Assembly (NCBI RefSeq): GCF_009914755.1
Contig: NC_060941.1
Length of the DNA: 64,000 bases
Direction: 5' to 3' (one strand)
Origin: the human T2T-CHM13v2.0 reference genome, Homo sapiens
This document shows, piece by piece, positions 1 through 64,000 of this stretch (position 1 is the stretch's first letter; each line of letters starts with the position of its first letter). The notes below the pieces were generated by a model. It made no database searches, was not told the origin of the DNA, and saw nothing but the letters and a program-made list of their open reading frames with translations. A program made the translations under genes and the position numbers.

Positions 1-3000
1 AGGCGTGAACCACCGTGCCCAGCCTGATTTGTTTTTAAAGAAAGATGAGATTGTCTTGGTTCTTCATGAGAAAATTTTATATAGCTCTTTTTCTTTTTTT
101 CCTTGCTCATTTCATTTTGGAAAAGAAATCTGTACTGTATTGGGATTGCGAAGAACATCTCTGCACTCAAACAGTTTACAGAAAGAAATTTTGTTTTTCA
201 AAAAAAATAAAAAGAAGAAAATTAAGAGTTCAGTTCTTCCATCGCAATAGCCACATTTCAGGGGCTTGTTAGCCGCACGGGGTGGCTGCTGTGTTTGACA
301 GCGAACGGGGAGCATTTCCATCACTGAAGGAACTACCGGACAGGGCTGGTGTGGGGAGTGCACAGAGGGCTGGGGGCTGGATGGCCGAGGACAGCGACAT
401 CTGGGTTGTCCTGCTGAGAAGGGGTGGCCACATGGTGACACACCAGGAGGAGGGGACAGCAGGTGCAATGTTGGCCAGACGGGGATGTGCTTGATGTGTT
501 CAAAGGACAGAAAAGACAGACGGAGCAAGGGGAGAGGAGAGCAAGGTGGGGCTGGGGAGGTCAGCGGTGGGGCCTCTGGGGCCTGGGTAAACAGTTTTCT
601 GCTTTACGTGGAAGGCGTCAGGAAGCCATGGGGAGAGGGGTTAAGCAGGGGAGTTGCATAGTTTGAACAATATATGAAGAATGGATTTGTGGGGGCAAGA
701 GTGGAAGGAAGGAGCCCTAGGGAGGAGGCTATTGTGTCACAGAGAGGAAAGACTGAGACCCGGGTGATACGGGGGTGGGGAACAGCCATAGCCGAAGCCT
801 CAGGGTTCTGGATCCAGCTGTGCCTGAAGTTGATCCCCCCTCTCCTCCCTTTCTCCTCTTGGTTACTGGGCACTGACTGGAACACCCCTCATTACTACCA
901 CCCACCTATCCCCTCCCTCACAAAACACCTGACTGTCTCTCCTCCTATCTCTGTGCAGAGCACTCAGAAGGGACCTAGGCTTCCCTCAGTGCCCTGGGCC
1001 CAATTTCTTTTCAGAACTTTTCCCCCCTGACTGCATCCCAGGGCTGATAAGATAGCCCTGTCTAGTCACCTTGGAGTCCTGGGAAGATTCCTTAGGCCAC
1101 CTGGTGTTTCACTGACTTTCCCCACCAGGATGCTTTCCTGGAGCTGTGAGCAGGAGGCAGGAGGAACCAGCTGGCTCTGGGTCTGGGGGTGGAGGCAACT
1201 AAAAGAGAAGGCTCAGCTTCAGTTGCAACTGGAGGGACTTTGGTTTTCTCTTAGGAAGAACTTCCCCTCTATAAAAGGGCCGATGCCATCCTCGTGCATT
1301 CACAGCGGAGGGGATCTCCTAGGGGCCTAAGAATAAGGTGGAAAACCTGCTCCCTAGGGTGGGTACCAAGAGGCCGGCTCTGCTCCTCCAAAGCTGGGCA
1401 CTCATTCTCCCTCAGGACCTTTGCAGCTGCAGTTCCCTCTGCCAAGACCCCAGGTGGCTCCTCCATCTCGCTCCAAAGTCTCCTCCTGAGTGGCGTTGCG
1501 GATTGCCTGATGAGCACGGCTCCCTCCTCGGAAGCACCTTGTCTGTCTCCTGTACTAGAACGCCAGCTCCACAAGGGCAGGGCGGTTGTTGATCTTGTTT
1601 CTCTCTGTCCCCTCCTGTCTGACACTGTGCCTGGCACATGGTGGATGTTCCCAGGAGGTTTCTGGAATGAGCAGATGTCTGGGGTGAGTGTGGGCAGGTG
1701 GCTGCCATGCATACAGAGCCTGCCAGGCCCTAGTGGGCTCAGACTCACCCTCTCACTGCACCCTCCCAGTGGGGATCAGGACTTTGAGGCTTAGAGAGGT
1801 GAGGTCACTCACCCAAATGGCACAGCCAGTATGTGGTGGCCCTGGTCTGGAGAGGCCTGGAGGGGACTTGGGGGGGTTGGAGGCTGGGCCAGGGCCTGGG
1901 GACACACTGCCTTTCCGCATGACAGCTCTCCATCCGTCCACAGGCCCTGCTTCCCCTGCCAAGTCCCACCTGGGGCTTCCCTGACCACCTTAGGTCCTCA
2001 GGTACAATTGCACTGCAAGGCACTGGCCTGTGGCACACAGAAGAGGGCCCTGCAGCCCAGATTCACACAGCAAGTGAATGAGGCATAGCTGAAAACCGTG
2101 CGTATGGTGGCCTCAGCCGGGCCACACTGGGTAGACCCAGACTTGGGCAGGCATGTGGCTCCACCCATCACTGGGCCGGCAGCCCTGCCTCCTGAGTGCA
2201 CCTGCTACACCCAGGGCTTGCACCAGCTTTGGGGACAGGGGCCGCCTCTCCAAAAAATGCAGCTCATTGTCAGTGATGGGGCAGGATTCCTTCCCGATGG
2301 CCACACCCAGGGGGGGATCTGTCCAGATGGACAAGCGCAGCTGAGTGAGGTGCCTGAGGAAGTCTGACCCCCTCCATCCTGTGATGGATCCTACCTGTGT
2401 CCACCCCATCCTGTCTGACTGCTTCAGCTCACTCTGTCTGTCCCAGCCAGTCTGGAGCCATACTTCCTTGTAGCTCTGTGGCTCCTTCCAACTGCACGGC
2501 CTTCCCTGGGCCACTTCCCCTGCCTAGAAGGCTCTTTGCCCGTTGTTTCCGTTTCTGCTAGGTCTTGGTTACGTGGTCTTGGTTGGAGGACGGTCTCTCT
2601 GATCGACACCCCTGCCCGTGGGACCCTCTCCCTGTGGCCTCCATGCTCAAAATGCTCATTCTCACCTGCCTCAGGGCCTTTGCACTTGCCCTGCCCCAAC
2701 CCAAGCTAGTCTTTCCAGGCCACCCTCTCCGAGCCACCTCCCCACTTCCCCAAACAGGCTCCTCTGCCCTTGGCCTGCAGGGCAGTTATGGTTGCCTTTG
2801 CCTGTGGAGTCGGTGCTCACTATGGCACAGCCCTGCCTGTAAGCTGGGGAATCCAGCCATTGAGGAGTGCTTGCCAAAAGAATGAATGAGCACCCTTCAG
2901 AAAGGGTCCTGGACCCACATGTGTCCCCCAACACAGTGTGTGACCTGGGACGACAGCTCCCCCTCTGCACTGCATCTCCTCTGTCCACTGTGGTGGTTGG

Positions 3001-3584
3001 TCCCCAAGATCCCCAAGGGCCCTGCTGGCCCTCACCTTTGAAGCTCTGGGACACAATTATCAAGGGAGACCACTGCCTACACTCCCAGAGCTGAGAGCAC
3101 AAACAAGCTCTTAAATCAATCAGCGACATCACCTTCCAAGTGAAGAAAACAGGACCTCTGGCCTAGACACAAGGACAGGGGAGAGGAGGCTGCAAACATC
3201 CCTGAGTGAGCTGGCTAGGAAGGGTCACTAGTTGCCTGGACCTGGAAGTTGAGGGACCCACAGAGAAAAGCAGGGAATCTCAGCTGGAAGATGGGGATGA
3301 TATCAACTCAGACCCTCAGACTCAACCTGGTGAGGGAGAGTGGATATATCAAGACTCCTTACGCCACCAAAATCAACTCTGGCTAAGTCCAGCCAAGGCA
3401 AAGCAAGAAGGGAATGTGCCGGGAGATTATAGGTTAGCTCATAGAACCAAAAGAAGAAAAGAAGTAAAAAAACCACATCCTGGAAAGGACTGGTTTGGAT
3501 ATGAAATTTAGGTAGCCGAACTAATGGGAAGCCCTTGGATGAATGAATTCCCTCTGATTCCATCCTCAAGTCACTCTACTCAAG

Positions 3585-4230
3585 ATCCAAATTTCCTTAA
3601 TATATAAAGAGTTCCTACAGTCAATAAGACAAATGAAACTGCAATCGAAAATATGAAATAGAAAAAATGTCCACGAGTATAGACATGAACAGATAGTTCA
3701 CAGAGCAGGAAGTAGAAATGGCCCTTGAGCTGATAAACAATGTTTAGCCTAATATATAACCAGAGAAGTGCAAATGGAAACTACAGTTTAAGCCCATTTT
3801 TCACTTATCACATTGGCAATTATCCAAAACTGTGATAACACTGTGTCACCATGGGTGTGGGAGACAAGCTCTCTCCTGCATTACTGGTGGGAGTATAAAC
3901 TGGTAAGGCCACTATCAACATTTTTTTTAATGCACATGCCTTTTGATCTGAAAACTTACTCCTAGAAATGTACAGGGACACTTGCAAATGTGCTGATGGC
4001 CCTAGTACAAGGATATTTATTGTGGTGTGTTTCTCTTGTAATAGCAAGACTGGAAACAATCTAAATACCCATCAATAGAGGTTGGTGAGCTCCATAATAA
4101 CGTAGCCACTCAGTGAACTCTGCAACTGTGAAAAAGAAGAATGAGGTAGCTTTACATACTGCAGCCTGGAATGATCTTCCAGATAGACTATCCCATGAAA
4201 AAGCATGGTGCATGCATATTCGTGAAAGCC
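3585..4230 (+). mobile_element. L1ME-type 3' fragment
   Basis: aatatataaagagttcctaca, ggtgggagtataaactgg, tagcaagactggaaacaatctaaatacccatcaatag. Confidence 0.75.
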
Positions 4231-7200
4231 TCCATTTTTGGTCTCTGAATTCAGAATGCTCACCTTTGTCTTGTGTGGCTACTGTCCACTCTCCACCTGT
4301 AGGTCACAGAAGCGTGACCCCTCGTACCTTTCTATGTGCCCCTTTTCTGGCCTGAATGGCCTTGGTTTCCAACTGTCCACACCTATGACTCTTTGCAGCA
4401 AGACTGTCATCAGGCTATTGGAGCCTCTTGGTCCTTTCTGCAGAGAGCTGGAAGTGTCCCACTGCCTCAGGATGGCCCTTCACTAATGACTGACATGTGT
4501 ATCCTTAGCTCAGGCTGGGAAACGGAGATGTGACTCCACTCCACAGTCCCCCGAGGGACCTGCTTCTGTAGGATTTTGCCTGGGGCCACAGCCTTGCATG
4601 GCTTCTCCCCTCTCTGTCTGCTACCCCCTTTCCCTTACTGCGCTCCTTGGGTGCCTGTCCTTCATCAGTCACTGCCATACAAATCAGGATCTACTTCTGG
4701 GGAATGTGACCCAGATAGCTTCCCCCTTACCCTGCTCCTTGCTTTTTGCAGGTAGGGTGTGCCTGCATATGCAAGTGTATGATGCAACGTGGGCACCGTG
4801 GTTCTTCCCGTTTCACAGGTGAGGGACCTAGAGCTCCACGGCTCGCCTTAGGTCCCAGGTAGGAAGTGGCAAGCGACTTTGAAGCCACGTAGTCTGGCTC
4901 CAAGAACAAACTCACATCCACTGAAAATATTGAAAATAGCCTAGAGAAGGTAAGCTCCAAGTACAAGGAAAATCTGCATTGTTAAAGCAGGCCAAGCATG
5001 GAAGAACTCTCATTTATTTTCCCAAAAGATTCTATTCTGTAGTCTTCCCTTCATAAACACACATCCCACTGTCAGATGCAAATCCTAGAGCTAGAAATGG
5101 GGCATTCAAGAAAGACAGAGCTCCTGGGAACAGCACGTTTGCAGACATGGGAAGGGACCCTCCCACTGGTTTTGGTTTCTCCATGGCTATGGGCAAAGCC
5201 TGCCTGCTCTGCATCCGGGGATCTTGGTCAGGTGTTGGAATCGGTGGGTGGATTGCCGGTACATTTGCACTGTGTCCTAGAGAGCCTCTATGCATTTCAA
5301 CTCTGATTCTCCTTCACCATCTATGTGCAGCCCACAACCGCAGGACCCCGCCCCTGGCCCTGAATCTCCCATGTCCTGGCGCCAAGCAGGTGAGTCAGCC
5401 TAGGAGGAGGAAGGGCTCCCGGAAGCCAAGCCCATGCTGGGGTGGTGAGAAACAACTTTCCTATGCAAGGAGGTGCCTGAGCACCCCCTGATGGTCAAGC
5501 CTGAGCCCCCTCACCTCCCCGAAGTGTGATGGAGGAAAGGCCGGAAAGAGGCAGCAGTCTTCACCCACTGAGGCTGAGTTTCTCACTCATGCCAAGTTTT
5601 ACATAAGCTGGGGACCATGTGCTTCAAGGCTAGAGGTCTTGGCGGGCCCAGGGCCTTGGAGGGGCCTGGATGACCAAGGGGTCCGTGGCTTAGGCCCTGC
5701 CTCTGCATGGGGAATCTTGGGAAGGTTGGAAGCCCACAGCCCCTACCGAGAAAGGAGCCATGGGCCAGATCTTTTGCACAAATCCCACCTGTGCTCCTTG
5801 ACCGCCCCTCCCCACCGGGGCCACGGTGACCAGGAGGCAGAAGCCTCCATCCGTTCACAGGACCAGCATCCTGGGAGGACCCTGGCCTGAGCGAGCTGCT
5901 GAAGGGGACCCTCATGCTGGATGGTTGGCTACTTGGCACCCTTTTCTCTGTGGAGCAGGGATGACATTTGAGAGCCACCAAAGATGGGCAGGAAAAACAA
6001 AGGCCACCACAAAGGAAGCTGAAGGCAGAAAGAGATGCAGAGAAAGTGGGAGAAACTCGGCTGTGCTTTGTGGGGGCCCTGCAGGGACATCGGCTCCTGA
6101 AGGGATGAGAGAAAGGGTCCCCTGAACTTTGACACTCTGTTCTTCTCAAGGCCTGGCCAGCCCTGTGGCTCCTTAGAGGAATCTGGGTGCCTTCTGTCCC
6201 TAGTACCTGACAAGCCCCAGGTGAGAAGACCTGAGTTCACCTGCGCTGCCACGTGTAACCTGATGGCCCTGGCACCCTCGCAGGGTTTGAATAGCTGCCC
6301 TTTCCACCTGTTTCCCGGATTTTCCACACCACCCAGAGGCTCATATTCAACCCCACAGCCTACAAGTCAGCCAGGGGCCTTTGGCCACATGTACTGATGA
6401 TGAGAATCACTGGATTGTAAGCTGTAAAAGCACAAGGATGGTGTTTTGTTCCCCGCTACCCCCTGCACCTGAGGCCCAGGGAGGATTGCTGCTCGGATGA
6501 AGGAGAGCGAGTGTTCATGGAGCTCTTTGCAGAAGCCACGGGAAGCCCTTCCTGTGCCTTCTCAGGTTTAGTTCTCAGACAGCCCCACTTTCCAGATGAG
6601 GAAACAGAGGCTAAGAAAGGAGAATAAACTTGTCCAGAATCAGTGGTGAGGCTGGGATTTGAATCCCATCCTGTTGGACTCAACACTTCCTCTGAAAAGA
6701 CAGGATAAGGGAGCTTCCTACTTCTGGCTTTGGGAACCGGCAGAGAGGAGCAGAGTTGGGCCAGACGCGTCACCTCCCAAGCTCTGCGGCACCCAAGGGT
6801 TCCCAGGGTCCTCTTCCTCCATTTGGCTCTTTTCTTCTCTGGACTCTCCCACCTTCGAGGATTGGACTCCTTGCAGGGAGCGCAAAGCAGAGAACAGAGG
6901 AGGCCCAACTGAGGAGAGTGTGCTGGAGCAGATGGGGCACACAGAGAGCCCCCAAACCTGAGCCTCACCTGGAGAGTGGCTCCCTGCAAGCTGAGCCCCT
7001 GTGTGCCCAGAAGTGACATAGGCATTCAGGAAAGGGACTGAGGGAGGAAAGAAGGAGCCATTCCTCTTCCCAGGGGCGCCTGCCCTGGGTTCCTGAGGGA
7101 GGCTCCATGTTTACATCTCCAAAGGCCAGTCCCAAACACGCCAGAGTGCAATGCCCTCCCTCAGACCCAGGGCCATCCTCGGAGCAGCCGGGAGGCAGCC

Positions 7201-7288
7201 TGTCCACTCTTACCACAGGCAGGTCGCCCAGGCAGCCTCCTCTTAGAGCTCCTGAATTCTGGAGCATGAAATAGAAATGTGAAAAACA

Positions 7289-7583
<295 letters not shown>

Positions 7584-10500
7584 GAATGAGAGAGAAAATA
7601 AATACGACAAAATGTTAACAATGGGTGAATGTAGGTGAAGAGTATGTGGCAGGGTGTTTTTTATTCTCGCAAATTTTGTGTAGGTTTGAAGTTACCACAG
7701 AATAGCAAATATAAGAATGATTCCTGCAGACACACGAGTGATTTCAACTGTTCACAGGGCTCAGGCAGGAAGCAGATCTCTTGCCCTCCCTCTGATCCAG
7801 GTCACTTAGTCCAGTCCCTGAAAGCAGTGGATGGACAACCATGCCACCCTCTTTCTTCAAATACACCTTATTTTGTATCCTGCCCTTTTTGTGTAGCATT
7901 AGATCATGAGCATTTTCCTCTGCTATAAATGTCCCCTCAAATATGTTGTTTCTTGTGACTCCCTAGTGTTCTACCCACGATTTCCTCGGCTGCTCCACCT
8001 TGGTGGAATTCAGTGATTCTTCTGCCTTTTCACCATTGTAAGTGATGCTTTGATGAAAAGCTTTGTAGGTTCATCTGTGCTGCACCTCTGACCAGTCTTT
8101 TCTGGAAGACTCTAAGGAAGGAGACAGGGGCATGGACCACTGGCTTTTGAAGGCATTCGGTGGGTCCTGCCATGCCGCCTTCCCACATTCCAGAAGGGTG
8201 GTCCCAGTGAACAACCCACCAGCACGGGGCCCCGCTCCATGGTGCCCCAGCAAGGCCAGCGTCCCTATACAGGAAAATTAAACCATTTGCCAATTCAAGG
8301 CACTCCAGATGGATCTCTCTGTTTTCTTTGATGACTGATGTGTCCTTTTTTGTTTCCTTCAGAGCACTAAGACTGTGCATTTTCCCAGGACTGTCAGGGT
8401 GGTTTTCTTACCAATGTGTGGTGGTTGTGAGGGTTCAATTGAGTCGATGCCTGCAAAGTGCTGGCCCAGCACAGGAAAAGCACCCAGTGCTTGCTGGCTG
8501 TTTGCTGCGCCACAGCCCAGGTCACAGGCTGGGTCAGCTGCTCACTGGCAGTGCCACTGTAGCCAGGCTGCTCACCTCACTGAGCCTCAGTTTCCTTCTC
8601 TGTGAAAGGGGAGCACCTTCCTCACAGGGCTGTGGTGGAGTGAAGGCAGGTAAAGCACTTAGGAGGGCGCCCTCCCATGCTTGGCACTCTGCAAATGCTA
8701 CTGGGATTTGCACAGGAAGGAAATTGACCCTTTGTCCTATTTATTACCCATAGTTTCCTTCCGGAATCCGAAAGTGGAGTGTGGTGTGGCTGGCAGAGCA
8801 GGCTGCCCAAGGGAGCCAGGAGAGGGGAGGACGGAAGGGGTGGGAGCCGTCTTCTCCAAGGCTGCTGTAATGCTGACCTAGAGAAGACCCCCAGAGTGGG
8901 GCATGTCCCACACTCAGCTGGCCCTGCTCCTGCCACCAGGCCTGGCACACATCGGATGCCCCCTGAGTCATGTCGAGGAAGGAATGTCTAACACTTGAAA
9001 ATATTCTAGAGCCATAAAGATAGACCTGGTTGGACCCAGACCAAACCTCAAATTGATCCCAAGGAAGATTTCACAACTTCCTTTGAGAGATGCCTCTCAG
9101 TGTCGCCTGGCGCGATTCAGGAAGTCCTTCTTGAGAGCTAACCTAAATCCTTCCTGCTCGCCCTCCTCATGCTTGGGAGAGGAGGCAGCAAGGAGGGGGG
9201 GACAGGTGGGCCTCTCGCCTCAGAGCCCATATGAGGTCCCGAGAAGGTGAGGCTGGGCCCTGACTCAGCTTCAGCACACACTATTTCCATTCCCTTCCCG
9301 TGACTCAACAGGGGAGGGGCCCGGGGGCCACTCACCTCTGTCTTCTCAACCTGCAACTCCCCCCACCCCTTCCTGGATTCCTGTGACGCAGGAATCCCTC
9401 TGGTCTGTGTGGAGGAACCCAGAGCAACTTGAGCCAGAAGTGGATGTCCAAGCCGGCATGAGTCACCCCTCAAAATCAGGACCAGTGAGGGCCTGAAGAG
9501 GCCACACCGCCTCCGGCAGCCTGGCCGCCGCTCACTTCTCTGGGAAAGTGGCCTGGAGCTCGCATGGCATCTGGGCCCAGCCTCTGCCTCTGACCTGCAC
9601 TGACCCCTGTGTCACCCGCCTCCAGGGTGACCCTCCTCCTGGCATTCAGACAGCTCCACTCACTGCTTCGCACAAACCTGTGCCACCCTGGTTCAAACAT
9701 TAACCAGCTGTGTGACTTTTTAGAAGCCCTTCCCATGTTTAAAAACCAAGCTGGGAGGATGCTGCACCACTGCCATCATGGTTCTCACTGAACCGTCGCA
9801 GGAAAAAGCATTTCTTGCGCCATGGCTGTGTGCAGAACAGGCTTCCCACGGCTGAGTCCCCAAGCCCCCCACAGACGCTGCCAATGAAATGCCGTCAGCC
9901 TCAAGCATGGTTCTTGGTACCCAGCCCTGGTAAAACCACGTGTCTCAGGCCTTCTGAACCACAGTGCCCAGAACTCTGGCTGGGCTTTGTCCCAGAGGAC
10001 AAGACTGGCCAACCCCCTGCTGAGCTGGAAGAATAGCTCCCTCAGCTGGCAGGGACCTGCCCCTGTTGCAATTTGGACTGAGTAAATGCTGACAGGAGGA
10101 GCCTGCGTGTCAGGCCAGGATAGACAGAGGCAAACTCTGTACTCTCAGAGAGCTTAGAAGCTAGAGTTGGAAAGCATGGGAAAGGGTCAGACACCCAAGA
10201 GAAACAAGTGCTGATGTCCACCAAAAGAAAACTTACTGCATTCTATAAACTAAAATCAAACAAATGTTCTCCTGCATTGCATAGCAGAGGAAAAGACCAA
10301 ATGACTCTTCCATGCAACAAGTTAGATGAATCTCGCAGATAAAGTCAGACAAAAGAATCCAGACGCAAAAGAGCATGCACAGTATGGAGTTCAAAAACAG
10401 GCAAAAGTCATCTATGGAGACAGAAGTCCTGGTGGTGGTTTCTTGGTGGGGTGGGTGGGGGATGGGGTTATTGACAGGAAGGAGGCACCAGGGAGCTTTC

Positions 10501-11120
10501 TGGGGTCCTGGAAATGTTCCACGTCTTCATCTGGGGTGTGATGATGGGGTGGACACATTTGTTAAAACGCATTGATTTGCACACCAACATTTGTGTACTT
10601 TGCTGTAACTTTTTCCACACTTTAAGAAGAAGAGGAGGGAAGAAGAACTGTTGGGGAGACCAGCTGGGACCCCCTGCTGCTGACTCGCGGGCGTTGCCTT
10701 CGTGCCCCATGATTGTCGGGCCATTGAGGCCTCCTGGCAGCCTGGTAGACCTAGAACTATCTAAGCCAATAAGACACAGATTGTTGGCTCCACCACCAAT
10801 TTCTGAGTCAGGAAGTCTAGGGGGGCCTTGGAATTCACATTTCCTGCAGCCTGCAGGCCATGCTGGGGCTCTGGCCCAGGAACTGTGCTTTAGAAGAGAT
10901 GGTAGAACGTAGCATGTGCTGTGAGATCCCTCCAAGCTGGGAAGGACCCAGGTAAGTTCACAGAGGAGGTGCCCTTGAAAGATCAGTAAGATCTGAAAAT
11001 GCCCAAATAAGCAGGAACTGCTGGTTCCAGGGAGGGAAGTCAGTGTGAGGCAAAGTAGAGAGGCTGGGAAGTGCGGCGAACGGCATTCCAGCCCTCAGGA
11101 GGGCAGGGCTGGCAGACAGA

Positions 11121-11473
11121 TGTCTGAGTCCATTTCGTGCTGCTATAACAGAATACCTGAGACTGGGTCATTTATAATAATCAGACATTTATGTGGCTCG
11201 TAATTCTGGAGGCTGGGAAGCCCAAGGGCATGGTGCCGGCCTGAGCCCAGCATTTGGTGAGGGCCTTCTTGCTGCCTCATCCCATGGTGGAAATCAGGAG
11301 GGTAAGAGACCAAACTCACAGTCTCAAGGCCTTTTATAATCAGCATTAACCCATGCGTGACGGTGGGCACCTCATAACCTAAACACCTCCTATTAGGCCC
11401 CAGCTCCCAATACCATTGCACTGGGGATTAAGTGTTGAATACACGCCTTTTGGGGGACACATGCAACCCACAG
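11121..11473 (-). mobile_element. MaLR LTR (MST-type)
   Basis: tgtctgagtccattt.gtgctgctataacagaatacctgagactgggt...ttctggaggctgggaag...attgcactggggattaag pattern. Confidence 0.8.
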
Positions 11474-12069
11474 AAAGAGGACATTGAGGCTTCTGCTTAG
11501 AAGGTTTTGTTCTGCATGATAAAGCTTGAAAATAGGAGGAAGCTCCAGAAAAATGGCCCTCCCCCACCCCTACCAGGGGATTATGTTCCAAAGTCAGAAA
11601 GTGAGGCACAAACCACATGTGGTCATTTACCTGTGACAACCTGTGATTGGCCTATGAAGGTAGATAGCCTAGCTCAGTGCTAAAGGGCCGGAGCAGATGC
11701 TGAGTTCACTGGCTGAGTGCCAGGTAAAGCCATCCGTGTGCACTGAGTGCTCATATTGGATGACAAACCTGGATAAAGAGCCCTCCAGCCCTTCCCTGTA
11801 ACAAGCAGGAGCTGGGGCAGAAGGGCAGAGGTGCAGCAAAGCTGGGTCTAATGTGGGGAGCAATGTGGGGCAGGGCCAGGAAAGGGGCCTGCAGCTGTTG
11901 GTAGGCTAGCGGGTAAACAAACCCATTACAGTGGAGGTGTGCTGCTGACCGCCTTTCCTACAAGCTCATGGGCCGCCTTCACAGCACTTCCCCTGCTGCT
12001 TTTTCAGTGTAATCTTACAGCTATTCTGTCAAGACACCATGTTAAACACTAGTGGAAAAGTCACTGTGC

Positions 12070-12650
12070 AGAATTACCATATAATCTAGTAATTCCGCTT
12101 TTGGGTATATACCAAAAAATACCCAAAAAATAATTGAGATCAGGGTCTCCAACAGATGTTTGTTCACCCATGTTTCTAGCAGCATTCTTTTTTTTTTTGA
12201 GACGGAGTCTCACTCTGTTGCCTAGGCTGGAGCGCAGTGGCGTGATCTCGGCTCACTATAGCAGCATTCTTTACAACAACCAAAAGGTGGAAGCCACCCA
12301 AATGGCCATCAATATACAAAATGTGGTCTGTGCTTACAATGAAATATTCAGTCTTACAAAGGAAGGAAATTCTGGCACGTGCTACAATATGGAAGAAAGT
12401 GAGGACGTAATATTCTGTGAAAAAAGCCAGCCATGAAAAGACAAACTCTATATGATTCCACTTATATGAGCTAAGGGAAGGGGAATGGGGAGTTACTGTT
12501 CATTGGAGACAGAGTTTCAATTTGAGGAAGACAAAAAGTTCTTGGATGGATGGTGGTAATGGTTGCACAACAATGCGAATGTGCTTAATGCCACTGAACT
12601 GTGCACTTCACGATGGTCAAGATGGTAAGTTTTATGTGGACAAAAAGAAC
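12070..12650 (+). mobile_element. L1MB-type 3' end with nested truncated Alu
   Basis: gaattaccatat.atctag.aattcc, ggatggtggtaatggttgcacaacaat..gaatgt.cttaatgccactgaactgt.cactt. Confidence 0.8.
12191..12258 (-). mobile_element. Severely 5'-truncated Alu with 14-bp TSD
   Basis: TSD tagcagcattcttt at 12177-12190 and 12259-12272. Confidence 0.9.
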
Positions 12651-12661
12651 ACACTATGTTT

Positions 12662-13037
<376 letters not shown>

Positions 13038-13252
13038 TCATTTCTCCAGGACACGGTCTAGGGGTGGCAGGGCAGGGCAGGGCTGCGGTGGCAACTTTGC
13101 TCCATGCAGTCATTCAGGGATCCACCCTCCTCTCTCCCATCCCTAGGGTGTTTCTCTCATCCATGTAGCTCAAGACAGTGCGCCATCATGTCCACATCCT
13201 AAACAGCAGGGTTAAGAAAAGATGGAAAAGGGCTTGCCCTCCTGCTTAATAA

Positions 13253-13519
13253 TTTTTTTTTTTTAGACTGGGTCTCATAGCTCAGTGCAGCCTAGCCTGG
13301 GCTCTAGCAATCCTCCCACCTCAGCTTCCTGAGTAGCTGGAACTATAGCCACATGCCACCATGTCCCCATGTCCAGCTGAACTTTTTTTTTTTTTTTTGG
13401 TATTTTTTGTAGAGGTGGGGTCTCGTTATGTTGCCCAGGCAGGCCTTGGCCTCAAGTGATCCTCCCATCTCGGCCTCCCATAGCTCTGGGATTACAGGCA
13501 TGAGCCACCGTGCACAGCC
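13253..13519 (-). mobile_element. AluJ-like (internally deleted)
   Basis: Antisense Alu sequence. Confidence 0.9.
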
Positions 13520-16500
13520 AGCTCCCACCTCCCTTGAAGCACTGTCATTTGGGGCCTCTGTTCTAGAAGGGGGTGCAGTTGCTGCTTGGTGTGCTGTCCA
13601 TCCCCTCCACAGGATGGCAGCTGCATTTAATCTCCCGTGGCCACCATGGAGGTGCTCTTCTCAGGTCGGCCTTCAAGAGAGAAGCCTCTGCAAGAAGTGC
13701 AGTCAGCTGACAGCCTCCAGCTACTTGAGGGTCCTCCACCATATTCAAATCATCCTGCCCAATCTGGGACCCCACTACTGGCCATCTTTGCTCCAGAGAC
13801 CTCCTGGGGCCTGCTGAGGCTCACCCACCCAGCTCTCCAGTGGCCCCTCTCCTTCACAAGCATTGTGCTTGGTGCTCTCCAGGCTCTCCCTGACTGCTCT
13901 GCCCCTCGCCCCTTTCTCCTTTACAGCTCCTTCTCCTAACACAGTTCTTGCATCTCTAACTCCAACCTGTTGTCTACTTCCCAGGGGAGCTGAACTGACA
14001 CCTTTGCCCCAGGCCATATCCCCAGCACACAGACGAGGGCCTAGCACATAGTAGGCGCTCAGCAGAATTTCCAAGTGAGCACAAAAAACATGGTGGGCAG
14101 TCAATACATATGTGTTGAACTCAGCAAATTGCAAAGCAGCTGGGAAACAGCCATCGCCGGCTCCCCTGAGCATGGTGCTCCCGCAGCCCGTGTCAGCTGC
14201 GGTGCTTTGCCAATGCAAACAGGAGTGAAGAGTTAGACCCAGGCCCACTCCAGCTGCTGGGCCCCTTGCTCAACACAGCCCCTTCCTGCCACCTGCAGGG
14301 TGGGGTCTTCCTGAGCCCGCAGAGGGCACAGAAGGAAATACCTGCTCCCGGCCATGCAGGCCTCCCTGGCATGGGCACCCTGAGAGTCCTGGTCCCGGGA
14401 GTCAGGAATAACAAAGAGGCTGCCAGGGCCGGGCCCCTGGGATGCTGGCTAAGGGCAGAGCATGCCTCCTGGTTTGCTGGGCAGGAGGCTGATTGGACTA
14501 AATGGGCTTTGTTGATGATGACCCTTTGTTCCTCCATGGCGGCTCCGTCTGAGGAGAAGTTTTGGAGGCTGTTCATTCTCCTGCTTCCCCTGCTGCCGCC
14601 CCAGAGGCAAGGAGAGCAGCCTCCCAGTGGCCTGCTGGTTGTAAGAGTCAGGTGTGAGAGGTTGCATCACGTGCTTCTCTGGACTCGTGGTCTGCAAGGA
14701 CGTGTGACAAGTGTGGCTGTAGGTTGATGAGCTGTGTGTGGCCTGGTAACGGGCAGTGGATGAGCCAGGGGGAGCAGCAGGTGGCCCAGCCCCAGCGATG
14801 AACATGGGGGAACTGGGTCCGTTGTAGGCAGGAAGGAGACATCAGCAGCAGCAGCCCCGGGGCATGGTGGGGGGTTGCAGGGGGGCCAGAGACAAGCCAG
14901 AGATGCCTGGATGATCCATTCCGCAGAAATAACAATCTCGAATCCAGGGCTGGGCCTGGCTGTGACTTGGTCTGGCCAGGGGTCGTGAGCAGCAGGTGTG
15001 CTGATTGTAGTTAAGAAGCCATCGGTGTCAGACCAGAGTCCTCGGGCTCTGCACCTGAGTCTGCTGCGAGAGGAAAGTGATAGGGGCTCGGGCATGTCAA
15101 GGAGGTAGGTGGGCACGTGAAGATGGGGCTCCAGGAAGGGGACATGAACACAGCAGTTCTTGGGGCTTTCTCCTTCAGGGGCAGGGGCAGGAGGACCGCC
15201 ACCTGGCTTCACCATGAAGGGCCCAAGAGCATGGCATGGAGGGAGAGGCAGATCTAGAGAGAACACCGGCTGGTCTGCGGAGGGAGGCGGAGGAACGGGT
15301 TGAAGAGGGAAGAATTCCTGACACAAACTCTGAAATGACAAAGGAAAAGAATGACAAATCTGATTACACTAACATGAGCAACTTCCAAAGACCAATCACA
15401 AGAAACAAAACAATCACAAAGTCCCCACCAACATGGCTGAAAGTAAAACAATTAGCTGAGAAGAAATATTTGTCACCTACAGACCATGTCACAGAGGATT
15501 TTATTTTAAAGCACCCTACAAATCACTAAGAAAAAAGCCCCAAAGAAATAGCAATCTGGAAAAGGTTAAAAAGAAATAGCAATCTGGAAAAGGATACAAA
15601 GAGAGAATGTGCAGAAGAAGTGCCAGCAGCTGCAAAACCCACGTTCCACAAAATCCTGGATCAAACAGGCAGGAGACAGCATGACAAGGTGCCACTCTCT
15701 GCCCATCGGGTCGGCACGGATTTAAAAACAAGGACCCGGTATTGCCAAGGATGTGGGGAAAGAGCCCTGTGGGTGAGGGCGTCAGTTGGACAATGGCTGT
15801 CAACTTCTAGAATAATCATGTGTGCTTCCCTTTGATCCAAGAATCCTGCTGGGGGGAATTATTCCTATAGAAATGTTTGCTCAGGTGTGCGAAGACACCT
15901 GCGTAAGACTTTTCATCTCAGCATTGTGTGTGATGCTGATGCCACAGCGTGGTGCCAAGACACCTCCTGGAGAGGACCCAGAAGGCCCGGCCACAGGTGG
16001 GGGTCATGGTGCCATGGTCCCTGCCCAGAGGATGCCTGGCTGGTGCGGGGGCAAGAGGGAGGTGGTCCTGGAGGCAGCGTTGCCTTTATCTACCCACAGG
16101 AGCGCACTGGACAGGGGTCCTGTGAGTGTGGGATCAGGGTCCCCCAGGCCCCATCTGCCCTCTGGTGCCCAGTGGCATCGAGCAGTTGTCTTAGCCACTC
16201 TGACCTCCACATCCTCCTCTGTGAAACGGGGTGCGACAGGACTACCTCTTGAGCTCCTGAGATCCTGGCATGCGTAGTGCTGTGTCAGGCGCAGTTCTAG
16301 GCCCTCTACCTTTACTGGGCCTAGGCAGCCTCCTACCAAAGGAGGATGAGAAGACACAGAGAGGCTGAGCAACTGCCTGAGGTCACACAGCTGCCCAGTG
16401 ACCGCAGAGGACACAGCTGGTGTCCCATCCATCAGTCACCCACCCTCCCCATGCAGGACTCGCCTCTTCACGTCTAAGCCTGGGACGCCCGAGCAGGATC

Positions 16501-16914
16501 CTTGGGCTGCTTCTCCCAGCTGCAACGATGGGCAGGCTCCACCGCTGGAGGCCTGGAGAGTCCCTGCCCCAGGAGAGGGTCTCAGCCAACAGTGGCTATG
16601 GGGGTGGCGGACAACTACTCCAACCCCTTGCTCCTCAGCAGGGCAACCTCTGGGGCCTGCTCCACGCTGTCTCCCAGGGCTCCCCACAGCACAGAGCCTG
16701 GTGCTTCCCTGGTAACTGCCTTGATAACACATACTTTACTGGCTTCTTCCCTTCCCTCCCTCTCGTGCCCTCCCCTGGGGCTTCCTGCATCTCCCAAGCC
16801 AAGCACTTGCTCTGGAATCCTTGTCCCGGAGTCTGACTCTGAGCCCCTGCCTGAGACAGTGGCAAAGCTGGAGTTGGGCCAGAAAGTCGGGCTCCAGAAC
16901 CTACTTTTTAAAAG

Positions 16915-17070
16915 TTTTTTTGTTTGTTTGTTTTTTAAATAAAGAGGCAACAGGGTCTTGGTTCGCTCTGTCATTCAGGCTGGGGTGCAAGGGGCAGGCA
17001 GCCTGGAACTCCTGGGCTCAAGCCATCCTCCTGCCTCAGCCTCTCCAAGCGCTGGGATTGCAGGTGTGAC
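16915..17070 (-). mobile_element. Alu monomer/fragment
   Basis: ctcctgggctcaagc.atcctcc..cctcagcc. Confidence 0.75.
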
Positions 17071-17555
17071 CTACTGCAGAATCTGTTCAGTGGGGCGGCT
17101 GGACTGGTTTTGACCCACTGTACTGGTTTGCAAAACTTCCCACCCGGCAGTCTCTGGACATTTTCCTAGATTGTGACAAGGGGCCGCTGCCAGGGGAGAG
17201 TGAGGGACCCTTTACCCTCTGTGCCCCTCTGTTCCTGGATCAGAGCCCTGACATTTATTGCACCCACCCACCCCAGGGACAAAGTCCTCTGCACAGGGCA
17301 GGCAGCCAGCCCCTCGACCAAGGCCTCAGGAAGGTAAAGAAGCCGGGTGCTCACCCGGGTGAGCACCCATGCTCACCACCTGACTTTGGTCCAGAGCAAG
17401 TGGTCCAGGGCTCCATCCCGCCTAAACTGGCTCCTCCCAGCCCCATCCAGAACCCGGGGTGCAGAGGAGCCCAGTGGCGCCACCTGCTGGGGACCATCAA
17501 GAGGTGCTGGCACCTGGTTCTCTGCTGGATGCCAGGCAGCCACTCTGGAGCATCG

Positions 17556-17850
17556 AGGGCTGTCACCCAGGAGGGCTGTCACCCAGGAGGGCTGTTACTC
17601 AGAAGGGCTCTCAGCTAGGGGGCTGTTACTCAGGAAGGCTGTCATCCTGCAGGGCTTTCACCCAGGGCTGTCAGCCAGGGGGGCTGTTACCCAGGGCTGT
17701 CACACAGGAGGCATGTCACCCAAGAGGGCTGTCTCCCAGGAGGGTTGTCACCCAGCAAGGGCAGTCACCCAGGAGGACTGTTAACCAGGAGGGTTGTCAC
17801 CCAAGGCTATCACCTGTGGCTGTCATCCAGGACGGCTGTCAGCCAGGAGG
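17556..17850. repeat. Degenerate ~17-18-bp GC-rich minisatellite (GGGCTGTCACCCAGGAG)
   Basis: About 16 diverged units, e.g. gggctgtcacccaggag, gggctgttactcagaag, gggttgtcacccagcaag. Confidence 0.85.
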
Positions 17851-17904
17851 AGCGGCTGCCCACCCACAGGTGCTGAGGGGCCTTTAGATAAGGCCTGCTT
17901 CAAG

Positions 17905-18304
17905 CTGCTGGGGTGTCCTGTGGCAGCCATCACACAGTGTCACAAATGGAGTTTAACACAACAGAAGTTTATCCTGTCAGGCCAGAGTCCAGGATCGAGG
18001 GGTTGGCAGGTTCCGCCCCTCCTGGCCCCTTCCCTGGCTTCTGCTGGTGGCCGGAAGCCCTCGGTGTTCCTGGGCTCTGGATGCAACCTCTGCCTCCGTC
18101 TTCACGTGGCCTTCCTTCCTGTGTCTCTGTCCAATATCCCCTGCCTTATAAAGATAACAGTCGCCGGGTTAGGGCCCTCCCTGATCCAGCAAGACCTCAT
18201 CTTCCCTTGATCACATCTGCGAAGACTCTATTTCCAAATCAGGTCACTTTCACAGGTGCTGGGTGGACATGACTCTTAGGGAGGTCACTACTGAACTCAG
18301 CACA
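17905..18304 (-). mobile_element. MaLR LTR (MLT1B/C-type)
   Basis: aacaacagaa.tttat..., tcttcacgtggccttc, gacctcatctt...acatctgc.aagactctatttccaaat.aggtcac.ttcacagg motifs. Confidence 0.75.
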
Positions 18305-19436
18305 GAGGCTCAGCTCAAACAGGGCCCCCTCCACGCAGCCCTGCCCCACCCCTTGCAGCGTCCCCTGTCCTCTGAGCCCAGCAGGGCGCTGTGGGCGGCT
18401 GGATGGGCCTGCACCACACCGCACCGGGCTTGCTGGTTGTGAAGCATTTTCTCTCTACATTTACCTCACAGCACGCAGCTGAGCGGCAACTCCTCGGGGA
18501 GGCTGAGCTGGGTTAGGGGCCCCTTTTCAGTGCCCCACCGCCCTGTACTGTCCCAATCTTAGTGCCGTTCATGCATTTAGTAGGGGTGTGACAGCCCCCA
18601 ACCTGGTGTGGACACTACAGGGGAACTTTGTTCTGTTTTCAAGGCACTGTCATTGATGTGTGGGCCTGGAATACTCAGAGTGGAGTCGGGTTTTACAGGT
18701 TGAAGCCTGGAAAGAACTGTTGGGTTTCTGTGTGTAGCATCTGCTCCATGACATGATATACAAGAAGGAAGAATGGAAGAGGCTGTGATCCCAGCTGCTT
18801 AGAGAAAGGGTTGCGGTTGCAACGGTCAGAATGGCAGCCCAGTGAATCCCGTTGTCCATGGTGTTGAATTCTTGGAGACAGGTGCCTCCCTGCCAGCCAG
18901 CAATGTGAGAAACGATGTTCAAGACTGTTTTGATTCAAGTGTTTTGATTCAAGACAGGGATGGGTGGGACAGGGGGTGGATTTCTGCCCAAAGCACTTCT
19001 ATGTGGGACCAGCAGGGCAAATGGCTGTGGACCAGCACGCAGCCAGCCAAAGGGAAACTGGTGTGTGGAGATGTGCTCCTGAGAGTCAAGTACTTCAAAT
19101 GTGAATCAAATGTGGGAAGTGCCAAGAAACGTTATATCAGGACATCATTCCAAATTTGGAAATAGAGGAAAGGTGGGCAGTGGGGAGATGACCTATTGTT
19201 GAGCCACACTACCCCAGCCAGGAGAGAAGGTCATGGGGAACCCCTCTTCTTTTTGTCACAAGAAAAAAGTGTATGTTCATAGTAGGAGACAATTATGGTG
19301 ATATTGAACAATCATCATTAAAATGATATCACGTATATTTATTGATGACACTTCATAGTCTTCATGTAAGCCATTCTAAATGGCTGCAAAATGTTCATTT
19401 TATGGGGCTGACCATGACATTCTTAAGTTTCCCCTA

Positions 19437-19804
<368 letters not shown>

Positions 19805-19997
19805 TTAAATTTTGCCCACTTTTTGGATTATTTCTTCTGGAAGGATTCCTAGAAGTGGAATTCCTGAGAAAAAGGAAGGCAGGGCCTTTGAGTTCCTTGA
19901 TCAGTGATTTCACACTGTTGGGCCAGGGCCAATTTGGCTTTTAGCTGAATTTGATTTGGCCCATGCAAGCCCATGCCACTTTTTAATGCACATGAAC

Positions 19998-20290
19998 TTT
20001 GTTTTTTTTTTAAGAGATGGATTCTCACTCTGTTGCTCAGGCTGGAGTGCAGTGGCAGGATAACAGCTCAATGCAGCCTGGTCCTCCTATGCTGAAGTGA
20101 TCCTTTCCCCTCAGTCTTCAGAATAGCTGGGATTACAGGCATGCATCACCATGTCCCGCTGATTTTTTTTTGGTAGAGACAAGGTCATGTTATGTTGCCC
20201 TCACTGATCTCAAACTCCTGACCTCAAATGATCTCCAGCTTCATTCTCCCAAAGTGTTGGGATTATAGGCATGAGCAACAATGGTTGGCC
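19998..20290 (-). mobile_element. AluJ-like
   Basis: Diverged antisense Alu. Confidence 0.9.
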
Positions 20291-20350
20291 TGTACCTAAA
20301 TTTTTTCCCCACAAATCAGAATTTCCACAAAATCGTGTGTTCTGTACCTA

Positions 20351-20672
<322 letters not shown>

Positions 20673-20780
20673 GAAAGTTTCCCACCAGAATGAAGATTTA
20701 CAGCTTATCCTGGAAAATCAGAGCTGCCTAATCAATCAGTGTAATCCACTGCATTACAAGAATGAAGGAGAAACATGATC

Positions 20781-21079
20781 TTTTTTTTTTTTTTTTTTTT
20801 TGGATACAGGGTCTCTTTCTGTCACCCAGGCTGGAGTGCAGTGGCGTGATCTCAGCTTGCTGCCACCTCCACCTCCTGAGCTCAAGATCCTCCCAGCTCA
20901 GCCTCCTGAGTAGCTGGGACTACAGGCACACGCCACCATGCCTGGCTAATTTTTGTATTTTTTTGTAGAGACAGGGCCTCACTATGTAGCCCAGGCTGGT
21001 CTCTAACTCCTGGGCTCGAGCTACCTGCCTACCTTGGCCTCCCAAAGTGCTAGGATTACAGGTGTGAGCCACCACACCC
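20781..21079 (-). mobile_element. AluJ-like
   Basis: Antisense dimer with T-tract. Confidence 0.9.
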
Positions 21080-21097
21080 AATTGATAAAGCACATTT

Positions 21098-21699
21098 ATT
21101 AGTTTATAGTTTATACTTTAAAACAAAGATGATAACAGCCCTTTCCCAAAACAAACCTCCTCGCCTGGGGACTAAACTGCCTTTGTAAGACTAACAAATT
21201 AGCCACAAGATTAGAAATTATGGTTTAGGAGTCATGCAGCTGGAGGCTACAAGATTCTGACCCTCCCCAAATTGCTCCTGGTAATTACATCCCTATTAAA
21301 AAGCTTAAGATCAGTGCTTGAGAGATTTTGCCAACTCAGCACTTGATGGATCAACTGGCACCACCCAGACTGATAAACTGGCTCATCTGATTTTGTGGCT
21401 TCTATCCAGGAACTGATTCAGCTCAAGAAGACAGCTTCGACTCCCTGTGATTTCATCTCCAACCCAAGCAATCAGCACTCCCAACTCACTGGCCTCCCCC
21501 ACCACCTACCAAATTATCCTTCCAAACTCTGATCCCCGAATGCTGATGGATCATGCAAATGGAGACTGATTGGAGTAATAACTCTGGTCTCTCCTACAGC
21601 TGGCTCTGCATGAATTACTCTTTCTCTATTGCAATTCCCCTGTCTTGATAAATTGGCTCTGTCTAGGCTGCAGGCAAGATGAACCTGTTTGGCAGTTAC
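21098..21699 (+). mobile_element. LTR8-family ERV1 LTR (5'-truncated)
   Basis: Close match to recalled LTR8: agccacaagattagaaattatggtttaggagtcatgcagctggaggctacaagattctgaccc ... gaattactctttctctattgcaattcccctgtcttgat ... gttac. Confidence 0.85.
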
Positions 21700-23679
21700 G
21701 TCTTTCCTGGGGTGTCCACCACAGAGTGTGGAAGGCAGGTGTGTGGGCCTTTCTGGCAGCTGCCTGTGGTTTGGCCAAGCCCTGCCTCCCCCATGTCCCC
21801 CTGGGCTCCATCCTGTCTCCACTTGCATTTAGGGGTGGCTGCTGCTCTGGGAACATTAGAATCCAGAAGAGAGATGGAGCCACATCAGTTTTTTTCAGGC
21901 ATCTTTCTAAATGTTTGTATCCAAGTTAATCGCCCTTATTCACTGTGGCATTGCCTTTCTAAGCAATTACCTCTGTGCCTGCTGCTAAAGAACTTCTCAC
22001 CCAAGGGGGGCAGCCTGGGCACTACCCTGGGCATTAAGTCTTGTGTTTGATGTGCTCTTGTAATTTTACTTTGTTAGAACCAAATATTTACATGATGGGT
22101 TTGGGAATCTCTCCTTTTAGCTCCCGATCCAATATGAAATTCAGGAAACCAGTTTGTGATAAACTGCATCTGGCCATTAAGGGGGCCCCTGGGTGACCCC
22201 AACAGATTCACACCAGTGTATGAAAATTTGCCTGCATTTCGGAGAAGATAAATGGGCTTTCCCTCTTCAGATGCCTGAAGGGAGCACTTTGAGCTGAGTG
22301 GTACGTGACCTTCCTCTAGCCCCGGGGCCCTCGGTGGACCTGGGCTGCCTGGCAGGCACTGGAACTTCCCTGGATGTTCCCTCCTGCACCAGCACCATTG
22401 CAACATATAGACCCAAGTGTGATTTATTCTGGCTTGGTGTGTATGCTTTTCCTTGTGTCAAACTGCTGTTCTTTTGACAATTCAGGAAACTGTTTTGTTT
22501 ACTATAACTTTGAAAACAAAAATTGTAACAAAAACATTCCCATGACTGTGCTGTAGTTGGAGAATTTATTACAACATATTTACACCTTCCTTTTCCCTCT
22601 CATTTTCAGGAGCTGTTTCAGGACTCCTCTTCCTCCCCTAATAACTTCAGTCTTTCCTATATCATAATAAAGCTACATTTTCTTCTGAAAACTGGCAGGT
22701 TCTCCCTTCCTGACAGAAGCAGCCGAAAGGAGGGTGGCAGGAGGAAGAAGGGCAGCCAGGGGACACCGGCCTGCTTGGGGGCGTCCCTGGTCCGAGTCAG
22801 TGGCCACAGCTGCAGCCTGGCTCTGTGGCCAAAGTCTTGTCTGGGTGTCAGGAAGGCCACGCACTCACATTTCATCTCTTTCCATGACTTGCTCGCTGTT
22901 CGTTGACCCTTGTTCCTTCTTTTTTGAGCAGGAAGGTGTCATCAAGGACTCTGTCCTTGGATGTGCACGAAAGTCACCTGAGGCCCTTGACGTGCAGGAA
23001 TTCTTGCCAGCCTTGGATTGCAAGCCCCAGGCTATGGTACAGCGATGTGCATTTTGTAGCAAGCTCTCTGTGTGATCGGAGAGTCACAAATGGAAAGAAA
23101 TAATATAATCAGTGGAGAGAAGATGTGCACAGCTATTCAAGTGCACAGTTCTGTGACATACCACAAGGTGGGGGTGGACCTGTATGACGTCTTCTCCTAG
23201 CAGCCCCCACATACTTCCCCTGCCCTCAGTGGGCCAGGAGTCTCCTGCTTGGCCTCATCTTTGATTCTGAAGCCTCCGAGATCTGAATACTTGTGCCCCG
23301 TCCTTTTTCAGATGCCTCTGTGGCAAACTTTTGTTATTTGACTTTCTTTGCATGAAAACACCGAGAACACCAGAGAATGCCCCAGGGTTTCAGACTTAGT
23401 CCTGTCTCTTCATATTAAATAGAACCATTATTGTGTTCCCCTGGGGGAAGCTTCACTCTGCCTGGGTCCCAAGACCTTCCAACCAGCAAAGCTCCATTTC
23501 TCCAGGACAGGCGCAGGATAACTTTGTGACTGAGACATTCGGTGCAATACTGAACATCGTCCACTTTCACACCTCCACTCTCAGAACTACACCTTCTGGC
23601 TGTTGGGGAGTCAGCACTGTATACTGGTTTCCAGTAGAAAGCATAACATTTATCTTGTAAGACAAACCATCGCTTCAGC

Positions 23680-24660
23680 ATAACTGAGCGATCGTAAGCT
23701 CAGTTGCTTCCAGGTGGCGGCTGACATAGTGAGAACAGTTAGTTCCCTGGTCAGGGGCTACTGCTGCATGCCCCTCACTGTGAATGGGGTACCTTGGTCA
23801 GAAGCAACGCCGTGTGGTCTGCTGTGATGGCAACAGGCAGGGCTGGCGAGTCTATGTCCAGGTAGGGTCTCCCTGCAGTGAAGGCCGATCTCAGCCTTCT
23901 CCACAGTGTGGGCAGCCTGCCCACAGGTGGCCAACCGGTCCTCGTGGGAAACAGTGCCAGCCCAGGGATCGACACCAAGTCTCTCATCGGCAGATGGGGC
24001 ACTCGGCAGTGGTGTCGGCCTGGTCAGCCTGGTCAGGGCATGAGCATGATGCTGAGACTCTTGTGTCTCATTCCTGTCTGATGGCCATTTTGTCCGTGGG
24101 TCTATCCGGCAGGTATGGTGGCCAGGGAAAGGAGCTGACTCCATCAACCCGGCGTGCCGTTTTCCCCACCTCAGGATCAAAAGCATCCTCTGCAAGGATT
24201 CTCTTTGGTGGGAACATGGGAATGTGGATGAAACTATCTTCACAGTCAGAGCTGCTGAGGCAATGACTGCAGGGCGCCTCTGTCCTCTGGGAAGCCCAGC
24301 TGGAAGGCTCTTGGCAGTGGTGCCTGCTGTGGCTGAGACAGGGGCTAGGCTGTAGGACGAGGCTTCCGGGAGAGGGGTCGTGCGGCAGGCAGGGCCGCGA
24401 AGCCTCCGGGTGCCATGTTGGCATAGTGGACTAGGACACTCGGGGCGCTGTTGGGCCAGGCTCCGGGGTGCAGACTGCCTGCACTGCAACAATGAGGCCG
24501 GGAAGAGGCAGCAGTGTTCACAGCTATTGACCCCCTTGAGCCAGCCCTCCACATCCTCATCACTGCACGGGCTCAGCGTCTCTGGCCTGGCTTGCCCAGG
24601 TTCTCTGATGTGAATCCTTATAGCATCAGGGCTTTCAGTGCCCTGGTCCCCTGCGTGGTC
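23680..24660 (-). pseudogene. Frameshifted terminal coding segment of TBC1D3/USP6NL-like pseudogene
   Basis: Fragments across frames: PWPPYLPDRPT, VSHEDRLATCGQAAHT, RLRSAFTA, SDQGTPFTVRGMQQ*, HYVSRHLEATEL (cf. TBC1D3 end LCGLHLESSQF). Confidence 0.7.
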
Positions 24661-25369
24661 ACCTGGAGGCCTGCAGTGCCCCTCTCCTCCTCGGACTCAG
24701 GTTGAAGCCAGGTCCATCTGGGCTTGGGACTTGGGCCCTGGAGGAGGGGCTCTGACCCACGGGTGGGGTCACGGGCCCCAGGGCATGCTGCTGGTTGGCT
24801 GGGGCTGTGGGAACTCCATGCTCAGCCTTCCCTCCAGAGGCCTTGATGGGACCAAGTCCCCCCATTGAATGGGATTTCTCAAGGCCCACAAGCCAAAAAT
24901 ATAAAATAAAAATAAAATAGCAGTAAAAACTAAGGTCCAGCAGCCATCTGGGGCTGCAAGGCAGCTGGGCGGGTGCTGCCTGGGCTCCTTCCACTCCAAG
25001 TTCTTCTACCAAGGGGAGTCACAGGCGGATGCCACCTTGCTGCTGGGGTGTCTCTTGACCTGCCACTTCTCTGTTATAAGCCCGGGCAGGGCCTGGTGTC
25101 GGGGTCCCAGTGGGCTTGCTGGGCAGGGTCTGTCGTTTTGTTCCAGGGCGGTCCATGGAAGATGTTGAAGTGACAGAGTCCCAGGAGCCATGTTCAAAAG
25201 GGCAGCACAGGAAACATGGACCCCCGACATGCAGGTCTGTGTGGAGCTGTGGCATAGAGTTCCCGGACAAGTGTTTCCATGTAATACAAAGCCTGACCTC
25301 ACCGGGGGACAGGCTGACCTCATCTTGAGCTTCTGGGGCCCTCAAAGAGTGGCTTGCTGCCCTGGGTTC

Positions 25370-25581
25370 TCAGGAAGCCCCCTTGTGCTGCTGGGCCTCA
25401 GCCTCGGCCTTCGGGACAGCCCTGTCAGGCCAGGCTGGGGGAGAACAAGGCTTTTGTCCCAGGGGGACTGATGGCATGAGCTCCTGGAGCTGAGCTGGTG
25501 GGGTGGGGAGGGCCAGTCTGTCCCCCTCACAGAGGGGCCCAATGCCAGGGGTCACCCTCGAGGACTCTCACTGCATCTTGG
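25370..25581 (-). pseudogene. Downstream exon start of TBC1D3-family pseudogene with early in-frame stop
   Basis: Acceptor tttcttttttttcag|CC AAG ATG CAG TGA; joins previous exon as PPR-AK-MQ* (cf. TBC1D3 PPPAKPEQ), followed by LCEGDRLALPTPPAQLQ...WPDRAV. Confidence 0.7.
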
Positions 25582-26531
25582 CTGAAAAAAAGAAACATCT
25601 TCACCGAGCCCATAGGGTCCCTTCAGGGCGGGCCCCACAGACCTGGGCCTCTGGAGTCCTCGGGGTCCCTGTGTGGCCCCCTGGCCTGACACTGAGGATG
25701 CCCGAGAAGCCTTGCAGGCTGCTGATCCCAGGGTGAGGGCTGTGTGCAGCTTGGGGTGGGGGAGCTTTCAGGGAACCTCAGGTCACTCCTAGAATGGCCC
25801 CCTGGGTTCAGGCTGGCTCAGGGCTTCCTGCCTCCTGCCCTCACCTCAGGGCTGTTCGGCAGCCCCAATTCAGGACTCAGGTGGAAGAAACCTTCACTGT
25901 CACCCAGCACCTCGCATGGGGGCCTGTCTCCACAGCAGGTGAGAAGTGAATGGGCATGGGTTCCCCTCTGTCCTCCAGGCCATCCACCCCATGCCAGGGC
26001 TGCGGCAATCCCACACCCTGCTGAACTCTTGCTTCTGGCTCTGGGTCAGGGCTTTCCCCGTCCCCTCTGCCCAAATCCTCTCTGGGTCAGGGACACTGAT
26101 TCTCTTGTCTCCCTGGCTTGTTGTCTTGACACCCTTGGAGGGGCACTCAAGAATGAGGGGTTCCTGCTGCTCTCTGAGGCTACTTGAAGGTGGGGGTGGA
26201 GGCTTCCATAGCTGGGTCTGACTGCCCCAGTGTCCCTCAGGGCCCTTCAAGGAGGAGAGGGGGACAATGTGGAAAGTGGGGGAGGGGTGTTGGGGGTTCC
26301 TGCCCATGACCCCTGCCTGTCCACACAGCATGTCCAGCACACACACACACGCGCTCAGCGCCTGCCCTGAGGAGCGGCAGACCCATTTGACTTTCTTAGA
26401 GTAGAGGAGGAAGAGGAGGAAGAAGAGGTGCAGGAGGAAGGCCAGGTAGGAGGGCTGGTGGGGCCAGGGCACTCCCCACCATTGACTGCCCCAAAGGGTG
26501 ACTCGGAAGGGGACCTTATGCTGGAGCCCAC

Positions 26532-26681
26532 CTCGGGGTGGCAGGCCCCAGTGTTTCCCTGTGAGTTCCTTCATGGAGGTTTGAAGGTTCCTGAGGACGG
26601 TGTTGTCCTCCAGGACCCGTCTCTGAGAGAGTTGCTCCTGAAACTCCCAGACGGTGCTCCAGGAAAGCTTCATGAGGTGCC
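26532..26681 (-). pseudogene. 150-nt exon of the TBC1D3-family pseudogene (end of TBC region)
   Basis: Acceptor ccctag| at 26683-26682 and donor GAG|gtgggc at 26531; open frame HLMKLSWSTVWEFQEQLSQRRVLEDNTVLRNLQTSMKELTGKHWGLPPR; phase-1 ends. Confidence 0.8.
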
Positions 26682-27116
26682 CTAGGGACAGGGTGGCCAT
26701 CAGGCAAGGGGGGGTTCCCTGGTGGGGGAGATCTGTGCCTGTACCCCATTTCTACCAGGCCCACCTCCCACTGGGTGGTGCCTGGTCCTTCTTGGCCACC
26801 CCGGGGTCCAGCTGTGCACAGGAGGCAACAGCTGGGGAAGGCCAGGCAGAGAAATGCTCACCACACTCCTGACTTTCATCTGGGTCATGTGGGGAGTGGT
26901 CTCAGTGTCATCATGTCTTGCCCAGCCCACCAGGCCAGACCCCCCATCAGGACAGAGCAGAGAGTCATAGGGACAGTGTGAGGATGCTTCCGCATCTGAC
27001 CAAGTATACAGTGTTTGTATGTGATTAAAGTTAAGTGGTTATCCACTGAAAACTGATGACTATGAAGTGTAAGAACTTTTATGCAAGCCTCATGGTAACC
27101 ATAAAGAAAAACTTTC

Positions 27117-27419
27117 GGCCAGGCGTGGTGGCTCATGCCTGTAGTCCCAGCACGTTGGGAGGCCAAGGCAGGTGGATCACGAGGTCAGGAGTTCAAGACC
27201 AGCCTGGCCAAGATGGTTAAACCCTGTCTCTACTAAAAATACAAAAATTAACTGGGCGTGGTGGCGGGCACCTGTAATCCCAGCTACTCAGGAGGCTGAG
27301 GCAGAGAATTGCTTGAACCCACAAGGCAGATGTTGCAGTGAGCCGAGATTGTACCACTCCACTTCAGCCTGGGTGACAGAGCGAGACTTTGCCTCAAAAA
27401 AAAAAAAAAAAAAAAAAAA
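27117..27419 (+). mobile_element. AluS
   Basis: Full dimer, long A-tail. Confidence 0.95.
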
Positions 27420-27915
27420 CTTTTCACTAGATACAAAAAAGAAAGAGAAATCATTCTATATATATCACTAAAAACAAAAAATCAAATCACAAAGGAAGAT
27501 AGAAAGCAGGAAGTGAGGGAAAAAAATTGCTGAACAGAACATCATTAACCAAGTGGCAATAGTAAGTCTTAAGTATAAATAATTACTTTACATGCAAATA
27601 GATCAAATGCATCAACAGATTGTTCAAAAAGATAGAAAACGAAGGTCCAATGATATGCTGTCAACAACACTCACCTTAGACTTAGTAGAAGGAAATAAAT
27701 AAAAAGATTAGAGCAAAAATAAATAAAGCAAAAATAAAGTTGTATACTTTAAATACACACAAGGTTTGTCAACTATACCTCAATAAAGCTGTAAAAAGAA
27801 AAAGAAAAAATGGTGCAAAATTTTATTCGTGCAAGAAGAATAAGTTCTAGATACCTATTATACAACATAGGTCCTACAGTAAATTTTACAGTACTTTATA
27901 CTTAAAAAACTTGCA

Positions 27916-28236
<321 letters not shown>

Positions 28237-30042
28237 TTATGTTGTGTTTTTATCACATAAAATAATAATAAATAAGAGCACCAGGGAAAATTTTGGAGTT
28301 ATTGGATATGTTTACAGAATAGACTGTGTTGATGGTTTTACAGATACATACTTATCTCTAAAACTATCCAACTTACATATTAAATATTTACTGCTTTTTG
28401 TAAGTCAATCCTTCCATAAACTCATTTTGTAAAAGGCAGATAAGTAACAGAAGGAAAAATAGAAACAAAGAACAGGTGCATGAATAGAACACGGTTAACA
28501 AATATGGTTTATTATTAATCCAATTATGCCAATAACTAATCAATGGTCTAAATTCATCTCTTAAAAGACAGATGCAGAGTGAATCAAAGAACAAAATGCA
28601 ACTGTATGGCATCTTCAAGAAACACTCTTTAAATATAAATACACATATAGTTTAAAAGTCAAGGTATACAGAAAGATACACTATACTAAGACTAATAAAA
28701 ATAAAAGCTTGTTTTGAGACAGAGGGGACTTTAGAACAAGGGAATTCATCAGGGATAAACAGGAACATTTGTTAATTTTAAAAGGGTCAATTTTTCAATC
28801 ACGGATATCAATGTACACATATATGCCTCAATGTATATGCCCAATGACAGAGCATCAAAACACAAGGCAAAAACTGATAGAACTGCAAAGAGAACTAGAT
28901 ACATCCAGTATTTTAGTTGAAGATTTTAATACCTTCGATCAGTAATAGGCAGACATGGCAGACAGAAAAATCAGGACTATCCTAGTTGAACTCCCCCAGC
29001 ATGGTTAATCAACTGAATATAATAGATGTCTATAGAATACTTCCACCCAGCAACAGAATAAGGGAAGGTTTACCAGGATACACCACATTCTAGGCCATAA
29101 AATATACATTGAACAATGCAAAAAAATTAGAAATCACAAAACATATGTTCTATGTTTTCATACCCAGTGGAATCAAACTAGAAATCAGTTAACAGAAAGA
29201 TCTGGAAAATCCCAAGATACATGGAGATTTGAAACATATGCTTGTAAGTAAAGTATGGGTCAAAGAAGACAACACAAGATAAATTAAAATTAGAAATAGT
29301 GTGAGGGTCTCTCATAGGGGGGCATATTGTGATGGTAAGACAGAAATCAGTGGCATCCTTGAAACGGTTGCTGGGAACTGAACTGCACCATCAGCAGAGA
29401 GGGCATAGTAGGTCCATTGGTGGCTGACCTATTAGAGGAGATACTGCGAGTGAGGTGCAGCTGCAGACTTGAGGCAGACTCACCAATGGTGAGGGAAGAG
29501 CAGCGAATGAGTCATAACCAGGGTCTGACCGTAAGGTGGCAGGATGTCAGCAAAGGCATGACTGGTGAGCTAAAAGGCCGGCTACTGGGTGGTGTCTGAA
29601 ATGACCCTGTGATAAAAACTGTCCATGACCTGAGTGCCGAGTAATTGGTGAATAGGCCTGCAGAAGACACAATTATGTGAGGGACTTTGGGAAACCTGGG
29701 ACAGCAAAAGCCACGGCACACTGAGGCTTGGAAAAATGGTTCCATGGGGATGTAAAAGGAGTTGAAAGGTCGGGGTGGTAGTAGGCTTGGAGTTGCTGCA
29801 TTGTGAGCAATGGCAGGCTAGAATGGGACAGGACCAAGAGGACTCAGAACTAAGCAGTAAGGTCTAAACACACTGTGTGTGCTGGAGGTGATGTCATAGG
29901 CACAAAAGCTTGATCCTGGAGGTGGCCCAATCAACCCTAAGTTTTGGATCCTTTCCATCCTGAATGGCTGCGAAGCACAACTGAGATGCCAAGTGTTTCT
30001 AGGAGGCACAGGCTGTAGAAACAGTGATAAGGGTGGCCTAAG

Positions 30043-30437
30043 AGTTAAACTCAATGGGGCCTGAGGCTGCCTCCATACCTTGAGTCTCTACGTATGGAGC
30101 TGCAACATAACTTAGCATGGAAAGAAACCTGAAGCCTAACTTAAGAGTGTATTTTTGTAACAAATAGCTGAGTCCCAACCAACAAAAGCAGCTGAGATTC
30201 AGCCAATCATAGGCTGCCAACATATCAAATCATGCCTAATAAATGCAAATGCAAAGCCATAACTGGTCTAGCTGTTTGTGGACCTCACTTATATTTTCCG
30301 TCTATAAATGCTCCCTCCTGCACAAGCTTTGGAGCAGAGCACTGACCTCTTCTGGTCCTGAAGGCTGCCTGATTTGTGAATAATTCTCTACTCAATTAAA
30401 ATCTGTGAAATTTAATTTGTCTAAAGTTTTAAATACA
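30043..30437 (+). mobile_element. MER57-family ERV1 solo LTR nested in the ERVL env-like region
   Basis: gttaaa start, gctgcctcc, gtaacaaatagctgagtc, cagccaatca, ggctgcctgatt...ctcaattaaaatctgtgaaatttaatttgtctaaag...aca end match recalled MER57 consensus. Confidence 0.75.
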
Positions 30438-33400
30438 TCAGTAAAGGTCTTGCTGGATAGGAATGTAGTCATGGTTGGTGGGTCAGTGTGTGGCCATCCT
30501 GGGTGCACGACAGGGATGGTTACAATGAGAGAGTCTTCCAGCAGGTGGAAAAATCAGTATGTGATCTGGAAAGGCATGAACTAGTCTCCAGGGGGTACAA
30601 GGCATAGAAGCTTCATGGGCATGAGGTAGTTCCTGGAAGATTGGAAAGATCTGAGTGGGCTCAAGGACTAGATGAGTGTCACGAAAGCGCTAGCCTGTAA
30701 AGTTGTCACAGCAATAGAGGGGTCCAAAGAAAAGCTAAGAAAAAAAGGTGAGGAGGTGTTTATGGAAGCTGATCCAGAAGGGAAGCTTGCTATGTGTTAG
30801 AAAAAAGCAGACTTCTTACAAGCGAAAGTGGCCTGTGACACAGAAGGCTGCCTGTGGTCAATCAGGCAGTGATATTAGTCAGTAGCATTGTCACATAGCA
30901 AGATGGCAGAGTCCACGGGATAGGAGTCAATTAGCAGTGAAGTCCCAGCTTCCACTTCTCATGAGGAAAGATGTGAGTGCCAGAGAGAAGGTGTCATGAG
31001 GCCGATGTTGCAACTAATTGTTGGAATTCTGGCAATCTAGCAGTGGAGGCACTGCATGGTGAAAAATCAAAGTGAGAAAAGGGGGTCAAATCTGGAGTGA
31101 CTCTTGTAGGCAGCACAGTCAGAATCAGTCAGTGTAATGACAATGGGACCCTGAGTCAGCCCAGTCCAGAAGCAGCATAAGAAGTTGGGTCCCCAGGAGG
31201 TGAACTGGGTCCAGTGGATGGCCTCTGCCTGAGGCACCATTCAAGAGTTCCTAGTTGGGGCTGTAAGTGGAAGCACAGCTCACAGGCTTGCTGACAGTAG
31301 TAGTAGTAGCAGTGGTAGGAACAGAAGTCAGGGCACTCCTTCCAACACTGGAGATGCTAATCAAATGGCATTTTAACAGTATGAGCAGGGTCTTGTCCTC
31401 ACTATCAGGTGTATTTTTGGTACAAATGACCCCGGGGGTGCTTATTGGCACTGGAGGGGCAGTTTCAGGTCTGAGGTTTGTGGCAGACAACGTGGAGTTA
31501 GTAGTAAGCAGGCCATACAGTAGAGGACATCAACAGGGAGGCTCCCAGTCCAGAGCATTGCATGGCAGTCATCCTCAGGAGGTTTGCCCAGGATATAGAG
31601 ATGAGGCCCTGAATGAGAAGCACTAACATAAAGCAAAAGCAGCAGTGGCAATAACCAGGATGGGGTATGTCTGTCTGTAGGCCAGAAATGTGATTCAGCC
31701 CAAGTTACCTTATCGCTAGAAACCTAAAGGGGGTGATGTGCTTCCCAGGGCATCTGCCAGGACATTTTTCTAGTCTGCCAGCTGTCAGCTCACTCTCATG
31801 CAGGGTTGATTCTGCAGTCGGGTTCCAGAACCCCCAGTGGGACAGCGAGGTGGTGGTGGCTGCCATGTCTCAAAGTGGGATCAAATACAGGGTGGTTGGT
31901 GGCACACCCATCCCTATAACAGTAACTGGACAGGGAGAGGTGAGGAGACCCTGAGATGCCAATGCCCATGGTGGGTGGCCCTGAGGTATGGATAGCATCC
32001 CTGAGAAGACAGGTAAGTGGAAAACATGATTCAAGGATTCCTTTCCTAGGGCCAGGACAAGGGCTGTGGTAGCATCAAAGTCCAGTTAACCCACAATGGG
32101 GTGGCAGGTTGGCCTAAAGAACCATGCAGAAAGACTGAAAGGCGGGTTTGCCTCCTGGGTGTGGAGATGAGTAGTGGCAGCAGTGGGCAGCTGTTAATAT
32201 GGGCCAGCACCAGGGGCAGACATTAGTGCCAAGAAGGAGTCAAGTGGCCAATGTGTTTACAAAGAAGGGATGTTTTTCCAACAGCCCACACATTCTCTCC
32301 ATTAGCCCACTGCAGTCTTCTGGTATGGAAGGTGAAATGCCCAGGTGAATGCCATTCCCCAGTGCCCACTGTTGGGTGACCTCAATTGTAGAATGGGTAC
32401 CTTGGTTGGACTGAATGACATGGGGGTTCCACAAAGGGGTCAGGACTGAGGTAGGAAGAAGACCTTCTGGGCTGTCAACATCAACAGAAAAGCAAGGAGC
32501 AGGCTAGAGTTAGTGTCAACAATAGTGAGCATAGCTGGTGAGGCCTGCTCCTTGCTGGAGTAGGCCAATAAAATCGACTTGCCACTTGGCATGTGGGTAG
32601 TCACCTCTCCAAATGTGACTAAGGGAGAAAAAAGAGTGATGTCTCATCAGCAGAGCAGCCAGTCTTGGACGGCCCAAGCAAATGAGCTGGATGGGACAAG
32701 GAAGCCCCATATGTAAATCCAAGTTAACAGTCAGGCCTAGCTTAGATGTCCCAAAGTCAGGTGTGCCCAGGAGGTCCAGCCGGTCCAAGTACCACAGTCT
32801 CAGCTATAAGGGTAGAGATGTGGGTAAGGCAGTCTGCCTTTTGGTTATATTGAGAGGCAGCATCTTGGTGACTGCTGTGAGCTGACACATGGTGAACAAG
32901 TGGCACAATTATTAAGTATCAGCAATGTACCCCCAAAGGGAAGCAACCCCACCCCAGTGCCTGATCATGGTCATCCAGTGTGATGCCACCCACAGCCATC
33001 AGCAAAGGCCCCAGAATTGGTGAAGATGTGGATTTCAGGATGGCCTTGGATGGTAGAATCAGGACAATGGCTGTAGTTTCTGCCCACTGAGCTGAATGAC
33101 CCTTCCTCTGCAGCTGGAAGGGGGTGTCTGAAGCAGAAGGACGGCTAGTAGCTACCCAGATGGCACCTCTGCATGCCCCATCAGTGAAGCAGGCATACCC
33201 CTGCTGCAACAATGTGATGGCCCCCCAGCTGGTGGAAGGGCCCCAACTAACCAAAGGCTGAGTGGTAGCTGTTTATTGGAGATCTTCCTCAGGCACACTG
33301 GAGGAGCAGAGACTGAAATCCTCATGAGGCACTGAAACTCCTAAGCGTTCGGGCTTGGCTCAGTCCCGTGACTACCATTTCTACTTGGCAAGAAATGGTC

Positions 33401-33930
33401 GGTGGTGGTGCCCAGTTTGCAAAGATGAGGATCCCAAATCCAAGGCACAATGGGGATCTATTTTTAACGTGATGGGCTTGGATCCTGTCAGTGTCCATCT
33501 CAGAGAGGGCTAGGTAAGCTGCAGCCAGCTGTCCCAAGAGAGTCAAACACATTAAACACAGGATTTATGCCAAAAGCCCACTGGAAGAAGAGACCTTGAT
33601 TGGGTAATCTAAAGCCTCTATGTGTCAAAAAGCGATGTTCTTGAAACCTAAAGCCTACATCTGCAAATCCTTCCTCCAGAGGACCAATAGAAGAGCCTCC
33701 TGGACTGCCTGCTGGTCAACCCTTAAAGCTTCTTCTGGAGAAGGGCCTGAGTGAAGGTGGATGTCTCATAGGTGACCTGAAAAATTGAACTTACTGGAGG
33801 TTTGGCATATGTTTTCTCCAGAAGCCAAAAATACCAGCGATGCCCTGGGTCTTCTTGGTGGAGATGGGAAACCCTGAGGGTGACGAGCCTGAGGCTGACT
33901 GGTTGTAGATTTTGTCTGCCTTCCTTACTC

Positions 33931-34913
33931 TAAATATAGCCTCACAATTTGGACTCGGTGGGGAAAGGATGGGAGCAGGGTGAGGGATAAGAGACTACTA
34001 CACGTTGGGTACAGTATAGACTCTTCAGGCGATGGGTGCACCAAAATCTCAGAAATCACCACTAAAGAACTTATTCATGTAACCAAACACCACCTGTTCC
34101 CCAAAAACCTACTAAAATTTTAAAAAAGTAACAATAGCTTAACGATGTTGAAAAGAATATAAGAATATAATTTGTCTTTCCTGATATAATTACATTTTCA
34201 ATTTTATTAATTTAAGGGAGTATATTTGGCAATTCAGAAAGATCAAGGGATGAGTACTCTTTAGATTTTTAAAAGGAAACATCAATTAGAATCATTTTGT
34301 TTTGCCATAAATAATGTCATATGCTATTTAGTATGCTGGAAATTTTTCTTCTATTGTTTGACAAAAATCAAAGATTTATTCCAAAAACTAATTTTCTCAA
34401 CATCAAAATTTATAATATGAGTAAATTATAATTTTAAAATTTTCCCTTAGAAATTCATGCATTCACAATGTTGATCTCCAGAACAAGGATTGAATACATT
34501 AGTCAGACGTCAGTTTCTTGATGTTTTGAATAATATAGTCTGGCAATTTCTTCTGTTTCTTAGCCTTCTGTATATAATACTTGGATATTGTCCTTATTAT
34601 TGAAATGCAAATTTATTGAAAGGATACTAGCATGTCCACCGAGATTTATAGTGTATCAGTTTTGGAAAAATCCCATCCCATTATATGAAACTGTACTGAA
34701 ATAAGAGCAAAACATTTGCAAACCATATAGCTTCAAGTAATTAGTGACTTGTTCAGGCCTGCCCCTTAAATTTTTGTTTTTGGAAGAAATCAATGAGTAC
34801 AGACTGTTGAATTTGGATACTCCACATTTAAACAATGCCAGTTTAAATTCCATTCTTCTTATAAAACTAACATTTTACATCCAAAAAAATAAGTAAATAT
34901 AGCCCCACAATTT
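33931..34913 (+). mobile_element. 5'-truncated L1PB-type 3' end plus ~750-bp 3'-transduced sequence, flanked by 20-bp TSD
   Basis: TSD taaatatagcc[t/c]cacaattt at 33931-33950 and 34894-34913; L1PB-like 3' UTR 33951-~34127; AT-rich non-L1 DNA to a short A-tail at 34883-34892. Confidence 0.8.
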
Positions 34914-35855
34914 GATGGAAATGGCAGGCTGTTGTATCATGTGGGACGATGGCTCATCCCCATTGAGTTGTGTGGTTAGTTGTCAATATGAGGGCCCATT
35001 GAACCTCTCCCTCTTTGTTATCGGGCAGAAGGACATTATCCACATAGTGCCACAAGTGGACATCAGGTGGCAGTCAGAGGGTAGCTAGATCTAGTCAATG
35101 CAACCTTGAGCCAGCAGAGGATTGTTGAGGTAGTCCATCAGATGCCTCCTAACGGTGTACTGTCAGCCTTCAAATCTGAAGGTGAACTGCACCTGATCTT
35201 CTTCACAATAGACACAATAGAACATGTTTGCCAGGTCAGTAACAAAACCAAGAGGGAGAAGCATTCTGAACTTCTTCCAAGACAATGACAATGCTGGGTA
35301 AGGGGACTCTAAAAGGAAGTACAGCCTTGTTGAGGTTGCGGTTTTTAGCAATGAGCCTTCATTCCTTTCCCTGGCCTTGAGAAAGGGCCATTGGTGAGTT
35401 AAAAGGTGAGATGGTGGGTTTCAGAACACAAGCTCTATTAACTGGGCAGATCCCCTCTGTGCCTTCCTTGGGTGATATTATGAGGTACTGACCACCTGGA
35501 GGAGTCTGGGGAGCTGTAAAGGTTCTCAGTAGGCATGACCTACTTCCGTGCAAAGAACTTGGTGGGGTGAGACCTTCAGTTAGGGAACTGAAGTGCCAGA
35601 ACGTCCAGGCCAATGATAGGAAATGGTCACTGAGAGACGGGCAGGAGAAACACTGGTGCTCATGGGAGAAGGATGAGTCCTACCTTAACAGTGAGCATGG
35701 CAGGCATCCTAAGGGCTCATCTTCCTCTCAGTCCATCAACGGGCACAGGAAGGCTGGTGCACTGCATGGGCAAAGCAGAGATAAGAATGACCCATTATCC
35801 AGTGTGTAATAAGACTATACACGTCTACAGGTTTGACCACCAGACTTGGATGTGA

Positions 35856-36110
35856 TAATCTGATTGACACAGGAAAAAAAGCATTTGGCTAAATCCATCA
35901 TATGATTAAAACCCTAACCAAACTAGAAATTGAAGAGTACTTCCACAATCTGGTCAAGGGCATCTAAGAAAACCTACAATAAACATCCTAAACTAAGTTA
36001 GTGGGTAAAGAATGTTTACTCCATAAGATTGGGAACAATACATGAGTAATCACTTTGACCACTTCCATCAACATTCTACTGAAGGATTTTGCTCAAGAAA
36101 TAATGCTAGG
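35856..36110 (+). mobile_element. Old L1M ORF2 fragment
   Basis: aaaagcatttg..aaatcca, aatctggtcaagggcatcta.gaaaacctaca. Confidence 0.7.
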
Positions 36111-36149
36111 AAAAAAATCAGCCAATGGCTCTTCAAAACACTTAACGTG

Positions 36150-36960
36150 GAAAGGACACCCTATTCACTAAGTGGTTCTGGGAATAGTGGCTGACCATAT
36201 GCATAAGAACGAAACTGGACCCCTCTCACTCACCTGTACAAAAATTAACTCAAGATGGATTAAAGGCCTAAATGTAAGACCTAAAACTATAAAGATCCTG
36301 GGAGAAAACCTGGGAAAACTCTTCCAGACACGGGAATGCTCATACATTGTTGGTGGGTATGTCAATTAGTTCAACTTCTATGGAAAAAGTAGGGAGGTAT
36401 CTCAAAGAACTAAAAGTACAACTACCTTTCCACCCAGCAATCCCACTACTGGGTATCTACCCAAAGGGAAAGAAATCATTATATAAAAAGGCACTGCACT
36501 CCCATGTTTATCGCAACATAACTTACAACAGCAAGGTCATGGAACCAAGGTAAGTATCCACCAACGGTTCATTAAATAAAGAAAATGTGGTGCATATACA
36601 CCATAAAGTACTAGGCAGTCATAAAAAAGAACAAAATCATGTCCTTTGCAGTAACACAGATGCAGCTGAAGGTCATTATCCTACGTGAATTAATGCAGAA
36701 ACAGCCAAATATTGCATGTTCTCGTGTATCAAGTGGGAACAATGGGTACACATGGACATGAAGATGGAGAGAATATACTCTGGGGACTCAAAAAGTTGGG
36801 GGGAAGAGTTGAAAACGTACCTACTGGGTACAACCTCCAATATTTTTGGGTGATGGGTATGCTAGAAGTTCAACCCCCCCATTGTGCATGTGATATACAT
36901 ATAACAAACAAGCACATGTACCTTCTGAATCTAAAATAAAATAGAAAAAGAAAAAAGCCA
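36150..36960 (+). mobile_element. L1PB/L1MA-type 3' fragment with internal deletion and A-tail
   Basis: aaaattaactcaagatggattaaag, cccagcaatcccactactgggtatctacccaaagg, catgtacc..ctgaatctaaaataaaa. Confidence 0.85.
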
Positions 36961-37285
36961 AAGAAAAACATCCCGGGAATCCAGGGAGCAGCGGCTACTG
37001 CCTCCACTGCTCACTGCAGCCCGCAGGTTCCACGCCGGCAGCTCCTGCCTGCGGGCAGTGGAGCTGCGGAGAATGGCGGGATGGGTCTAGGTGCCAGGGC
37101 CAGAGCCCAGGAGGGGCGCTGGGTGGGGGCCTGGTCGGCCTCTGCCTTGCACCGGAGCAGGGGTGCCTGGTGAAACAGGCAACCTGATGCTCTCTGGGCC
37201 CTGCCCACGTTCCCCTTCCATCCACCCTCCTTTGCATCTTTCTGTGCCTGGGGCCCCCATAGAAAGCGGTCACATCCAGACTCAC

Positions 37286-37465
37286 CAGGCCTGAGATGCT
37301 GGAGGATGGAGAAGCGCTTGCCACGGGAAAATTCCTCCAGGAACACATGAACAAAACTTCGCCTGCACCTGGGACATCCTTCTGTACGGCTGGCCTACGA
37401 GGCAAGTGTTCTGCACATGCTCCGTAGCTAACTCCAATGCAGAGGAGCACATGAGCCCAACCTCC
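37286..37465 (-). ncRNA. Putative non-coding first exon (leftward transcript, same strand as TBC pseudogene)
   Basis: Canonical TATAAAAG at 37498-37491, donor CTG|GTGAGT at 37286/37285; homologous to the rightward exon. Confidence 0.35.
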
Positions 37466-37744
37466 ATGGCAGGTGCAGATCTTTGCCTCCCTTTTATAAT
37501 GTCTGTATTCAAATGACATATCCTGGAAGCCTCTTTCTGATAGGATGAGAGCAGACTCTGTACTACAACACAGATTGGATAAGTCTCCAACTCTGATTAG
37601 TTAAGATTATCCAGTCAGAGCAGGAGACTATTATCCAATAAGAGTTGCCAAAAAAAGTTCCTTCTCACCCAATCAGAACCAAGCTTCCAAGATACAGCGG
37701 TTGAGTACAGCCACTGTAAAAGGGAGGCGAAGGCCCATTCTGCC

Positions 37745-37942
37745 ATTTTCTCTTCGTGGAGGTTGGGCTCGCGTGCTGCTCTGCGCTGTGGTCGTCATGG
37801 ACCGGAAGCGTGTGCGGCGCGCCTGCCTTGAGGCCAGCAGCAGGGAAGGGTGTTCCCAGGTGCAGAGGAAGTGTCCTTCACGTGTTCCTGGAGGACTTTC
37901 GGTTAGCAAGCACTTCTCCATTCTCCCAACGTCTCGGGCCTG
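37745..37942 (+). ncRNA. Putative non-coding first exon (rightward transcript)
   Basis: Starts ~25-30 nt after TATA-like box, GCCATTTT (YY1/Inr-like) at ~37742, CCGGAAG ETS motif at ~37802, strong donor at 37943. No transcript evidence available. Confidence 0.4.
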
Positions 37943-38482
37943 GTGAGTCTGGATGTGAGCGCATCCCACGGGGCCCAAGGCACAGAGAGAGAGAGAGGAA
38001 CGGGGTGGAGGGAGGGAAGCGTGTGCAGGGGCCAGGAGCGCCAGGGTTCGGGCTTCTCGGCCCGCCCTCCTGCTGCTGGCGCTGTCACCTCCCTGTGGTC
38101 CTGCCTTCTGGGTCCCTGAGGGCCTCCCGTCATCTGGAACTGGAAATAAGTTAGTGAAGCCACGGTTTGTGAATATTTATTGGCCTTTGCGTCTTTGTCT
38201 TCATTTTCAGTGCTGGTTTTTCTGTTGGGTTATTTGTGTTCTTACGTTGATTTGAAGAATTTAAAAAGGTATTCTATAAATTAATCCTTTATGGGGTCAT
38301 TTCTAGTGCAGATAGTTGTTTCTTGTTTTAGTCTGGTCGTTGTACCTTAATTTTATTTCACATTTCTTTCTTGCTAAAATCAATAAGAATCTAATTGATT
38401 TTATAGATTGATTTTGTATCGTGTTACCTGGCTTAATTCACATATTCATAGCCATCATTTTTGGATTGTGGTGGGTTTTTCA

Positions 38483-38552
38483 TGTACTTATGTACCTGTA
38501 GTTATGTACTTATGTATTTAAATACTTACGTACTTAAATACTTATGTACTTA
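38483..38552. repeat. Degenerate TACTTATG-type short tandem repeat
   Basis: tgtacttatg / atacttacg / atacttatg units. Confidence 0.7.
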
Positions 38553-39243
38553 GTGTCAGCCACATATAGTAACAGCTATATTGCTTAAACGTTGGTTCTT
38601 ACACCTTTATTTTTCTTTATTTTCTTCTTTTATTGTCCCGATCACACCTCCTGAACACGGTGTGTCTGGTTCTGATTCCAGGGAAAAGGTTTCAGTGATC
38701 CTGTATTCCTTATGTAGTTTGCTATAATTTCATTTTAGACAAACTTAATCAGATTAAGGAAGCTGCCTTCTTTTACATACGCTAAGAGTTATTTATGACT
38801 AATTGTTGAATTTGAATAAATGCTTTTTTAACATAAACTGTAAATCATATGTTTTTCTCCTATTTTTCTGAAAATAGGATATTTTACATGAACTATTTTT
38901 GGATGTTAACCAATCCTGCATTTTTTAGTATATCCCACTTGGTAACCATGTGTTACATTTCCATATGTGGTTTAATTCATATGATTTTTTTTTTTAGAAT
39001 ATTTGTATTTCTGTTAATGAAAGAGAGGGCCTATATTTTTTTTTCTAATGTCGTCTTCAGATTGTGGTGTCAACGTAATGCTGGCTTCACAAAACCAACT
39101 GAAAAATATTTCCTGTATTTCTTCTCTTTGGAAGAGTCTGAGAAATTTAGGTGTTTTCTGCCTTAAATATTTGGAATATTTCTTTAGGTATGGAATTTTC
39201 CATGTGGAACAGTATTTTTGTTGGCTGGTTTGACTTCTAATAA

Positions 39244-39748
<505 letters not shown>

Positions 39749-39832
39749 TAGGAAGTTTATTTTTCAATGTGATGTTATTTGAATTTCTGTTGTCAAACTT
39801 GTAGTCCTAAGTATTTCACAGAACCCTCCTAG

Positions 39833-40257
<425 letters not shown>

Positions 40258-40499
40258 CTGTAAACCAACTTTTATCCTGGATTTGTTTCTGTTGCATTTT
40301 TTTCCTATTTCATTGATGTCTGCTCTTTATTACTTTAACGCTGCATTCTTTCATTTTGATCGTTTTTAATTCTTGAGAAGGGAGTTTATGTGATTGATTG
40401 TCAATCTTGTTCTCTATTCTAACAATTTCCTTTGAGGCGTAAATTTCTCTCTAAGCAGGGATTTATCTGGCAGCCCACATTTTCTGTCAGGTGTTTCCA

Positions 40500-41553
40500 A
40501 ACCCTGTGTCTGCAGCCGCGTTGACCTCCCAGTGTCTCCACCCTGTATCGCCTACAGCCATGTCAGGCCTTGTGTGTCTCCATCCTTGTGCCTGAAGCCT
40601 GTATCTTCTCACCAGTATCACCATCCCGTAATGACTGAAGCCCACGTCTGCCCTTGTGTATTGTCACCTGGTCTGTCCTCTGCCTGCACTTTATGCCCCC
40701 TGTCAGAAGTCTCCATTTCTTGCTCCTGCAGCGCGTGCCAGCTGTGTGAGTCTCCATCCTGTGTGCTTGCAGCACATTGCTTGCCTTGAATGTTGCCATC
40801 TCCTTAGCCTTCAGGCAGTAGCAGTCCTCCAGTGCCTCAATCCCTGTGTTTGCAGCCCATTCTGATGTTTTTGTCTGTCTGTCCCCTGAGCTTCTGCCCA
40901 TGCCAGCTTATGTTTGCTACATTCTCTGTCCCCCTAATCCATGTCCACAGTCAGTGTTTTCATCCATGCTTTTTGGGCCATGTCTGCACTTGTGTGTCTC
41001 CTTCCCCTGTGCCTTCAGCCCATTTCTGTCCTTTTTCTGGATCATTTCTCCCAGGAGACTATGCCCAAAACTCCTATCCCCAGTGTTTGTACCTGCAGCC
41101 AGTCTCTTTCGTGGAGTACCTCCGTCTGTTGTTACTGCAGCAGAGGCCTGTCATTGAGTGTGCCTGCTTCCCATGCCTGTCTTCCTGTGTCTCCAGCCCT
41201 TGTCCATGCAGTCCACATTAGGACTCTTGTGACTCCACCCTTCAGCCTACAGCCACATCTACCTTCGGGTGTCTTTATCTCTGTGCCCCCTGCCCACGCC
41301 AACCTTCACCTACTCCTCTGTCCTGCACCTGTACCCATGTCTGTCCCTGGTGTGCCTCTCTGCCATGCAGCTGTAGCCAGCGAGCTCCCTTTTTGTCTGG
41401 ATCCCCTGTGACTGTAGCCCAGGTCTTCTCTCCTGTGACTGCAGCCCATGTCTGCCCTTGAATGTCCCCATCCTCTGTGCTTGTCACCCGTCGGCCAGGC
41501 CTAGCATGTTTCCACTCTGTGCCTACACCCATGTCTGCCTGCAGGGTCTCCAT
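40500..41553. repeat. Degenerate ~40-bp minisatellite (consensus about TGTGTCTCCATCCCTGTGCCTGCAGCCCATGTCTGCCCT)
   Basis: Recurrent tgtctcc / ctgtg(c/t)ctgcagccc / atgtctgccct words at about 40-bp spacing. Confidence 0.75.
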
Positions 41554-42467
41554 TCATGGTGCCACAGTTTGGTTCCCGGTCCCTATCCTCCTGGGGTGGA
41601 TTCTGGCATTGTGTTGGGAGGGAGAAGGTGACCCATGAAAGGGAAGCCTGGAACGATGTAATGGGCAAGGAGGCTGCCATTCAGCAGGCTGCACAGTGGC
41701 AGAGAAGACATGGACAGTCAGAATCCTCCCTGCATCGGGGCACTCACGTGGGGCTGTGCCTGATGTGGGGAGTAAGGGGAAGCTGGAGCAGGAGGTCTGG
41801 AGCCACCTGGCCCTCTTGGGCCTGAGACCTCCCCACTGCAGGGGCTCCATCACTTCCCTGGTGGTCCTGCCTCCTGGGATCCTGCCCTGCAGTGTTTCTG
41901 CAGGGATCCTGTCACCTGGAACTTGCAGTGGCGGGTTTTGTGTGAGGTAGAGTTTAGCAAACGTTTATCGGCTTCTATGCCTTACTTTTCTTCATATGCT
42001 TTGTTCATTTTGTGCGTGTTTTTGTAGGGTCCTTTTTTTAATATTGATTTGAAGGATTTATCTTAAATCTGCAAATTGATCCTTTATTGGCTCATTTTTG
42101 TCATAGATACTTGTTCTCTAGTTTGATCATTATTTTCTACTGGTTTCATACTAGTATATAGTAATCTGGTTGATAACAATAATGTATCCAGTAAGTTATT
42201 AATTGTAACAGTTTTGGGGTTTTCAGGGATTGTCTAGGCATGTAATAGTGTCATATACACATATGACAATTTTTTTGGTTTAAAAATTAATCCTAATACC
42301 TTTCTATTTCTTACTGTATTGTTTCTCCACTACAATGCTGATTAAAGAGTGATAGCAGGCATCTTTATCTTGTCCTGCACTGGTGGAAAAAGCTTCCCAT
42401 AATTCTCTGTTAATTATGTTATATGTTATTGGCTAGTATTAGACTTTATCAGATTTCATCAAATTAA

Positions 42468-43097
<630 letters not shown>

Positions 43098-43346
43098 CAT
43101 CCTCTTTTTATGTTTTACTCAAGTTTTTTTGTGTGTGTTTGTGGCTCAGTTTTAAATTTTATTAAATGCTTTAAAAAACTTTTCAGCTGAATGATCTTAC
43201 TATTTTCTCCTGTATTTTTCTGCTAATGGGATGACTTACATGATTTATTTTGAATGGTAAGGACCTTGCATTTTGGTGTATATTCCATTTAGTATTGATC
43301 TAGTATGTTTTCATAGGTGGCTTCATTCATATAATATTTTGCTTAG

Positions 43347-43685
<339 letters not shown>

Positions 43686-44404
43686 CCAGCTCTGTTTATT
43701 AAAAAGGAGATACACACTGTTTATGAAAGAGGTGACATAATTTTATTCATTTGTGTTCCATAATGTGTCCTGGTCCAATTGTGTCCTCAATGTAATGCCA
43801 GCTACACAAAAAATTTTTTAAATATTATCTTTATTTTCATTTTAGTGTTTTTCTTTGTATGGACTATTCCATAATTATGAGCTGGGAGTTTTACTTCTGG
43901 AACATTTTTGTTTGTTGGTTTGATTTTTTTTTCCAAGAATTTATTCAATTTGTTTAGTAGACTAGGAGTTTTTCTATTTCATGTTATGTTTGGGTCAGTT
44001 TGGGTAAGTTGGTTTTTTAAATGTGGTGCATTTTGTTCTCTGTTGAATTTTTAGACCCTCATATTTCACAAAGTCCTCTTAAGTTCTTGTTAAGGTCCAC
44101 AGGCTCAGTGAAGAATGTGTCTGTGTTGATTTCTGATATTGATGGTTTGTGTTAACTTCTCTTTTTCCTAATCACATTGACTAATGGTTTATTGATGTTA
44201 TTTGTTGATTTGTTTTTGTTGTGCTTTATTTTTTATTTATTGATGTCTGCTGTTATGTTTTTTATTGCCTTTATTCGGTATACTTCCAGTTTGATTGTTC
44301 CTTAGCTTTGATCCCTGAGAAGGGAGCTGAGATGATTGATTTTCAGTCTGTCTTTTCTGACATCCTCACTTAGGGTGTATGTTTCCACTAAGCTCTGATC
44401 TAAG

Positions 44405-44985
44405 CATCTCCTGTATGCACTCAGCTGTTTCCAACCCCTGTGCCTGCAGCACTGTCTGTCTCCCAATGTCTTCATCCCTGTGTCCCTGCACACATGCCAT
44501 GCTTTGTGCATCTCCATCCCAGTGCCTGATCTGCAGGTTCTCTCCATGTCTGCCCTTGTGTGTTGTCAGGTTTTGCCGTCCTCTCAGCCTGCAGTACAGA
44601 TCTTGCCTAGATTGTCTCCTTCCCCTGCGCCTGCCTCCCATGCCAGTCTTCATTTGTCTTTGGTCCCTCTGCATGTAGCCCATGTCTTCCCTCATTTGTA
44701 TCCATTCCTTGTCCATGTGGCCCATGTCAGGATACCTGGGTCTTCACTCATCACCTAGAGGTCCATATCCATCCTCAAGTGTCTTCATTCCCCAGCTGCC
44801 CTGTGCCTGCAGGCATATCTGTCCTCAAGTGCTGCCATACCATGTGCCTGTGGTCAGTGTCTTCCTTTTGTATCTGAAATCCTTGTGGCTGCAGTGCTGC
44901 CTTCTCATGTGTCTGTCCCCATTTCCTCTGCTGCACCCTAAAGGTCTCATGTGTCTCCATCACCTGTTCCTGCCTTGGGTTACAA
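44405..44985. repeat. Second copy of the degenerate ~40-bp minisatellite
   Basis: ccctgtgcctgcagc, tctccatcccagtgcctg, catgtctgcccttgtg words. Confidence 0.7.
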
Positions 44986-45592
44986 GTGACACAGTTTGGT
45001 TGTGTGTTCACTGAAGGATGATTTGATTCCTTCCAGGTTTTCGTCATTGTGAATAAAGCTGCTGTGTGTATTTTCTTATTGGTTTGTGTGTGGATGTGTT
45101 TTCACACCAGTTGGGTAGATGTGTAGGGGCACGGTTGCTGCACACTATGTGATGCTGCAGTTTCCTTTGCAATAACATGCCGTGCTATCTTGTGAAGTGG
45201 CTATGCCATTATGCAGTCTCCCCAGTAATGAAGGAGAGTTCCTGTTCTGTATCCTCGCCAAGGATTGGTAGTGCTGGCTTTTGCTTGTTTGTTGTTTATA
45301 GAACTGTCCTAATCGATGTATAGGCTGTCTATCTCATTGCTGTTTGAATTTGCTTTCCGTAGCGTACAGTGCATTACTTTTTTCTCCTAATTCCCTAGTG
45401 TTCACCATGTCTTTATATGCTGATTTTCCATCAGAATATTTACTATTGGGAGGTATTGCTACATATATTTGTCCATTTGTTAAATGTAGTTTATTTTCTT
45501 ACTTTCGAATTTTGCAAGTTCTTGGTATATTTTGCATGCAAGTTCTTCTTCAGATAGGTGTTTTGTAAATACTTTCTTTAAAGATAAGTCTG

Positions 45593-47388
45593 GCAAGGAT
45601 CCCCTCTCTCCCTACTCCTATTTAACATAGCATTGGAAGTACTGGCCAGGGCAATCAGGCAAAACAAAGAAATAAAGGGTATTCAAATAGGAAGAGAGGA
45701 AGTCAGATTGTCTCTGTTTGCAGATGACATGATTCTGTATTTAGAAAACCCCATCATCTCAGCCCCAAAACTCCCTAAGCTGATAAGCAACTTCAGCAAA
45801 GTCTCAGGATACAAAATCAATGTGTAGCAATCACAGGCATTCCTATACACCAGTAATAGACAAGCGGACAGCCAAATCATGAATGGACTCCCATTCACAA
45901 TTGCTACAAAGAGAATAAAATACCCAGGAATACAACTTACAAGGGACTTGAAGGACCTCCTCAACGAGAACTACAAACCACTGCTCGAGGAAATAAGAGA
46001 AGACACAAGCAAATGGAAAAACATTCCATCCTCATAGATAGGAAGAATCAATATCGTGAAACTGGTCATACTTAGGTCATAAATTCAAAGTAATTTATGG
46101 ATTCAGTGCTATGCCCATCAAACTACCATTGCCATTCTTCACGGTATTAGAAAAAAACTACTTTAAATTTCATATGGAACCAAAAAAGAGCCTGTATAGC
46201 CAAGACAGTCCTAAGCAAAAACAACAAAGCCAGAGGCATCATGCTACCTGACTTCAAACTATACTACGAGGCTACAGTAGCCAAAACAGCATGATACTGG
46301 TACCAAAACAGAGGTATAGACGAATGGAACAGAACAGAAACCTCAGAAATAACAAGACACATCTACAACCATCTGATCTTCAACAAACTTGGCAAAAACA
46401 AGCAATGGGGAAAGGATTCCCTCTGTAATAAATGGTGCTGGGAAAACTGGCTAGCCATATGCAGAAAACTGAAACTGGACCCCTTCCTTACACCTTATAA
46501 AAAAATTAACTCAAGATGGATTAAAGATTTAAATGTAAAACCCCAAACCACAAAAACCCTAGAAGAAAACCTAGGCAATACCATTCAGGACATAGGCATG
46601 GGCAAAGACTTCATGACTAAAACACCAAAAGCAATTTCCACAAAAGCCAAAATTGACAAATGGGATCCAATTAAACTAAAGAGCTTCTGCACGGCAAAAG
46701 AAACTACCATCAGAGTGAACAGGCAACCTACAGAATGGGAGAAAATTTTTGCAGTCCATTCATCTGACAAAGGTCTAATTTCCAGACTCTACAAGGAACT
46801 TAAACAAATTTACAAGACAAAACAATGCCGTCAAAAAGTGGGCAGAGGATATGAACAGACACTTCTCAAAAGAAGACATTTATGTGGTCAAAAAATATAT
46901 GAGAAAAAGCTCAACATCACTGATCATTAGAGAAATGCACATCAGAACCACAGTGAGATACCATCTCACACCAGTCAGAATGACAATTATTAAAAAGTCA
47001 AGAAACAATAGATGCTGATGAGGCTGTGGAGAAATAGGAACGCTTTTACACTGTTGGTGGGAGTGTAAATTAGTTCAACCATTGTGGAAGACAGTGTGGT
47101 GATTCCTCAAGGTTCTAGAACCAGAAACACCATTTGACCCAACAATCTCATTACTGGGTATATACCCAAAGGAATGTAAATCATTCTACTATAAAGACAC
47201 ATGTACACATATGTTTATTACAGCACTATTTACAACAGCAAAGACATAGAACTAACCCAAATGCCCATCAATGATAGACTGGATAAAGAAAATGTGGTAC
47301 ATATACACCATGGAATACTATGCAGCCATAAAAAAGGATGAGTTCATGTCCTTTGCAGGGACATGGATGAAGCTAGAAACCATCATCC
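45593..47388 (+). mobile_element. L1PA-type LINE-1, ORF2 RT to C-terminus, truncated at both ends
   Basis: [37 protein letters not shown] and [21 protein letters not shown] peptides; interrupted frames. Confidence 0.95.
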
Positions 47389-47447
47389 TTGTTTGGGGGG
47401 TGAGATTTATTGGCTCTGTAAGCAGAACATGAACTTTTGCCCATTTA

Positions 47448-47779
<332 letters not shown>

Positions 47780-48365
47780 TCATTATCTTCCTTATTGCTT
47801 TTAAGAGTTCTTTATGTATTCTTGATATAAGTCCCTTGTCATTAATTGTGTGGCAAATACCTTCATCCAGTGTGCCTTAAATGTTCTTCTTTTGATGAAC
47901 AAAGTTCTTAAGTCTAATTCATCAATCTTTTCTCTAACGGTTAATGCTTTTTGTATTCTGTGTAAGACATTGTTTATTCCAAGATCATGAAGATACTGTC
48001 GTATGTTTTCCTGCAGAAGCTTTATTGTTGTATCTTTCACACTAAATAGAAACCCTCTTTAAAATCACCAACTCCTACTGCATTCTTAAAATATTTTGCT
48101 AAACTTTTCGAAGATTCTGGCACCACAACACTCGCTTCCCAGCCTCAAACCTTTTGGGGAGGTGGGGACAGAGAAAGAAAGAAGCTGGCAGGGAAAACCC
48201 AGCCTCAGCCAAGACCTAGCCCAGATAGTAAATTAGCAGGGCTGGGAGTCTCCATCATATCAGCAGTCACATGTCTTAAAACCAGAATCTACCAAGATTA
48301 TATATATATCTTGTATCTGCCACTGCCATTACCTTCTTTTCATTTTATGTCAAAAAAAGAAAAAG

Positions 48366-48497
48366 AATCCCAGCACTGAGGCAGGAGGATTGCTTGAGCC
48401 CAGGAGTTTAAGTCTGCAGTGAGCTGTGATAGCACCACTCCACTCCAGCCTGGGTGACAGAGGGAGACCCTGTCTGAAAAGAAGAAAAGAAAAGAAA
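48366..48497 (+). mobile_element. Alu monomer (FRAM/FLAM-like)
   Basis: ggaggattgcttgagcccaggag...gaccctgtct. Confidence 0.8.
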
Positions 48498-48997
48498 ACC
48501 TGTCGTGTTACTGACCAGTAATAGGGGCTCCCAAAGTATAAACTCACCTCAGACCCCTGTTTGTTCTTCCTGCTACCTGTCCATTCTGCCTCCGCCCCGT
48601 TCCGAGGCTGGACCATACCATGAAGGAAGGCCCCTTGGTTACAGCCTCCCCAGCCCGTCAGCCATGCTGCCAAGAATACTGGAAAGAATAAAAAGCTAGA
48701 GGGAGGCGGCTGCCTGCAAGAGGTTTAGCATAAAGGAAATAGGAATGGTAACAGGAAATTGAAGAAAACAGTTAAAAAGAGCATTCATTCAAGAATGACC
48801 CCACTGATGCCACCTGTGCTGTCCCCCACCTGACAGAAATGGACCGAGGCAGCTGCCAGAGTGGATATGCAAAGGCAATTCACGTGTTCATTAGTGCCCT
48901 TTTATGATGTAACCTAGTCATAATGAGATTGCGGGGAAGAGATAGAAAATAAGATGTTTCCAATCTTGATCATAAGAATAGTATTTCCTGCTGGCGT

Positions 48998-49000
<3 letters not shown>

Positions 49001-49040
<40 letters not shown>
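49001..49040. repeat. (TG)20 microsatellite
   Basis: Perfect TG run. Confidence 0.97.
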
Positions 49041-49043
<3 letters not shown>

Positions 49044-49404
49044 ATTTTGGATTAGCTTTCAAAATATTTTACATTTGATGAAACCCAAAACTCATTTTGC
49101 CTGGAGTAATTTTTATTCATTGTTAAATCTCTGTAAAATTAGAAATATAAATATGTGTCTGGTTTATTTACTCTTCACAAAATATGGTGTCTAGACCTGT
49201 TTGTTTATGATGCCTCTTAGGCTCGTTCTCTCTGAGTTAGGAAGCCAAAAAAAAGTGGTAAAAGTCAGATGGTTCATAGTCTTTTTGAAAACCAGTAGCC
49301 ATGTGCATTTTACTTAAAATGACTTTCTTTTTACCTCACCAAAGTACAGCATGATAGGTTATGTTCAATCCCTGTCGCTCTCCGTGTGTGTGTACATATG
49401 TATG

Positions 49405-51320
<1,916 letters not shown>

Positions 51321-53345
51321 TCCTTCCATATATTAATCCAATAATGAACTTGTGTTCAGGGACCTGTTCAGCTCCAGTTAATATTGTAGGTGCTGGGGAT
51401 TCCACAGTGAATGAAACAGGCAACAGTCCCTGCTCTCATGGAACTTACATTGTCATTGGGTCTGGCAGTTAACTGAAATAGAAGGTAACATATGTACCAT
51501 ATTTGAAGGGGATATTACTGTGGAGAGAAATAAAGCAGGGAAGGAGGATTGGGAATGTTGGGTGAATGGTGCAGTATATATACAGTAGTCAGGGAGGTGA
51601 CATTCGAGCACTTGCACCTCTTCCCTGAAGGGCTTTGGTGTCTGCATGAAGGTTTATTTCCCACCAAGGACTAGGTGTGGAAGGTCAAAGTAAGGAGGTC
51701 ATCACTGCCGTGACTGTGCCAATAGGAGCTGAAGTGACACAATGGTGGTCGCCTCAGGTCAGCAGCACTGGGAAGTGAGCATCGCAGCCAGACCCACCTG
51801 CAGAGCCCTGGGCCAGCTGCCTGACATCTTGAGTGGCCCAGAATTGAGACCCAGTAAAAGCACATGAGTCTGCTCTCACTATCAAGTGAGGCCCACACTG
51901 AGCTCAAAATGGTGCTCCTAGGAGACCCTTCCACACATTCTGCTCAACTCAGACATCCTGGGGTCTTTTTGGAATAAGTCACTCCCAAGAAGGCCCTGCA
52001 AATTACTCTCAGTCCTCAAATTTCATGCTCCTGATGCGTGTTAGCTCTTTTCCAAGCCAAGGGCAGCCCTGACCCATGGAACCCCTATACCTCCTTTTCT
52101 TTCATCTAAGAGTCTACTCTGAGCTCCTGGTTTTGTGTTACGATGGGGAAATCTCCATCTCTAATGTACTTTCCAGTAAGAATTCTGGAGGGACAGGAAG
52201 CCAAGAGGGTGAATGTGACAGATAGAATTCTAAGGATAATCTCCATGACTCTCCCCAGAATAATGTCCTTCCCTTTATATGACACAGGGAGGTGGTCTGG
52301 ATGTGCCCCACCTGATCACAGAGCCCTGTAAAAGCCAAGAGGTGTAAAGCATGAGAAGGACTCTGAATGTTCTTGGTGGCTTGAAGAGGGAGGGGCACAT
52401 GAGAAGGAGCTGAGAAGGGCCCGGGCCCCTGGCTGACAGTCACCAATGCTTTAGTGCTAGAAAGTCCCTAGCCATGCCCAGAAATTGTCATGTGGGTGCT
52501 CTGCAGTTCTGAGGTTGACACCTGCAAATGTGGTGCCACCAGGTCCTTTGTCTCCGTCTCTGTCCTGATGCCCTCAGACCTCAGCCAGGCCAAGGATGCT
52601 GTTTGCTTTGCCTCTGCCTTCCTTCAGCCGGGGGATCTTGGCCTGGAAGTCACTCTGATGAATGTGTGGAATTCAGCTCTAAGTCTCTCCTGCATCCTCT
52701 GTCACCTCCCAAGAAGCATGATGAGGCACAGCCACCCCACACCTTCATGGGTGGCACCTTGGCTGTGGTCCTTGGGTCCTGCCATGCCATGGACCCTTGG
52801 ACACTGGTGAATCAGGCAAGGGCATGGGTAGAGAGTCCCTGCATCTCACCTGGATCTCAAAAGCTGGAATCCGTAACCCTTAGCAAGTTGTGATGGGACG
52901 AGTTTAAGAGTTTTAAAGGCTGCTGTTTTCATGTTTGAAACTACAATATTAGAGCAGTATTGTAGTATTAGAGTCAGCAGCTCTGTGAGGTGGTGAGAAC
53001 CCCAGCCCTGGAGGTGTGCAACCAGGAGGGGAGGTGGGGCACAACAAGAGCATCCTGTAGTGACTGTAGGCTTGCTTGTTTCTACAGACAGAAAGTTCCT
53101 AGCAGTGGGATTTGTTTGTTACCTCTTTCTTAGAAATCCACCTGCCAGAGCCCAGCTGTTGTTTTGCTACTGTTCATTGACACAAGCAATGAAATTTAAA
53201 AGTTACAAATAGCACTAAAGGCCCCTTTGACGGTCACCCCCAGTTCTGTCCCACCCAGTGGTAGCCAGTGTCATCATGCATGTCCTTGCAGGCTTCTTAT
53301 GCTTCACAGTCACGTGTGCATGATCACGAACGACACAGCACTGTA

Positions 53346-53395
53346 GTGTATGTGTGTGCGAGTGTGTGTGTGTGAGTGTGTGTGTGTATGTGTGA
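53346..53395. repeat. Imperfect (TG)n microsatellite
   Basis: Interrupted TG run. Confidence 0.85.
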
Positions 53396-53412
53396 TGTTT
53401 GGTTTATCATAC

Positions 53413-54062
53413 TGAGGCAGGAGAATAGGGTCTGGAGGCAGAGAACTTAAAGCCAACTCATGCTGAATTCCTAAAGGTGAATCAAGGGAAACCACCAAGG
53501 TCTGGGGGCAGGGAACCTGGGGTCAATTCATGCTGACTCCCTAAAGAGAGAACAGCTGGATCTGGGGGCAAGGAACCTAAGGCCAATTAATGCGACCTTC
53601 CTAAAGCTACCACCCCCCCACACAAACCATTCTCCCCACACCCAAGTGGCAAAGGATCAAAGGCTCCTCTCCTATAGCCCTCCCCTTCCACCACGTCTCA
53701 GATGGAAAGGGAGAGTGCCCTGGATTGGCCAGGGCCAAGCACGAGCCATCCCTTCCTCAGCATAGGGCACCAGTTTGCCCCAGCCTTTAGTTAGCCACGA
53801 CCAAATCCTTCATCCAGGTAAGGGTTAGCCTATAGGGTCCTCAAAAGGAGTACTTAAAACCCAGAAAACTTTGTAACCAGGCCCTTGAGCCCGTTGCTCG
53901 GGCCCACTCCCACCCTGTGGAGTGCTTTCTGGCTTTAATAAATCCCTGCTTTCCTGCTTCCTTCCTGTGTTTAATTTCTTTGTTACTTTGTGTGTTTCGT
54001 TCAATTCTTTGTTCAAAACGGCAAGGACCTGGACAACTCACGCTCCCTTCCTTCCAGTAACA
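53413..54062 (+). mobile_element. MER61/MER51-group ERV1 solo LTR, full length
   Basis: TGAGGCAGGAGAATAGGGTCTGGAGGCAG start, three internal tctgg(a/g)ggca..gaac repeats, AATAAA at ~53937, ends gtaaCA; 4-bp flanks atac/gtac. Confidence 0.8.
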
Positions 54063-56050
54063 GTACTGTAAGACTCACGCTATAAACTACTTTTATTCAC
54101 TCAATATCTGTCCCGAGAGCTTCCACATCTGTCTCACGCTCTTAATTGTAGCATAGATTCCTGGCTCTGCCCCGTGCACCCTGCTTATTCAGGCATCCTC
54201 TGCTGCATGAACATTTACATTGTTTCCTGTTTCTCGCTGTCATCAGGAGGCTCATGGAGGAGGAGAATTTCTGGGGGGTGGGTTAGGTGTGTGTTGTACA
54301 TTTAACTGACCCTGGCTGGTTACTCTCCAGAACGCTGCTGCCAGCTCCCTCCCTCCAGTGGGCCCTGAGTTCATGCTTCTGTAGATCACCCCCCTGCCCT
54401 TGATGTTACCAACTTTAAAACTTTGCAACCTGATGGCTGAAAGTTAGTTTTCCATTGTTCAGTTGTGTTTTTCTGATTTTTGGGAGACTGGACATTTCCT
54501 GTGTTTGCTGACCATCTGCTTCTCCTCTCCTGCTCTGTGCACCATCACCCTGCTCCAGCTGCTTCCTGGAGCCTCCCTCCTTCCTCTCCACCTGCTCACA
54601 TCCTCCTCGTCCTTCAGTTTCTTCCCAAGGGCCCATGGACTTTCTTTGGCTTTTACGTTCCTCTCACTCCGCCTTTGGCTGTTGCTGGGCTTCCCATCCC
54701 CTGGGAAGTTTCAGAGGATCGGGAAGACACAGGAGTGCAGTCGCCATGCGGTGCAATACGGGCCATAGTATTCATCCTCCACGGCCTTTATTGAGGACTT
54801 ACTGTGTACCAAGAACCTGCTCTAAGAACGTAACTGTGCTCCCTCACTTCATGCTCATAACCACCTGTGAGATGGGCAATGTTCTCATCCCCTTTTATGC
54901 AGAGGGACAGAGAGGAGTAGAGGCACAGAGGAGTTCCATAAATTGTCACCAAGGCCTTCCACTGGTGTGCGGCAGGGTCAAGATTGAAACCCAGGCTGTC
55001 CAGGCCTAGGGTTCAGCCTTTCCAGTGCTCTGCTAGGTGTTGGACAGGGCCAACGAGACACAGAGAAAGAGCATCACCTGACTTGGGCTGGGTCAGAGAT
55101 GGCTTCCTGGAGGAGGTGACAGCTCAACAGAGCCTTGAAGGAGGATCAGGAGGAGCTGACTAGGCAATGAATAGAATAAGTATGTCCAGGAAAAGGGAAG
55201 GGCCTTCTCAGTGATGCTGGGAGGCTGGAGAGCTGTCCTGGCCCAGGATGTGTGCCCGGGGGGCAGGAGATCAGGCCCAAGGGGTGGCCAGGGCCGGATC
55301 TAGAAGACTTGGGCCATCCCACAGTCGATACCTGATCCCAAGGCCAGGCAGGCCTTCCACTGCTCTGTGCGCACTGGTGGGCAGTGCCCCCATGGGACCC
55401 CAGGAGCCTGGACCCCAGCCACTCACCTGGGCTCCTGAGACCCAAGGCGCAGGCACGGGGGTGGGAGGGGGTGCGGCTAATTTACATCTTAACAGGTCAA
55501 GGGGAAAACTGCACGTCTCACTGTGCAGATGGAACCCACCGCTGGATGGACCTAGGACACAGCCTGGATTCACAGCCTTTCCCTGCTGCTGTGTCCCCAC
55601 ACCCCAGGCAGGGAGCGAATCTGTTCTCTGATCTTCTTTTGTGTCCAGTTAACCATGTCCCCAGATACGGACCTGATCAGGAGCTCAAGTACATAAACTT
55701 TCTGAGAATTGAACAAAGCGGTGACCAAAGGCTGCCTCGACACAGGATGATGTTGCTTAGAGCCCTGGGACCACGAGTCAGGACCAGCCGGAATTGTGAC
55801 CTGGTGCTGGCAGAGGCTGTCTGGTGCTGCAGAATCAGCCCTGGCCAGTTGTTCCCTGACGCACACTGGGACTTTGGCTGAGACACTTCCCGTCAGCTGT
55901 AAAACAAAGAAGACTGTCTTTCCTATTAGATATGCCTCAAAAACACAAAAGTGCTTTGAACCTGCCAGACTTCCTCTTGAAGAGTCACAAGCACACAAGA
56001 GAAGGCTCTGAGAAAGAAGGCCTGCAGTTTAAAAAAAAATACTTTGGCTT

Positions 56051-56361
<311 letters not shown>

Positions 56362-57144
56362 TGACTTTGTTTAACCCAGCATTTTTCAAGCTAATTTGAC
56401 CACAGAGATCTAGCAGCATCTGTTAACCGGACAAGCACATGAGGCACAAGCAGAGGGCTCTAAGAATCACCCTCCTTGGCTGCTGTCTGGTCTCAGGGTG
56501 CAGGGGAGAGTCTCTCCTGCATCCAAGTCTGCGCTGCCCAGAGTGTGAGCCCAGCCCACAGAGCTAGTGCCTGAGAGGAGTTTTTCCTTTCTTTTTCTGT
56601 CAACGGAGCTTCTCTCTCAAGCTTCTACTCCGCCTGGCTGTGTCAGTCTTAGGGTTTTCCTGTTTCTCTTTGGGGCTTCATGGGGGTTCTGAGATTTTAT
56701 GTGGGTTGAGATGGTGGTAGAAGAGGAAGGGCATGGACAGCTCCTCTGGTCAGTTGGGCAACTGCCATCTGGTCAATAGGGCACTGTCTCCCCTCAGGTC
56801 CAGTGGCTTTGGTGGCTTCCAGGCCATGAATGGGTCCTGGAAACTCCCCAAAGCTGCCCTTGTCCAATAGAACCCGCTACCGGCCTTCCACTCAGCCACT
56901 GCTTCACACTATGGCAGGGTGTGCGGTAGCTCCCTCCCTCTCCACTCCCCAGCCCAAACTAGGGGAGAATCAGGGGTCTGTCTTTAATTTTTTTTGTATC
57001 CTTTGATTTCAGACTTGCTTTTGAATAGATAGTATTAGTCAGGTGGCTTGAAACCCAGAAAGTATTGAAAGATATGATAGAAAGTCTTTTTTTCCTTCTT
57101 TTTCTCCAGCTGCCCAGTTCTTGCCTCCCCTTGAGTAAATAGTT

Positions 57145-57600
57145 TTATCGAAATATTATTCCCGTGCCATAAAGTTCACCTGTTTAAAGTGTACGGGTCT
57201 ATGTTTTTTAGTATTAATGTATTTACAGAGTTATGCAACTGTCACCATAATCTAATTTTAGAACATTTTGATCACCCTAAAAGGAAACTTTGTCAGTCTT
57301 CATTCCTCCCTAGCCACAGGCTACTACTAATCTATTCTCTGTCTTTATAGATTTACCTGTTTTGGACATTTCACATGAATGGAATCACACAGTACATGGT
57401 GTATTGTGACTAGTTTCTTCAACTTGGCATAATGTTTCCAAAGGTCATCTGTGTTATAGCATGTATCAGTAGTTCATTTTTATGGCCAAATAATATTCCA
57501 TTTTATGGATATATCATATGTGGTTTATCCATTCATCAGTCGGTGGACATTTGGGTTGTTTCTGCATTTTGGCCATTATTATTAATAATGGTTCCATGAA
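57145..57600 (-). mobile_element. L1MB/MC-type 3' fragment
   Basis: tttggacatttca.atgaatggaatca.acagta, ataatattccatt.tatggatata on minus strand. Confidence 0.8.
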
Positions 57601-57919
57601 GGCCAGGTGCAGTGGCTCACACCTGTAATCCCAGCACTTTGGGAGACTGAGGCAGGCAAGTCACTTGAGGCCAGGAGTTCAAGACCAGCCTGGCCAACAT
57701 GCAAAACCCTTTCTCTACTAAACACACAAAAATTAGCTGGGTGTGGTGACACATGCCTGCATTACAGGCATGCACCACCACGCCTGACTGATTTTTGTAT
57801 TTTTGTAGAGACAGGGTTCACCATGTTGCCCTGGCTGGTCTCAAACTCCTGGGCTCCAGCTGTCCACTTTCCTTGGCCTCCCAAAGTGCTGGGATTACAG
57901 GCGTGAACCACCATTGCCA
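57601..57919. mobile_element. Two Alu 5' halves fused in inverted orientation
   Basis: Plus-strand Alu 57601-57759 joined directly to minus-strand Alu 57761-57919. Confidence 0.88.
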
Positions 57920-59152
<1,233 letters not shown>

Positions 59153-59153
59153 A

Positions 59154-59696
<543 letters not shown>

Positions 59697-60679
59697 TCAG
59701 AGCTGCCCTTGCCCTTGTGCTAATGGGCGCTCCCTCTATTACATCACCTACCTGGCTCCCAGGGCCACCTGAGTTTGAGACCCCTGCTCTAGATTCATGT
59801 TACCAAATCCCCTTCCGGAGAACGTGTAGTCAGTGACACCACCACTCAGGATCCAGGAGAGAAACATTTTCACCAAACCCTGCTCAACACATTGACTTCC
59901 TCATTTCAGTGGGTAGGAGAGTGAGGTTCAGAGATGTTAAGTGACTTGCTCCAGGTCACACAGCCAGTCAGGACAGCGTCAGGACTGGAACCCAGTTCAT
60001 CTCATCCTGAATCCAGTGACCTGTCCTTGTGTCCCACAGGTTTCCTACAGCCGGGGAAGCCAAAGCATAGGGCTGGGAGCCCCATTCGAGGGCTCTGACG
60101 CTCAGAAACTCATCACAGCCCGCTCTGAGGCCCTCAGCTGGCACAGTTCCCAGCCAGGTGAGAGAAGAGGAGGAGTTCAGGCCCCTGAGTCTGGGAGCAG
60201 TTGCCGGTGGCCGGCTTCCTCCAGCATTGGTGGAGGGGGAGCCACCAGGGGGCATCTGCGTGCATAAGAGTCTTGGTCTTGGCTGCCCAGTTAGTCATGG
60301 GGCTGCCCAAGTATCTGCTCCTCCCCAAGTATCTGCTCCTCTTTTGCCAGGAGTGGAAGGAGCAGCTCAAAACCAGGCTGTGGCAGGTGCCACAGGAGAT
60401 GGGCTTCCCTGAGATTAGCACCTCCCTTTCCACCAGGAGCCGAGAATACTCAGGTTGCTCATTTGAACCCATATGGTGAAGTTTCCCTCTCTCTCTCTGG
60501 ATATTTATTCTGTAGTTTCGGTTTTCAAAAACAAAACCCTTCTGTAGCATGGAGTTCTCAGACTGGGTGCTGTCTCCAGTGTGTTCCTTGTGAAACAAAT
60601 GGATTTTGCTTGTGGTTGTGCGAAGTCTCATAATTACCCCAGGGAGGAGTGGTCCAGTTGTGAAAGGGGATGGAGTAGC

Positions 60680-60872
60680 ACATCAGCTTTGTGTTGGGGC
60701 TGTCCTGTGCGTCCTAGGATGGTTGGCAGCATCCCTGGACTCTACTCATTAGATGCCAGTAGATCACCTCCCTATCCCCCCCATTGTCATTGAGACAACC
60801 CCAGTGTCCCCAGGCACGGCTACCTGTCTCTTGATGGTGAGGGCAGAAGCATCTTGGTTGAGCGCTGCTGGT
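60680..60872. mobile_element. MER20-like hAT DNA transposon relic
   Basis: ggggctgtcctgtgc...aggat.gtt.gcagcatccctgg.ctctac.ca.tagatgccagtag motif. Confidence 0.7.
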
Positions 60873-61069
60873 GTAGAGACAGCCTGGATGAGAAGAGGAG
60901 AGAGATGAGAGGCTAAAGCCTCTTTGAGGTGAAGGTGCAGACTCTGGAGCCCAGCACGTGTCGTCAGCTGGGCCTCAGTGTTTCCCTGGACAGTGTTGCC
61001 CTTGGGTTTCCAGCCGTAAACAGCAGGAATAAATCCCACGAGAGGCTCATGCCTCATTCTCCGTTTGCT

Positions 61070-61452
61070 TCTTTTTTCCTTTTCTTTCCTTTCCTTTTTC
61101 CTTTTCCTTTCCTCTTTGTTTTTTTGAGACCGGGTCTTGCTCTGTCACCCGGACTGCAGTGCAGTGGTGCAGTTGTAGCTCAGTGCAGTGGTGCAGTTGT
61201 AGCTCACTGCAGCCTTGACTTCCTGGGCTCGAGGAATCCTCCCACCCCAGCCTCCTGAGTAGTTGGGACCACAGGCACGCACCACCATGCCCAGCTGATT
61301 GTATTGTTTTGGGGTTTTTTTTTTAGTATGTTTTGTAGAGATGGGGTCTCGCTGTGTTGCCCAGGTTGGTCTTGAACTCCTGGCCTCAAATAATCCTCCC
61401 ACCTTGGCCTCCCAAAATGCTGGGATACAGGCATGAGCCACCATGCCTGGCC
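61070..61452 (-). mobile_element. AluJ-like with internal ~24-bp tandem duplication
   Basis: cagtgcagtggtgcagttgtagct occurs twice in tandem. Confidence 0.9.
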
Positions 61453-61501
61453 TAAATTTCTAGTTTTGACAGATGTGCCAGGGTTATGCAGAATGTCATT
61501 C

Positions 61502-61695
61502 TTTTTTTTTTTTTTTGAGACGGAGTCTCGCTCTGTTGTCCAAGCTGGAGTGCAGTGGCGTGATCTCAGCTCACTGCAAGCTCCGCCTGCCAGGTTCCTG
61601 CCATTCTGCTGCCTCAACCTCCTGAGTAGCTGGGACTACAGGCGCCCGCCACCCCGCCCGGCTAATTTTTTGTATTTTTAGTAGAGACGGGGTTT
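61502..61695 (-). mobile_element. 5'-truncated AluY-like with TSD
   Basis: TSD gca[g/a]aatgtcattctt on both sides. Confidence 0.9.
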
Positions 61696-62199
61696 GCAAA
61701 ATGTCATTCTTAAGGAGAGTTGGATGGAAAGCACAGGCGAACTCTATCGTATCTGTTTAATTTTTCTGTAAATTTAAAGTCATTCAAAGAGTAAAAGTAA
61801 AAGTTCATTTTAAAAAACTGAGGAGGTTATCATTCCCTCTGTGTAAAAAGCACAGGAGGCTGGCCTACAGAGTCAGGCCGTGGTTGCAGGGGCAGTGCTG
61901 GGAGGGCCTGGGCATGTTCTGCTTCATGATCTGGGGGCTGGCGAGTTCCATCTGTAAGTCTTTGGAGCTGTGCACTCACAGCAGATGTAAGTCTTCATCT
62001 TACATCTGTAAGATGTAAGTTATATCATAATAACTTTTTGAAAGTTTAATTCATATAACAAGGTCAGGAAATGTCCATTTGGGCTGTGGCACCTCAGATG
62101 CTTATCCAGCCATGAGCCTTGGCCCGTACGCTTCTAGAAGCATCCACTCCCACATAGCATTTTCCAGACCCAGGGCACCTGGGGAACAAGGAGCAGGAT

Positions 62200-62670
62200 T
62201 GGGGAGATTTGAAGTTTCAAGTGGGGAGGTCAAGAAGAGTCAATGAGAAGGGGCCAATTGAGCAAGGAGCTGCAGAAGGCGTGGAGGGCCCTGAGAACAT
62301 TGCAAGTGGATGGCACAGAGCCAGGCCCTGAGGTGGGAGCCTGGCCAGTTGTGGGGACAGCAAAGAAGTCAATGAGAGCGGGAAAAAATGGGGTAAGGGA
62401 GATGGGTGGGAGGAGGTCAAGATTATGGGGGGTTGGGTGCTTTTCGAGGTCCTTGGCTTTGCCACAGTAGGGTGGGTGCTGTAGGGAAGGGTTTTGAGGG
62501 GAAGGGGCATGATCTGACTCAGGGTTCACAGGGTGCCTCCCTCCAGCTGCAGTGCTGAGAGCAGCTACGGGGGCAACCACTGGGAAATTGGGAGACCCAT
62601 TAGAATTGAATTGCAATGACCCCAGGGAGAGATGAGAGTGGCTTGAAGCAGGCATGAAGGTGGTGAGAAG
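62200..62670 (-). mobile_element. L2 relic
   Basis: gggttttgag..g.ggggcatgatctgact pattern; further short L2/MIR relics near 0.45-2.9, 13.9-14.1, 16.1-16.4, 51.3-51.6, 54.8-55.2 and 59.9-60.0 kb. Confidence 0.65.
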
Positions 62671-62792
62671 TGGTCAGATGCCTCTGCGGAGTGAAAGGGT
62701 AAACATCATAAAAGTTCTATTGTTTGGCCTGGTCAGATGCCTCTGCAGAGTGAAAGGGTAAACACCATAAAAGTTCTATCATCTGGCTGTCT

Positions 62793-63240
<448 letters not shown>

Positions 63241-63774
63241 CTATCATCCCATAAAACCACTCACTCCTCATTGCAGCCCTAGACTTGCTCTACCCACACA
63301 CTTCAAAGGGGGGCTCCGCGCTCTTCACCCTCCTGCACCCGCGCCCATCCAGGAGTCAGAGCAGGATGTTTTCCTCTAAGGGAAAGCAAAGCGAGTGTGC
63401 ACTCGTGCAGAATAGAGTTTGGGCCACTCATTTGATTTCTTTGTAGATTTTATTCTCGTCTTTTTTCCAATAAGAAACACCATAACTAATGACTTCAGAG
63501 AGGCTCTTCCTAGTGTATTTTTAAGAGGAGAGGCAGTATTAATAGTTACAGCCGCATGGCAGGTGGCCCTCTGTGACCCGTCACAGTGAACAGCAAGCTC
63601 TTGGGGCCCTCTTAGGTTTGCGCTTTGAGGCTCCTGCCTGCCCTGGTGGTTCTAGAGTCCCCCAGATTACCAGGCCTGAGGCTTCTGAACATCCCCTAAA
63701 CACAGCCTAACTTCCCAACAGTCTCCTTCCCCTTGGGGAGTCTCCAAAAGGAGATTTTTTTTTTTTTTTTGGAG

Positions 63775-64000
63775 ACAGAATCTCGCTCTGTCACCCAGGC
63801 TGGAGTGCAGTGGTGTGATCTCAGCTCACCCAAGTAGCTGGGAATACAGGAGTATGCTACCATGCCCAGCTAATTTTTTAGTAAAAACAGGGTTTCACCA
63901 TGTTGGCCAGGCTGGCCTCAAACTCCTGGCCTCAAGTGACCCACCCACATCGGCCTCCCGAAGAGCTAGGATTACAGGCATGAGCCATCCCTGCCCAGCC
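63775..64000 (-). mobile_element. Alu with internal deletion
   Basis: agctcac joined directly to ccaagtagctggg. Confidence 0.9.

What the first reader, a model, noticed from the sequence alone, without database searches (positions are those of the whole stretch)
37180..38046. Bidirectional promoter built by fold-back duplication: mirror-image CCAAT/TATA/exon-1/splice-donor cassettes
Seen: the sequence is an imperfect palindrome with almost no spacer (axis 37605/37606; ctctgattag 37591-37600 pairs with ccagtcagag 37611-37620). Each ~430-bp arm carries, reading outward, a CCAAT box, TATAAAAGGGAGGC (left) or TGTAAAAGGGAGGC (right), a ~200-nt exon-like stretch (TGGAGGTTGGGCTC...TCCCAGGTGCAG...TGTTCCTGGAGGA) and the same donor context GGCCTG|GTGAGTCTGGATGTGA. 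Inference: one core promoter plus first exon was duplicated head-to-head, creating a divergent transcription unit with homologous 5' exons. The donor context is identical over 22 nt while the arms are otherwise clearly diverged, hinting at constraint. It matches no repeat consensus I recognise and is the best candidate for an undescribed system here (e.g. a divergent lncRNA pair or a germline/piRNA-precursor promoter).
Basis: partly seen in the sequence, partly recalled or inferred. Interest (0 to 1): 0.85.

Follow-up and report, generated by a model that had tools for sequence, protein, structure and literature searches.

The report
Old mirror-image promoter-like duplication, chr17 duplicons
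A real, nearly spacer-less 0.87-kb imperfect palindrome whose two arms each look like a small promoter plus first exon sits in five chromosome-17 segmental-duplication copies, but it appears to be drifting neutrally, so it is more likely an old rearrangement relic than a new regulatory system.

Summary
Window 37183-37604 and 37607-38045 are reverse complements of each other (328 matches, 86 mismatches, 33 gap columns; 79% identity; 2-nt spacer). It is not a dispersed repeat. The human assembly holds it only at six chr17 loci: four full copies 94-97% alike, one older damaged copy, and one fragment. A control query containing ordinary repeats found thousands of candidates.

The arms differ equally (78-79%) in all four full copies. 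The fold-back therefore predates the segmental duplications, at roughly 50-100 Myr (inferred).

The claimed sign of constraint fails. A 22-nt identical run arises in 11% of shuffles. Arm-to-arm identity is flat (promoter 76%, exon 79%, intron side 84%). The paralogues vary inside the palindrome as much as in the flanks, or more.

The only hint of activity is asymmetric CpG decay. The right arm keeps 21 CpGs (exon o/e 0.78), the left 8.

I found no Rfam family, no conserved ORF, no Pfam match and no compensatory hairpin changes. Transcription could not be tested here.

Verdict: an ancient fold-back copy of a promoter/first-exon-like unit. It is now mostly a relic, perhaps with weak right-arm activity. 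Interest is low to moderate.

The parts
37183..37604 (-). Left arm of the palindrome. Read on the minus strand: promoter-like part, exon-like part, donor, intron side.
   Evidence: alignment. 96-97% identical in three paralogues. CpG-poor: 8 CpG, o/e 0.29.
37605..37606 (.). Axis: a 2-nt spacer (ga) between the arms.
37607..38045 (+). Right arm of the palindrome: promoter-like part, exon-like part, donor, intron side.
   Evidence: alignment. 94-95% identical in three paralogues. 21 CpG, o/e 0.59.
37485..37498 (-). Left TATA-like box, TATAAAAGGGAGGC on the minus strand.
   Evidence: Kept in c31.5, weakened in c20.58 (TGTAAAAGGG), lost in c15.7 (GTGAAAGGG).
37716..37729 (+). Right TATA-like box. 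TGTAAAAGGGAGGC here; ATAAAAGGG in the three paralogues.
37575..37579 (-). Left CCAAT box (attgg on the plus strand).
   Evidence: Invariant in five copies.
37635..37639 (+). Right CCAAT box 1 (TTATCCAAT), the mirror of the left box.
   Evidence: Invariant in five copies.
37669..37673 (+). Right CCAAT box 2 (CACCCAATCAG). Its left-arm counterpart has decayed to CCTATCAG.
   Evidence: This stretch is absent from c20.88.
37591..37620 (.). Central 30 nt. It holds a decayed third pair of CCAAT-like boxes flanking the axis; these are intact only in the older copy c20.88 (GATTGG / CAATCAG).
   Evidence: alignment.
37286..37467 (-). Left exon-like stretch. The start is inferred from the TATA spacing; the end is at the donor.
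   Evidence: GC 0.56, CpG o/e 0.43 for 37286-37465. No transcript evidence.
37745..37942 (+). Right exon-like stretch. It starts at an initiator-like CCATTTT 29 nt after the TATA-like box.
   Evidence: GC 0.61, CpG o/e 0.78. No transcript evidence. The motif definitions are recalled, not tested.
37280..37289 (-). Left 5' splice-site-like CCTG|GTGAGT (exon end 37286).
   Evidence: Invariant in five copies.
37940..37949 (+). Right 5' splice-site-like CTG|GTGAGTC (exon end 37942).
   Evidence: Kept in four copies, GTAAGT in c20.88; also present in the chr17:5.07 Mb fragment.
36961..38150 (.). GC-rich block of about 1.2 kb (200-nt windows at GC 0.41-0.70, lowest at the AT-rich axis) that contains the palindrome, between AT-rich flanks.

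Best explanation
The element is an ancient, nearly spacer-less fold-back (inverted) duplication of one unit of about 430 bp.

The unit has the anatomy of a small RNA polymerase II promoter with its first exon. Reading outward it carries two or three CCAAT boxes, a TATA box about 47 nt further on, an initiator-like CCATTTT 29 nt after that, about 200 nt of G-rich, CpG-rich sequence, a strong CTG|GTGAGT donor, and the start of an intron.

The fold-back happened once, long before the chr17 LCR17p/SMS-REP-type segmental duplications. Those duplications later copied the finished palindrome to at least five places and a fragment to a sixth.

Since then the structure has drifted essentially neutrally. 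The left arm lost its CpGs, the behaviour of methylated, silent DNA. The right arm kept a mini CpG island. If anything still fires, it is most likely weak, unannotated, rightward (plus-strand) transcription from about 37745.

What is shown: the palindrome, its copy number, the relative order of events, the lack of measurable constraint and the CpG asymmetry. What is inferred: that the ancestral unit was a real promoter plus first exon, and that the right arm is or was germline-hypomethylated.
For: - Palindrome anatomy.
- Only six loci, all on chr17. Four full copies are 94-97% identical. c20.88 is 81-85% identical. One fragment corresponds to window 37904-40591, inverted.
- Arm-to-arm identity is the same in every full copy (0.792, 0.784, 0.794, 0.794). 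The arms therefore diverged before the duplications, and no arm-to-arm conversion has occurred since.
- Distance between arms at non-CpG sites is K=0.20, against about 5% between paralogues.
- CpG asymmetry. Of 21 right-arm CpGs, 12 are TG/CA in the left arm, 3 are kept, 4 are other and 2 fall in gaps. Of 8 left-arm CpGs, only 2 are TG/CA in the right arm.
- Right exon GC 0.61 with CpG o/e 0.78; left exon o/e 0.43; promoter cores have 0 and 2 CpGs.
- CpG loss relative to non-CpG change among paralogues is about 6-fold in the right arm (9/92 against 1.6%) and about 17-fold in the left arm (5/32 against 0.94%) and in the flank (11/63 against 1.0%).
- Neutral drift. Variable columns among three copies: flank 0.049, left promoter 0.063, right promoter 0.109, right exon 0.066.
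- GC skew is positive on the outward strand of both arms.
Against: - No transcript, CAGE tag, chromatin mark or RefSeq model is known to me at the palindrome. The hub table lists none there. One further RefSeq enhancer in the window is not located in that table.
- The promoter reading rests on short motifs recognised from memory, not on a scoring tool.
- The CpG-retention difference among paralogues is not significant (Fisher p=0.20 and 0.22).
- The right arm evolves faster than the flank at non-CpG sites (1.6% against 1.0%). That fits no constraint at all.
- No unduplicated progenitor gene exists elsewhere in the genome at 70% identity or above, so the unit cannot be tied to any known gene.
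- Other species could not be searched, so the age is inferred only from the arm divergence.
Confidence: 0.55

Rival explanations
1. It is a working bidirectional promoter. Both arms fire and give a divergent pair of unannotated spliced transcripts with homologous first exons, such as testis lncRNAs or piRNA precursors. This would happen in each duplicon copy.
For: - Textbook layout on both arms in the window copy: CCAAT, TATA and donor.
- Inferred start sites are only about 280 bp apart.
- Both donors are intact in all five full or near-full copies.
- The right exon is a mini CpG island.
Against: - No conservation signal. Arm identity is flat and is highest on the intron side, and the paralogues vary as much as the flank or more.
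- The left arm is CpG-depleted, as silent DNA is.
- The left TATA box is lost in c15.7, and the right promoter is deleted in c20.88.
- No RefSeq model sits there (hub table).
- From memory, not tested: typical human bidirectional promoters are TATA-less CpG islands, whereas the core here has 0-2 CpGs. Also from memory: pachytene piRNA precursors tend to have very long first exons, not 200-nt ones.
- Six literature searches found nothing.
Confidence: 0.2
2. It is only an inverted duplication of anonymous GC-rich DNA. The CCAAT, TATA, initiator and donor resemblances are coincidental, and the unit never was a promoter or an exon.
For: - All the functional marks are short motifs.
- No homologous gene 5' end exists elsewhere in the genome.
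- No ORF is conserved. The right-exon frame shifts in c15.7 and c31.5, and its ATG is ATA in c20.88.
- Evolution looks neutral.
Against: - The motifs sit in the right order, orientation and spacing: CCAAT about 75 nt upstream, TATA about 29 nt upstream, and a donor about 198 nt downstream of an initiator-like site.
- These coincide with a CpG-rich, G-skewed stretch that begins just where a transcript would.
- The inferred ancestral CpG density of the unit was high. The right arm still has 21 CpGs, and 12 decayed ones are visible in the left arm.
Confidence: 0.18
3. It is a transposable element: two LTRs inserted head-to-head, or a fold-back / long-TIR DNA transposon.
For: - CCAAT plus TATA is a common LTR layout.
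- TTAA lies next to the axis.
Against: - The arms, the central 279 bp and the divergent c20.88 copy each find only the same six chr17 loci, with 5-6 first-look candidates per search. The same tool returns 3030 and 7103 candidates and dozens of 80-91% hits on many chromosomes for flanks that contain ordinary repeats.
- The arm ends are fuzzy, with no visible terminal repeats or target-site duplication.
- The palindrome is not among the 20 masked stretches that the hub note gives as the longest ones (stretches of 100 or more).
Confidence: 0.04
4. It is a hairpin-RNA gene. Read-through transcription would fold the 863 nt into a long imperfect hairpin that is processed into small RNAs.
For: Predicted MFE is -552 kcal/mol (z = -26 against 20 shuffles) on the plus strand and -541 kcal/mol on the minus strand.
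Against: - That stability follows automatically from any inverted repeat.
- Transitions that would keep G-U pairs show no strand preference: 22 against 25 in the window copy, with p=0.4-1.0 in the four copies.
- 0 of 338 pairs show a change on both sides among the four paralogues, and no measure exceeds its shuffles.
- The arms are only 79% identical, which is poor double-stranded RNA.
- 0 of 7 Rfam matches at E<=1 in 36000-39500 fall in the palindrome.
Confidence: 0.03

Closest known systems
Human head-to-head (bidirectional) promoters.
   Same: Two outward-facing putative start sites less than 1 kb apart (about 280 bp). CCAAT / NF-Y-type boxes lie between them.
   Different: Known examples are mostly TATA-less CpG islands shared by unrelated genes. 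Here the core between the putative starts has 0-2 CpGs and TATA-like boxes on both sides. The two sides are homologous mirror copies. No transcript is known.
Duplicated bidirectional promoter of BRCA1/NBR2 and NBR1/pseudo-BRCA1. Recalled. Only the search listing of a 2025 bioRxiv preprint (10.1101/2025.11.08.687349) was seen.
   Same: A promoter together with first exons was copied by a local duplication, giving homologous 5' exons at two transcription units.
   Different: In that case a whole, already bidirectional promoter was duplicated tens of kb away. Here a single unidirectional unit was folded back on itself with a 2-nt spacer.
Fold-back inverted duplications from hairpin-capped breaks or replication template switching, and the instability of palindromes. 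Recalled. PMC8053094 was seen only as a listing and the start of its abstract.
   Same: The junction is spacer-less (2 nt). Rearrangement breakpoints are found inside the palindrome in other copies: a copy boundary at window 37243 and a 118-bp deletion in c20.88, and a copy boundary at 37904 in the chr17:5.07 Mb fragment.
   Different: Most described cases are recent, somatic or pathogenic and large. This one is germline-fixed, small, old (arms 21% diverged) and was later propagated by segmental duplication.
Large testis-gene palindromes and inverted repeats of the X and Y chromosomes. Recalled (Warburton et al. 2004; Skaletsky et al. 2003), not read here.
   Same: An inverted repeat carrying mirror-image transcription-unit starts inside a duplication-rich region.
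   Different: Those arms are 10 kb to Mb long and over 99% identical, kept so by arm-to-arm gene conversion, with sizeable spacers. Here the arms are 0.43 kb and 79% identical, with no sign of conversion.
Hairpin-RNA / endo-siRNA loci made from inverted duplications. Recalled: Drosophila hpRNA, mouse oocyte inverted pseudogene repeats.
   Same: An inverted duplication able to fold into a long hairpin.
   Different: Those have near-perfect stems and abundant small RNAs. Here the stem is heavily mismatched and shows no pairing-preserving evolution.

Membership tests
Fold-back (inverted) duplication / palindrome | Two arms that are reverse complements over their whole length, beyond chance | tested here: met
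   328/414 ungapped columns identical over about 430 bp. Cross-arm hit E=5.3e-50.
Fold-back (inverted) duplication / palindrome | Little or no spacer at the axis | tested here: met
   2 nt (37605-37606) between the aligned arms.
Segmental-duplication (low-copy repeat) content | A few copies of high identity, embedded in collinear kb-scale blocks, on one chromosome | tested here: met
   Four full copies at 94-97% identity inside blocks of 2.2-4.6 kb and more. All loci are on chr17.
Bidirectional RNA polymerase II promoter | Two divergent transcription start sites less than 1 kb apart, shown by transcripts or CAGE | not testable with these tools
   No expression data are held. No RefSeq model lies at 37180-38046 (hub table). 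The inferred starts, about 37467(-) and 37745(+), rest on TATA spacing only.
Bidirectional RNA polymerase II promoter | CpG island spanning the shared promoter (typical of the class, as I recall it) | tested here: not met
   Left promoter core 0 CpG. Right core 2 CpG, o/e 0.27. Only the right exon-like part reaches GC 0.61 and o/e 0.78, over 198 bp.
Bidirectional RNA polymerase II promoter | Sequence constraint on core elements | tested here: not met
   Variable columns: right promoter 0.109 and left promoter 0.063, against flank 0.049. Left TATA lost in c15.7; right promoter deleted in c20.88.
LTR or DNA-transposon family | Many dispersed copies in the genome | tested here: not met
   Only 5-6 first-look candidates, all the chr17 duplicon loci. 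Positive controls returned 3030 and 7103 candidates.
LTR or DNA-transposon family | Match to a curated repeat consensus (Dfam/Repbase) | not testable with these tools
   No repeat library is available here. The palindrome is not among the 20 masked stretches that the hub note gives as the longest ones (stretches of 100 or more).
Structured or hairpin RNA gene | Compensatory or pairing-preserving substitutions, or a match to a known RNA family | tested here: not met
   0 of 338 pairs changed on both sides. Wobble-compatible transitions 22 against 25. No Rfam hit in the palindrome.
Protein-coding first exon | Open frame conserved among copies, or a known domain | tested here: not met
   A 1-bp indel shifts the frame in c15.7 and c31.5, and ATG is ATA in c20.88. 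0 of 3 ORFs match Pfam at E<=1.
Pachytene piRNA-precursor promoter | A-MYB-bound divergent promoter with piRNA-producing long transcripts | not testable with these tools
   No ChIP or small-RNA data are held. A MYB-like CGGTTG/CAGTTG lies about 15 nt upstream of the right TATA-like box, but such a hexamer is expected by chance. The motif definition is recalled.

The most novel reading that the evidence does not exclude
The mirror element is a live, germline-active promoter module. A palindromic core of three mirrored NF-Y (CCAAT) sites flanked by TATA/initiator pairs would launch divergent, spliced, so far unannotated transcripts from each of four chr17 duplicon copies. Multi-mapping would have hidden them from annotation. 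The right arm's retained CpG island would be its footprint. The palindrome would also act as a fragile site that shaped duplicon boundaries, including one next to the chr17:5.07 Mb fragment.
Probability: 0.12. Interest if true: 0.6.

Novelty: new member of a known kind. Interest (0 to 1): 0.28.

Why it matters
If the right arm, or both arms, prove active, this would be a clean natural example of a bidirectional promoter created in one step by fold-back duplication. Its homologous first exons would then have been multiplied by segmental duplication. That would be a route to new divergent non-coding transcription units in a region (17p11.2, SMS-REP/LCR17p) known for genomic disorders.

Three rearrangement breakpoints fall inside 0.87 kb in two of the five other loci. 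This suggests that small old palindromes help set duplicon boundaries.

As the evidence stands, however, the element drifts neutrally and has no known transcript. Its main value is as a dated structural marker of the duplicon family, and as a caution that promoter-like motif sets in a palindrome do not imply function.

Tried and rejected
- Rfam scan of 36000-39500 at E<=1 gave 7 matches, none in the palindrome. The best are Alu-derived SRP and mir hits at 39338-39487.
- Hairpin-RNA idea. The stability is trivial for an inverted repeat. There is no strand bias of wobble-compatible transitions and no compensatory changes. Rejected.
- Coding idea. ORFs of 50 aa or more in 36961-38150 were listed and compared among copies. 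A 174-aa minus-strand ORF survives in three of four copies, but it starts upstream of the left TATA box, runs through the donor, and has no Pfam match; two other ORFs also have none. Treated as a GC-rich chance frame.
- I asked whether LOC101929105 (24345-26700, minus strand) could supply the downstream exons of a left-arm transcript. Its annotated first exon begins at an ATG with no acceptor in front, and its frames gave nothing recognisable. Dropped.
- I asked whether c20.88 is the ancestral, unduplicated locus. Its left flank is single-copy apart from common repeats. But homology stops inside the left arm at window 37243 (score 12 against a shuffled mean of 12.4 to the left of that point), and it lacks the right promoter. 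It is therefore a truncated copy, not the source.
- Extension of the palindrome beyond about 430 bp per arm was not supported by local alignment in any copy.
- Literature: six full-text searches returned nothing on this element. Only listings and abstract starts were seen, and no paper was opened.
- The CpG-retention difference among paralogues was tested and is not significant.
Full report
**1.

Reading 36900-38400 and aligning the reverse complement of the left side to the right side gives two arms, 37183-37604 and 37607-38045. They share 328 matches, 86 mismatches and 33 gap columns (79% identity over ungapped columns). Only two bases lie between them. The repeat finder reports the same structure as six collinear inverted blocks. 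In a whole-genome search the right arm hits the window's own left arm at E=5.3e-50.

These are the central ctctgattag/ccagtcagag pair, the left TATAAAAGGGAGGC (minus strand, 37485-37498), the right TGTAAAAGGGAGGC (37716-37729), the CCAAT boxes, and the two CTG|GTGAGT donor contexts ending at 37286 (minus strand) and 37942 (plus strand).

**2. It is not a dispersed repeat but duplicon content**

The window's own assembly (T2T chr17; the window is chr17:16,802,001-16,866,000) holds the palindrome at only six places, all on chr17:
- The window itself.
- Three full copies at chr17:15.724, 20.582 and 31.521 Mb. The right arm is 94-95% identical and the left arm 96-97%.
- An older copy at 20.887 Mb, 81-85% identical.
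- A 140-bp fragment at 5.0725 Mb.

Separate searches with the central 279 bp and with the divergent 20.887 Mb copy found the same loci and nothing else, with 5-6 first-look candidates each.

As a positive control, two neighbouring queries that contain ordinary repeats produced 3030 and 7103 first-look candidates. In one search, 37 of the 40 listed matches lay outside the duplicon copies, on many chromosomes. The tool therefore does see dispersed families. Its own caveat applies: very common words are skipped and only the best candidates are scored.

BLAST of the fetched neighbourhoods shows the palindrome embedded in collinear blocks. Window 33876-38375 matches the 15.7 and 20.58 Mb copies at about 94.5%. 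Window 36360-38563 matches the 31.5 Mb copy.

**3. Order of events**

Arm-to-arm identity is the same in each full copy: 0.792, 0.784, 0.794 and 0.794. Left arms are closest to left arms and right arms to right arms. The fold-back therefore happened once, before the duplications, and the arms have not converted each other since.

The arms differ by K=0.20 at non-CpG sites (0.24 at all sites), against about 5% between the young paralogues. Using generally accepted primate and mammalian neutral rates (my knowledge, not a tool result), the fold-back is roughly 50-100 Myr old and the young copies a few tens of Myr. Other species could not be searched here.

**4. What the unit looks like**

Each arm, read outward, has the following in order:
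- CCAAT boxes. The TTATCCAAT pair is invariant in all five copies. A second box, CACCCAATCAG, is on the right, with its left counterpart decayed. A third pair flanks the axis and is still intact only in the 20.887 Mb copy.
- A TATA-like box. Three of the four right arms read ATAAAAGGG.
- On the right arm, an initiator-like CCATTTT whose A (37745) lies 29 nt after the first T of the TATA-like box.
- About 200 nt of GC-rich sequence, G-skewed on the outward strand.
- A strong donor.

The order, orientation and spacing are those of a small TATA/CCAAT promoter with its first exon. The motif definitions are recalled, and no scoring tool for eukaryotic promoters was available.

The unit is not coding. 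The ATG-initiated frame of the right exon is shifted by a 1-bp indel in two paralogues, and its ATG is ATA in the older copy. None of three ORFs matches Pfam.

No unduplicated relative of the unit exists elsewhere in the genome at about 70% identity or above. It cannot be tied to a known gene.

**5. No sign of constraint**

- A run of 22 is reached in 2194 of 20000 shuffles of the alignment columns. Five runs of 12 or more are reached in 2043 of 20000.
- Identity between the arms is flat: promoter 76%, exon 79%, intron side 84%. The putative intron is kept best.
- Among the three paralogues that span 4.5 kb, the fraction of variable columns is 0.049 in the left flank, 0.056 in the left exon, 0.063 in the left promoter, 0.109 in the right promoter and 0.066 in the right exon.
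- At non-CpG sites the right arm differs more (1.6%) than the flank (1.0%).
- The left TATA box is destroyed in the 15.7 Mb copy. The whole right promoter (window 37664-37781) is deleted in the 20.887 Mb copy.

**6. The one hint of activity**

The arms differ strikingly in CpG content. The right arm has 21 CpGs (o/e 0.59; 0.78 in the exon-like part at GC 0.61). The left arm has 8 (o/e 0.29).
- Of the 21 right-arm CpGs, 12 are TG or CA in the left arm, 3 are kept, 4 are other and 2 fall in gaps.
- Of the 8 left-arm CpGs, only 2 are TG/CA in the right arm.

Both arms started identical. The left arm has therefore decayed like methylated DNA, while the right arm was at least partly protected, as germline-hypomethylated promoters are. 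This is an inference.

Among the paralogues, CpG loss relative to non-CpG change is about 6-fold in the right arm. It is about 17-fold in the left arm and in the flank. The raw difference is not significant (Fisher p=0.20 and 0.22).

**7. Rivals**

- A TE origin is made unlikely by section 2 and by the lack of defined termini.
- A hairpin-RNA gene is unsupported. The large predicted stability (-552 kcal/mol, z = -26) is automatic for an inverted repeat. Transitions that would preserve G-U pairing show no strand preference (22 against 25). 0 of 338 pairs changed on both sides among the four copies. Rfam has nothing there.
- A fully working bidirectional promoter cannot be excluded without expression data. 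It is disfavoured by section 5 and by the decayed left arm.
- The reading that the motifs are coincidental remains possible.

**8. Breakpoints in the palindrome**

Two of the five other loci carry rearrangement edges inside the 0.87 kb.
- In the 20.887 Mb copy, homology starts at window 37243, inside the left arm. To the left of that point the alignment score is 12, against a shuffled mean of 12.4. The same copy carries the 118-bp right-promoter deletion.
- The 5.07 Mb fragment begins at window 37904, 38 nt before the right donor.

This fits the known fragility of palindromes. That knowledge is recalled, and the sample is small.

**9. Comparison and verdict**

- Ordinary head-to-head promoters. 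These are unlike this case: usually TATA-less CpG islands between unrelated genes.
- The duplicated BRCA1/NBR2 promoter region.
- Fold-back inverted duplications.
- The large X/Y testis-gene palindromes, which are kept identical by conversion, unlike here.

Six full-text searches found no description of this element. Only listings were seen, and subscription journals are not covered.

I file it as a new member of a known kind: an old fold-back duplication of a promoter/first-exon-like unit, carried along by segmental duplication. It is now mostly a neutral relic, possibly with weak right-arm activity.

Confidence is 0.55 and interest 0.28. The boldest reading still allowed, a live mirror promoter hidden by multi-mapping, gets about 0.12.

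Noticed in passing
window 38063/38064: Just outside the right arm the window copy lacks 49 bp (49 alignment columns). All four other copies (15.7, 20.58, 31.5 and 20.887 Mb) carry this stretch. It is a private deletion of this duplicon.
   Followed up: partly
window 30067-33875: About 3.8 kb is present in the window but absent from the 15.7 and 20.58 Mb paralogues, whose alignments join 30066 directly to 33876. It is probably a later insertion. Its content was not examined.
   Followed up: no
window 43893-54447: About 10.5 kb of the window has no counterpart in the 15.7 and 20.58 Mb copies, which jump from 43892 to 54448. This is a large indel between the duplicons.
   Followed up: no
L018:153-320 (chr17:5,072,652-5,072,819): At the chr17:5.07 Mb fragment, the DNA directly beyond the breakpoint inside the right arm translates to a keratin-like piece (…LDKLTLAGANLEMQPENLKEDLVYLKK). 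It gives a weak Pfam Filament match (PF00038, E=0.0015, 18.7 bits, below the cut-off of 40). A palindrome fragment is thus joined to an intermediate-filament pseudogene fragment.
   Followed up: partly
chr17:20,886,888-20,887,578 (L005:1081-1771): This older copy (81-85% identical) preserves intact CCAAT-like boxes on both sides of the axis (GATTGG…CAATCAG); these have decayed in the four younger copies. It lacks the right promoter. Its left flank is single-copy apart from common repeats.
   Followed up: yes
window 39338-39487: Sub-threshold Rfam hits to Metazoa_SRP (56 bits, cut-off 70) and to the mir-1268/mir-3135 families. This is the usual signature of an Alu element.
   Followed up: no
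window 36995-37519 (minus strand): A 174-aa ATG-initiated ORF runs through the left arm. It is open in three of four paralogues (174, 174 and 169 aa; 117 aa in the 20.58 Mb copy) and has no Pfam match. I judge it a chance frame in GC-rich DNA, but did not test it further.
   Followed up: partly
whole genome: No copy of the palindrome or of its right-hand neighbour (window 40600-42450) was found around chr17:18-19 Mb. From memory, the middle SMS-REP should lie there. That repeat seems to lack this sub-block.
   Followed up: partly
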